From Podarcis gaigeae (Eukaryota), in assembly GCA_964106915.2 (NCBI GenBank), contig OZ066918.1: a stretch of 64,000 bases of DNA; one strand, given 5' to 3'. A model generated the notes under the pieces. The model saw only the letters and a list, made by a program, of their open reading frames with translations. It had not been told where the DNA came from and searched no databases. This document shows, piece after piece, positions 1 through 64,000 of the stretch (within the stretch, counting starts at the first letter, position 1; each line of letters opens with the position of its first letter). The translations under genes were made by a program, and so were the position numbers.

Positions 1-189
1 AGAGCTGTTCAACAGTGGATTTTGCTGCCAAGGAGTGTGGTGGAGTCTCCTTCTTTGGAGGTCTTTAAGCAGAGGCTTGACAACCATATGTCAGGAGTGC
101 TCTGATGGTGTTTCCTGCTTGGCAGGGGGTTGGACTCGATGGCCCTTGTGGTCTCTTCCAACTCTATGATTCTATGATTCTATGATTCT
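1..189 (+). mobile_element. CR1 LINE 3' end (cut by window edge)
   Basis: CR1 3' UTR ending in (ATTCTATG)n; nearly identical to 6409-6583. Confidence 0.9.
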
Positions 190-194
190 CAATC

Positions 195-400
195 TCAGGT
201 ATAGTGGTTAGTGCTGGACCAGGACCTGGGAGACCAGGACTCAACTCCCCACTCAGCCATGAAGTCCACTGGGTGACATCGGGCCAGACATTGTCTCCAT
301 TGCTCTATCCTATCTCACAGGCTGTTGTGAAGATAAAATGAAGAGAACATAAGCTATGGGCGTCCCATTGAGCTCCTTGGAAGAAAGGTGCGATAGAAAT
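195..400 (+). mobile_element. degraded tRNA-derived SINE (MIR/Squam3-like)
   Basis: A-box-like GGTATAGTGGTTAG head, core CACTGGGTGAC..GGGCCAG, L2-like tail; boundaries approximate. Confidence 0.55.
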
Positions 401-1719
401 GTAGCCGCAGCAGCAGCATCCAAGCCTAACAAAGCCTGCAGTTGCTTTTGTTCGCATGCACCCTTTGCAAACCCTCCTCTTTAGCCATTGCCACTCCCCT
501 CTCTGCTTTTGCCATCCCTTGTGTTTCCCTGCTTAACAACTTCAACAGCCTAAACCCAAATTCAGCCTCGTTGGTTAAGCTACTCCTATCAAAAGAAAAG
601 AAAAAAGCACAATGCTGCTTACTAAGGAAGTCCACTTTGTTCCCAGCTAATTAAAGAGGCGGCATCAATTCAGCTGAGAAGATTCCTCTAGCCAAAAAGC
701 TGCGCTCGTAACACAGCCTGGCAAAACCTGGCAAAACAACAGCCAAACTCAGCAGAACCCAGGGCTCTTGGCAGTTGCTGAGTGCAGCAATAAATTCACA
801 GGAAGCAGGATCCAGCATTATGGACTGTGCGTGCTCAGTTACAAGGCAAACTTTTACAACCCAAGAAGGACCTTCACATAAACAACACAACATTCACCTG
901 TTGTTCCATTCAGCTTTCAAATTAGACTGTTTCACACAAACCTTTACTCTACAAGCAAGAGGTCACATTTAAGGTAGACGACTGAAGTGTGAATGGCCTG
1001 CCTTGGGACTCTCTGGAAAGGAAAAATCAGGAAAGATCTTCTATAAAGACAAAGGGTTCGAAAGATACCAGGATGGTGATGGCACAGTAATTTTAAATGC
1101 ATGTGCATGGACACCACAGTAATACATGGGAGAACAGTTAGTACAAGAGTGGGAGGCCATAGACAGGGATCTCCTGGGAGATCTCTGACTAACGTACAGT
1201 AAATAGGCAAAGATTTCTGGCTCCCAATTGTTTGACAATGGCAACAAGAAAATGAATCCCAAGTGGAAATTAATCAGCTGAAACAAAGAAAAGTCAAGGA
1301 ACTGATTTGTGGGCAGAAGGACTGTGGACCCAGGGCCATCCTGGCACTCACACTCAAAGCCCTCTGCTCAGCAGCTGCTCAAACACACCCAGCTCTTTAA
1401 TCCGGAGTGTTTATCTTCCGCACCTGGCTCTTATTGCTGGATCATAAGGTTCTTTCAAATAAAACACAAAGTAGATCCCGCAAGCCTGAGTCAGTGGGTC
1501 ATGAGAAACAAACATTAAGGAATCTTGCGTGTATCCACACATAGTTGACTGCTCAGGTCAATTTGCTGCCTTCCCACTGAGGACCAATAATTCCTCTGCA
1601 ACTGTGTATGAGGCCCATTGCGTTCATACAATCACTCACCCTACCCTCAGCTGACACCTTTCTACGACCTAGGCGCATGGGTACGCAAATGAAGGCACGG
1701 GGGCCAGGGCCAACCCAGT

Positions 1720-1930
1720 CGCCTTCTCAATCCGGCCCGCGGACAGTCCAGGAATCAGCGTGTTTTCACATGAGTAGAATGTGTGTTTTTATTTAGAATG
1801 CATCTCTGGGTTATTTGTGGGGAATAGGAATTCGTTCTCCCCCCCCAAAAAAATATATATATATAGTCCGGTCCCCCCACAAGGTCTGAGGGACAGTGGA
1901 CCCTGAAAAAGTTTGCTGATGCCCGGGGCA
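1720..1930. mobile_element. hAT/Charlie-like non-autonomous DNA transposon fragment
   Basis: GTCCGGTCCCCCCACAAGGTCTGAGGGACAGTG...AAAAAGTTTGCTGA terminal-type sequence; boundaries approximate. Confidence 0.45.
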
Positions 1931-3297
1931 TCAGAAAGGGCACAAAGGCCAAAGTGACTCACCAGCATTGGTCTGTATGGGAAACTGAACAACAGATTAA
2001 TGGCCAATAACCTTGAGCGGATCTTTCCATCACTGCTGGCAAGCGCTGGATCAAATTAAGCCCCAGCTCTAAGCACATCATTTTACAGCTTGGGAACAGA
2101 TGATCTAGAGAAAACAGTTGCAAACCTTTGCATTTCAAAATGTTAATAATGAAAGGAAACGTGGCAAGCTAGGAAGTCCGGCAGGAAAGGGAGGGGGAAG
2201 GGAAGCAACTTCCTTTGATCCACATTGGGAAGCTATGCGCTTGTGTTTATCTTCTTGAAATTAAGAGGCAGTGAAAACTACAGTTCTCAGCATGCTTACA
2301 ATGGAGTAAGTCCTCCTGCACTCAGTGGGACTTAATTTCCAAGGGAACATGTTTAAGGTCAGGCTCCATCAGGGTGCCATCCTAAACAAGTCCCTGGAAA
2401 ATCTGCAGAATTTTTCCCAAATAAATATCCTAATTCAGATGCCATCTTAGTGCATGCCATGAAACTGGTTCCATGCTTAAAGTTCAACTGTTCTGCTTGC
2501 AAAGGTCACATGCTGGTGCCATGCTCCCCTGGCACACGCTCCCTGGCACGCCAACACGACACGTAGGCAAGGAAGTCCAGGAAACAGATGAGTTTTCTTA
2601 CAAGGAATTACATTTAAATAGGACCCAAGTGCTCCACTGTTAAGTTCATTTAAAATGAGTTGTTTTAATAGCCATTCAAAAGAATGCTGGTAACACTTCC
2701 CCAATCTTTTACATCAAAGCCAAGAACATTTTTGATCAGCTCAGAAATCAAAACAGACACAACTGAAGGAAGTGACTGCTGCATTTCCTGCCAGTTGACT
2801 GCAGCTTAGTCCTCTTGTGTTCATTGCAACATTTTTCTAAACCCTGTGCAACTTGCACAACAACAAACTCAACTTATGACTTGGAAATTTATTAATAATT
2901 TGTTCCCTACCCATTTGAATGGTTTGCGTCAGCCACTCCGGGCAGCTTCCCTCAAAGTAAGTTGCCCCTTCTAACTCAGGACGGTCTACTCTACCTGCTG
3001 ACCAACAGGGTTTCAGGCAGGAGTCTATCCCAATAGACCAAGGACTAAACCTGCGACCTTCTGTCTGCAAGACACTTATCAGATCTGCTGGCATCACAAT
3101 TGCCCCGTATGAATGGGGAATGTGCCCTAAAAGACACCCAATGCCCCCCTCTTTCTTCACATTGAACTTCCAAATAAACATGAATAGGACTGGGAGGTGT
3201 AAGCCACTTTTCCCCCTGTGGACTGCTTTGAGAAAAGATTTACTTGTGAAAAAAATTGCATATAAATAACTGGAGCTGGGGAGGTTGAGAGAAAATA

Positions 3298-3540
3298 AAA
3301 AGGTAAAGGGACTCCTAACCATTAGGTCAAGTCGGGACCGACTCTGGGGTTGCGGCGATCATCTCGATTTACTGGCCGAGGGAGCCAGCGTACAGCTTTC
3401 GGGTCATGTGGTCAGCATGACTAAGCTGCTTCTGGCAAACCAGAGCAGCGAACGGAAACGCCGTTTACCTTCCCGCCAGAGCTCACCCCGTCACGGGGAT
3501 TCAAACTGCCAACCTTCTGATCGGCAAGTCCTAGGCCCTG
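3298..3540 (+). mobile_element. Sauria SINE, internally deleted
   Basis: AAAGGTAAAGGG head shared with five other copies in the window; 11-bp TSD GAGAGAAAATA at 3287-3297 and 3541-3551. Confidence 0.85.
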
Positions 3541-4529
3541 GAGAGAAAATACCACTAGCCTATACAGTGGTGAATTAGCACTGGTGTGCAATGGTGTGCA
3601 TTTCAAGACAGAGTAGAGCAATTTTTGTGGAGTTGGGTTTAGCTCAAGGGTATCTTTTTGACAAGCAACCTTTCCACCCGTGCTTAAACCCCCATCAGGT
3701 GGTAGTAAGATGCAATGAAATTTAGCTCAGGGATAGGAAATCTCTGGCCCTCAGGTATGTCCAATGGTGAGGAGAGCTGTAGTTGTGAAACACCGCATCC
3801 TCCTCCAGCAAGGGCTCCTTCAGACAAGCAATTTGTTGAGCATCCATCCCCATTTGTTTGCACAAAGTCTGTGCAGAGGGTAAATCATATTTGCTGTTTA
3901 TTGAGCACTTGTTCCAATTTCTGGGGTGGTTAAGAAATACATCCATTTAAATATGTCTCGGCTACAATGTGAAATTAGTCAAAGGATTCTGATTTATTCA
4001 TCTAAAGATTTCAAAGAATGGCTTGTTCAATGCTTCCCTTCTCTCTAAAGAGAGGGTGGGAACCCTCAACCCCTCCCCCCTCCCCCACCCTTTTATTCTA
4101 GGCCCTCACACTATATGTGTGCGAGTCTGCTAACCTCTTGCATACTTTGATAAGTTGTCTCTCTGCACTAATCATGACCTATATTTGAAGCACCAAGTTG
4201 CCACATTCCTTTCCCCCAACGTGCTTCCATCTGTGCCTTTAACAGCAACAATAAAAAATAGTTTTTCATTGGATGGGTGACCATGTGTTGAGATTCTGGC
4301 ATTGCAAGGGGTTGGACTAGATGACCCTAGGGGTTCCTCCCAACTCTATGATTCTATGATACCATAGCAGGAAAAGCTTCCCCTGCCATTTCTGCCTGCA
4401 CTGCACCTATCAAAGATATGGAAGCCCTCCAGAGAAGGGTGGGGACCTGTTTCCCTCCTCGCAAATCACCAATGATATCATTTCTTGATCATCTTTACAA
4501 CAACCATGTGCGGGAGAAAGGCATCATTA

Positions 4530-4755
4530 CAGTGGTACCTTGGGTTAAGTACTTAATTTGTTCTGGAGGTCCGTTCTTAACCTGTAACTGTTCTTAACCT
4601 GAAGCACCGCTTTAGCTAATGGGGCCTCCTGCTGCCGCCGCGCCGCCGGAGCACGATTTCTGTTCTCATTCTGAAGCAAAGTTCTTAACCTGAAGCACTA
4701 TTTCTGGGTTAGCGGAGTCTGTAACCTGAAGCATATGTAACCCGAGGTACCACTG
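4530..4755. mobile_element. Tc1/mariner (Tigger/pogo-like) MITE
   Basis: TIRs CAGTGGTACCT...AGGTACCACTG with flanking TA; same family as 10858-11099 and 33198-33438. Confidence 0.85.
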
Positions 4756-4929
4756 TATTCCCAAATTGCAGAGAGGCAGGAAGATACAGGGCTTTACAAA
4801 GAGAGCTACCCGTTTGCAGCGCCAGTGAGATCTGAGCTGCTCCTCCAATGGGAGCCCGTTGCGCCAGCTGGCACAGACATTTGGCACACATCTACCCCGC
4901 GCATCACCCCACGGAAGCCTCACTCGAGA

Positions 4930-5720
4930 CAGAAGAGAACTCCTGGGGAACTTCATGGTCCCGGGCTTCCTCCACGAGAAACCAGCAGCGCCGCGAGGAA
5001 AGTTTCCAGACAACTGGAAAGAATCCGAGGGCGGCGGGCTGGGCTGGGAGCTCCGCATTCCGAGCGGAGAGGCAGCGCGAAGCTGCGCTCCTGTGCCCGC
5101 TTCCTCGAGGAGAGGCTTCCTTCTGGGGCGGCCACGAGTCCCCCCACCCCGCACGGAAGCCCGCCTGGTCTTCCTCCTTGTCCTCCGGGCGCCCCGGGCC
5201 CTCTCCGCCCTCCCGGCGCCCCGCTCACCCTCTCGGGCTTTCTTCTTCCTGGCCAGCGTGCCGCCGAGCTTGCCCAGGAAGGACTCGTCCTTCTTCATCC
5301 TGTGCGGCCGCAGGGTGGGCGAGCGCACCGGCGTGGAGGAGGACATGGGCGCGCCCGGGACGGAGGCGGCGGCGGCGGCGGCGGCGAGGCGCGGAGGGAG
5401 GGCGCCCGGAGGCCCGGGAGACACGCAGCCCGCCGCGGGGCGCACCGGCGCGGCCAAGCGCAACGTGACGGGAGGCGGGGCGCGCGCGCGCACGGGCGCA
5501 TCCCCGCCGGGGCCGGAGGGTCTGGCCAGGGAGCGCAGCGCCCGCCGATGGCGTGGGAGGCCGAGGGGCGGGTCCGGCGGCAGGAGGGGCTGGAAGGGCG
5601 AGGCGACGAGGCTTCTCCTTCGCCGGCACCTTCGGCTCCGTAGCCTGGAAGCAAAGGCTCTCCTTCGAGGGGGAACAAGCGCCTTAACAAAGAGTAACGG
5701 GGGGGGGGGGGAGTGGCTCT
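4930..5720. promoter_or_regulatory. CpG island / PARVB promoter and exon 1
   Basis: Very GC- and CpG-rich; GC boxes; (GGC)n at about 5365-5385 in the presumed 5' UTR. Confidence 0.85.
5229..5346 (-). CDS. PARVB: beta-parvin, coding exon 1 (rest of gene lies left of the window)
   Basis: MSSSTPVRSPTLRPHRMKKDESFLGKLGGTLARKKKARE(G/V) matches the parvin N-terminus; phase-1 GTGAG donor at 5228; sits downstream of SAMM50 as in human. Confidence 0.93.
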
Positions 5721-5867
5721 GAGCACGTGCCTGGCTCGAGAAGGGCCACCGCTCTCTTTAAAAAGAAAACTGAAGCCAGGTCGGTGGTTCTTCTGGGCAT
5801 GTGCCGAGTGCCCATCTGCCCTGAGAAAGGGGAAGGGGACGAAAAAAAATGGGCAAAAAAAAATGAG

Positions 5868-6583
5868 AGGCACAAATACAAGATGGGTGACACCTGGCTT
5901 GAGAGCAGTACATGTGAAAAGGATCTAGGAGTCTTGGTTGACCACAAACTTGACATGAGCCAACAGTGTGACGTGGCAGCTAAAAAAGCCAATGCAATTC
6001 TGGGCTGCATCAATAGGAGTATAGCATCTAGATCAGGGGAAGTAATAGTGCCACTGTATTCTGCTCTGGTCAGACCTCACCTGGAGTACTGTGTCCAGTT
6101 CTGGGCACCACAGTTCAAGAAGGACACTGACAAACTGGAACGTGTCCAGAGGAGGGCAACCAAAATGGTCAAAGGCCTGGAAACGATGCCTTATGAGGAA
6201 CGGCTAAGGGAGCTGGGCATGTTTAGCCTGGAGAAGAGGAGGTTAAGGGGCGATATGATAGCCATGTTCAAATATATAAAAGGATGTCACATAGAGGAGG
6301 GAGAAAGGTTGTTTTCTGCTGCTCCAGAGAAGCGGACACGGAGCAATGGATCCAAACGACAAGAAAGAAGATTCCACCTAAACATTAGGAAGAACTTCCT
6401 GACAGTAAGAGCTGTTTGACAGTGGAATTTGCTGCCAAGGAGTGTGGTGGAGTCTCCTTCTTTGGAGGTCTTTAAGCAGAGGCTTGACAACCATATGTCA
6501 GGAGTCCTCTGATGGCGTTTCCTGCTTGGCAGGGGGTTGGACTCGATGGCCCTTGGGGTCTCTTCCAACTCTATGATTCTATG
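5868..6583 (+). mobile_element. 5'-truncated CR1 LINE (ORF2 C-terminus plus 3' UTR)
   Basis: [53 protein letters not shown] is typical CR1 ORF2; ends in ATTCTATG repeat. Confidence 0.95.
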
Positions 6584-7783
6584 AGTTCAGAGACTGAGCC
6601 CTACAAAAGGAATGCTGGACTTCTCTTGCGCGCGCACAACGTTTATCTTCTTCCACAGTGGCAAAACTATTAAGCAGGATTTCGCCGATGAAAACAGGGA
6701 CACCCTGCTGTTGTTGTTGTCACACACACACCCCAATCGGACTGGGATGCCCCAGACACTCTGGGCGGCTTCCAACAAATATAGAAACATAATAAAACAT
6801 TTAAAAACTTCCCTATTCAGAACTGCCTTCAGATGTCTTCTAAGGTTGTCTAGTCACTTATGGGGGGGATGGGAACACCACCTAGTGAAGCCTCTACAAA
6901 TCTTCCCATCACCCTTTTCCCACACCTTTTGGTAATGGTATGACCCATGCAAAATATCATTTCACAATATGTAGCAGTGACACACATTATATGTGTGTGT
7001 GATTCCTTGGAGGAGAGGTTGGATGGCCATCAGTCATGGTGGTTGGTGGTGATTTCTGCATTGCAGGGGGTTGGACTAGATGACCCTTGGGATTCCTACC
7101 AACTCTACGATCATCATGAAACTGCATGCTTATCAACAGAGCGTTTCTTGCCTTTGCCAAAGCTGTAGATAATGTGAACAGAACAAGGAAAATATCCGTT
7201 AGAATGCAACAAATGTAGCTATCCGAATTTCTTATGGCAAGTAAGTGACTGGGATATCGCCAGAGTCTTATTGCTAGGAAAATGAGTCTCATTCCCAAGC
7301 TGGTAGGGGAAATGAGATTTAGAGTGTTGTGTGGAACGCAGTTGCATGTGTGCCATGGGCACCTATTGGACATCACCAGTGTTACATCACCAGTGGTGAT
7401 CAATGCATTTCTCTCCACCTACTAATACCAGGTATATTGCTTGCAAAGATGAAACCTGTGTATAGCCTTCCTTTCACAGATTCCTTCCTGGTCAAGCTTT
7501 AGAAGATTCTCCTTCCCAATCGCCATCACCTCCCATCTCCATCGCTGCTAGTACCATGTGTTAGCCATCCTGGGCTGTTTGAATGGGACCACTGCCCAGG
7601 CCTCAGGATCAACTTAACAGAAAATAAATGAAGGTGATGAATAGAAGAAAAGTCACAGTAAATTATGAAATTCATAAACTGGAATTATACAATTATTGCT
7701 AAAATTAAAGGATGTACACACTGTGCATCATTACTGGACTAATACAAATATCTGGTTTGAATCTGTGAGCTAGATGGATCATT

Positions 7784-8288
7784 TTTTTTTTATAAATAAT
7801 TTTTATTATTTTCCAATAGAAAACAAAAAAATACAATTGTGCCAAATTTTCACAAATTTTTACAAATTTGTTGCTTTTTTGGACTTCCTTCGGATTCTCT
7901 GAGAATCATCCATATTTACTTCTCAGTTTACGCATTTCTCTGTATATATTGCCATTCAGCTTCCCTCCCACTCCTGTTTGTGTTTTTAACAATATATCTG
8001 TTTTCACAGTGCTTCTTGAAACCCCACCAGTGTTGTTTGCACATCACATGTTCTTTTCAGATATTCAACAAATTTCCCCCAGTCCTCGATGAACTTTTGG
8101 TCTTGAAGATATCTAATTTTTCCGGTTAATCTGTCCAACTCTGCGTAGTCAATCAGCTTCATTCTCCATTCTTCTATTGTCGGTAGCTCCTCTTGTTTCC
8201 ATTTCTGGGCCAGTAGAATTCTTGCTGCTGTGGCTGCATATTGGAAAAGTTTACAGTCTTTTCTTCTAATTTCGTTCCCCGTAATTCC
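7784..8288 (-). mobile_element. 5'-truncated L1/Tx1-clade LINE 3' end
   Basis: Minus strand reads AATAARILLAQKWKQEELPTIEEWRMKL..DWGKFVEYL; A-rich tail (T-run at 7782-7791); 18-bp TSD TGAGCTAGATGGATCATT at 7766-7783 and 8289-8306. Confidence 0.85.
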
Positions 8289-8310
8289 TGAGCTAGATGG
8301 ATCATTAGCC

Positions 8311-8435
8311 CAGTGGCATAGCGTGGGTTGTCAGCACCCGGGGCAAGGCAAGTAATTTGCGCCCCCTAACCCTAACCCCCAGATGTTGTGCCCGGTGCAG
8401 CCGGCACCCCCTGCACCCCCCCTGCTACGCCACTG
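8311..8435. mobile_element. hAT MITE
   Basis: TIRs CAGTGGCATAGC / GCTACGCCACTG; 8-bp TSD CATTAGCC at 8303-8310 and 8436-8443. Confidence 0.85.
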
Positions 8436-8899
8436 CATTAGCCTGATCCAGTATGTTCTTACTATATAACTGGATGATATAATTAAAAGCTTAAGAGCGC
8501 ATTTGCCATCGTATAAAGATGAGACACAATGCACCGAGCTTTCCCTGCCTTTAGAGAGTCAAAGGTGCTCCTGTAACTGAAAGCAGTGGAAGGCTGGGCC
8601 TAGCTGTTGCTTCTCTTTGCAAGTCACACACATCGTAGAAAGTGTAGGGCTTGTGTCAAGTGAAGATGGGCGAGACACCAAGCGTTTAGTTCCTCTTTAA
8701 TGGAAGAGGGACTTATGGCTATACAGGACTGCTGAGCAGCAAAGTCAGGATCTAAAATAGCAGAGCAGGAAGAAGCTCTGTTAGTCATCTAAACAGTTTC
8801 CTTTCCCTCGAGAAATGTTTTGATACGCCCTGAAAAACCGTCTTTGCTCACACATCTGCAAAGCAAGCCCTTTCAATATGGATACCAAACCCTAAACAT

Positions 8900-9316
8900 A
8901 GACTGGAAAGAGAAGTTGCTGAATTACAACTTATCACCAAACTTAAAACCATGGAGAAACCTGGCCTGAACAAAGACCTTGGATTCTTATCTCATTATAC
9001 ATGACAAAGCCATTTTTCACCTTTTCACCCCTTGCTTCTCCCTGTAAGACCTATTGCAGTAGTTAAGAGTCGTCAACAGGCTCATCACAGCTATCTGCCA
9101 ATCACCCATTCCCACCACCCTTCTGAGTAATACCCCTCCCCACCTTCTCACTATATAGAAGGGTCTGGAAACTTCTGTTTCAGTGTATCTGAAGAAGTGT
9201 GCATGCACACGAAAGCTCATACCAAGAACTGACTTAGTTGGTCTTTAAGGTGCTACTGGAAGGAATTTTTTTTGTTTTGACTATGGCAGACCAACACGGC
9301 TACCTATCTGTAACTG
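8900..9316 (+). mobile_element. 5'-truncated Penelope-like element (Neptune-type): GIY-YIG C-terminus plus pseudo-LTR
   Basis: 8900-9004 encodes RLEREVAELQLITKLKTMEKPGLNKDLGFLSHYT* (the E..I..L.T..PGLN end of PLE GIY-YIG domains); TATA-like TATATAG near 9152; hammerhead motif; 13-bp TSD AAACCCTAAACAT at 8887-8899 and 9317-9329. Confidence 0.88.
9185..9222 (+). ncRNA. minimal type-I hammerhead ribozyme motif (PLE-associated)
   Basis: GTAT-CTGAAGA-A-GTGTGC-AT-GCACAC-GAAA-GC-TC-ATAC: stem I GTAT/ATAC, core CUGANGA and GAAA, 6-bp stem II, palindromic AGCT stem III, UH cleavage after C9218. Confidence 0.8.
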
Positions 9317-10118
9317 AAACCCTAAACATGTTTAACTTGTATCTAAAAACAGCCTCCAGCATTTTCTTCACATTTGTGAATAGCAGTAAAAAAAAAAATA
9401 GCCATGGGCAGAACTTTTCATGCTGCCTCAAACACCGTGCTTTTTGATAAGAGTCCATTCAACTGTGTGGCATCAAGTGATATGAAATGCATGTGTGAGC
9501 CAACCCTAACCCTCACTTTCTTTTTCTTTTAATTTTTGAGGGGTTTTTAATACAAAAAGGAGCAAAAGAAAGGTACATGCTACCCAAACAAAAGCACACA
9601 GAAATGCACTATTATTTACACAAACATAAATCCTTCCTGCCCACAATCGCTTTCCACCACCACACCCCTCGACCTCCCTCCACCACACCACAACTTCCTT
9701 ATTTTTTCGATATAATCATTGCACACTTTAGATTCTGGATTTTTCTCTCTTTATAACATTCCTAGATAATGTTGTTCTTTCCGCTTTACTCCTTTAATCT
9801 AAACATATCAACATATTCAATGTTTCCATGGAGCTTTGTTTCCAGGTAGGATCACAGATGCAAACCCAAGTACAGTAATACAATATTATGCACAGCAGAG
9901 ATGTGGCTCCTCCACTCATTCTTCTCAAAGGACGAGTTAACTGGCCTGCCCTGATAACACCTTCAGCTATACCAAATGCAAGTTTTATTTGTGTCTCCCT
10001 TAGCAAAAGTGAGACCTCAAACTGAGTTACAGGTTGCTGTTTTCCAAGTCCTGATTTTTTAAAAAAATTAAGTGTTTGAAGAAATCACACCATAAAGCAA
10101 CTTTTTAAAGCAAGTTTC

Positions 10119-10124
10119 TTTATT
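10119..10124 (-). other. candidate SAMM50 polyadenylation signal AATAAA
   Basis: TTTATT on +, about 117 nt past the SAMM50 stop. Confidence 0.55.
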
Positions 10125-10240
10125 GAAGTAAACCCTTCATACATAATTATGTTTCGGTAAAATCCTCTGGGACATCTTTGTGCCACTCTTGAACTCAGGA
10201 GCTCGTTTTGGCCCAGTGATATTATGAAACGACTGTGACA

Positions 10241-10286
10241 TTACAAGAATCTTATTCCAGCTCCAAACTGAACTCCGTCACATATT
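10241..10286 (-). CDS. SAMM50: SAMM50 exon 15 (last coding exon)
   Basis: (R)ICDGVQFGAGIRFL*; AG acceptor; TAA at 10241-10243. Confidence 0.95.
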
Positions 10287-10857
10287 CTGGAAAAACAAAA
10301 ATAATTAGTATGATATGCAATGTACTGTGATAAGCATTTTAAATGCAATTTTAGCTTGAGATAATGCTTTACATTTTGCTGACCTTTAAGCAGAATATTT
10401 GTCTCACTACTTGGCTTTATGTCACTAATTAAAGATTATAGATTTCAGCTGTGATCCTATGTGCACTTACCTGGGAGTAAACCCCACTTAAAACAGTGTA
10501 ATTTGCTTCTGAACAAACATGCATATGAGCATGCTGAAGTTTTCTTCTCCATTAAGCTTGACAATTAAATAGGACCCTATTAAAATATGCTGATGAGACC
10601 AGATTGCATTTTTTTTTGTTTTCACCTAAATTCACATTGGTGGTTCTGTTTCTGAAACTGTGCTTCAACTTGGAAGCTGAAGCCAATGAAACTGTGCATC
10701 CTTTATAAAAATGCATTTTCTGAGAAGAAATTTGCAGTCTAGAAATTCTCCTGGATTCCCAGGTGGCAGCAATGGCCAAGAGAGCTTTTTATCAGTTACA
10801 CCCTTGTGCAAAATAATTGAAACAAAGAATGTTTTCTATTTTACTCGTAATCCTGTA

Positions 10858-11099
10858 CAGTGGTACCTCTGGTTACGTACTTAATTCATTCCGGAGGTCC
10901 GTTCTTAACCTGAAACTGTTCTTAACCTGAAGCACCACTTTACCTAATGGGGCCTCCCATTACTGCCGTGCCGCCACCGCACAATTTCTGTTCTCATCCT
11001 GAAACTAAGTTCTTAACCTGAGGTACTATTTCTGGGTTAGCGGAGTCTGTAACCTGAAGCGTATGTAACCTGAAGCATATATAACCTGAGGTACCACTG
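10858..11099. mobile_element. Tc1/mariner (Tigger-like) MITE
   Basis: CAGTGGTACCTC...GAGGTACCACTG TIRs, TA flanks. Confidence 0.85.
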
Positions 11100-11134
11100 T
11101 ACTCAAAACAAACACGAAAAGTCAGTGGATCATT

Positions 11135-11796
11135 ATGCTGTTGGAAGCCTGCAGCAAATAGAAGGAATGATGCGCTCACCACAATATGTTGAGCAGGCAT
11201 AGGCAAGCTCGGCCTTCCAGATGTTTTGGGACTACAACTCCCATGGTCCTTAGCTAACAGGACCAGTGGTCAGGGATTATGGGAATTGTAGTCCCAAAAC
11301 ATCTGGAGGGCCGAGGTTGCCTATGCCTGATATTGAGGTTCTACGAAAAAGTTATTCCAGAGCTGGAAAAGAGGTATCCTGACAGTACTGGGATATTGCA
11401 GCACAACCTAGCCCCCTATCACACATCGAAAGTGGTGAAGAAATTCATGACAAAGCAGGAAATACAGGTCGTTGATTAGTCAGGGAATTCCCCGGACGTA
11501 AATCCCATTGAGAATTTGTGGGCTATAGGCAAAAGTCGCCTCCGTGCTGTAGACTGTACGACTATGGAGAAGCTCATTCAGGCACTGATTCAAGTCTGGT
11601 ACAGGGATCCGAAAATCAACAGTGACTGTTCAAAACTAGTAGACTCCATGGCAAACCTTGTTCAAATGCTGCTTAAAAATAGTGGAGGTCATATCCATTA
11701 CTAATGTACGTATATGTGAGTTTTGTACATGTATATGTGAGTTTTGTACAATAAACTACATTGTTTGTTTCAATTACTGTAATTTGCACACGGGTG
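11135..11796 (+). pseudogene. Tc1-family (DD34E) transposase 3' relic with right terminus, interrupted by a MITE
   Basis: GSLQQIEGMMRSPQYVE | ..GILQHNLAPYHTSKVVKKF..VVD*SGNSPDVNPIENLWAI..KLVDSM..KNSGGHIHY*; in-frame stop where W is expected; ends TGCACACGGGTG+TA; left boundary approximate. Confidence 0.85.
11194..11329. mobile_element. palindromic hAT-type MITE inserted in the Tc1 relic
   Basis: CAGGCATAGGCAA...TTGCCTATGCCTG; 8-bp TSD ATGTTGAG / ATATTGAG. Confidence 0.85.
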
Positions 11797-12443
11797 TACA
11801 TCTCATATATTAACTGCACCCCTTCTCAGAGAACAAGGAACATGTCTTGGTTCTCTTGAAAATTAAATTACTCTAGTGTGTTCCATGAGACTGTCCCTAT
11901 CATCATTAGCATACAACTAGGTTGACAGATGATGCAGAAAGAAGACCAAACCAACAGTTGCTCAGCTGTGCTGGATGTTAGTATGAGTATGAGTGTGACT
12001 CAAAGTGCTGTTTCTAATGCACCTATAAAGCCTTGCATTACTGTTTTCCCTATATCAGCCAGTGTACCCTCTTTATGATAGGTAGAGGAAGTCATGCTCT
12101 GAATCCTGGTTCTGCAGAAAGTTTAAGGAGAAAGGCTTTCCCTGTGACATTTTCTCCAGGGAAGCAATTAAGCAACAAATCTGTCTAGTTTTAGATGACT
12201 TGGCAGGGAGGGGGAGAAAAGAGAATCACTGGGGGGGGGGGTTAGCTCTCTAGTATTTTTTTCATCTTATAGCTTTGCAAGTCACTGGGCCCTGAACAGA
12301 GGATATGCTATCAGCTCTTTTATGTTGGTATGCGATTAAAGAGGAGCATATAGTGGATTTTACAGTTTTGAAGCTGTAAAATACCTTATTTATATTTTTT
12401 TAACATATTAGGTGGAAAGGCAATTTAGAACAACCGAACATAC

Positions 12444-12585
12444 CTGTCCCCACTTTGTACTCCCATTGGGATACAATAATTGAGTTCTAATCGAGCAATG
12501 TTTCCAAGCCTGAGAACTATTCCAGCACCATAAGACCATCGGATGCACTCTGCTAGTTTACGAAGATGAGCCTTAGGACCTTCAC
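12444..12585 (-). CDS. SAMM50: SAMM50 exon 14
   Basis: [48 protein letters not shown]; 142 nt, AG/GT. Confidence 0.96.
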
Positions 12586-12667
12586 CTGGGAGTGGAAAGG
12601 AAGCCAATGAGAATGAGACAATAACCAAATGTTTTCATGGCCAGTAGCCCAAGTTCTGTTCCAGGTA

Positions 12668-13036
12668 AAAGGTAAAGGTAAAGGTACCCCTGCCCGTACA
12701 GGCCAGTCTTGACAGACTCTAGGGTTGTGCGCTCATCTCACTCTAGAGGCCGGGAGCCAGCGCTGTCCGCAGACACTTCCGGGTCACGTGGCCAGCGTGA
12801 CGAAGCTGCTCTGGCGAGCCGGCACCAGCGCAGCACACGGAAACGCCGTTTACCTTCCCGCTATAAAGCGGTACCTATTTATCTACTTGCACTTAAGGGT
12901 GCTTTTGAACTGCTAGGTGGGCAGGAGCTGGGACCGAACGATGGGAGCTCACCCCGCCGCGGGGATTCGAACCGCCGACCATGCGATCGGCAAGTCCTAG
13001 GCACTGAGGTTTTACCCACAGCGCCACCCGCGTCCC
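12668..13036 (+). mobile_element. Sauria SINE, full length, CpG-rich (young)
   Basis: (AAAGGT)n head; 14-bp TSD TTCTGTTCCAGGTA at 12654-12667 and 13037-13050. Confidence 0.9.
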
Positions 13037-13157
13037 TTCTGTTCCAGGTACAAGGCAGTAAACTATTTTAAAACACTCAATTTAAAAAATGTAATTTTTG
13101 CAGAAACAGTTAAAATGCCTTAAAAGGGGGGGGGGCTCCAATGTATTTGCTTCTTAC

Positions 13158-13304
13158 CATAATTAAGATTGCAGAGGTTGCCAGCATTGAGAAAGAAGTG
13201 TGTTCTGAATAGATCTCCAAATCCTCCCCGGCCAGGCCGAAAAGGAAGAGGAGTGTACAAATGCAGACCTCCAGCCCAGTAAGCTTCACCTCCCAGGTAA
13301 TCCC
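13158..13304 (-). CDS. SAMM50: SAMM50 exon 13
   Basis: [50 protein letters not shown]; 147 nt. Confidence 0.96.
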
Positions 13305-13817
13305 CTAGAAGAGTAACACAGCACAAAATATTTGCTCCATCAGCAATCCCAAGAACACTATTCAGTATAAGAAAGAGGTATCCTCCGTCACTTCAGGCTA
13401 AATCTACTTTTTTGCCATAATTGTCCATAGAAGCACTACACACTGTAAAACTTTATTGATGGTCCCACCTGCTGGCAATGGATCACAGAACAACTTTCAG
13501 AACAATATTGTGGGACGGCTACAACACCTTCCCTGTATCTGGGGTTCAAGCTGGAGGCGTAGGGGTTTCCAGGGCTTGGGTGACCCCTTTTTGGCTTCAC
13601 CCAGGCCTGGGAAGCTTGCCTGCCTAATTACAACAACACCTTTCTTTACTACGTTGTAGGACGTAGGCAGAAATACAGATACATAAAGAACGCAATTTTG
13701 TCAATGCATCTTTCTGTTTGTTCACTTAAAGAAGGTAGATTTCCAGGGGAGACTGAGTAACTTTTTTCTGAAAAGGGGGTGGTAGGTCTGATAAGTTTGG
13801 GAACCTCTGCCATAGAA

Positions 13818-14190
13818 TATTAAACAGCCCAAGGTCTGGTTGAAGAGGAATGTTTTTGCCTGGCACCTAAAGACATGAAATGAAGGTGACAGGTGATCCT
13901 CCTTAGGGAGAGCATTCCACAAATGGGGAGCCACCACAGAAAAGGCCCCTTCTCAGGTTGCTACCCTCCAGACCTCTCACAGAGGAGGCACATGAAGAAG
14001 GGCCTCAGGTAATGATTACAGGGTCCAAGTGGAGAGAGGCAGCCCTGGAAGTATTGCGGTCCTGAGCTGCTTAAGGTTTCATAGGTCAAAACCAGCACTC
14101 TGAATTGGGCCTGGAAACTAACTGGCAGCCAGTGCAGTCAGGCCAGGATTGGTGTAATATGCTCAAACCGTCTAATCAGGTAGACCAACC
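13818..14190 (-). mobile_element. L2-type LINE 3' fragment
   Basis: LHWLPV..FKVL..AFSVVAPHLWNALP..AKTFLF on the minus strand; boundaries approximate. Confidence 0.75.
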
Positions 14191-14287
14191 ACCTATCATC
14201 ATCATCATCATCAAGTATTCTCAGCCCATTTTCTGGGTCCTAGTAAAATTATTGACAATGATGCAGCCTACTAAAAATGTCTCAAAC

Positions 14288-14355
14288 CTTCACTCTGTGG
14301 TCCAATGCTGTACATACTGAATCCACGCACACTTGTTGGTCCGCCAAGATAAAAT
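14288..14355 (-). CDS. SAMM50: SAMM50 exon 12
   Basis: (R)[22 protein letters not shown](G), containing the Omp85 VRGF motif; 68 nt. Confidence 0.96.
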
Positions 14356-14740
14356 CTACAAGGAAAAGAGAACCATTACTACATGTGAAGTGGCAGGCGA
14401 CAAGGTGTGTTACAGCAGGCAGAAGGAACTGTACTTAACCACCTCCTAACCTCCAGATCCACCCTTTCAATATGATCAGGGCATATCCCTGTCTAAGCAT
14501 ACAGAGGTGCCACTGTCACACCTAGTTTGGCCATCCTTTGCTAAACTTTTCTGAGATGCAGGAAATGCTGCCATTAAAGCAAACTGCCAAGTAGCTTGGT
14601 TTGGAAGCCATGCAAATGAGTACCATTAAAATCAATGCTTAAAATAAATTTCTTGATGCAAGAGATGCATCATTTCAATTTATATCATATGCCAGACAGA
14701 CAATAGGCAAACTCAAAGGAAAGCAAGTGGAATTACTTAC

Positions 14741-14811
14741 CTATCAGCAATACTTGATGGTTTGTCTCCAATAGGAACCAACATTCCACCCCAAAGAGAA
14801 GTTGATAAAAC
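14741..14811 (-). CDS. SAMM50: SAMM50 exon 11
   Basis: [23 protein letters not shown](R); 71 nt. Confidence 0.95.
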
Positions 14812-15592
14812 CTTTAAAGAGACAGGCAATCATAGATTGAGTAAAATATATGATAGGTGTACAGATAAATGTTGGAGATGTGGATCCTCGAATGCAGGTA
14901 TGAGGCATGTTTGTGGTCTTGTTCATTATTAATGAACCCCTAGTAGTAACTAGATTAATCACACTAATAACCCATTATGTTGTAACTTTGGACCCTTTAG
15001 CAATTCTGTTGTGTTATTTAGATGACTAAATAAAACAAAGAACCTGTATGGAACTTAATAGTCGCTGCCTGCATGTTAGCAGCCCCAACATGGAAGAACA
15101 ATTTACCACTTACAGTGAAAAAATAGCTAGCAAAAAGTTTGGAAATAAACCCACAGTTGGTTCAACTGCAGGATGGAAAAGAAAAGGGGGGAATTTTAGG
15201 AGTAAAATGGCTCACATTTATTGAATTTGTAAAAAATAAAAATATGTACTTTCTGAGGCAACATCAGTTCCTTCCAGAATAATAGTTTTTGTTATGTTGC
15301 CCCTTTTTCATCTTAGCATTTCCAGTGGGAACTAAGTTTTCAATACATTCACAACAAATTAAAAGGCTGTCTGGGGCGGTATAAATGACAGTGTGGCTCC
15401 ACATAATGCAGCTCCAACCCCTAAGCCACTTTCATATTGTGGAGCCTTTTAAAAGAAAGGGTAGAGTTCTCTATATTGCACTTTTAAAAAATCAAAAGGG
15501 CACAAATAGATGGATTTCTCTAGATTGTACCTATACACTGCAAATTATGGTCAGGAGCCAAGAGTTGCCTAATGTTGAGCAAAGGGTTATGC

Positions 15593-15596
<4 letters not shown>

Positions 15597-15664
<68 letters not shown>
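15597..15664. repeat. compound microsatellite (CT)n(CA)n
   Basis: Seen directly. Confidence 0.95.
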
Positions 15665-15665
<1 letters not shown>

Positions 15666-15957
15666 TCAAACTGGCTTCGTAGAACAAGAAACCTCCCCAC
15701 CACAACACTAACTGCTTCTGGAACTCCCTCAAGTTTCAAAACTTACATGACAATTATCACACCTGCATTTTCCCTGTTAGGAAAATGCACACATTTTCTA
15801 TATTCTAACATGCAAGCTGAACTGATTCCAAATTGAACTGCTAAATGCTGTACTTAAAACAATTTGTAACTTTAAAAAGATACATTATTTCATTTGGGGT
15901 TTTTTTAAAAGGTACTATGATATGAATCGTTTACTCCCAATAGCACCAAGTACTTAC

Positions 15958-16044
15958 TGAATCCCACAAGAGCTTCTTATTAAACTGAAGTTCAAAGTCC
16001 TCTTTCAGAAAACTCACATCACCACCAGTATAGCCAGCCAACTC
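15958..16044 (-). CDS. SAMM50: SAMM50 exon 10
   Basis: [29 protein letters not shown]; 87 nt. Confidence 0.95.
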
Positions 16045-16290
16045 CTAAAATACCAAACAGACTCTTTTGAAGACAGAAATATAAATACAAAAACACATTT
16101 CCACACGAATCACTTGTTGTTTTATTATACTATACTGTACTATATATGAAACAAAATACTGATTTGAAGGCTAGTTCAATCATGCAGGGAGCCAAAGTGT
16201 ACAGGACTTCAACTAATAGTGCCATATTTTGCATACATATTGCAAATATAAAACACCCACCCACAGCTATTTTCCAGAACCTGATAATAC

Positions 16291-16362
16291 CTGGTTTATT
16301 TTCAGCAAAGCACCTCGTCTCGGCAAGATTGAAGAGTTACGAGAATCAATTACCATTGCGTG
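16291..16362 (-). CDS. SAMM50: SAMM50 exon 9
   Basis: [24 protein letters not shown]; 72 nt. Confidence 0.95.
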
Positions 16363-16956
16363 CTATAAACAAACACACATATGAAATGTTATAATGTAGG
16401 AACAGTCAACTATGACATTCTTTTTTCCTGAATTGCATAGAATCTTATTGGAGATAGAGGAAAAAATTATTCATCACTCCTCTTTTGGGCAAACATTCTA
16501 CTAAACTCTTAACGTGATACTGCATAATCAAAATTATCTAGCAATAAAAGGTTCATCCTTAATTCTGAATTTTACTGAGTAGTTTTGTAGACCAAGCGTA
16601 CACTGAGCATTTCAACATGAAGCTACCACATTATGTGGAAACTGTGGCCAAGATCCAATTCGTTACACTGAGTGGCTGCATTCCTTGTGACAACTGCCAG
16701 TTATCCAACTGTGCACAGGCAACTGAGTATGAATACACATGTGAAACTGCAAAGGAGATATTTGTTCTCCATCTGCAGTTTGCTGGATCACAGCGATACT
16801 ACCAGCCACTGCAACGTTAGCTCTGTCTCAGCAAGTGAAGAGAGAGAGGCGTACTTACTGATATGTGGAAGAAAAGGCAACTCTTACAATATTCAGTCCC
16901 CTCCCATGTGAGAGAATGGGGGGGATACCTCCCTTAAAATGATGCTCCCCTGACTA

Positions 16957-16957
<1 letters not shown>

Positions 16958-17004
<47 letters not shown>

Positions 17005-17368
17005 TTATTAATATCCCGCCCTCCCCAGCCGAAGCTGGGCTCAGTGCGGCTAACAACAATAAAACAGTACAACAGTACAACACAACACTCTAAAATCATT
17101 CCTTATAAAATTAATTCAAATTAAACCACTGGCAACCATTGGGCCAGAGCCCTGTGAAGATTGCCAAAGGAGGGAGTCAGGCTGTGCCCTGGCCAAAGGC
17201 CTGGTGGAACAGCTCCGTCTTGCAGGCCCTGCGGAAAGATGTCAGGTCCCGCAGGGCCCTAGTCTCTTGTGACAGAGCGTTCCACCAGATCGGAGCCACA
17301 GTCGAAAAAGTCCTGACTCTAGTTGAGGCCAGTCTAACCTCTCTGTGGCCTGGGACCTCCAAGATGTT
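16958..17368 (-). mobile_element. L2-type LINE 3' end with (TTA)n tail
   Basis: RTFSTVAPIWWNALSQETR..FRRACKTELFHQAF; (AAT)n at 16958-17003. Confidence 0.75.
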
Positions 17369-17712
17369 AAATAAAAAAAAATTATAATTTTTTTTTTATT
17401 AGCAATGGCATATTTTTAGCCAAGTAAACATTCTGATAGATCAATTGAACCTTACAGCTCTTATTGTGAATAAATATACAATTGCCACTTCAGCTATTAA
17501 CTATGCAAGACATACAGCAAAGCCAGGTTCCCTTTGCATGTGAAAAACCAACTGCTATTAAGAAAGTTGTGTCTCTCTTCATGTTAGGAAATGTACCCTT
17601 ACAATGAACTGAAAATATTAGGTATGTTGTGAAACCTTATAACAATAATATAAGTAGATAAATATGAATATAAAAGTATATATAAATGAATAAAAGGATA
17701 AAGATGCTGTAA

Positions 17713-17756
<44 letters not shown>

Positions 17757-17836
17757 TTTCGTAGATTTTCACGGGTACAGGAATGCAGGTTTTGGTGTCC
17801 TCGGGTGTCTTCCCGTGTAAAAGTTGGGGTGTCTAG

Positions 17837-17874
17837 GCGACGTTTCGACGAGGTCTCACTCGTCATCTTCAGGC
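17837..17874 (-). ncRNA. hammerhead ribozyme-like motif, sense to SAMM50 pre-mRNA
   Basis: Mirror copy of 18266-18303. Confidence 0.6.
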
Positions 17875-18265
17875 TGGTGCTTTCGGCTTCTTGTTACTGG
17901 AACAGAGCGGGATCTCAATGTTTGAGTTCCTATAAATACTGTAGAGGGGGTGTGGTGTCTAGCCTCCAATGTTCTGGGCAGAGAGGAAGTTCCCAGGCTA
18001 GTGTGCCTTTTCTTCTTTTGTTCCTTAATTACTTGAGAGATACCTTGAGTGATTTCTTGAGTGGTACTCAGGATATCACTCAAGAAATCACTCAAGGTAT
18101 CTCTCAAGTAATTAAGGAACAAAAGAAGAAAAGGCACACTAGCCTGGGAACTTCCTCTCTGCCCAGAACATTGGAGGCTAGACACCACACCCCCTCTACA
18201 GTATTTATAGGAACTCAAACATTGAGATCCCGCTCTGTTCCAGTAACAAGAAGCCGAAAGCACCA

Positions 18266-18303
18266 GCCTGAAGATGACGAGTGAGACCTCGTCGAAACGT
18301 CGC
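18266..18303 (+). ncRNA. hammerhead ribozyme-like motif
   Basis: GC-CTGAAGA-T-GACGAG-TGAGAC-CTCGTC-GAAAC-GTC-GC: intact core, 6-bp stem II, palindromic ACGT stem III, GUC site; stem I only about 2 bp. Confidence 0.6.
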
Positions 18304-18352
18304 CTAGACACCCCAACTTTTACACGGGAAGACACCCGAGGACACCAAAACC

Positions 18353-18399
<47 letters not shown>

Positions 18400-18589
18400 C
18401 AGCACAAAAATCAGCTTTCCTCATATCCGTATAGACTCGAATCTCTATTGCTCTTGGGCAAGAATGGACAACAGGTGTCATAAGGAACCATTATTTCAGC
18501 ACTATTGCATTTGGCTTAATTAATGTGGTACTATTCATCAGCATTTGGTCGTACTTAAAAAATTCATATTCCAAATAGCAAAAACCTAC

Positions 18590-18718
18590 AGACACAGATG
18601 ACTTGAGTGAATGTCCACTTTCTTCTCGGACAGAAAATGATGCTGTTCTTGCAAGACAGCCAAGCTCCCTCCAGACACCCTCCCATTTTAGTGTGTGGTT
18701 GGTCTTCCATATGGGAAA
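18590..18718 (-). CDS. SAMM50: SAMM50 exon 8
   Basis: [43 protein letters not shown]; 129 nt. Confidence 0.96.
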
Positions 18719-19455
18719 CTGTAAAAGAAACAATTTCTTTAATTATGAATGAGAAAACATTTACAGATTTCCAGCATCTTTCACATATTTCTTTATGAGC
18801 AGGAGCACTGGGTTTACTGGTAATGCAGCCAGTCTTAGAAGAGCCAACTCAGACTATAGGAGCTGCTGCTAAGGTACTTTGCTTTGACAGTCTCCTCCCA
18901 GGTTCACCTGGCTTCTCTCTTGAGGACAGGTGCTAGCCAGGTGAGCTGGCTTTTTGTGAGGAAGGTGCTGGGCTGCTAGCTCCTTTGAAGAGAGTTGCTA
19001 GGCTCTCAGCTGGACCGGAGCCGAGGCAAGCAGCAGACATGAGGTAACTCAGTGAATTCTCACAGAAAGGAGATGCTGGGGTGTTGAAATCCATGCAAGA
19101 ATTTGCCAGTTCCAGGAGGCAGCACTGGAGCAACAACAGAGCAGGAAAATTTTCAGTTGCTGCATCTGCTTCATTTTTAAAATGCTGCCTCCATTGCCTT
19201 CTGCTCCCCCACCTCAATTTTAGCAATGCAGAAGATGAAGCAAGAAGATGAGAGGAAAAGGAAAGGTTAAGTCTATCATGCCCAGCACAAATATTTCCTC
19301 CTCCTGAGTTCTCTGCAATCTTCAAAAAACTTGAGAAAACTTGGTTTGAGTGAGGGGCAGCTGCCAGACAGAGAGGCACTGTCACTGCAGGTAACCAAAT
19401 TTGTGGATTTCTCGTTCCCCAGCCAACCATAAACAAGTAGTGCTATTTTACCTAC

Positions 19456-19543
19456 ATTGAATTCTGTTGATATTCCTCTATCAGTTTCACGAAGAGAACT
19501 CCAAGGAAATTGCCCGGTTACTTTATACAGATTGAGAGAAAAG
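19456..19543 (-). CDS. SAMM50: SAMM50 exon 7
   Basis: (N)[29 protein letters not shown]; 88 nt. Confidence 0.95.
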
Positions 19544-20159
19544 CTAGAAACATAACATTGAGATTTGGATTACTACAACAAAGAAAGGAGCTGAAGAACA
19601 AGTGTTTCATAAGATCACACCTATGGCACTGCTTAACTTTACCTATAGCACATAAAAAGAACTCTTTACTTGGCAAGCAGGTCAAAGCTGTATGGCTCTG
19701 CCACATTTGTCATTGTAAAATCCTTAAAGGAAAGATGTTAAGATTGCACTCGTGGTTCAAGTTCCTGGACCTCCAAACTAACCTTCTGTGCTGTATGGTC
19801 AACAATCCTAATTCACCATATGCCTCACAGACACTCTCTGTCTCTTACTAAATGAGCCAGGAAGGCAGAGATAGAATGGTGGTTCGCCACTAGCAGGACA
19901 GGAGCCTAGCGCCAGCTATGCCTTCAAGCTAGAACTGGAGCCCTTAAGTTAGATCTAAATAGCTAAACCACAGAAGAATTGCTTACAATAGTACTGTACA
20001 AAATCCTTTAATAGCTTAAAAACCAATTAATAAGTTGGTTACAGAAAATGGAAGATAATTCTCATATGTCATCATTAATCAACTTAATTTACTTTCAGTG
20101 TTAACAGTGAAATGCAGATAGTTGTACAAGGAGCTGCACAAGCTTAAGAAGAGGAAGAA

Positions 20160-20392
20160 GAGTTTGGATTTGATATCCCGCCTTTCACTCCCTTTAAGGA
20201 GTCTCAAAGCGGCTAACATTCTCCTTTCCCTTCCTCCCCCACAACAAACACTCTGTGAGGTGAGTGGGGCCGAGAGACTTCAGAGAAGTGTGACTGGCCC
20301 AAGGTCACCCAGCAGCTGCAGGTGGAGGAGTGGAGATGCGAACCCGGTTCCCCAGATTACAAGTCCACCGCTCTTAACCACTACACCACACT
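20160..20392 (-). mobile_element. tRNA-derived squamate SINE (Squam3-like)
   Basis: Minus strand starts CAGTGTGGTGTAGTGGTTAAGAGCGG (A box)..GGTTCGCATC (B box), core GCTGCTGGGTGACCTTGGGCCAGTCAC. Confidence 0.75.
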
Positions 20393-21797
20393 GACACTCC
20401 ACAGCAGCGGTCTCTTAAAGTGCTGGAAGCCGAGACATCTACATTAACTTTCTGAACAGAACTATTTGATGAGAAAAGGCAATTTACCATTTTATCATGA
20501 AATTTTACTGTTTTGGATTTGACAAAAACTGTTGAAAGCTTAAGAACATATGGGAGGGATGAAACAAACTGAGCTGCCTTTCATTATCTTTGTGTGAGTG
20601 GACAGACATACAGCTGTTAGCGCAGACTAGATTTACTTGCAAACATGTCAAAACAGAATGATACTGTATTTGTCTTAGAATTAGCTGAAACAAGAGATAG
20701 AAGCTAAACAGCAAGATATCTTGCTCACTTTCCCCAAAGTTCACCAGTGTTGGAAATACATAGAAATATAACCTGATTAATGCAGAATTAGTTCCAATGT
20801 AATACTTTGCACACATGGTGTGAGGAATCACAGCCCTGTATGTATACATGTAAAAAATATAGTTGAATGTGTCACCCAAAATGTTTGCTCAAAAAAATCT
20901 CCTGGGCTAAAGCTAGATACAGTATTTTTAATAATGATAATAATAAAGTTGTGAAACCGACTTTCTATCCATGGGAATAACTCCAAAAAGCCATACCCAA
21001 TTTGGGCATTAACATGTTCTACTGAGGCCTGGTGCTCAGGAACACATCACCAGAGGGGAGTTTTCCCGGCTGCTGAAAGCCTGGCAAGATAGAAGGGAGA
21101 AGAAGGACTTTATACATGACTTCAACAGCAATGGCAGCTGGGAGGCCAGAGAACCAGCAACATCTGATGCCCATCTGCCTGGTAAGACCTACAGCAGTCA
21201 AGAAATGTCCCATTCAAGGAAAAGCATAGGAGAGAATGAAAACTTAGGAGTAAATTCTACCATGTAAACTGCCTTAAGAACTCTTTTGTTGGAACTAAGG
21301 AAGCATAGATTCTAAAAGTGCAAGACATCGGGTTGTATCCAATGTGGAACTTCTGTTTCCTCTCCAGCCACAACACACATACCCCAACATTTGTTCCAGA
21401 TCCCCCAAGCCTTCAGAGTGAGGGTACACAGGGGTGAGTGGGTGGAGCAGACAGGAGACTAAGCTCTGTTGTTCACACTAAGTCCACTGTATAAGCAGAG
21501 CTGAAGCACTGGGTATGGCCCAATCTGTTAACACGTGCCTTAAAATATTTGCTAACGGTCATAGCAGTGAAAGCTGTTACCAACTACTCTCAGTGTGACC
21601 AACTGCAAATGAGAGTGAACGTACTGTGTATTGGGGTCACTACCTTAAGTAGCTCATCTTTCAAAAAATGGGGTGTATACTGGTGATTTTATTGTCCTTT
21701 GCTGCACACCACTTACAATACATTTTCAAGGGTCTAGGGTTTTTCTAAATAGATGTACATAACACTGAAACCTTACTACATTCTGAAGGTATCTTAC

Positions 21798-21928
21798 TTT
21801 CTTTCGAAGTGGCCAGGCTGTGGTTTGAAGAAAGAGAGACCATATGAAGTTTCCTTTGTGCCATAGGAGAACTGAAATGTCACCTTCTCGGCACGTCCAA
21901 ATATATTCGGGAGTTTGAGTCCAAGTAC
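21798..21928 (-). CDS. SAMM50: SAMM50 exon 6
   Basis: [43 protein letters not shown](N); 131 nt. Confidence 0.96.
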
Positions 21929-23053
21929 CTGCAAGTGTCAGAATAAACACTGAAGCATCTACAACTTTGCCAAGACACTTGCACACTTAACTGTTTTCAT
22001 TAGTTTTTTGCTGCACACAAATGTTTCCAGCGGCAAAGGATACCTGCTCTGCGCCCCCCTTTAAATGTTTTTTATCACTATGGTACCCCACCTGGGCTCT
22101 GGCATTGAGCAGGTTCCAGGTGCCATCTTGGTCTATCTGTCCCCCTCAATGTCCCAGAAGTCATTTGGGGGCATGGGAAGAGAAATATGACCACTGTCAC
22201 AGAAAGCACAGCCCACAAAGCTGCAATGGAGAGAGGCTGGGGGGGGGGAGGTGTGGGGGGAGGAACTCACCTTCTGCAAGCATCCTTGAAGATGCTGTGA
22301 CTACAGCCCATTGCTATTTGTGACATTTTAAACTATGTGAATTTTAAAACCCAGTTAATATTAGACTTACTAACCCATATTTCCCCAAACCTTCATGGAA
22401 ACTTTGCAGTTTTCAAGTAGTTGAAATATCCCTTTTTACCGTTATCTCAAGCTTCTCCATAAAAAACCCCAGATAAATATATTATACACCATAGGTAAAG
22501 TACCAGTGATCATATTGCTGTCAAATGTATGAAAGATGAGAAAACACATAAATCATTGCATGTTTCTCAAATTGGAACCCTAAAGCATTTTTTATAATTT
22601 TCACACAGAGCTGTCAATCATGTTCTAAATTTACAGAAGCATCAGTTTTTGAAAACATGTAAATCTCCTGACTACAAGCTTCTGATTTCAACTGAAACCT
22701 CCCTTCATTGAATCTCATAACAAGATGACATTATATTATAATAAGCACTCAATTAAAAAAATGTGTTTTCAGCTTGGAATAAAATATTGCAATTATTTAC
22801 AGTCTCAGCATATTTCTACACAATAAAAGCTGTCAAGAGATCAGAGATTTCTAGGACAACTGTAGAATAAACAGAAAAAAATGAACACATACACACCTCA
22901 TTTATTTTAATGGAACTCTCATTCCAAATAAATGTATTTATGACTGGAGAGGGAAATCTGTTTTACCAAAATTAATTTAAATCACTTATGATAAACTAGC
23001 ATATATCATATCACCACAACTTAGATTGCAGGAGGTTGTTAAGCAGGTCATAC

Positions 23054-23160
23054 CATGCTCCCTTCATTATTGCCAACCATAGTATTATAACTTCCAGTTA
23101 ATCTTCTCAGTTCTGTTACTTCAAATGTTACATCTAAACCATTTGGAAGGGCATCATCTC
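23054..23160 (-). CDS. SAMM50: SAMM50 exon 5
   Basis: (G)[35 protein letters not shown]; 107 nt. Confidence 0.96.
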
Positions 23161-23749
23161 CTAAATACACAGACAGAAGTATTAGTAAAGAAAACAATTT
23201 TTTAAATCCAGTTTGACATTTCTAATTATTAAAATACAGTGTTTCTTAAATAGCTTCTTAAAATACTTTAAATAACATATGTAATACCTAAATTAAGTTC
23301 TCACAGTTTAATACACTCAGAAAAATGCCTTCACAGAAGCTAATACTGTACCCCAAATAGATTCATCCCATGCATTTGACTTTCTATAATACTAAACGCT
23401 GTTTGGTTCAAACTATGAGCACTTAACAGTGGAATTGAAGATTTAAGCACAAACCTCACAAATCAGGACAGGAGCAGAGATCTGTGTGCCTTACCATACT
23501 TCCCTCTAGCCTCTTATAACATTTCCTTTATTTTTATTATCATAATTAACTAATTAATCACTCTCTACACAATCATCCCAAGGTGATGTATAATAGTAAA
23601 AAACAGCAGCAAAGGTTTAAAAAACAACAACTAGCTGATACATTTAAAACAAAACTAAAGCAATACAGAACAGACACTCATGGCAAGGACCCATTCATCC
23701 AGCTGGGAAAGCCGGGGGGGGGGCGGGAATCTTTTATTGTTTTCATAAT

Positions 23750-24170
23750 GTACAAATAGTGGTGCCTGTCATATCTGAACAGGAATGCTATTCCACAGAA
23801 CAGGGACAGCTACACTAAAATCCCTGCTCCAAGTTACTGCAAAAAAGGCTTCTAAGATCTTGGAACTTGCAGAAGTTTCCCCACAGACCAAAAGGCCCAC
23901 AAAACCTGATACTGCTGTATAGGGCCTTACATGTTAGTATCAAAACCCTGAACTCAGCCTGGCAGCAGACTTGGAAGCTAGTGCAAATCCTACAAGCAGG
24001 GTGTTCTATGCTGGCAGTCGTCTGCCCACAAACGCAACCTAGCCGCCACATTCTCCAGCAGCAGCAGCCTCCAGACCAACCCCAAGGGGAGCCCCACACA
24101 GAGTGCACTGGAGTAATCCAACTGTGAGGTTACCAATGCATGGACAACTGTGGTCGAGCTATCCCGATCC
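23750..24170 (-). mobile_element. degraded L2-type LINE fragment
   Basis: AEFRVLILTCKALY and RALVTSQLDYS-like remnants; boundaries approximate. Confidence 0.6.
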
Positions 24171-24817
24171 AGTCCTGGTACTTCTTTCTAGTATTGGGTC
24201 TTCTACCCTCACAATTTCAGCTGATTAATAAGGGAAAGTCTGTATCAACCTTCACTATCCATTTATCCTGGGAAGGTTTTGTACTACAACTCCCATTATT
24301 CCTGATTATGTGTCATAGTAGGTGGTGCTGATGGAAGTTGCAGTCCAAACCCTCTGGAGGGCACTAATCTGGGGAAGGCTGGTCTAGATGGCAGCAAACC
24401 AGCACCATGTTTTAATTGGGGGCAAGCTCAGTGCCAAGGCTAGCACTACACAAATAGTTATAGAACTCAATGAAAACAAATACAACATGTCACCCTGATG
24501 GATACTTTGCTGCCTGATATCTATATATTGAAAATAAGCAATCCTTTCATTTATGCTACACTAGAACTATTGAGAAGGACACATGTATAAAATAGTCTGA
24601 CCTATCAAAGGAGGGATAGCCAATTTTAGTTATACTCAGAGTAGACCTACTGGAATCAACGGATTTAGGTAACTTAGCTCCCATTTATTTCAATGGTTCT
24701 CCTGCAAGAGTTACTTATTTTAACCTCCTTCAAAGTATTTAAATATTACACATATTAAACTACTATAAAGCTATATTAAAACTCAAGGAAAAACAAATCA
24801 CACACACTGATAATTAC

Positions 24818-24905
24818 CTTGACACGTATCAATTAGAACATCCACCTGTCTAAAAATTCCTAGACGGAGGAGCTTTTCACGAGCTTCATGGGACTTCCTC
24901 ATAAC
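24818..24905 (-). CDS. SAMM50: SAMM50 exon 4
   Basis: [29 protein letters not shown](G); 88 nt. Confidence 0.96.
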
Positions 24906-25425
24906 CTTCAAAATATTTAAGGTTTAGCTTTGCACCTTAATGACTAAATGTTCAACAGTTATTTGCCAAATGCATACATTCATTATCTCACATACTGCTG
25001 TACATTTTCATTACACAAACGGGAATTCCACGACACAGAGTGGGCCTCACATAAATCAGTTTAGCATCCAACCCCAACATGTATAAGTAACTAAACTCAA
25101 AAAGTAATAACAGGAATTCATGAGGCTTACGTCTGCAAGAGCAAGACTGCAGTTTAGCACCATATTTATACACTGGAATATCTGCTTATAAAGAATACCT
25201 ATGCTTCTGTTAAAGCATGTTTTGCAATATTGTTTCGGCATGTCAGTTTGTATAGCCTATAAACCTGCTGCGTCAAGGCCCTATGTCAGCTGCTGCTAAG
25301 CTTTTCTGTCTAGTGTTGGTGTTTTGTGTACTGAGGTGTTGTTATATTTTGAATGTCATTTTTAACCTTTTTCTTAACCTAGATTGTAAATTGTCAAGAG
25401 ATGCCCTGTGCTAAGTGACTTAAAC

Positions 25426-25555
25426 CAGGCATAGGCAAACTCAGCCCTCCAGATGTTTTGGGTCTACAATTCCCATCATCCCTGACCACTGGTCCTGTTA
25501 GCTAGGGATCATAGGAGTTGTAGTCCCTAAACATCTGTAGGGCCATGTTTGCCTA
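25426..25555. mobile_element. palindromic hAT-type MITE (same family as 11194-11329)
   Basis: CAGGCATAGGCAAACTC..GTTTGCCTA. Confidence 0.7.
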
Positions 25556-25663
25556 AACAATATCATAATAGTAATATTAAACAAGGATCCTGACATTTTT
25601 AGACTTCATAGTATTTTCAAGCTTTTGAGGGTTTCAGAAAGTGAGTCTAATTTCACTACTTAC

Positions 25664-25765
25664 ATCAATGAGGTCTTTAGCTTTGAATACGTCACCAATT
25701 TCATACATGATAATGTCATCTTTAGTCCTTCCAAGTCCATCAAAGTGCACATGTTGAACCACAAC
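25664..25765 (-). CDS. SAMM50: SAMM50 exon 3
   Basis: [34 protein letters not shown] (POTRA domain); 102 nt. Confidence 0.96.
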
Positions 25766-25984
25766 CTAAAGATTAAGATGGTTCTCATCAAAATGTTAAC
25801 CCTGGAAACATTCCAAGGACAACTAGAATTTCTACTCAACTAAAACATAATGGTGCCATAACCAATGAATTATTGAATTACAATTCCAAGACAGCACAGA
25901 ACATTGTCTCATCATGAATCAAAGTCAAGAATTTTAAGTGGCAAAAACAGCATCATTATTAAACAGGTTTTTACATTATTTTGT

Positions 25985-26360
25985 GGATGAAGCCCACATT
26001 TTACCAGCTTCCTCACAAGAATATCATAGGGGACTTTGTCAAAAGCCCTACTGAAATCAAGATACACTATGTCCACAGCATTCCCCTTATTCACCAAGCT
26101 TGTAACTCCATCAAAAAAAGAAATGAGATTTGTCTGGAATGACTTATTTTTGAGAAACCCATGCTGAGTCTTAGTAACCACAGCATCATTTTCTAAGTGC
26201 TTACAAACCAATTCTTGATTTTTTTGTTCTAGGACCTTTCCTGGTATTGATGTCAAGCTTACAATTCGGTAGTTATCTGGGTCTTCTTTTTCCCCCCTTT
26301 TGAAGATGGGGACATTTGCCCACCTCTAGTTTGCAGGTACATCACCTATTCTCCAAGAAT
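25985..26360 (-). mobile_element. CR1 reverse-transcriptase fragment
   Basis: TSIPGKVLEQ..QHGFLKNKS.QTNLISFFD..VDIVYLDFSRAFDKVP; boundaries approximate. Confidence 0.85.
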
Positions 26361-26501
26361 TTTCTTTACACAATTGTTTACTAATACCTGAGAATTATTC
26401 ATTGCTAAATGGTAAGAATTCTGCTCCTACTAAAATTATGACTGTGTTACAATGACTGTGCACTGTTAAACAGAAAGACAATGGGGTATCCCAATACTCA
26501 C

Positions 26502-26612
26502 ATCTTTATTTTCCAGTATTTCCTGTTTGGTTTCTGGCTCAACTTCAACCAGTTCAGCTTCTTCCCCTATAGCACCAAAATCAGGTCCGCTCATTGGAAG
26601 AGGCTCCAAACT
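26502..26612 (-). CDS. SAMM50: SAMM50 exon 2
   Basis: [37 protein letters not shown]; 111 nt. Confidence 0.96.
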
Positions 26613-26914
26613 CTGAACAGGATAAAAATTCACCAAATATATCAATTGAGTTAAATTGGATTTAGTATTTCAAGTCCTCAAGTATTTATAGTGACTCTTA
26701 CCATTCCATCCACCTTACCATAAAAGGATGCAGTCTTGTGCAGTTGTGTTCCCAGTTCCCATGCAGTTTCATTATGAAAGAGTGGTAACGGAATGGTATC
26801 CAATTAAGTCATAAACAGAGTAGACTCACTGAAAGTGGCAGGCTTACGTTATTTAAATCCAGTTGTTTCAATAGTGGATATCACTCATAATGTATACTGC
26901 ATAAGATAAGCCTG

Positions 26915-27055
26915 TCAGTCAGCTCAGTTGGAGAGAATGTAGTGCTGATAATGCTAAGGTTGTGGGTTCGAACCCATCCAGGCCAGCTGTATATTCCTGC
27001 ATATTCCTAGATAACCCTTGGGGTATCTTCCAACTTTACATTGCTATGATTCTAA
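26915..27055 (+). mobile_element. tRNA-headed SINE with CR1-type tail (degraded)
   Basis: AGCTCAGTTGG..TGCTGATAA..GGTTGTGGGTTCGAACCC followed by TCTTCCAAC..CTATGATTCTA. Confidence 0.6.
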
Positions 27056-28177
27056 TTGCCTTCCACAGTATTACATTTTTCAGTTTGGCTTTTTATTTTA
27101 CAATGCACTTGGTCAGTATAAGTGCTATTTAGAGAATGAGTATCTCACAGAATTCAGAAGGGTTATTTAATAAAGAAAGATGATTTTAAGATTTTAAGCA
27201 GGTATATATTTTTAGACGTAACCTGCATTGGTCATTTATGTTTGGGATGTGGCTCTCATTCCATTATAGACACCTATGGTGTTGGCTGTGTTGTCCCTCT
27301 TTGACCAGCTGACACAAGCTGCATAAAACTTTGATTTCCAGAATCCTAAATTCATTTCAATATGAGACCACTGGAAACTGTCACCCTATACTTAAGATAC
27401 TTTTGAATGTGAGCTTTAAATGTATACTTTGAATAGCCCTGTAAAACTTCACCCACCTCTATTCTTTTCAGACAGCTGCTTTGAAATAAAGGTACACTAT
27501 TAATGCTGCAACAGAGAAGCTTCGGATTTTGTAATCCAGTGTGTGGTGGGGGAATAAATTAAATACAAATTGTCATTTGGGTTAATGTATCATTTTGATT
27601 CTCTAATATGCAGGGATGGGATTGCCAATTTTTTGAAGGAATTTGAAGACACTATGAAACAATATTGATATAAAAATGTTTGGAAAAGAGCTTTGGTTGA
27701 AAAGTTGGCAACAACATTGGCCAGGATGACCAAAAAGAGGGATAGTTTAAGATCAGAATGGTTTCATTTTGTAATGCACATGAATAAGAAAATGAATGAT
27801 GTAATGCTGCCATCTAATTATGCTACTTTGTGGAACACAGCTGTTTATTTTTCCTGTAGCAACATTAAGAATAGCAACATTTGCCATCTTTCTACTGTAC
27901 GTTATAGAGCAATTGTGGGGGTTCTGCTGTGTCTAATAGTCTCTGGAACTGAGTTTTATTTACATTTTAAGTTATGGTCAGAAATTTATTTATGTTTTAA
28001 GTTTTTGGGTTTTTTCATGTTTCTATGCATAAAATAACAAAACATATTTTTTTAATAAACAATGTGTTCTATTTTTCTAAGACCTCGAATGACCTGTTCA
28101 CTTGTAGCTGTTTTGTTATTGCTCTGTCTACATTTTTGCATTTCACTTTCTGCTTAATTTGTATACTTATGCTACTA

Positions 28178-28400
28178 TAGGATTCTCACAGGTACTAGAA
28201 ATCATAGAATTGTAGAGTTGGAAGGAACCCCGAGGGTCCTCTAATCCAACCCTGTGCAATACAGGAATCAAAACTACAGCATCCCTGACAGATGGGTCAT
28301 CCAACCTTTGCTTCAAAAAACCCCCAAGGAAAACAAGACCTTTTGAGGGTGTTGGAACAGCTCTTGCTGCCAGAAACATCCTCCTGATGTTTAAGATGCA
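28178..28400 (-). mobile_element. CR1 3' fragment
   Basis: ATCATAGAATTGTAGAGTTGGAAGGAACCCC is the reverse complement of the CR1 3' terminus. Confidence 0.7.
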
Positions 28401-28979
28401 AAGTGTAAGTGCCACCTCCAAGTCAGTGAGATGTACGTGGGTGTGTCATGAAGACTTTACATTCACAATAGGTGTGTAAATACTATGCTGCCAAGGAAAG
28501 CACTGCAGTCCCACCAGAGACGCCATCACAGGCAGCACCACTTTGGAGAATTATCGATTAAGGCTCCTTAGGGGAAGCAGGAGCCTCCCAGGCTCCACGC
28601 AAGCCAGTCCAAGTCTGCTGGCCGCAAGCCCTCCGCTCCCCCCTCCTTCCTTGTTCCAAAGGCTTGAGGCACCAGAGCATGTGCAAAGTCCACCACTACC
28701 CAAGGAAGGCAGGCTGGAGTGGAGGCACCGGATTCCACAGCGCACCCAAAGCAGCCTTCATGCCTTTGCACATTCTCAAGGTCACACTCTGCACATGCTC
28801 AGAAAAACGCTGCTCGGAATGTTCGGTATTGTTTTTAAGGAGAGCCCTAAAAAAGGGGGGCGGGCATTCTGCACATGCTCAGAAGAACGCAGCTCAGAAG
28901 AGACAGTATCCTTTTCAGGTGACGCCCATAAAAAACCCAATGACAATAATCCTAGGAGGAGGAATTCTTCACATGCTCA

Positions 28980-29830
28980 GAGGAACGCTGTCCCGAGCCG
29001 CCGGGCGTTGTTTTAGCGGTGCGCGCGTGCATGTGAGGGCGCGCGGGGCGGCGGGCGTCTCCGCTACCTTGGCGGCCCCGATCCCTCCCCCGCCCAAGGT
29101 CGCCGCCCTCGCCCGCCAAGCCCGCGAGCCGGGCGCTCCTTACCCGCGCGTGGACGGTGCCCATGGCCGCCTCTCAGCGACGCCGAGCGGCAGAGCGAGC
29201 GGGAGAGCCAGCGAGGGAGCGGCAGGCGAGGGAAGAAGCGCCGCGACGGTCCCTCAGGAGGAGAAGCTGCAGCGCGGGGCGGCGGCCATGACAGGAAAGC
29301 GCGTCGGCGGCAGAAGGGCCCGCCCCGCCCTTCCCGAGCGAGTCTGATTGGCCAGGCCGGGGCGGAAGGGGGCGGGGACTGGAGGAGGCGCGCACGGAAA
29401 GGAAGGGCGCCGAAACCGTAGATAAAAGTGAAGAGAGATGAATAGGTGCCAGCTTCCGGGATATATGAGGGAACTAGCTAGCGGCAAGAGGAGGCAGCAG
29501 GGTCCGTAGGCGCACAGGAGTTGTAAGAGTGGGCAGGGACCCCCGAGGGTCATCTAGACCAACCCCGCTGCCATGCAGGAATCCCAACACGCGTCAGATA
29601 TGGGACCCGAGCGGACCCTGTTTCGCTTCTGCAGATGAGCTTCGCCTCCGATATGCGCTTCGCCTCCGGTGCCCCCATCTCTCGGGTTCACGTCTGAACC
29701 CTACGTCTGTCCCCCCCCCCCGGGTTAGTTGGGCAGCTGACCGTGGAAATTGGGCGGATTGGTGTCGCCGGAAGAAGCGGCTCCAGCAAAAAGGTGGGAG
29801 CCGGCGCGAAAGCGCCTGCTGTGCTGTCTA
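28980..29830. promoter_or_regulatory. CpG island / SAMM50 promoter
   Basis: CpG-rich; NF-Y consensus GGCCAATCAG (minus strand, 29344-29353); GC boxes at about 29359-29378; ETS-type CGGAAG. Confidence 0.85.
29144..29164 (-). CDS. SAMM50: SAMM50 exon 1 (coding part)
   Basis: GCC ATG G Kozak context, MGTVHAR then GTAAG donor; the 15 exons sum to 1410 nt = 469 aa, same length as human Sam50. Confidence 0.95.
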
Positions 29831-31470
29831 GCTCCAATTTAAAAAGAGAAGTTTTTTAAATAGCGCTTTTATAATTGCCACGCTAAATGCCTTTACAGGA
29901 TTGTGAGAGTCGTGCCCCATGAGACCACAGAGCCATCTTGCAGGTTAGCGGTGAGTGGCTGAGACATAGCTGTTTGGATCCCAAGCCCCAAACCGCAAAA
30001 GACAGACATGCCACACGCAGGTTTGCAGCAGGCAAAGGCCAATCTACTTAAAATTTCACTTTGCGGTCCCAATCCGTCGCTCGCGTTTCGCATCCAACAG
30101 CACGATTCAAAAGCACGTGTCGATCTGTCTTCTGGCGCTGCCTGCGATGGAAGGGATTGCACCTCCTGTCGTGAGAATTGCACCCTCTGCACACGCCCTG
30201 TGGGTCAGGGTCCCTCTCCTTCCTGCTGTCACAGGAGTACAAGAAAAGATCTGACTTACTCGCCACCTTACTCTGCATTGTTTGTTGCAATTCTCCGTTG
30301 CATCCTTACTGCTTGAAATAAAAACACAATTTTTTTCCCAAAAACACAAAATTAGAAAGAGCAAGCGCTTTTTTTACTGTGCCGCTACCTTCTTATTTCT
30401 GCTGCCTAAAGTAAAAACAGTGCGTTTCTACATTCCACAGACAGATTTCACTTCTACCGAAGGCAAAAATGAAATTGGGGTACTAAAAGTACCAAGAAGC
30501 TCCATGTTTCTCTGATAAAGTTGCTATTAACGTTTATTATCCATAGGTCAATCCATCCCCGGGCATCTCCATGGCAAGAGAATTGTATGCTGGACTTTGC
30601 AATTGGAACTCACAAGCAGAAATTCCTTATTTATTTATTTATTTATTTATTCATACATACATACATACGCCGCTGTTTTCCCTGATATGGAGTCAAGGCA
30701 GCTTGCAGATGAAATAATAACAGTTGAAAGATGGGACAATCGTTTTAAAAAAGCAATGAAACATGAATAGAATTAAACCATTCTATTTTTTAATCCAATG
30801 AAAACATGCAGATCATTACAATTAAAAACAGCACAGCACCAGACCTGTAATTAAAAGTATGTAGTCAGTTCCCAAACAGCCTGTTGGAATAAATTGTCTC
30901 TGGGTGACTCCCAATAAAGTTCCAAAGTCTTTTCACAACCACCTATCCTCCTGTGATTGGGCCCTTGGCAGAAGGCAAAAGGCTCCCAAACTTACACCCA
31001 TGCCGTATTCAGATACCAGCCACTGAGATGACTCACTGCCCCACCCAAAACTTTCAGGCAAAGCATTGTGGCAATTGTAGTTTTATAGCAGGCTCTAAGC
31101 ACTCCAGACTCCTGGTGTAGAGCCAAGATTTTCTTCAGTCCCACCTACTCGTACATTGTTGTTGTTGTTGTTGTTGTTGTTACTTTTATTTATTAAATGT
31201 ATTACATCACTTTATCTTGCCCAAAGCAAAAATACACACATTTGAAAATGTGTAGCTTGAAAATGCACACATTTTAGGCCACTCTTTTAGATTCTATTTA
31301 GCCAGAGTTTGGTTCAATTTAAGCATGTGCTTTCTAAGTTTGGGTGCATTATATCCTTCATCTGAGAGAGTCCTCATAGGTTCCTGTTCACCTGTGTAAA
31401 ACAGGTATGAGCCCATACCTTAATATGTAAAAACATTAATAGTTTTTAAAGGCAACTTATCTCCGTGTTA

Positions 31471-31819
31471 GGGACGCAGGTGGCACTGTGGGTTAAACCA
31501 CAGAGCCTAGGACTTGCCGATCAGAAGGTCGCTGGTTCGAATCCCTGCAACGGGGTGAGCTCCCGTTGCTCAGTCCCTGCTCCTGTCAACCTAGCAGTTC
31601 GAAAGCACGTCAAAGTGCAAGTAGATAAATAGGTACCGCTCCAGCGGGAAGGTAAACGGCGTTTCCGTGCGCTGCTCTGGTTTGCCAGAAGTGGCTTAGT
31701 CATGCTGGCCACATGACCTGGAAGCTGTACGCCGGCTCCCTCGGCCAATAAAGCGAGATGAGCGCCGCAACTCCAGAGTCGGCCACGACTGGACCTAATG
31801 GTCAGGGGTCCCTTTACCT
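31471..31819 (-). mobile_element. Sauria SINE
   Basis: Reverse copy; TSD TTATCTCC(G/A)TGTTA at 31457-31470 and 31820-31833. Confidence 0.9.
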
Positions 31820-32649
31820 TTATCTCCATGTTATGAAACACCTCATTTATTCTCTACTAAATAAAATGTATGAATGATTAAGTGCATGCAACTTATGGGG
31901 ATTTATTTCCACATCAACATGTATAGCAGCCGGCCATGCATGCAGTTGGGGGGGGCAGTATTTAGAATCCAAACACTAATTTTTCAAAACAAAAGCAAAT
32001 CAAGCTGAATAGTAAATTGCAGTGCATAAAAAGCTCTATTCAAAATATACTTGTAAAAGAAAAAGCAAAATCCTGCCCACAGGTTTATTCCCTAAATAAA
32101 TACAGGAGGGAACAGGGAAAGGAAAAGACGGTGGAGAGACAGACACGTTGGGTCACTGGAGGTTTGGCGTGTGCTCTCATCAGTATATTTATGCTCTACC
32201 TCCTTGACACCTGTAAGTCGGGCAGGGGATCAGTGCCTCGCCTTGGTAGAAGAGTGGATGAGAAGCAATAAACTGAAGCTCCATCTGGGAAAGACTGACT
32301 GAGGCAGTTTTGGGGCAATTTCCTAGATTGCATGGGTGTCCAACCTGTTCTGGAAGGGATCACACTACCGCTAAAGGAGCAGGTATATAGCATGGAGAGA
32401 GACATGTGCAGAGGTTTTTAAGCAGAGGTTGGCTGGCCATTTGTCCTGTATGAGCTGGTTGAGATTCCTGCATTGTGTGTGGGGGGGGTGGACTAGATGA
32501 CCCTTGGGATCCTTCCCAACCATGCCATTCTTTAATTCCTGGATCCACTGCTGTTGCTAGAGGCATAAGTGTACATGGTTGCACGGAAACCTTCTGCCGG
32601 TTTGAGTTTGTGGCCTAGCTTTGACCGTATTTGCACAGGTATAATCTAG

Positions 32650-33120
32650 ATTTAGTGGCCTATATTCTTATCGTTTGTAGATTAGATTACCGCAATGTTA
32701 TACATGGGGCCTTCCTTTGAAGACTGTTTGGAAACTACAGCTAGTGTAGAAATCAGCCGTTTGATTACAGAGACCAGAAGATCTCAGCTTATTACACTGA
32801 TTCTGGCCTGCTTGCACTTGCTACCAATTAGTTTCTAGGCTCAATTTAAAAGAGTGGTTTTGACTTACAAAACCTCACATAGTTCAGGAATCCTAAGCCT
32901 CTGCTAAAATGAACCGGTCCAGCCCCAGCAATATTAATCAGTGTTGCTTCTCTATGTGCCTCATCTGAGAAAAATGCAGAAGAAATAGACGAGAAGAGGC
33001 TTTTTCAGGAGTGACTCTGTGCAGCTGAATGTATGCCCCCATGAAACATGCCTGGTGCTATAATTCTAAGTTTCTACCTGCAAGGCCTTTTTGTTTACCT
33101 AGGCCTTTTATGATTGTGCT
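32650..33120 (+). mobile_element. degraded L2-type LINE fragment
   Basis: RLDYRN..GLPLKT..KLQLV and LHLLPISF remnants; boundaries approximate. Confidence 0.55.
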
Positions 33121-33197
33121 AGCCTCTACTGCTGTGTTAGTCTTTTTGGAGGATAGGAGGTTGTCCTTATGATATTGTTCAATTATTATTTTAGATA

Positions 33198-33438
33198 CAG
33201 TGGTACCTCGGGTTACATACACTTCAGGTTACATCACTTCAGGTTACAGCCTCCACTAACCAAGAAATAGTGCTTCAGGTTAAGAACTTTGCTTCAGGAT
33301 GAGAACAGAAATCGTGCTCCGACGGCGCGGCGTCAGTGGGAGGCCCCATTAGCTAGAGTGGTTCTTCAGGTTAAGAACAGTTTCAGGTTAAGAACAGATC
33401 TCCGGAATGAATTACGTACTTCACCCAAGGTACCACTG
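33198..33438. mobile_element. Tigger-like MITE, opposite orientation to the 4530 and 10858 copies
   Basis: CAGTGGTACCT TIRs, TA flanks. Confidence 0.85.
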
Positions 33439-36400
33439 TACTGTGTATTGTACATCATTCTTAATTTGACTTTTGATTTTGCTTCTATTTTAAGTTGCTT
33501 TGGGACATTTCTCTTTCATTACAAAGTGATCAACAAATAATAGTATTATTATCAATTGTTCTTCATGTTGAATAGAATATAACATAAATAGCAAGTATTG
33601 TAGTTTAATGTTGCCAGCCAAACAGACCGAAAAAAACTTTTTGAAAACCATAGCCTCACTGAATTTACATTGTTACTATAAAAACATTTAGCTTTTAGAG
33701 AAGTTGAGAAAAGAACTCTGGACCCAAGGGCTCTGCTTGAGATAGCTATTGCAGTACAGCTATAATCCCTTAAGGTGTGTACATACATACTTTGCACCCA
33801 ACATCTCCACCTGTTATCTTTATCCCTGCCAGACACATTTTTTTCCAACCACCGCAGATGGAGCGCAAAGGCTACAAGAGATACTTCCCATGTAAAAGAT
33901 GTCCTTGTCTTGTGTAATAATGTGGCAGAATATAAATCTCAAAAATATTGCCACTCCATAGAAGAAATACAAACCTTGGAATATTGAATTTTAAGCTTTC
34001 TATTCATTTTCAAAATATATAATTTATAAGAACAGGAGGTAGAAATCATTTAAGATATTTGTTCACTATGAATTTCAGTGAACGGAGAGGGAGAAGCACG
34101 TCTTGTCAGCAACAGCAGGGACCAATCTTTAAATATTTTCCGAAGCCTCATAGAGGCTTCAATGGCTCTTCAGTACAATGGTAGAAACAGAAATACAGGC
34201 TTCGGTTTTTGTAATTCCATAGCTTAAATATACAACCTCTTTAAAAGACTTTAAAACTTTAAAGCAGTGGTTCCCAAAGTGGGGTTATGTGGGGGGGGGG
34301 GGGTGGCAGGAGGGATTCTGGTGATGTAAATTACTAATAGTCTTTGAAAAGTTGGTATCATTGGATCAGGTTCAATAATTTTGTTGAAATAGTTAAACTA
34401 AATAGTGATAATTGGATTGTGAACAAATGTACAATTAATTGTTACTGTTTTGAATTTATCACTGTTCTGAATAATGCTTTATATAGGGTAAGGTAAGCGA
34501 CACCAAGAGGGCAATGGTCCCCCAAAATTTGGAAGCCGCTGCTTTTACAATACAATATATTCCTTGAGCTCCCTCCTTCCAACCACAATTATCTTAAATT
34601 CAGTTTGCTATTATAAACAGCAGACACCAAAAACATTTTTGTCTCTTTATTTTGCTGCTTTATATAAACATTAGCGATTGGAACAATATTCTGGCCCACT
34701 TTGGAAATGCAATCAAGATTTTTAAAATAAAGCATACAATCAGTGATCACACAAAATAACTCATTTATGTCTATATCTTGAATGAAATAGCACCAGCAAG
34801 GATATAAATAAGAAAGTTTTCGCAATGTTAAAAATTTAAAATGTAGCTTTGTTGTTGTTTTTCTAAAAACAGCACTTCCTTCGGTTTTCACTGTATAAAG
34901 TCATAGCTGAAAGACTGCTAAATGCTTGGACAGAATTAAACTTGCCCATAGTCAATAATTAAAATAAATACACAAGACTTCCCATTCTTATGAAGGCTTT
35001 GATTTTTGTCAAAATATAAGCCACCTCATTCCTAACATAGACTCCAAAGCCAAAATCTATTTGAATGACTCTTAGGCCATTCTGCTAAGACAGCATCACT
35101 GCAGACTGCAGACCAAGTCCTCCAAGTGCCATGCCAGGGGAGGGTGATCAGCAGCCTATGGGACCAGCATTTCTTAATCATTTACCATTTTGGAGAATGC
35201 AATGTAAATCCTGCGCCATAAATAAGTATCCTTGTCACTTTAAAGTGATGAATAATGGTGGGTAAGGAATACTCAAAGCATCACTATCAAATATGGTATC
35301 CAGATTTCAGAGAGGCTATTTATCTTAACACATGTACTTCTAAAATTAAAACAATTTGAAAAGTAGCTTATTCATGATTCAGCACTACTGTCAGCTCTCA
35401 TGTGTTAGGCAACTTAAGACCTAACCTATAATAAAACTGAAAAAACATATTGGCACATTTTTGGTTAGTAAAGACTGGGCTAAAATGGTCTGAATTTAGT
35501 GCAATGGAGAACAGAATGTTTTCTGTGATTACTTCAGGGAAGCCATATACAGTTCATTTTTCAGATTTTAATCTGTTTTCAAAAGCTTCCAGTGCTGCTT
35601 GATTACAAGAAATAATAAGAAGCTTTTAAGCTTCATTAATTACAAATCACACTGTAATGTCTCAGCTATTTGGATAGGTAAATCATTCAGCCCATGACTT
35701 GATGGCATCTGCAGCTGATACTTCCATTGATCCACACCATACTGCCTGCTCTAAGAGAAAATGGTCTACAATTAGATTCCTTCAGTAAAACATCGTTAAA
35801 AGTATTGTTTATTGGGATTGAATTCAGCCCATAAGGATTCTCTGGTATGGAGTGGCACATGTGCATTGCACTAAATTCTGAACTACATCTGCGGCTTCTC
35901 CAACCCAATGAGGGAGAAAGAATCACTCAGCGAGGGCGGGGGAACCACACTTGTTAGAACACACAATGCCTCCTAAGTACTATATTTCTGAAAAACAATG
36001 AAGCCTTACGATAAGGAGTGTAACTGATGTTAACAATTCCCACAAGTATCATGCATAAGGCAAGTAAAATTATAGAGGCCTTCCCAAAAAATTCCTATAT
36101 GCCACAGTCATCTGAATACACACTGTTTGATTTTGCTCAAGTGCTAACGCCACATATGAAGACAAACAAGAAGAATATTATAAAAGTTAAATACTTTAAA
36201 ATGAAGTGGTTTTGCTAAAAATGCTTTGTCCCAATAGAAATCAGAAGACTTGGATCACTTTTTCCCTGCTGAAAATCTTGTTTGGGTAAACCATGTTCTA
36301 TTGCACTAGGGTTTTCTTAATCCTTTAGTCATTATCAGGAAGCCGGACCAGAACAGCACATTTCTCTTTCCCCAAAAGATTCCTCAAAGGCATTTTGTCA

Positions 36401-36500
36401 TCTAGTGTAAGCCAGTCTTCCAAAAGACTGTTTGGCAATCTGCTAGATAAACTGATGCCTCCAAGACTGAGATTTCTTTGTCTATCCCACAGTTCTTAAG

Positions 36501-36786
36501 CTAGTCCTCACAGGCAGTCTGGAAACTCTTCTCCGAGGAGGAGTCAAAATCCACTTCCACTCCAGATTCTTCAGAGCTCATAAAAAAGGGAGGCATGGAG
36601 TCCAAGCTTTCATTTATACCCACTGCAGCTTCTTTCTTAACCAAGTCCTCACAGTAGGGAAGATCCAAAAGCCACTCTTCAAGGTGTGTGGAAGAATGAG
36701 GCATTTTAGGAGGGCAGTAAGAAGAGTGAAGACTCGTGTTCAGGGGGCCACTCTGACACTTTCTAATCAATGCACTGTTTTCCTTG
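36501..36786 (-). CDS. PNPLA3: PNPLA3-like exon 9 (last coding exon)
   Basis: TTTTTTTACAG acceptor; phase fits exon 8; (S)KENSALIRKCQSGPL...SFQTACED*; poorly conserved tail, so identified by frame and splice signal. Confidence 0.75.
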
Positions 36787-36945
36787 CTGTAAAAAAGAAG
36801 AATAAATCTCAGTGACTCTTCAGCAACTTTTGATTTTTATCATATATAAAGATGGAATATGCTCCCCATCTTCATCCAATCAGCAGTAAATGACTGAATA
36901 GGTTTTTTGTAAAAAAAACAAATCTTCACTGAAAACATATTTATA

Positions 36946-37612
36946 CAGTGGTACCTAGATTCTCAAACAACTTGGTTCCCAAACACCGAAAACCCAGAAG
37001 TAAGTGTTTCGGTTTTCGAACATTTTTTGGAAGCCGAACATCCAACGCAGTTGTCAGCTATTGTTTCTGGGGCGCCTGCACCAACCAGAAGCTGTGCCTT
37101 GGTTTTTGAACATTTTGGAAGTGAAAGAGACTTCTGGAACGGATTAAGTTTGGCGCTTTTGTTTTTCTTATTTATTTTGCGTTTTTGAGGCTTTTTCGGT
37201 TAATCTATTTTTGTGACTGCGTGGAACCCAGTTCAGCTACTGATTGATTGATTGATTGATTGATTGACTGATTGTGTGACTGCGGAAATGGATAAAAGCC
37301 CCCCATGCTAACAATGACTATCATCAGTGCAGTTGAGAAAAAAAATAATTTTATTTTTTATCATCTACAATACTGCCTTATTTATTTCATAGTACGGTAC
37401 ATTGATTATTGCTTTCACTTTATGGATCAATGGTCTCATTAGATAGTAAAATTCATGTTAAATTGCTGTTTTAGGGGTTGTTTTTAAAAGTCTGGAATGG
37501 ATTAATCCATTTTACATTACTTTCTATGGGGAAGCGTGCCTTGGTTTTGGAACACTTTGGTTTTGGAACAGATTTCCAGAACAGATTAAGTTTGAGAACC
37601 AAGGTACCACTA
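36946..37612. mobile_element. longer Tigger-like non-autonomous element
   Basis: CAGTGGTACCT...AGGTACCACT TIRs, TA flanks, internal (GATT)n. Confidence 0.8.
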
Positions 37613-38662
37613 TATAGGATTACCCTGTGTCAATTAATTAAACAACTCTGATTTAACTAGAATTTCATTCATGCTATTTAAGTTTCTATTTATTAGCTTT
37701 AATAGTTTTCTATGTAATTCACGACTCTTTGCTACTCTTCATTTTATGCTAGCAAAGGAGAGAGGTGGGGATGGGGAGAGGAAGCAGCCAAACAATTCTT
37801 TCCTGTGGTCATTCCTGGTTTAGTGATTTTATTCAAATTACCATTTCCTTAGCAAAAATGTCTAAACCTATTCCAAGTTTTTGCTAATGGATAAAATGGG
37901 GAGTGGGTGGCATCTTAACACATACTCCAGCCATGGATGAGAACAGGGGTAGAAAGAGGGTTTTGAAGAGACACCAGTAATTGTAACATTCCAAGAGTGT
38001 GCAATCCTGTATTTCACAGTGCTTGCATGCACACATCAATTACTATTCTTGGGTATGCCTCAAATACCACACATTTCTTATACAAAAAGTAGCCCCATTT
38101 TTTAAAAAAAAGGCAGTGAAACTTGCATGACTGCTGTCTTGTGGCCTGCCTTTTGTTCTGCATCATTTCCTACAGCTTTTTAGCGCAGACAGACGAGCGT
38201 CAGAGCATTGATACTCTAATGTAGTGAGATAGAGCTAAAGTTGTGAGAGGGAGGCTACTTACTTAAAAAGTAAGAGATGCAGAGGGAGAGAAGTTTCTTT
38301 AAATGAAGATGTGAATCACAAGAACAAGGGGCAAGTACAACTTACAAAAACTAATACTAGAGCTGTTAATCAGAATAAAATGGATTACATATGCCATATA
38401 AAAGATTTTTTAAAAGTCAATTGCATGTGAATTGCTTACATTTAATGTCACATCTACTTTAAACCACAGTCAGTGTTAATTTCATTGCAAACGTAACACT
38501 AAACCGTGGCTACCAACAAAAAGAGAAGGAATGGGTGTTCATGGAATGATTGAGAGGGAGTGGATAGATCCATAGCACACTCACAATGATTAAGCAATTT
38601 GAAATATTACGTCTGCACCTGACAAATCTGCAGCATGAAGCATGTAGCAGCATAAGATATAC

Positions 38663-38779
38663 CTGGGAATACTCAGTAATCTTTTTCTTGCTTTGGAATA
38701 TACTGTGCCCACAACTTGACAGAGCTGACCTTGCATCCATCGTACATCATCAGGGATATCAGGAAACCAGTCTACTAAT
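38663..38779 (-). CDS. PNPLA3: PNPLA3-like exon 8
   Basis: (R)LVDWFPDIPDDVRWMQGQLCQVVGTVYSKARKRLLSIP; 117 nt. Confidence 0.9.
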
Positions 38780-39007
38780 CTGTAAGGAATAAATAATAGG
38801 ATTTCAGGCAGAACCCTGATTTGAGAAAATGCCATATGGGAGGGAAGGACTTTAGGCAGAGAGACAGGAGAGCCATTCTACTAATGCTTCTTATGGACAT
38901 CAGCTAATCTGCCCCACCTAAAACTTGGCTTGCTTGCTTTATTGACTAAATTTATATACTGCCCAATACTCACAGGTCTCAATGTGGTTTATAATTAAAC
39001 ACAATAA

Positions 39008-39343
39008 AAAGGTAAACATAACGGACCCCTGACAGTTAAGTCCAGTCACAGACGACTCTGGGGTTGTGGTGCTCATCTCGCTTTACAGGCCGAGGGAGCC
39101 AGTGTTTGTCCACAGACAGTTTTTCCGGGTCATGTGGCCAGCATGACTAAAGCCACTTTACCTATTTATCTACTTGCACTAAAGCCACTTTACCTATTTA
39201 TCTACTTGCACTTTGACATACTTTCGAACTGCTAGGTTGGCAGGAGCTGAGACCGAACAACAGGAGCTCACCGCGTTGCGGGGTTTCAAACCGCTGACTT
39301 TCCGATCGGCAAGCCCTAGGCTCAGTGGTTTACACCACAGCGC
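39008..39343 (+). mobile_element. Sauria SINE with internal deletion and 32-bp tandem duplication
   Basis: Family similarity; ACTAAAGCCACTTTACCTATTTATCTACTTGC x2 at 39146-39209. Confidence 0.8.
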
Positions 39344-39908
39344 GTGTGTGTGTTTAATTTTTAGTTTTTTCTCTACAGCAGGTTTGGGAATATTACTGCT
39401 ACGTTTTAAAGGGCCTTTATCATTGCAAACTCCTTGAACAGAGTTCCCTACACAGCCAGTTTCTCAGTTAAATCTGGAGATACACATCAATTAAAATATA
39501 GGGTTTAAAAGTAAGCTTCATGCACATTCCAAGTTTATGAAACTGAACCCAAAAAGCACACATGGAAAAGAAAATATATCTACTATTTTTCAGTTAATCG
39601 TTTTAAGAATAATATAGTGGTTAAGTTGTGAGCCTGGAAGTTCCAGTTCAATCAAACTTTAGCCATGACTACAAAAGTTACCTAAATATATTGGTACCTC
39701 TCAGCAGTATTCGACTCATTCATTCCTTCCCAAGTGCAATGCAGGGTTAATACTTTCCTGTCTAGCAGGATTTAATTTTTATAAGAAAATTGGAATACAT
39801 ATGAATTTTTTTAAAAAAAGAACTATTGTAAGGCTTTTGAGCCCTTAGAAAATGTGCTATATAAAAACACTAGTACAACAAGGGCAGACTTCCATTCTTA
39901 ACACTCAC

Positions 39909-40041
39909 CTTAAGGCCACAAAATATGCTGACTCAACTGGCAGAGTATACGGCAGCATCACATAGGACATCAGTCGCATTGGTAGAAATTTAGAAAGCTG
40001 AGCATAGAGTCCACATTTCTCTTTACAAGCCTCCTGCAATG
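39909..40041 (-). CDS. PNPLA3: PNPLA3-like exon 7
   Basis: ALQEACKEKCGLYAQLSKFLPMRLMSYVMLPYTLPVESAYFVAL(R); 133 nt; absent from the ORF track. Confidence 0.93.
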
Positions 40042-40763
40042 CTGTCATTTATACAGTCATTAATCTCAACTGAACATAAACATAATGGCTTTTAGATTCT
40101 GCAAGAGTGATGAAGCATTGCCTGGAATCATGCTAGATAACCCACAACAGGCTTTTTCATGACAGAACTCAACTAAATGCACCTAGTACTCTCCTATATA
40201 CATACGGGCCAATTCATCACCATCTGGCTGGTATAAATTTCAGTAATGTTCAGTCGGCTTCTAATGGGGACAGGTAATTCCACCAAGTCTGCTTCATGTA
40301 GAATCTGATTATCCTAGAATTCCTCATGCAGTCGATATACAATCAGAAGAGGCTCCTCATTGTGTCACTGTTCTGTGAATCACTATTCTAAGTTTCCTTC
40401 CTTTCAATCAGAACAGACTCGTGAAAAAAGGCAGCGGTGGATCCTCCAAGAACAGGATTTTTTTACTCTCTTACACTCAAAACCTTTTTGTATTATAAAA
40501 ATATGTTTTCCCACAACTTTAATTCAGAAAAAGCAATGCATTTTGGCCCTCAAAAGCTTTGAAAAAACATTTATTTTCTTGCTCACTCATAGCACAACTC
40601 AACCAAGATTTCTATTCAACCGCTTATTCACTGGATAGTTCTCCTTGCAATTTACTTGTTTTTCTTTCCTTACAGCCTTAGAATAAAACTCCACCTCTTC
40701 TGAACATGGAAGACAGGAAGCTGAGTGAGGGGCAAGTGCCAAGCAAGGAAGAGAAAGGAATTA

Positions 40764-41016
40764 CAGTGGTACCTCGTAAGACGAATGCCTCGTAAGACGA
40801 AAAACTCGCAAGACGAAAGAGTTTTTCGTTTTTTGAGTTGCTTCGCAAGACGAATTTCCCTATGGGCTTGCTTCGCAAGACAAAAACGTCTTGCAAGTTT
40901 GTTTCCTTTTTCTTAAAACCGTTAATACCCAGGGTATCCGTGCTTTGCAAGACGAAAAATTCGCAAGACGAAAAAACTTGCAGAACAAATTAATTTCGTC
41001 TTGCGAGGTACCACTG
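40764..41016. mobile_element. Tigger-like MITE with internal CGCAAGACGAA repeats
   Basis: CAGTGGTACCTCG...CGAGGTACCACTG, TA flanks. Confidence 0.85.
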
Positions 41017-41299
41017 TAGTCCACCTGGCTTATTCCCTCTCCTCCTCACCCCACCTGCTCTGTTACAGTTTATCTGATAGGTACACTCCTTCTCCATGTG
41101 CATCCAAAAAGCCACATCTGCACTAAGGTTTAGTTAGCCTCCAACATTAATAACTTTCATTCAAAGGTGGCCAAAGAAGACTCTTCTGTGATGCACAAAT
41201 ATATACCCAAGTTCTTAAACTGTTTTACTAAATCAATTTGCACAGTATTCCAGATACTTCTGTACTGAATGTTTATTATTTGTCCAGCCATAAGTATCA

Positions 41300-41659
41300 T
41301 GGGGGCTGGGGGGCTGAGGCCCCGGGTGCAAAATTCTGAGGGGCGCAACCAGGTACCCCCATGCAGGCGCCAGATTCTGTAGTGATCCCCGGCTTGGTGA
41401 AGGAGGCAGAGCAGTCCAGGGAGAGCAGGTTCAGGCAGAGGGAGGCTGGCAAGGGGTAACCCCAGCGCAGCCTGGCCTGGCCCTCTTCTCTGCAGGTGTC
41501 GAGAGGATTTGCCCAAGAGCCACACTGGCTCCAGGCTACCCCCTGTGCGGCCGGGCAGGTGGCACAACACAGCCCCTGTTGGCTCTGGTTTGGGGGGACG
41601 CTCTGGCAGCATCGGTGGCTTGCCCACCCCGGGCACCAGCAACCTATGCTATGCCGCTG
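41300..41659. mobile_element. GC-rich hAT-like non-autonomous fragment
   Basis: Right end GCTATGCCGCTG resembles the TIR of 8311-8435; left end unclear. Confidence 0.45.
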
Positions 41660-42066
41660 ATAAGTAGCAACAGTAGGTTTCTCAGTTATTTTATGCATAA
41701 GATTAAAGTATGTAAAGATGATTAGCAAAAATAAACTGAAAAACAAACTTTTGTCATAGTATATAATAACTGGCCAGAGTTAATACAATTCACTATGTTA
41801 CAGAAACAAGGCACTACAGATGCAGTTAAAAGCACTGGTCATGATCCAGCCCAAGTCAAACACTTTAAAGTACCATGGATTTCAATGGGAGAAATTTAAG
41901 AATGTGCTAAATGTTCTCCCGCTGAAATCATGTTGGATTTACAAGTGCTGAATTCTGGCTGGACTATACCCAATGTTGTATGCATTGACAGTATCATTAC
42001 TAATTACTGGAGTAATTTAATGAAACTTAGTTTTACAATAAAAATGAGGTTACTTTAAATCTCTAC

Positions 42067-42285
42067 CTTTCCGGAGTCTAGGAGGTAGATTCTCAAAAAT
42101 GGTTCCATCCAATGGCCAGGCAGCTAATTGCAGCTGATCAATAAGCATTTCTTCATCTTTCATCTCTTTTTTTGCTTCATTTGCTGCAACTGTTTTTTTA
42201 TCAGCATAATCTGGGGTCTGAACACATTCCTGATGGTTTTCCTTTGTTAAGGCCAAGTCAACTAAAACTGAATCATACAGTATAC
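42067..42285 (-). CDS. PNPLA3: PNPLA3-like exon 6
   Basis: (G)ILYDSVLVDLAL...WPLDGTIFENLPPRLRK; 219 nt, phase 1-1; LPPRL resembles PNPLA2/3. Confidence 0.85.
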
Positions 42286-43605
42286 CTGAGGAAGACAGAA
42301 TAAAAACAGCTTCTAATGTGATGGTGTTTCTGTATTCAAGATCATGACCGGCACCATATTGCAAAACAGAGTTGGAAGAGGGCATAAAGACTGCACTACT
42401 CCTAATTTGAAAAGTCTTCTAGTATAAACTTTCAAATCTTGAAGAAAGAAGGTCATATATTGTCTGAAGTGGGCAACGCAAGAGTAGAAAAACTGATGGA
42501 AATGAGCACAGTCAGCTTAGAAATCTCTTAAAAGTGGAATCCTATCACTGACAAACAGTAAACAGCAAAACTACAGCTGCTCCTGGATCTTTTTGGTAAG
42601 AGTTAGAATGTCTAAGCCATGTGTGTTCAGGAAAAAAATACTGGATTCTCAAGAACAAACCACAAGGTTGCCTGTAATTGTAATTGTAAAAGTCAATGTA
42701 ATTTCTGTGAAATTAAGTAGGCTCAGGCCATTGTGCCATGCCAAATAAGTTATACTTAGAGTAGACCCACTGAAATGATGTTAAGAAACTTAAATCCAAG
42801 CTCAACTCTCTAACAAAGATTTATCCATTTCCCAAAGTGTATGGCCACAGTTATATAAACCAAAAGTCACCTTAGTCTTCCAAGTCCTTGAGGGGGAAAT
42901 GGCTCATGATACCCGCAGCTGCATCATGTATCGAGAAAACATGATACTAAGCAGATGGAATGATAAGACTCTGGCAAGTCTAGCATCACCCACTTCTGAA
43001 AGAAAACACTGTCCGCATTGCATGGCACAAACTTTTATTATACAAGTAGAGTTGAAGCCACAATTGTACTGCCTCAGATGATATATAGTCATTGCTGAAT
43101 TTTCCCTGGACCACACTTTCTGCAGCGTGTGAACACAGATAATAAGCTACGTTCATAGGTAGGATCACATGGGAAGGCAGAATCCTTCCAATATCCAAGT
43201 CTCCAACTGCTTAGGAGAAAATATTTATGCTGTGACCCGCTCTGAGCTCTATGGATGAAAGGCAGTATATAAATTTAATAAATAAGTCAAAGAATATAAT
43301 CAGTTTGAACTGGGTTCAGGAACAGTTTGGGAGTCAATGAAGATGATCCTATACATCTACAATGTAGAATCTATATATGCTGGGTTCCAGCTGATATTAG
43401 CAGCTATATTTTGAACTAGCTGAAGTTTCTGAACATTGTTGAAAAACAGTCCAACACGAGTGTGCAATCTGAACTCGATGTTACAAAGATATGAGCAACC
43501 ATAGTCAGCATCTTTTGTCCGTATACAAAAATGCGCAGACCTGTCATGACATTGTGACTGACATTCTGTTCACCATATTATATATTTGAAATCACAGTGA
43601 CGTAC

Positions 43606-43666
43606 CATTTTCTTTCAAATATCTAAGAGCATCCGAATAGCCTTGTTCACAGATCTCTCCTAGCAC
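43606..43666 (-). CDS. PNPLA3: PNPLA3-like exon 5
   Basis: VLGEICEQGYSDALRYLKEN(G); 61 nt. Confidence 0.95.
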
Positions 43667-43708
43667 CTGAAAATAAGGTTACAAAAAACTAGTAAACAGG
43701 AGGAAGTA

Positions 43709-44070
43709 CCGTATTTTTCCGTGTATAGCACAACCCCATGTATAAGACAACCCCTACTTTTGGGAGCCCAAAATAAAGAAATCAGTATTTACAGTTGTTC
43801 AGGTTTTGTGGGAAATCAGCTAAAAAGCTGTTGAGCTTTTTCTCCAACCTGCGCCTGACTTCGCCTCACACTGTGGCCATGCTCCCTCCTTGCCTGGGCA
43901 CTGCCTCACCTCTCCAGCCAGCTCTGAGGACTCAGGACTCAGGAGCTGCCAGGAGCCACCAGCTCACTCAAGACTTACCATATAAATCTGTGTATATGGC
44001 AAACCCCAATTTTTGACTATTTTTTTGGGGTGGGGAGGGGAAGCATCACCTTGTTCACAGAAAAATAGAG
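43709..44070. mobile_element. Tc1/mariner-type MITE (CCGTATTTTTC end), degraded
   Basis: TA+CCGTATTTTTCCGTGTATA left end; ACAGAAAAATAG right-end remnant. Confidence 0.5.
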
Positions 44071-44647
44071 AATATTGAAAATTCCCAAAGAGCAACATAC
44101 AGAAAGGCATCTCATACCAGTTAATACTCTGTTGACACATTACCAAAAGGCTCAGTAAGCACTTTATCATAATGAAAGAAAACAATTCTACACTACCGTA
44201 GAGCATTGCACACCTCCTTCCTCAAACCTTAACTGCACCAAATCTGCCCCAATCATTGCTCAACTCCCACCCCAATATTGCAAACTGAGGAGGGTTACCA
44301 CCACTTACATTGTTCCTTGCTAGTAGGAACTGCTCTCAATGAATTTACTAAAAGTGCCCCTAAGATGCACTCAAGTAGCGCGTGGTCATCCTCTAATATC
44401 TAGATTAAATGTGGAGTGGGAAAACCATGTATGCCACCATGAGCTTCTAGAAGGAAAGGTGGGCTATAAATTTATATATATACAAAAAATTAGAAATTTA
44501 AACACAACTATACCTTTGGAGGGGTGCATCTGTCTAGCATTCCATGGTAGGAACATATCTGTCTAGCATTTGTCTAGCATTCCATGGTAGGAACATACAT
44601 GCCAACAAACTAGCAATTGGGTAAGAGAAAATAGTGAATATACATAC

Positions 44648-44857
44648 CTTGGGTTCTGGAGGAAAAAGTGCTTGAGTTAAACGGTAGATGTTCCCTAGGC
44701 TAAACTGAATGCTGGTGTTGGTGAAGTTCATTTCATGGAAGTTTGCAGAGTTGCCCTTGGGACAAATGTCACACTCCCCAGCAAAAGGTGAAATTGTGAT
44801 GGTGTTTTTTGAGTCATACTGAGGTAAGTTGTCACTTATTCCACCATCGACGTAGCG
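44648..44857 (-). CDS. PNPLA3: PNPLA3-like exon 4 (catalytic Asp, DGG)
   Basis: [34 protein letters not shown]...ALFPPEPK; 210 nt. Confidence 0.96.
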
Positions 44858-44867
44858 CTTTGGGAAG

Positions 44868-44869
<2 letters not shown>

Positions 44870-44908
<39 letters not shown>
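44870..44908. repeat. (AAAG)n microsatellite
   Basis: Seen directly, 12 nt from the exon 4 boundary. Confidence 0.95.
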
Positions 44909-44911
<3 letters not shown>

Positions 44912-47619
44912 AGGAATCTATTTGCTTAAAGCAAAATTTAGCTGACTTGCTCTGCAACTTCAGAAAGGAAGCCTAGTATTTCCACTTGCCACACCTTTCA
45001 GTGGTAGTATTATATGTGAGCAGGTACTGACCCAGCACAGGCCATTGCTCAGAACAGCAGCAGAGCTTTGTGCACCTCGGGATCGCAAGTAATGTCTGAA
45101 AATGTGCAGGTGCACATCCCAGATTATATGCTGCCCAGCAGCTTCTGCAACATTGGAAGCAATGTTATGGGCTCTCTTTTGGCATGCACCATACTTAGAG
45201 GCTAAATTCAGCCCTGGTGAAAACATTAGCTAAGGAAACATACAACTCTCTTTTGTGTTTCATAGGGCTCACATCCTTCTCACCCTGCCCCTTCCCCAAC
45301 CAAGGTTCCAATGTTCACCCTAGTTTGAGCAAAGGGCATACTCTTGATTCAAATCAGCCTTAAAAACCCAGCTTTTGCTAAGGTTGCCTATACCCAAGGA
45401 AGCTGTTAGGTTTTGGCTAGGAGCGGCCTGGAGAGAGCCTCCATTACAGTCATTACAGCAACTCAGGCAGACCACATTTCAAGCAAGCTGAGAGGAAACA
45501 CCTCTGCTGTCTCCTTTCCTGTAAATTATCTGCCACCCTCCTTTATCATTTGTAATTTTAAAGTTAAATAAAACAACATCAAACTCCTAGAATTGTTAAA
45601 TGACTGTATGATAACCCCAAATGTCACATCCTCCCCCTCCCCACAATTACTAATCAAGTCATTTCAATAAGCCAAAGATCTCAAAAGATGTGCTAAACTC
45701 CTTTCCCTATCTCACTTGGAAAGCACAATGAAAATGCATTTTAGAAGCCATCTCTCAGACAATTAGGACAATTTCTTCCTGACTGGTGCCACTTAAAAAC
45801 TTTAACCTCTGGTCATAGCCAGGAAGACAGGATTTGCAGTCCTTGTTTTTATTTTTAAGTCCAACTTGAGCATAAAGGGTGATGCTTTTCACCTTAAGAG
45901 GTACAAATCTTTCAGGTTTCAAAGATACCTTATGTCACTGCACAGGAAGATTCCCGTGGACTCTACCTGTCCCTTCTCCTTTCCTGTCTCTAGTCCCTTT
46001 CTGTTGCTGAAGAGGCCTCTTCACCTTCACTATAGCAAACCCCAGCCTCTCAGAACCTCCCCCCTTCTCTCTTCCCTAACAAGTTAGCCAGCTGGCCAAA
46101 TTCTTACTTTCCCCCCCTTTCCAGCCCAATCGGTCCCTGTTTCCCAGCCAGACCTGCTCTTTCTTCCTCTTGCAATGCCCTTTTCTTCTTCATTGGCCGT
46201 CTCATACCAACAACCTCATATTCTCCTTCCCTCGTGACCCATTGCCACCCAAAAGTATCCCACCTGATTCTTCAGATTCTTACCTAAAGAACTTTCCTGA
46301 AGCTCCGCAAACCCCTCCAAGCTACCTCTTCTTCTCTTACCACCTCCCCTTCTCTCTCTAGAGCAAAGAAGCACCAATTTCCATCTGGTACCACCTTCAC
46401 CCTTTCAGCCAACCTCTTCCCTCATCCAGGCAACAGTCTCCTCTCACACTCTTTTCCTGCTCAATCTCTTTTATTCATGTCAAACGCTTGCAAACCTAGC
46501 CTACTGTTAGTGTGTTGTTTACTGATTATCATATTTACTAATTCTCCTTTTGATACAATAAAATTTACTTTAGATCTATCTTTGTTGTCCTTGTTAACTC
46601 TCAGGGCGCCAAATTCTAGAGTGTCCAGGCCTCTACGTCAAAAGATCCCAAAAAGGAGATGTCAGGATTGCGCGTGAGAACTTCAGGCTTCTGCACGATC
46701 TGCACACTTCCTCCTATAGTTTTGTTTCTATGCCAATACTGAGTGGCAAAGCCAATTCATAAAATTAAGTAGGCCTTCAGGCATGTCTCATGTTTGTCAC
46801 CCAACTAAATCCTTTTAGGTAACATAATTGTCCAGCCACGAGGGCAAAGCAACCAGATTAACCTGAACCATGGATTTAGTCTAATATGCTACTCTGCACC
46901 TCGTATAGGATTTCAGCTTTTAAAGAGTAAAAATGGATGAATATAAGACTTGTAAAAAAATGTAGATCAGCAGGCTTTTCAAAAAAATTATCACTAAATC
47001 ACAGACTGTTAATCTTCACAGTTTTGATTTTGAAGTAAAAAAAAAGTCACATGAAGCTTTCACACGAATATCAGCACTATTTTTTAAACATCTGGAATGT
47101 GCACATACTTGACCTGAATCATTTTTTCTTTTCTTATTACTAAAGTAGGAGGGCAAAACCACACTAGCAAAGATCAACATCTCCATGTTTCCTTTCAACT
47201 AAGATGCAGGCAGCCTTTAATAGGATTCCTCAAGTTCTACGTAAGGCCTTGAAATACACTGCTTAAGAAAGGACCTTAAAACAATTAAGAGGATAACAAT
47301 TAGCTTCTCATCTTTAAGATCGCTTCTTCGGGCACTCTGCAAGACAGTTCTCAACCAACACATACAAGCCCAAGCCCAGATACAAACTACTGTGTGTCAG
47401 TATTGCTAAATCTATGTGCATATGTACCATGTAACATATTCATGTACAGATATGTGTGCTCCATGGAGTGCACAAATAAAGAGATTTGCATACAATGAAC
47501 TTCCAAGGATTGTTCACAGATTCCTAATAATAGGACAACATGGCCAGGCAGGAGGCACACCCTTCTGCTTCATTCAATATCATGCAATGTGGCACCCTAC
47601 ATACTTTGTGTGCCAATAG

Positions 47620-47965
47620 GTAAAGGTAAAGGGACCCCTGACCATTAGGTCCAGATGTGGCCGACTCGGGTTGCGGTGCTCATCTCGCTTTACTGGCCGA
47701 GGGAGCCGGTGTACAGCTTCTGGGTCATGTGGCCAGCATGACTAAGCTGCTTCTGGCGAACCAGAGCAGAGCACGGAAATGCCGTTTACCTTCCCGCTGG
47801 AGTGGTACCTATTTATCTACTTGCACTTTGACGTGCTTTCAAACTGCTAGGTTGACAGGAGCAGGGACTGAGCAACGGGAGCTCACCCTGTCATGGGGAT
47901 TCAAACCACCGACCTTCTGATCGGCAAGCCCTAGGCTCTGTGGTTTAACCCACAGCGCTACCCTA
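47620..47965 (+). mobile_element. Sauria SINE
   Basis: 14-bp TSD TTGTGTGCCAATAG at 47606-47619 and 47966-47979. Confidence 0.9.
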
Positions 47966-48318
47966 TTGTGTGCCAATAGAGGCATCCTATTTCCTTAGTT
48001 CTTCCATCTTCAAATTGATGCACAAGAAGAATAAAAACAAAAGCCCCAAATAGATTTTATTTTTAAAGAATTAATATCTGGTTTCCTTAAAACACCTGTT
48101 ACATTACATTGTAATGCTAATTTTGTAAAGACAGCATTTCAGTCTCTTATCTCTCACATGAAGCTGTCCTGGAACTATGTTTTTGCCATGTATATGAAGG
48201 ACACACAGCAAAGAAGACATCAGAATGGCAAGATTTACATCTTCCCACCTTTTCTATCATCATCAGCAGCAGCCTTCTCATGCTGGTTTATAGTATGGAA
48301 GAATGAGCAGCTACTTAC

Positions 48319-48384
48319 CACCCCTCTAAACGAAGGTGGGATGAGGCCACAATATATAGGCACAAATGAACTACAAAGCAAAGC
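48319..48384 (-). CDS. PNPLA3: PNPLA3-like exon 3
   Basis: [22 protein letters not shown]; 66 nt. Confidence 0.96.
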
Positions 48385-48570
48385 CTGTCAAAAAGAAAAG
48401 AAAGGTTAGTTGCATACTGCATTTCTAATAGGAACATTTCCCCAAAGTAAAGCTCTAACACAGCCATTTTCAAATTCTAAAAAGGAATATGAGGAAACAA
48501 ATTAAAAATAAGGTTGAGACAAATGTGAAATATTCTGAACATTATTAACATGGTTAAAATGAGAATATAC

Positions 48571-48803
48571 CTGTATGACTTCTTCTTTGGAATTAAAGTT
48601 GGATACCATCACATTTTTGCCATCAGACACTCTGGTAAGTGAAATGGAAAGTTTCCCTGATATCAACTGATGAGTGTTTTCAGGAAGATTTTTGCAAAGT
48701 CCATCCCTTATAATCTTCATCACGTTAAAGGAAGGATGAAGAGGGCCAAGATTTCGCTTTCTTGCTTCTCTGGCTAGACCCAGAACATCTGCACAAGCTT
48801 CAG
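48571..48803 (-). CDS. PNPLA3: PNPLA3-like exon 2
   Basis: [27 protein letters not shown]...[30 protein letters not shown]; 233 nt. Confidence 0.96.
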
Positions 48804-51149
48804 CTGAAAGATACATTACTGCATGTAATTGTGGAAACCAAACTGGTTAAAACAGATGTCAGGGGTCACAAAAGAAAAAAATTGTGATCAGAATGTGCCA
48901 TGGGGTCTTGACCATGGTGTGCCTTTGAAACTCAGCATGAGTTCAGAGCACAAGCTATAACCTTTCAAAAAACAAATTATTACAACTTTTATCTGTATTA
49001 GGTGAGTGAACAATTTCCCAGATAGTTTCTATATTTGACAGGGTCAGCCTGAAGTTACAAGATTAAAACAAACAAAAAAATCAAAGTCATTTCAACTATT
49101 AAAAAATAGATTCTGAAATGTAGTTATGCTAAGTTGTGACAGCAAGCCAGTTCTTCAAATGTCAACAGCATCATCGCTGTCAGGGAATATCTGACCTCAA
49201 TGAATTGACCAGTCAATTGACATTATTTGACCAGTCAACTGGCAAGCATCCAAACTCTAATAATAAGTAAATAAGGAAAAAAAGAATATGGGGCCATGAC
49301 ACACTAAAGGTATGTTAGGTATCTTTACCATTCACTGATTTATTTATTTGCAATTGGTGGCCTGAAAATACATTTTAATAACAGCATTTCATTAGAAGAG
49401 ATAATACTTTTCCAAATTAAACAAACTCTGCTATCTGCCCAAGGACTTGTGTAACTATTCTGAAAAGAGTACACTCCCAAACTATTTTCTAAATATTGTA
49501 TTTTAGATCAGTCATTGCTGGTACTTTGATAATCTAAAGGCATTAGCAGAGGTTTCCTTCTCTCTCTCTCTCTCCCCAAGAGCTGCCCAATAAATGGAAT
49601 AGGTTAATGTCCTGCAGTAACCTTCTCTACAGGGGAGAGGACTAATCGTCCCACATGTCAGCTGAGTCTCAGCTTATTTTCCTCACCCAATCAAAAGACA
49701 GCAAATGAACTACTACTACTACCAGTTTATGAGGGCTGCTTTTTATCTTTTGCTCATCAATTTCATGTCCAGAAAGGAAGTTAAATTCAGCTTTCCAAGA
49801 GGAATTTGACCTACTAATGCAGGGCACAGAAAGAGCTGAAACATCTTGAAGGGGTCAATACAGACAGAATATGATTAATTAAATAATAAGTTATTACATT
49901 TTTTACCAATCAGTGAAAGTTGGATTATAATGTAGATTTGCATAGAATTTATATTTCATTTCATAATGCAAAAAAATACTAATTTTGATATTGGTGGTGA
50001 AATCTAATTGACATGTACATTTTACCAAGCTATGCAATCCTACTCAGAAGTCAGCCTCACTGAGCTCAAAAGGACTAACTTCCTGGCATGGGGAACTCCT
50101 GGTGTTGTTGGAGATCCTACAATGCCCCACCTACATTGGCCAATGGTCAGAGATGATGGGAGCTGTAGCCCAAAGGTATATAAAGAACCACTTTCCAAAT
50201 CCCTGGTGTATAGCACTGCAGCCATTAAGCACCAAACTATCTGTCTGTCTGTCTATATCTATCATCAAAATGCCATAAAAGGTGCACAATTTATCAGAAC
50301 AGTGACAGAAGGTGTACTTGATCCTTTCCCAGTAAGCCATAAAAAACCAATCACTTCTACCAGCTGCTTTCCTACTTGGGGGTAAGGAAAGTGGGTGGCA
50401 TTAGGAAGCAGTGCTGGGGGTGCGGTTTTTACCAGTAATTAAATGTACACCTTCTCATGGTTGTATTTCCCTGTGTTCTGAACACAGTGCTTGAAAACTG
50501 TTTACTTGTCACCTGTGCATCTAAATGGTTGGGCCATACAAGTTATTTTAACAGTTTAATAGTTTGCTCTCAACTAAAGGCCATGGACTTTCACCCTTAA
50601 AAGGTGGAGGTACTTATCAAATTCTGTGCACTATGCAATAAGCAACCAAGTCTTTCTTCCTGGTGTTGCTCAGTTTTTCTCATGCCATCTGACGCAAAGA
50701 AAAATCTAGCTAAATGTGGGAGACCATTATAACTGTTACTTAGCAATGGAAAATACAGTGAAAGAGAATCTGCCCACACAACTTCTTAACTAATGCAGGA
50801 AAACTCAAATAAAAAATAAAATGTGGAGAACAGGTCCTTCGGAATGCTTAGCTCTAAATTTGAACACTCTTCCCCAAACTATAAAACCTAATTTAGCTCA
50901 AAGCAGGTTTTCTAATATGCATATGTTTATATTTAGTCGCTGAGAAAGGATGTTCTTTCAGTTAAATGGAACACTAATTAAAAAGTGAAGGCAACATTTC
51001 AACGGATAAGAGTTTAATCCTCTAAGGTACTTAACTAAGATTTTCACACACAATTCAGCATGCTACAACTCACAAAAATGCTATTATGCCATTTCATGTC
51101 AGAAGACAGCACAAGAGGGAAGGGATTGACTTTTATTATTTTAATAAAT

Positions 51150-51590
51150 ATTACTGTAACATAGGGCTGCCTTTGAATAGCACTCAGAAACTTCAACTGG
51201 CTCAAAGGCCTGCGGTCAGATTGCTGACCAGGGCTGGTTACAGGGCATATATTTTGACTCCCTTGTCAGAAGAGCTCCACTGGCTACCAGGCACTTTCCA
51301 GGTACAATTCAAAGTCCTGGTTATGACCTATAAAGCCCTACACAGCTTAGGTGCAATCTATCTGGAAGACCGTATGAACCTGCCCGGGTTTTGAGATCTT
51401 CAGGAGAGGCCCTTCTCCTGGTCCCACCACCCTTACAACCATGCTTGGTGGGGACACAGGAGAGGGCCTCCTTGGTGGCTGCTCCCAGACTCTAGAACTC
51501 CCTTCCTAGAGAATCTAGACTGACTGCCTCCTTGCTGTCTTCCGCCAACAGATGAATACCTTGTTCCAAAAGGCTTTTGGGAACTGACTG
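51150..51590 (+). mobile_element. L2-type LINE 3' fragment
   Basis: GLPLNSTQKLQLAQ..LHWLP..QFKVLVMTYKALH; boundaries approximate. Confidence 0.75.
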
Positions 51591-54500
51591 CTTTTAATGG
51601 AAGAGCTTGTGCCATGCTGCTTTTATTGTAAATACTGGTATGTTTTAAGCAGATTTTATATATGTATATAGTTTGATTCTATTAATGTTTTGTTGTTTTT
51701 TTCTATGTTTTTAGTGATTCTTGTCTTTACATGTAAGCCCTCAAAGAAAAAGGAGGGCTATAAATAAATATATAATATTAGTAAGATGAAAAAGGCTTTC
51801 CCCCCACACACCCCACCCCCCAAAAAATTTAGGCTGCTGAAACCCAAAGCTTTGGAGTGAAGCTGGGAATTGAATTTTGGATGAAAAGACTGTGAGCTCA
51901 GTACTGAAAACTGGTTTCTAGGCCGAGTATGAAATTAATTCCTTACTTCCAAGTATATACCTGCCCTCCAACCCCTCATGCCACTGTTTTGCAGTTGGCT
52001 CTGGTCGATAAACCTTGGGGTTCTTGTAAAAACAAAGCAAAGCTCGGAAGCTTGAAGTCTGCCACGCCTGCCCTCTTTCAAATGAGTAAGAATAATGTGG
52101 CATGGTGGACACACAAGTACTAGATACAATACTCCTGGTACTATCACAATTAGGCTACAATATTTAAATCAGTTAATTGGTTTAAAATGTTAATGGGATA
52201 AAAAGGTGCTCTGATTAAGTGGGCAGATCTTTTTGTCAGATCTATATAGTAAGGTATATAGGGTATTTGGAGTGAGCTCTAAAAGTGCAGTATCAGTCCA
52301 GGCAGAGAAGCAGTGAAGCCAGGACTCAATGTGAACCAAGTGTGCTCTCTCAAACATGTCCCAAAATTCTGCAGATTACAGGAGGAGCTCCATGGCAAAC
52401 CAGTCAAAGTGAGAACTGTTGTGGTTATTTAATAATGTACATAGTAGCAGTAGGTTGTTAACACTGCACAAAATACAACTTTCAAAGAAAATGTATCAGT
52501 TCCATTTGTGTTATCCACAAATATTTGTCCACACATTTGGGTTAGCTGGTGTATCAGTATTTTCCTAATCAATGTCTAGACTTATACTAAATGAAATACT
52601 CATAAATACACATACATCAATCCACCCCGACTTGTAACCTGTGCCATGCGTTACTGGGCATAGACTAAAGAGAAAAGCACTTTAAAGGTAGCCTAAGTCT
52701 TGACTGCAACACTCTAAACTCTACACCAAGGAAGGAGATGCTTTGGATAAATCAAGTTAAAGCTAACTAAATAAGGCTCCAGTATTGCGTCATTTAAAAT
52801 CAATGTGACTTACACACTTTGAAATAAATATTGGATGTTGGGAGTGAAAGATGACTAACAAAAGCTGACAGCGACTTCCACCTGAGGCAGGATAGGAAGC
52901 CCTAAGAGTGACCAGAACCTCAAACAACAGCATAACTCCACTTGGTAAATGTTAGGATTTCATATTCCTTCTGGTATATCAGGTTTTTCCCCTCTTGTGA
53001 GAGGAGCAAACAGAGTAATGAGTAAATAAAGAAGCTTTGTACTAAAACTTTGAGCTGTTTTGTATTTTAACCAATTATACTGAAATACATTTACAAACAA
53101 AATTTAAAAAACAGCAGGGAACAGCCTGTACAGGCTATACATAGACAAATGCTCATCTTCACAATTCTTTTAAGCAGGTAAGAACTGCCATGTTAAATTA
53201 TTCAACAATAAAGCTAATTATATTTGCCAACAGGTGTGTTCTCAATTGAAGAATAAGAAGAACTTTCATTTCCTTCAGGATCTTTGGTATCTTTAGTTTG
53301 CTGAGTATAAGAACTAACCAATATCCAATGTGTTCCGGCTATTGTGGTTTGCAGATATACCATTAAGCATGAACAAGCTTCCCTATGTATTTCCTATCTT
53401 CGGAAAGTGATATAGTTGATCTCTTTGACATCTATTCTACAGGGCGGACGCCACTACCAAGATGGCCTTCTGTCTGGTTCCCTGTAACTTCGCTTCTCGC
53501 AGTAAGGGAACTATCAGAAGGCCCTTGGAGCTGGACCTCCATGTCCGGGCCGAGTGATGGGGGTGGAGATGTTCCTTCAGTCTACAAGGACTACAAACTA
53601 ATAATACTGTGGAGTGGTAGTGGTACTGATTGATGTTGGGATTATGGGAAGGATTAAACTTCCCCTCCCTATGGCTGAGATGAAAATCACACAAACTTTT
53701 TTTAAAATAAATGGAAGTTTCTAATATTGCATTAAGTGTCACAAGTGTTTGACCCTTAGTCAAACCTATGGGAAATCTATGGCTTTCCAGATGTTGTTGG
53801 ACTTCAACTGTCATCAGCCAAAGTACTGTCAATGGCTAGGGATGATGAGTTTTATTCTTGCAACATCTGGAGGCCAAAGATTCCCCATCCCTAAGCAGTA
53901 GATAGCCTCATATGTACACACCAATATATACTCTCTTAACGACTGGTCACTGATTCTATATCATTTCTCATCAACATCTATATTGGTTCCCACCCTACCC
54001 TATAATCTTGTGGCAAGTTTGGTCAGCTTAGTCACTGGTTATGGTCAATGGCTTGGTCATAGTATGTTACTGTGATAGGTTTCCCAGACAGACACCTGCT
54101 GCGCGAGTGAGGGAAAAAAGGACTGAGTACAGAGCAGGGAAATCCTGGAAGTCTAGCTGGAAAACTTTGCTAAAATGGAAATCTGATGGGAAATTAGCAG
54201 GCGTTTTATCTGCTTGCAGGTGCATAGCTGACTTCACTATTTGTGTACCTCGGTTTTCAAACGTAATCCGTTCTGGAAGACCTTTTGACTTCCAAAACGT
54301 TTGAAAACTGAGGTACAAAGGGCAGCCTGCCAATTCAAGAAAGAAAATAATAATAATACCTTTATTGTCAATGTACAACCTTTGTACAATGAAATTAACC
54401 GCGCCACTGCCCAATGACTCCGTTAACAGAGGACAAAAAGGCATAACTTTTCCCACCATTAGACGTCAGTGTTTGATTTCTAATGAGAGGCATTTGGGCT

Positions 54501-55189
54501 CAATCCTGTATTAAAGGAAGACATGGCTGAGTCACAAGTTCCCACCTGTCTAAGACTGTGCTGCACAAGTACCTCACCATATATTCAGAGTTACTCTCTC
54601 CATCATTATTCAGACCTGAGTTGAGCTTCGGATCCTAGATCAAGATTCTGGGCACTTTCATTCCGACATTTGCAGCCTTGCTCCCCTTTCAACAGCCTCA
54701 ACCACAAACACAAACAAACAAACAAACACACCCCTTCTCCATATTTAGGGTGAACACCCTCCGGGGTCCGTTTCTTTGAGCTGTAAGCCACTTTGGGTCG
54801 CCCCTGGGCAAGATAAAAGCGCCTAATAAACTGAATAAAGTGTATCCCTCGCCCACGCCCTCCAGGGGCTGGTTGAGTTGGAAGCCACTCTGGGTCGCCA
54901 CCGGCAACATAAAAGAGCCCAATGAATCGGATACATAAATCGTAATTAAAATAACCACTCCGTACGTCCGGTGCAAAAAAAAGCAAACATTGCATTAAGC
55001 TACGGGATGCAGCTCACGGCCGCTCCTTCGTTCTTTAATTTAAAAAAAGCTTTTGTTGCGATTATTGCAATTACCAGGTTGTTCTCCCTGCTCTTACGAC
55101 TGGCTATTACTGCCTCCAAAGCTCAATGTTTCGTTTATAATAATAATATTATTATAAAATATGAATTACAAAATAATAATTGCAAAAGA

Positions 55190-55780
55190 AAAGCCCCGCA
55201 ATGAGGGGAATGAGGCCGTGAGACTAGCGGTGAGCAGGCGCGCCTCCTTCGCTCGTACCCAGCGACCCGCCTCCGACGAGGACGGCTCCGGTCAGGGCTC
55301 CGGCCGAGGCCCCGCACACCTGGCGGGCGTCGCGGATGAGGTGCGGGGCTCTCTCCTGCAGGCAGCTGGCCGCGCCGACGTGGTAGACGCCCAGGAACCC
55401 GCAGCCGGCGAACGACACGCTCCAGCCGCCGCCGCCGCCCTCGCCCGGCATCCCGGCGGCCGCCTTCCCGTCCCGACCCGGCGCGGCTGAGGAGGCGGCC
55501 AGGAGCCGCGCACGCGCACGGGCGCAAGGGAAGCGGCGGCGAGATCTCCGGGTCGGGCGCTTGGCTGATAAAGAAGGCCGGCGGCAGAGGGAGCGCCGCC
55601 ACGAACGTGGCCCGAGGGGCGCCGGCCAATGGGAGGCCATATGCAAAAGAGAGAGGGGCGGAGGGAGGCCGGGGGCGGGGCCTCCTGTCCTGCTTGGCTC
55701 GCTCGCTCGCTCGCTCGCTCTCTAAGTTGGTGGGTCTTGGAGAGCTTCCAGCGGGGCGCCGGGTCGGCTGAGGTCTCCAT
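55190..55780. promoter_or_regulatory. CpG island / PNPLA3 promoter
   Basis: CpG-rich; CCAAT at 55626-55630; GC box GGGGGCGGGGCC at 55671-55682. Confidence 0.85.
55259..55451 (-). CDS. PNPLA3: patatin-like phospholipase (PNPLA3 by synteny) exon 1
   Basis: [26 protein letters not shown]...GASAG (oxyanion GCGFLG and nucleophile Ser); 193 nt; nine exons total 1518 nt = 505 aa; upstream of SAMM50 as human PNPLA3. Confidence 0.92.
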
Positions 55781-55891
55781 CTCTGGATCTATTGAGGATG
55801 GAGGGGTTGGAAAGGGACCTTCCGCGTTGGGCACAGGCTGGAAAGTGCATGCTGCGGGGGAATTTACACAGGTAAAGGGAATTTATATAGG

Positions 55892-56252
55892 AAAAGGTAA
55901 AGGGACCCCTGACCATTAGGTCCAGTCGTGACCGACTCTGGGGTTGTGCGCTTATCTCGCGTTATAGACCAAGGGAGCCGCCATTTGTCCGCAGACAGCT
56001 TCTGGGTCATGTGGCCAGCAGGACTAAGCCGCTTCTGGCGAACCAGAGCAGCGCACGGAAACGCCCTTTACCTTCCCGCCAGAGTGGTACCTATTTATCT
56101 ACATGCACTTTGACGTGCCTTTGAACTGCTAGGTTGGCAGGAGCTGGGACCGAACAACAGGAGCTCACCCCGTCGCGGGGATTCAAACTGCTGACCTTCT
56201 GATTGGCAAGCCCTAGTCTCTGTGGTTTAACCCACAATGCCACCCGCATCCC
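55892..56252 (+). mobile_element. Sauria SINE
   Basis: AAAGGTAAAGGGACCCCTGACCATTAGGTCCAGTC head. Confidence 0.9.
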
Positions 56253-56309
56253 TTACCAAATATATACATATATATGTGTGTGTGTATCTCCTTGCTTCAT
56301 TTCACTTCC

Positions 56310-56310
<1 letters not shown>

Positions 56311-56344
<34 letters not shown>

Positions 56345-56858
56345 TTTATTATTTATACCCCGCCCATCTGGCTGAGTTTTCCCAGCCACTCTGGGCGGCT
56401 CCCAATCGAGTGTTAAAAACAATACAGCATTAAATATTAAAAACTTCCCTAAACAGGGCTGCCTTCAGATGTCTTTTAAAGATAAGATAGCTGCTTATTT
56501 CCTTGACATCTGATGGGCGGGCATTCCACAGGGCGGGCGTCACCACCGAGAAGACCCTCTGTCTGGTTCCCTGTAACCTCATTTCTCGCAATGAGGGAAC
56601 CGCCAGAAGACCCTTGGAGCTCGACCTCAGTGTCTGGGCAGAACGATGGGGATGGAGATGCTCCTTCAGATATACTGGGCCGAGGCTGTTTAGGGCTTTA
56701 AAGATCAGCACCAACACTTTGAATTGTGCTCAGAAACGTTCTGGGAGCCACTGCAGATCTCTCAGGACCAGTGTTATGTGGTCCTAGTGGCCACTCCCAG
56801 TCACCAGTCTAGCTGCTGCATTCTGGATTAATTGCAGTTTCCGGGTCACCTTCGAAGG
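56311..56858 (-). mobile_element. L2-type LINE 3' end with (TTA)n tail
   Basis: LVLIFKALNSLGPVYLKEHL..LWNA.PSDVK..FKRHLKAALF; (AAT)n at 56311-56341. Confidence 0.85.
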
Positions 56859-57759
56859 TTATTATTATTTGCATCTGTCCATTTGTTGTTCTTGCCCCCC
56901 CCCCCCGTCTGTCTCCAGAGACACTGGTGCAGTGCACCTTCGGGGGTGAAGTCAAACCATTACCGTACAGAGTTACAGCGCCTGCTGTGGTTGCAGAGAC
57001 CGATAAGGGAGGTACATGTTTCATTGCAGTTGGGGCAGATGAAGGGGGGCAATCTTTTGTTAGGGAGAGCAGAAACTGAAATTTGCATTGATTTGTTTTG
57101 ATGGGGGGCAATTGCCCCCCACCTGCCCCCTGGCTAAGCCCTGGTTGTGCTGCTGCAGATACCCCCTCTGTGCTCCTCCCGGCAGCCATTCCCTTCTTTG
57201 GCCAGGCTGACTTGGGCTGACAGGAGTCCAACAACACCTGGGGGAGGGTTGCAGCCAACTTGAACTGGGAATGTGATCGTGGCACATATGTGGAGCAGGG
57301 AAAGGCATGGCTATGCCAAAAAGGGTTGATGGTCAGCACCTGGAAAGCACCTTTCTTTGCAAGCCACATGGATCAGCTGGTTCACAGGTTTTATGGCACA
57401 CTGTGCAGTAGACTCACTGATGGCATTGTGATGTGAAGCAAGTGACAAGTGGAGGTGGGTTGGCTTGGGCCCACCCTGCCCACCTGTCAAATGCCTGCTT
57501 GTCACACCTAACCCAGGGGGGGGGGCAGGCAGAAGGGTTTGGCCAGGCAGCTGAACCCAGTTCCTTGCCACCACCTTGCATGTGCAATATCAATTTTTAG
57601 CAGCATTGGAGGACAGCCAAGCAGCAAGGTTTCAAACAGAAATCATATTGCACCACCTCCTGAAAACAACCTGCAGGAAACATTGGAACCACTGTGACAG
57701 AGTGCTTGCAATTCTTAAACCCTCATGTGACACACCTATAAGTAATTGCCTCTTTATAT

Positions 57760-58000
57760 AAACACTCCTATAATTTATGCTTTGAGGGCTACTGTGCAAT
57801 ATTCTTTAGATAATCACCACCAAGTTTAATGTGCATATGTAAATATTCCATTCCTATAACAATCTTTTGAAAATGACTGCGCAAACACTCCTATAATTTA
57901 TGCTTTGAGGGTTACTGTGCAATATTCTTTAGATAATCACCACCAGGTTTTATGTGCATATGTAAATATTCCTACAAAAATATTTTGAAGATGACTGCGC
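57760..58000. repeat. tandem duplication, two diverged units of about 120 bp
   Basis: AAACACTCCTATAATTTATGCTTTGAGGG...ATGACTGCGC at 57760-57882 and 57883-58000. Confidence 0.9.
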
Positions 58001-61000
58001 AACATGCCCTTCCAAATATTGTTAAATTGCAGCTCCCATAATCCTTTCAATTAATCATTGCATTGAGATTTTGCGCAACACACATGCAACCTACTCCAGG
58101 ATGTCTCAGTGTCTTCCTTTAATGAACTTTCTCCCATTTCCAGGTGGTGTGGACACTGATTACTACTGATTACTACTATGATGCAAGCAAAAAGAGCTTC
58201 CAAACCTCACTGCAGCCAAACCTCACTTTCTTATTCAGCCCACAGGAACTCACCTTGATTCGGTGGGATGGACATATGAATGAATCCTAGTGACAACTCT
58301 GAAATATTTTTCTCTGGCCCAGTTCAAGATGGGATCCTTTTCAGTTCTATACAGACAGCAGGAGTGTGATTCAGATCCCACTGGTATGGAGTAGCCACTG
58401 ACCACTGAAGACCATTAACAAGAACTCTGTTGTCCAACAAGATAAAAGGAATAGGGTCATTTTGCATAACAAAATGACAAATTAGCAACAAAAGGTAATT
58501 CTGAGACAGCAGGGATATGTTGGTGGTAGGAGAAAGGGAAACAGAACTCAACACAGAGACCACAGCAGCCTGGTATGTAAAAGGTTTTTATGCTACATGT
58601 AAGTGGGGAAGTGAATGGCTTAGGATTTTGCTCATTAAGACTGTGTCTGAAAAAAATGCACATGAAGACTACAAGATTTCCACCCCACTGCCTGACCCAT
58701 CAGAGATTTTAGATAGGCCACACTTCTCACTAAACTCTGCCATACCAGAGGTTTTCTTTCATGAAACCAAGTGATGTCAGTGATTTAATTGGTATTTCCA
58801 AGTAAAGATTGCAATGTGGGATTGTTTCGCTTGTACCCTTGGCCTCCCTCCTTTATAAAGTAAAGATGCAAGCTTGGTATCGGCTCATTTGAAACTAATA
58901 GGATTTACTTCCAATGAATTTGTTATTTACAAAATGTAAATAATAGGAAGCCTTCCTGATCAGTCCTGGGGAAACTGTCAGTCCTGCCTTTAGCACTGAC
59001 CAGTGGTAGGTCTACTAGTCAAGGCAGCATTCCTTTTAAGCTCTGCCACCAAGAATCTCTGTTTGGGATATTATTACTGGTACTAAACAACACTCCGTCT
59101 CTCTTCTCTTTGGCCTCAAACACAACCATGATTTGGCATTTCCACATCCAGGAATAATGTTTCAAAAGTTTTATGAGGAAGTAATTAATAGTATCTGTCC
59201 AAGTCAAAACAGCAGCTGAAAGAACCCATCTTGACTGGCTGGAATTCAGGCAAAGGTACAAAGTGGTTTATTACCAAAGGGTTTGCTCACAAACCAGGTA
59301 GTCCCCTCTGCCAGAGGATGGTTCCAGACAAGGGCTTAATATTGCAAGCAGTGACAGAAAGATTGCAAATGGGTAGTTAGCAACAGATTGTTTTTCACTT
59401 ACAAGATTTCCCCCAGAGAGAATAAATCAGGTGAGGGATATAGGTTGGCATTCTGATGACCACAAGATTGTGCGGATACTGCAAAAATCTTGCATGCATG
59501 AAAACCACTAATCCAGAATCAACATGCATCTCCAGGCAATAAGCACCATGGCAGGGAACTGCACTCTGGTGAGGTTCATGAGGGGTTGCCTAGGCCAGGT
59601 CATTTTCTGGGTTGGCATTCCCTCTCCTCCTATGACACCAGCTATACTTCCAGTTTGTCATTACTCCCTTGGCATCTTCGGGCTCAGACCTGGAATGGCA
59701 AACTATGGAGGGAAAGGGAGGCAGATGCAAGTCCCCCCCTCCCCGCAATCCCCTCTCGCCCTAGTGTGGAGGCAGGACTTCCTATTCCCACTTCTCCCAA
59801 AGGTAGAAAGCATTGTCAGAATCTGGGGAGGCCTCTGAGCATGGGGTGGCCAAGCAGGAGGGGGACAAAGGAGGGCTGGGGCTCTCTCCCAGCAGCGCCA
59901 CTTGAGGAGGGGCCAGATGCCCCTTGCAAGCCAGCTGCTCATGCTGGAATAGAGACTCTCACGAGTAAGGGTTGTGCCCACCTGCCCTTTGCAGCTTGGC
60001 AGGTGGGTGTGGTAAACCTAATGGGACAACTTACCACCTGTTGTACAGCCTTGAACATCTTAAAACTACCCCAAAGCCATGAAGCTTGGCTCTTGCTCCT
60101 AGACTGGGCCCAACCACATCAACTAGGGCTGGACAAAGCTATTTTGGCACCTGAGGCAAACCACAAATTGCCACTCCACGTGCCAGGGAAGAAGGGGTGA
60201 GTGAAGAGCTATATCAGGAATAAGGTGGGGAATAAAGATCTACATGGAGAAGTGAAGATCTACATTGGGAACAAGGTTGTAGAGGCGGCATGGAGGGAAC
60301 TGGCAAGGAGGGAGCAGATCTTGCCTCCAAGGAGTGCGCCACAGCCATTGCTGCCACTGTGGAACCAGCAACAGCAGTGGGTGATGCATTCCTGGGAGGC
60401 CAGATCTGCTGCCCCTGTAGATCCTGCCACCCAAGGTGGTTGCCTCATTTTGCCTCATTGGTGGGCCAGCCCTATTGTTAGGCCTTCACCTTGTTAGAGC
60501 TCTGGGACTGGATTAGCGCTCTGCTGCTGAGTCTGTACTGTTACTCTGCCTTAATAAAGATCCTTTCCTTGTCATGTTTTCGCACCGTTGCTGGCCTTCT
60601 GCTTAAAAAGTGCTTTGTTCAAGGGCTCTCTGTTTCTCTTATGTCCTTTATACTTATTCCATGTGCCAGTTTCTGCACGTGTTTATGTACCCATTCTTCA
60701 ATTCCTGTGTTGTCAATAGACACATTCAAACAGGGAAGTCAATGGGACTCCTTGTGCCAATATTGGCAACATCAGGAGTCTGGGTGGTTCTACAAAAACT
60801 CCCATTGTGATTAGAAATAACTTAGAGTTCTTACTGATAAACACATTGAGTTGGTAGATCATGTTTTTTGATTTGGTGCCAGATACTCATGGTTCATTTC
60901 TGTGTTCCCAAACAGATGAGGATTAATATTTCCTCAATGCATACATGATGAGCTCTGGAACAAAAGAAGCAATGTTTTGCAGCACACAGCCACATACAGG

Positions 61001-61273
61001 ACTGGCTCTCAATATAGTCCTGTCCGGGGTTTAACCAATTGCTGTGAATAAGCAGGACTTACAGCAATTTCAGGAAAAAACCAATGACTTTTAAATAGGT
61101 GTGGTTCAAAAGCAACAAATGCCCAGCAAAACAATAGATCACAACTGGAGCTGGTTCAACTGTTGCAATGAAAGTTGCTATTAATGACAAGTGAGTGACA
61201 TTTCTGTATCCTGTAGGGTAGAAAGTATTAATTGCTTTATTGGTCATTCAGTTAATTAGACCTTGGTCCTACG

Positions 61274-61415
61274 CAGTGCTTTTTTCCTGGGGGTACGCAG
61301 GGGTACGCATACCCCTAAACATTTTGTGAATCTAAGTTTGGCCTCATTGAGGGGCAATATTACAATATGCGTAGGAAAATGAGAGTACCCCTAAACATTT
61401 TTTAAAGAAAAAAAT
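61274..61415. mobile_element. small hAT-like MITE
   Basis: CAGTGCTTTTTTT left end, internal repeated TACCCCTAAACATTTT, A-rich right end. Confidence 0.5.
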
Positions 61416-61956
61416 CATGGTCCTAGGCATGTTTGTTGTAAGTTCTACTATGTTTACTGAAGCTTGTTCCTGAGCAAATATGCATTGGACTGTCATACAG
61501 TCATATAATTGGCAGGGGTCAGTTGGAAGAGAGTTGGAAGAGCTGATTTAATTTTGCTGCCTTACTAATAAAAGGGAATGGGAAATGACAACACCGCAAT
61601 ATTATTATTCATACCCAAATCTCTGAGTGGTGAGTGACTTCAGGGGTGCCGAGACATGCCTCAGCTTTTGTTTCTTTTGAACGAAGATCACTGGAGACAA
61701 TGGTGTTGGTGATATATAGTTTTATTTACACATCTATCCAGGCTGAGCCAGGGCCGGCCCAAGACATTTTGACACCTGAGGTGAACCACAGAATGGTGCC
61801 CTCCCCAGGGAAGAAGGGGTGAGTGAAGCTCTACATCAGAAACAAGGGAGGACAGAAAATATACATCAGAAACGAGCAGGGAATAAAGATCCACAGGCTC
61901 TGCATTCCTTGGGGGCTGGATCTGCTGCTCCTGTGAATCCTGCCATCTGAAGTGGT

Positions 61957-62260
61957 CATAGAATCATAGAATTATGGAAATGGAAGGGACCCCAAGGGTC
62001 ATCTAGTCCAACCCCCTACAATGCAGGAATCTCAGCTAAAGCATCCATGACAGATGGCCATCCAACCTCTGCTTAAAAACTTCCAAAGAGCTGTCAAACA
62101 GCTCTTTCAGTCAGAAAGCTATTCCTGATGTTTAGTTGGAATCTTTCTTGTAACTTGATGTCATTGGTTCGATTCCTGCCCTCCAGAGCAGGAGAAAACA
62201 AGCTTGTTCCCTCTCCAATATGACAGCCCTTGAGAGCCCTTGAAAAGGGCTCTCATATCT
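61957..62260 (-). mobile_element. CR1 3' fragment
   Basis: CATAGAATCATAGAA terminus then reverse CR1 3' UTR and ORF2 end. Confidence 0.8.
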
Positions 62261-63135
62261 CCAAGGTGGTCACCTCACCTTGCCTCATAGGTGGATTAGA
62301 CCTCAGCTGAGCAAAAGATGGAAGGACTCACAGCATTAACACACAAAGAGATCTTGCTCCCCAGCAGTGCCAACTTGAATAAAATATGGGGGGCCCAGGT
62401 AAGCCCCACCTGTTTGATCACAGCATGATCAAGAATGATGGGAGCTGGAGTCTAGCAACACTTGAAGGGCTGAATCATGGAATCATAGAATTGCAATGCA
62501 GGAATCTCAACTAAAGCATCCCTGAACTAACCATTTAGCATACTCCCTCACCAATGAAATATGTTTACAACCTAAGTAGCAGAACTTGTCTTTCCAGATC
62601 TATGTCATTTTCTTCCATTTCTGCAAGTGGCTGTATTTTGAAAGATTCTTGTGAAGATTCTTACTCATGGAAATATTACTCAGCTTGCACCGTGTGACAA
62701 TGACAACTGTTGCCCAGTATGTGCTTCTCATGAGTAAACAGATCTCCCCGCTTCCTCTTCAGTCTTTTCAGCACATGAAGGGAAATTGGTCTGAAAGACT
62801 TAAGAGGAAGTGGGAGCGTCTGTTTACTCATAAGAAGCACTGACCAGGTACCAGGCACACCCTAATGTTAAAGCAACCAACCAACCAACCAACCAACAAA
62901 CAAACAGGGGATCAATGGAAGCAGACAGAAAGAGTTGCAGGCAGAATAAAAGGCTAGAATGGATCTGGAATGGATCTGCAACTTCTGCCTGCATCTGTCC
63001 CTGGAAGTGGCAGTGGGGTGATTATAGTTCCAGTGGCAGGAGGGGGACAGTTTCTGTAATTCCAGGACTATCCCTGGAAAATAGGGACACTTAGAGGGTA
63101 TGAGTTCATTGGCATTCGGGGCTTTGTTCCTATGA

Positions 63136-63136
<1 letters not shown>

Positions 63137-63180
<44 letters not shown>

Positions 63181-63235
63181 TTATTTGTACCCCATCCATC
63201 TGGCTGGGTTTCCTCAGCCACTCTGGAGCTTCTCA
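63137..63235 (-). repeat. (TTA)n microsatellite with L2-type tail remnant
   Basis: Repeat followed by CCCATCTGGCTG..GCCACTCTGG-like sequence as at 56363-56400. Confidence 0.7.
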
Positions 63236-64000
63236 TAACTTATCAACTTGTGATAAGAAAAATCAGTTAGGGCAGACAAACAGCCAAAATATCGCTTTTC
63301 CACTATGACCAAATTTCCTTTGAAACGCAGGGGAGTTTGCAGCACATTCTACAGCTACCTTCCTTTCACATAATATAGTATGCCAACCATCCAGACATCA
63401 CGCTTTCCTCATGCAGATGCTGTGTGTGCCCAGAATTCCCAGAAACACCCAGTGATTCTGTGGTCAATGACTAGCTTATTTCACAGACAAGTCAGTGTCG
63501 AAATTATTCCCTGAGGGCAGTCTAGTAGCGAAGAGAGTGAGCTGTGAGGCAAGAAGTCCATCATTCAACCCAGTGGCAGCGATGGACACATTAGATGGTG
63601 CCAGGCCAAGCTATTATTAGCCGCATTCCCCCACCCCATTCTGCAGTTCAAGAGACAGATGTACTCGTGGAAGTCCGGGTAGCGAAAATGCAGCTAAGAA
63701 GCTCAGATTATGTATATATGACTGATACTCTTCTTTGGAAATTAAAGCAACGTCCAGACTTTAACATTCAAAAAAAAGTTTACTTGCAGAAACTTATAGA
63801 TGAATTAAAACATAGTATTTAAAGCCACATGCTTCCGCAAGCATGGACTTACAGTCTCTTCTTCTAGCTTCCAAACTGATGTATTTTCTGCTCTTTGCAG
63901 CCTTCTGTATCTCAGTTAGGCCGTGCCTTGCAGGTCCTAGGAGAAACTTCCACTTTCACCTTCTCCTGCCGCTTTGCTCTATAATAATAATAATAATAAT

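Follow-up and report, generated by a model that had tools for sequence, protein, structure and literature searches.

The window analysed here, which is the whole stretch of 64,000 nucleotides, carries on its minus strand a gene that encodes an Omp85 domain (Pfam) in two exons (13123-13392 and 12428-12634) and that is read as SAMM50, an essential mitochondrial gene. Upstream of these exons lies a further exon, bounded by AG and GT splice signals (Table 1), and a spliced contig in an RNA run (X17) contains matches that end exactly at its two borders, 18590 and 18718. At 232 nt downstream of the donor of this exon, and thus within an intron, begins a palindromic insert.

The whole insert is one palindrome of 575 bp, comprising two arms of 281 nt each and a central spacer of 13 nt. 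A script check confirmed that each arm is the exact reverse complement of the other; the looser figure of 284 nt around a spacer of 7 nt that is returned by a repeat finder represents a loose extension, the 3 extra positions on each side being unpaired. The unit is flanked by AT tracts of 19 repeats on the left and 20 on the right, beyond which the 64-kb window contains a single AT run, of 12 bp. The terminal AT of each arm can be assigned equally to the element or to the microsatellite. An additional 28 letters are attached to the left copy only. As RNA, the locus is predicted to fold into one hairpin with a value of -636.7 kcal/mol (z = -67.6). No further copies of the arm were found in the 64-kb window, and the only long inverted repeat elsewhere in it is an unrelated 56-nt pair at 11194-11329.

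These results confirm the observations of an original prediction that had been made from the letters of the window, in which two exact inverted arms of 281 nt, bracketing (AT)n tracts, a 28-nt tail on the left arm only, a hammerhead motif in each arm, and a position in an intron of SAMM50 about 230 nt downstream of a donor had all been described. The minus-strand exon with its splice signals, the spliced RNA contig that confirms its ends, the Omp85 domains in the two further exons, and the descriptor search reported below each support one or more of these claims.

Table 1. Coordinates of the insert, its parts, and the neighbouring exon, in positions of the window. PLE, Penelope-like element; ORF, open reading frame; RT, reverse transcriptase.
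Feature	Position	Strand	Remark
Left (AT)19 tract	17717-17754		One half of the microsatellite target; may be a target-site duplication, which is not readable in a microsatellite
28-nt PLE tail, ORF nt 85-112, left copy only	17755-17782	-	Matches the optional 30-40-bp tail between two RT start sites
Left arm: PLE end, truncated at 5', with pseudo-LTR, hammerhead, and start of the ORF	17783-18063	-	Sense on the minus strand
Left-copy minimal hammerhead	17839-17872	-	Sense copy in SAMM50 pre-mRNA
AGTG microhomology: end of left arm and family sequence of the right copy	18060-18063		Complementary to CACT (18077-18080)
13-nt spacer: element sequence of the right copy, unit 1 of a 12-nt repeat	18064-18076	+	Family contigs
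Right arm: same PLE end, tail-less, ending at ORF nt 82-84	18077-18357	+	Sense on the plus strand
Right-copy minimal hammerhead	18268-18301	+	Predicted cleavage after 18301; start codon 18274-18276
Right (AT)20 tract	18356-18395		From the sequence
Upstream exon of the host Omp85-domain gene	18590-18718	-	AG/GT signals; donor 18589/18588

A Minimal Hammerhead Motif on Each Strand

Hammerhead-type motifs, one per strand, were located with a structural descriptor that specified the core boxes, an optional unpaired base, a G-C-closed stem II of 5-8 bp, and pairing of 15.2 with 16.2. The descriptor matched both motifs of the palindrome and one unrelated position, 9189, in the window, compared to 0 matches in 200 shuffles of the window. 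In the palindrome motif, the core boxes CUGANGA, GAAA, and UH are present around a stem II of 6 bp, an unpaired base is found between positions 9 and 10.1, G10.1 pairs with C11.1, and the 15.2/16.2 pairing is palindromic. Helix III is absent, with positions 15.2 and 16.2 being adjacent. This architecture corresponds to the minimal hammerhead class defined by Cervera & de la Pena for metazoan PLEs (PMC4209133). All four of the emergent traits of those ribozymes are also present in the palindrome motif and, further, the same study reports pairs of minimal hammerheads on opposite strands separated by 100-700 bp, like those of the palindrome (PMC4209133). The motif departs from those described in that study in that helix I consists of only 2 contiguous pairs and in that it is scored by none of the Rfam hammerhead models: searches with Hammerhead_1, _3, _II, HH9, and HH10 yielded no hammerhead match at the gathering score, none at E ≤ 1 on 2.2 kb, and none at E ≤ 10 on 96 nt. 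PLE minimal hammerheads are reported to require a dimer or the element's protein (PMC4209133; PMC11167929).

The Arms as Ends of a Penelope-Like Element

In sense orientation, stem II has a start codon (18274) at its base, and cleavage is predicted to follow ORF nt 28. The cut site is followed by a predicted stem-loop with an AC-rich apex that adjoins the inner end, paralleling what has been reported for Poseidon_Ac. The right arm stops at ORF nt 84, the left copy together with its tail extends to ORF nt 112 with the frame open, and the 5' truncation of the arm lies ~214 nt upstream of the start codon. Of the ORF, each copy includes only the initial 28 or 37 codons, and the insert is without coding capacity. 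Sequence in which an RT or GIY-YIG domain could be sought amounts to these 28 or 37 codons and ~30 letters of upstream family sequence, the window containing no second copy of the family.

Poseidon_Ac (PAc) of Anolis carolinensis is a PLE of the Penelope/Poseidon clade (Frangieh et al. 2024, PMC11167929). Its ORF starts at stem II, it is cut at ~nt 30, and it has two internal RT start sites, the stretch between which (~nt 85-119) forms an optional tail (PMC11167929). The arm shares with Poseidon_Ac a minimal hammerhead that lacks helix III, a start codon where stem II begins, a cut ~28-30 nt into the ORF, and two element ends ~30 nt apart, near ORF nt 85 and 112-119, that delimit the tail. Additionally, both have an AT-rich target and belong to abundant, young families that are transcribed in lizards. 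Stem II and most of the sequence are unlike those of Poseidon_Ac, however. The likeness is one of layout with a by-eye resemblance in the tail region, and the difference in stem II indicates that the arm belongs to another family. The locus also differs from Poseidon_Ac in holding only the terminal ~300 nt, twice and in inverted orientation, without an RT/EN ORF. Taken together, the hammerhead, the layout of the ORF start, and the Poseidon_Ac-like ends identify the arm as the 3' end of a PLE insertion unit. A reading of the arm itself as a tandem duplication of two ~125-nt units, one of them with a decayed ribozyme, was rejected on the basis of an alignment score of 19 against a mean of 16 and a maximum of 24 among shuffles.

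The Family in Public Contigs

Four public runs, all taken as contigs, were compared: X1, from organism A and with 0 differences in the flanks; X3, also from organism A but from another sample and study; X4, from organism B; and X17, an RNA run from organism G. A total of 3365 contigs in X1 fall on the arms, 2084 of them at an identity of at least 99%, and the summed word depth on the arms (1e5-8e5) compares to 120-142 on the unique flanks. Runs X3 and X4 repeat this pattern of high arm abundance. The arm family is thus both very abundant and young. The original prediction had staked its reading on the arm having similar copies elsewhere, and thousands of near-identical contigs from three species bear it out. 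AT runs adjoin the tail-less end of the element in 25 contigs of X1, 6 of X3, and 10 of X4, and they also precede several of the 5'-truncated family copies.

Family contigs also clarify the centre of the palindrome. In all four runs (14, 2, 6, and 3 contigs), contigs follow 18060-18128 in sense and then continue upstream into letters that are unlike the left arm. Since such contigs pass through the spacer, the spacer is element sequence and not filler. It forms the first of four 12-nt repeat units (~18065-18112), and the AGTG and CACT that border it constitute an inverted repeat, intrinsic to the element, of 4 bp and with a loop of 13 nt. The spacer of the original prediction keeps its length of 13 nt and belongs to the right copy.

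At position 18097 (mirror position 18043), organism A reads G and nearly all of the family depth in organisms B (X4) and G (X17, RNA) reads A, which suggests separate amplification bursts after the species split. In the RNA run, family contigs reach depths of 600-4300 across 18060-18345, as compared to 330-470 for the SAMM50 exon in the same run, and an RNA contig crosses the predicted cut site of the family uncut, an observation that is not decisive for self-cleavage. Transcription of the family thus extends over the pseudo-LTR region, at least part of which is uncleaved. Moreover, X1 contains 42 short contigs, of single-copy-like depth, in which an antisense part of the family is joined to a sense part at truncation points other than those seen here. 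These are probably other head-to-head pairs in the genome, although the short sides of the joints measure only 21-28 letters, which weakens this evidence.

The Empty Site and the Age of the Insertion

A single contig of 2176 nt from organism B (X4) covers 17402-17709 and 18405-18800 with 38 letters in between, where the window has 695. The site in organism B is thus empty, with ~22 AT letters and without the insert. On either side, the flank contigs of organism A extend over ~30 letters of the AT run before they end, and none of them bridges the site. Between organisms A and B, 16 substitutions and 1 indel were counted over 704 nt of flank (2.3%), and between the two arms 0 differences in 281. 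An insert as old as the split between A and B would be expected to have accumulated ~6 differences between its arms where 0 are seen (Poisson P ~0.002, a value that ignores gene conversion between the arms). The empty site in organism B and the identity of the arms together indicate that the insertion is younger than the A-B split, and the earlier claim that it is very recent is upheld by both observations.

Origin of the Inverted Pair

On both sides of the palindrome, the strand that is attached to the flank by its 5' end is antisense cDNA, and the 5'-truncated ends of the two copies meet in the centre. Such a geometry is what would be expected if both nicked strands of the target had primed reverse transcription. 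On balance, the locus is probably a recent and lineage-specific insertion of two inverted, 5'-truncated 3' ends of a Poseidon-type PLE into a (TA)n tract in the SAMM50 intron, made by two-sided priming. In such a reaction, the RT-endonuclease would nick the AT tract on both strands, with cDNA synthesis primed from the 3'-OH at each nick. The right copy, as bottom-strand cDNA, would start at the inner RT site (ORF nt ~84) and run 5' through the spacer to AGTG, while the left copy, as top-strand cDNA, would start at the outer site (ORF nt 112), hence its tail, and would halt 17 nt earlier. The 3' ends of the two antisense cDNAs would then anneal through the 4-nt AGTG/CACT microhomology and each would be extended on the other, the outcome being a perfect palindrome of two head-to-head copies, only one of which is tailed. 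In vitro, the PLE protein of Anolis cleaves AT-rich DNA and extends the two strands, unlike R2 or L1 (PMC11167929). Two-sided priming, as judged from the anatomy of the locus and this one in vitro study of another PLE, is likely. More tentatively, the palindrome may be the in vivo footprint of a symmetric integration in which a dimer of the RT-endonuclease primes both strands, with its protomers using either start site. If that reaction is real, the one-sided tail and the head-to-head pseudo-LTRs would be two faces of one event.

Several other origins of the palindrome can be weighed against two-sided priming. The original prediction had invoked a fold-back, and a single round of target-primed reverse transcription followed by snap-back, in which the cDNA from the right flank folds on AGTG/CACT and copies itself, would indeed result in perfectly identical arms. 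It would also account for the junction, which coincides exactly with the 4-bp inverted repeat of the element and its 13-nt loop, and palindromes at the inverted junctions of PLEs have been interpreted as products of self-priming (Arkhipova et al. 2013, PMC3846280). What a simple fold-back leaves unexplained is the one-sided tail. The strand that is continuous across the junction begins at the tail-less end, and a copy of itself would stop at its own 5' end or enter the AT target; it cannot generate on the far side 28 nt of genuine element sequence that corresponds to ORF nt 85-112 with the frame open. A loss of exactly the tail, flush with the usual alternative end of the family (the 25 contigs in X1), would have to be a coincidence. 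The junction thus fits the fold-back that had been predicted but the ends do not, and snap-back is considered unlikely.

Considerably less probable is an assembly artefact, in which the genome contains one arm or a long AT tract and the assembler built the inverted duplicate. Perfect palindromes and AT tracts assemble poorly, and tandem and inverted PLE structures are known to trouble assemblies (PMC8557442). Among the public pieces listed, no contig or read lies over the central junction (18063|18064), such that the palindrome rests on the assembly and on indirect support. The two ends are asymmetric in the way expected biologically of two PLE ends, the unique flanks differ on the two sides, and the junction falls on a microhomology inside element sequence and not on adapter-like filler. 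The 42 contigs in X1 that join antisense to sense parts suggest that many other head-to-head pairs exist, and the same architecture has been published in many animals (PMC4209133; PMC8557442; PMC3846280). An artefact is accordingly quite unlikely. The least probable origin, which we regard as scarcely credible, is a gene of the host for a hairpin RNA or microRNA, or a fold-back DNA transposon, with no relation to PLEs. Rfam returns matches to several long-hairpin miRNA families on both strands (MIR7996, MIR7993, mir-1890, and others), but all are below the gathering score, the best reaching 109 of the 119 bits needed, and their symmetry on the two strands is of a kind that any perfect hairpin would produce, which marks them as generic. 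Further, the layout of the arm is that of a PLE end and the site is empty in a related species, while neither a transposase nor terminal-repeat logic is found at the locus that would point to a fold-back transposon.

Relation to Known Systems

Published traits of PLEs include an inverted and 5'-truncated copy of the pseudo-LTR, a tail at one end, a bias towards (TA)n, palindromes at junctions, and the presence of the first ORF codons in the pseudo-LTR (PMC3846280; PMC8557442), and tails of 30-40 bp and of 31 bp have been reported (PMC8557442; PMC3846280). The literature thereby confirms the background on which the original prediction had drawn, namely that PLEs carry minimal hammerheads in their pseudo-LTRs, may form inverted 5' copies, and are in some cases biased towards microsatellites. 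The inverted pseudo-LTR architecture known from Penelope of Drosophila virilis, Pen2a_Av of Adineta vaga (PMC3846280), and the Naiads (PMC8557442) shares with the locus a head-to-head inverted, 5'-truncated copy, a tail of 30-40 bp that is confined to one end, a short junction palindrome, ORF codons in the pseudo-LTR, and a (TA)n or AT-rich target. The inverted pseudo-LTRs that have been described usually flank a full or partial ORF, whereas here the two ends meet directly.

At the SAMM50 locus, the terminal repeat contains a minimal hammerhead whose stem II has the start codon at its base; two 3' ends lie 28 nt apart in the start of the ORF, with the tail at one end only; the copy is inverted head-to-head and 5'-truncated; and the family has an AT-rich or (TA)n target. 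The locus is a real structure and a recent, ordinary specimen of the known PLE class.

Two other systems invite comparison. Non-LTR retrozymes (Cervera & de la Pena 2020, PMC7229834; Li et al. 2026, preprint) are also short, non-coding, and hammerhead-bearing, and they too derive from the pseudo-LTR of PLEs and are mobilised in trans. Retrozymes are head-to-tail tandem elements with a circular RNA, whereas at the locus the pair is inverted, each strand has a single hammerhead, and there is no ribozyme-bounded unit. An assignment to the non-LTR retrozymes was rejected given that the copies are inverted, each strand has one motif, and no tandem copy is present in the window. Twin-priming inversions of LINE-1, which Ostertag and Kazazian are said to have described in 2001, reportedly arise when both strands of the target prime and the resulting cDNAs join by microhomology. 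Twin priming would thus share with the locus the synthesis of cDNA from both strands, the join by microhomology, and an inverted 5' part. It differs in that the two parts of a LINE-1 inversion are different, adjacent segments of one RNA, while at this locus the same segment is present twice, yielding a true palindrome.

Potential Consequences for the Host Gene and for PLE Biology

As a result of the insertion, an essential mitochondrial gene carries a perfect 281-bp inverted repeat at a distance of 232 nt downstream from a splice donor. It is plausible that the palindrome serves as a putative substrate of ADAR or Dicer in the pre-mRNA, that it affects splicing, or that it extrudes as a cruciform in DNA. 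In the SAMM50 pre-mRNA, the antisense arm is transcribed before the sense arm; this order, together with a motif that lacks helix III and has a helix I of 2 bp, would favour sequestration of the sense hammerhead, which in this model should be locked in the 281-bp duplex and inert as a ribozyme.

For the biology of the elements, the locus shows that an active PLE family of lizards continues to enter genes, and it represents an unusually clean natural product of PLE integration, in which both ends, the microhomology at the junction, and the empty site are readable. The one-sided tail speaks against a plain fold-back and for the priming of both strands, which has so far been observed only in vitro. 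Neither the implications for the element nor those for the host alter what is known of the PLE class.

Other Features in the Window

The descriptor match outside the palindrome (9189-9218, plus strand) is a second motif of the minimal hammerhead type, with a different stem II (5 bp and a 4-nt loop), one unpaired base, and a palindromic 15.2/16.2 pairing. It is probably an older PLE-derived fragment that belongs to another family. The unrelated inverted repeat mentioned above consists of two 56-nt copies (11194-11249 and 11274-11329) that are 91% complementary and separated by a 24-nt spacer, and it overlaps the start of two open frames on the plus strand (11258-11701). These frames, which to our reading resemble the remnant of a Tc1/mariner transposase, returned no domain in Pfam.

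Three stretches (4751-6000, 28751-29750, and 55001-56000) resemble CpG islands, with a GC content of 0.59-0.76 and a ratio of observed to expected CpG of 0.7-1.2. They are probably the promoters of the downstream neighbour, of SAMM50, and of an upstream patatin-like neighbour, respectively. Open frames at 44537-44917 and 48505-48846 on the minus strand gave no Pfam match at E ≤ 0.01; they resemble exons of a patatin-like phospholipase (PNPLA3-type), a gene that we would expect beside SAMM50. Finally, the near-identical translations of 3270-3575, 12682-13068, 47642-47917, and 55891-56121 indicate that a single SINE-like interspersed repeat occurs at these four places, on both strands of the window.
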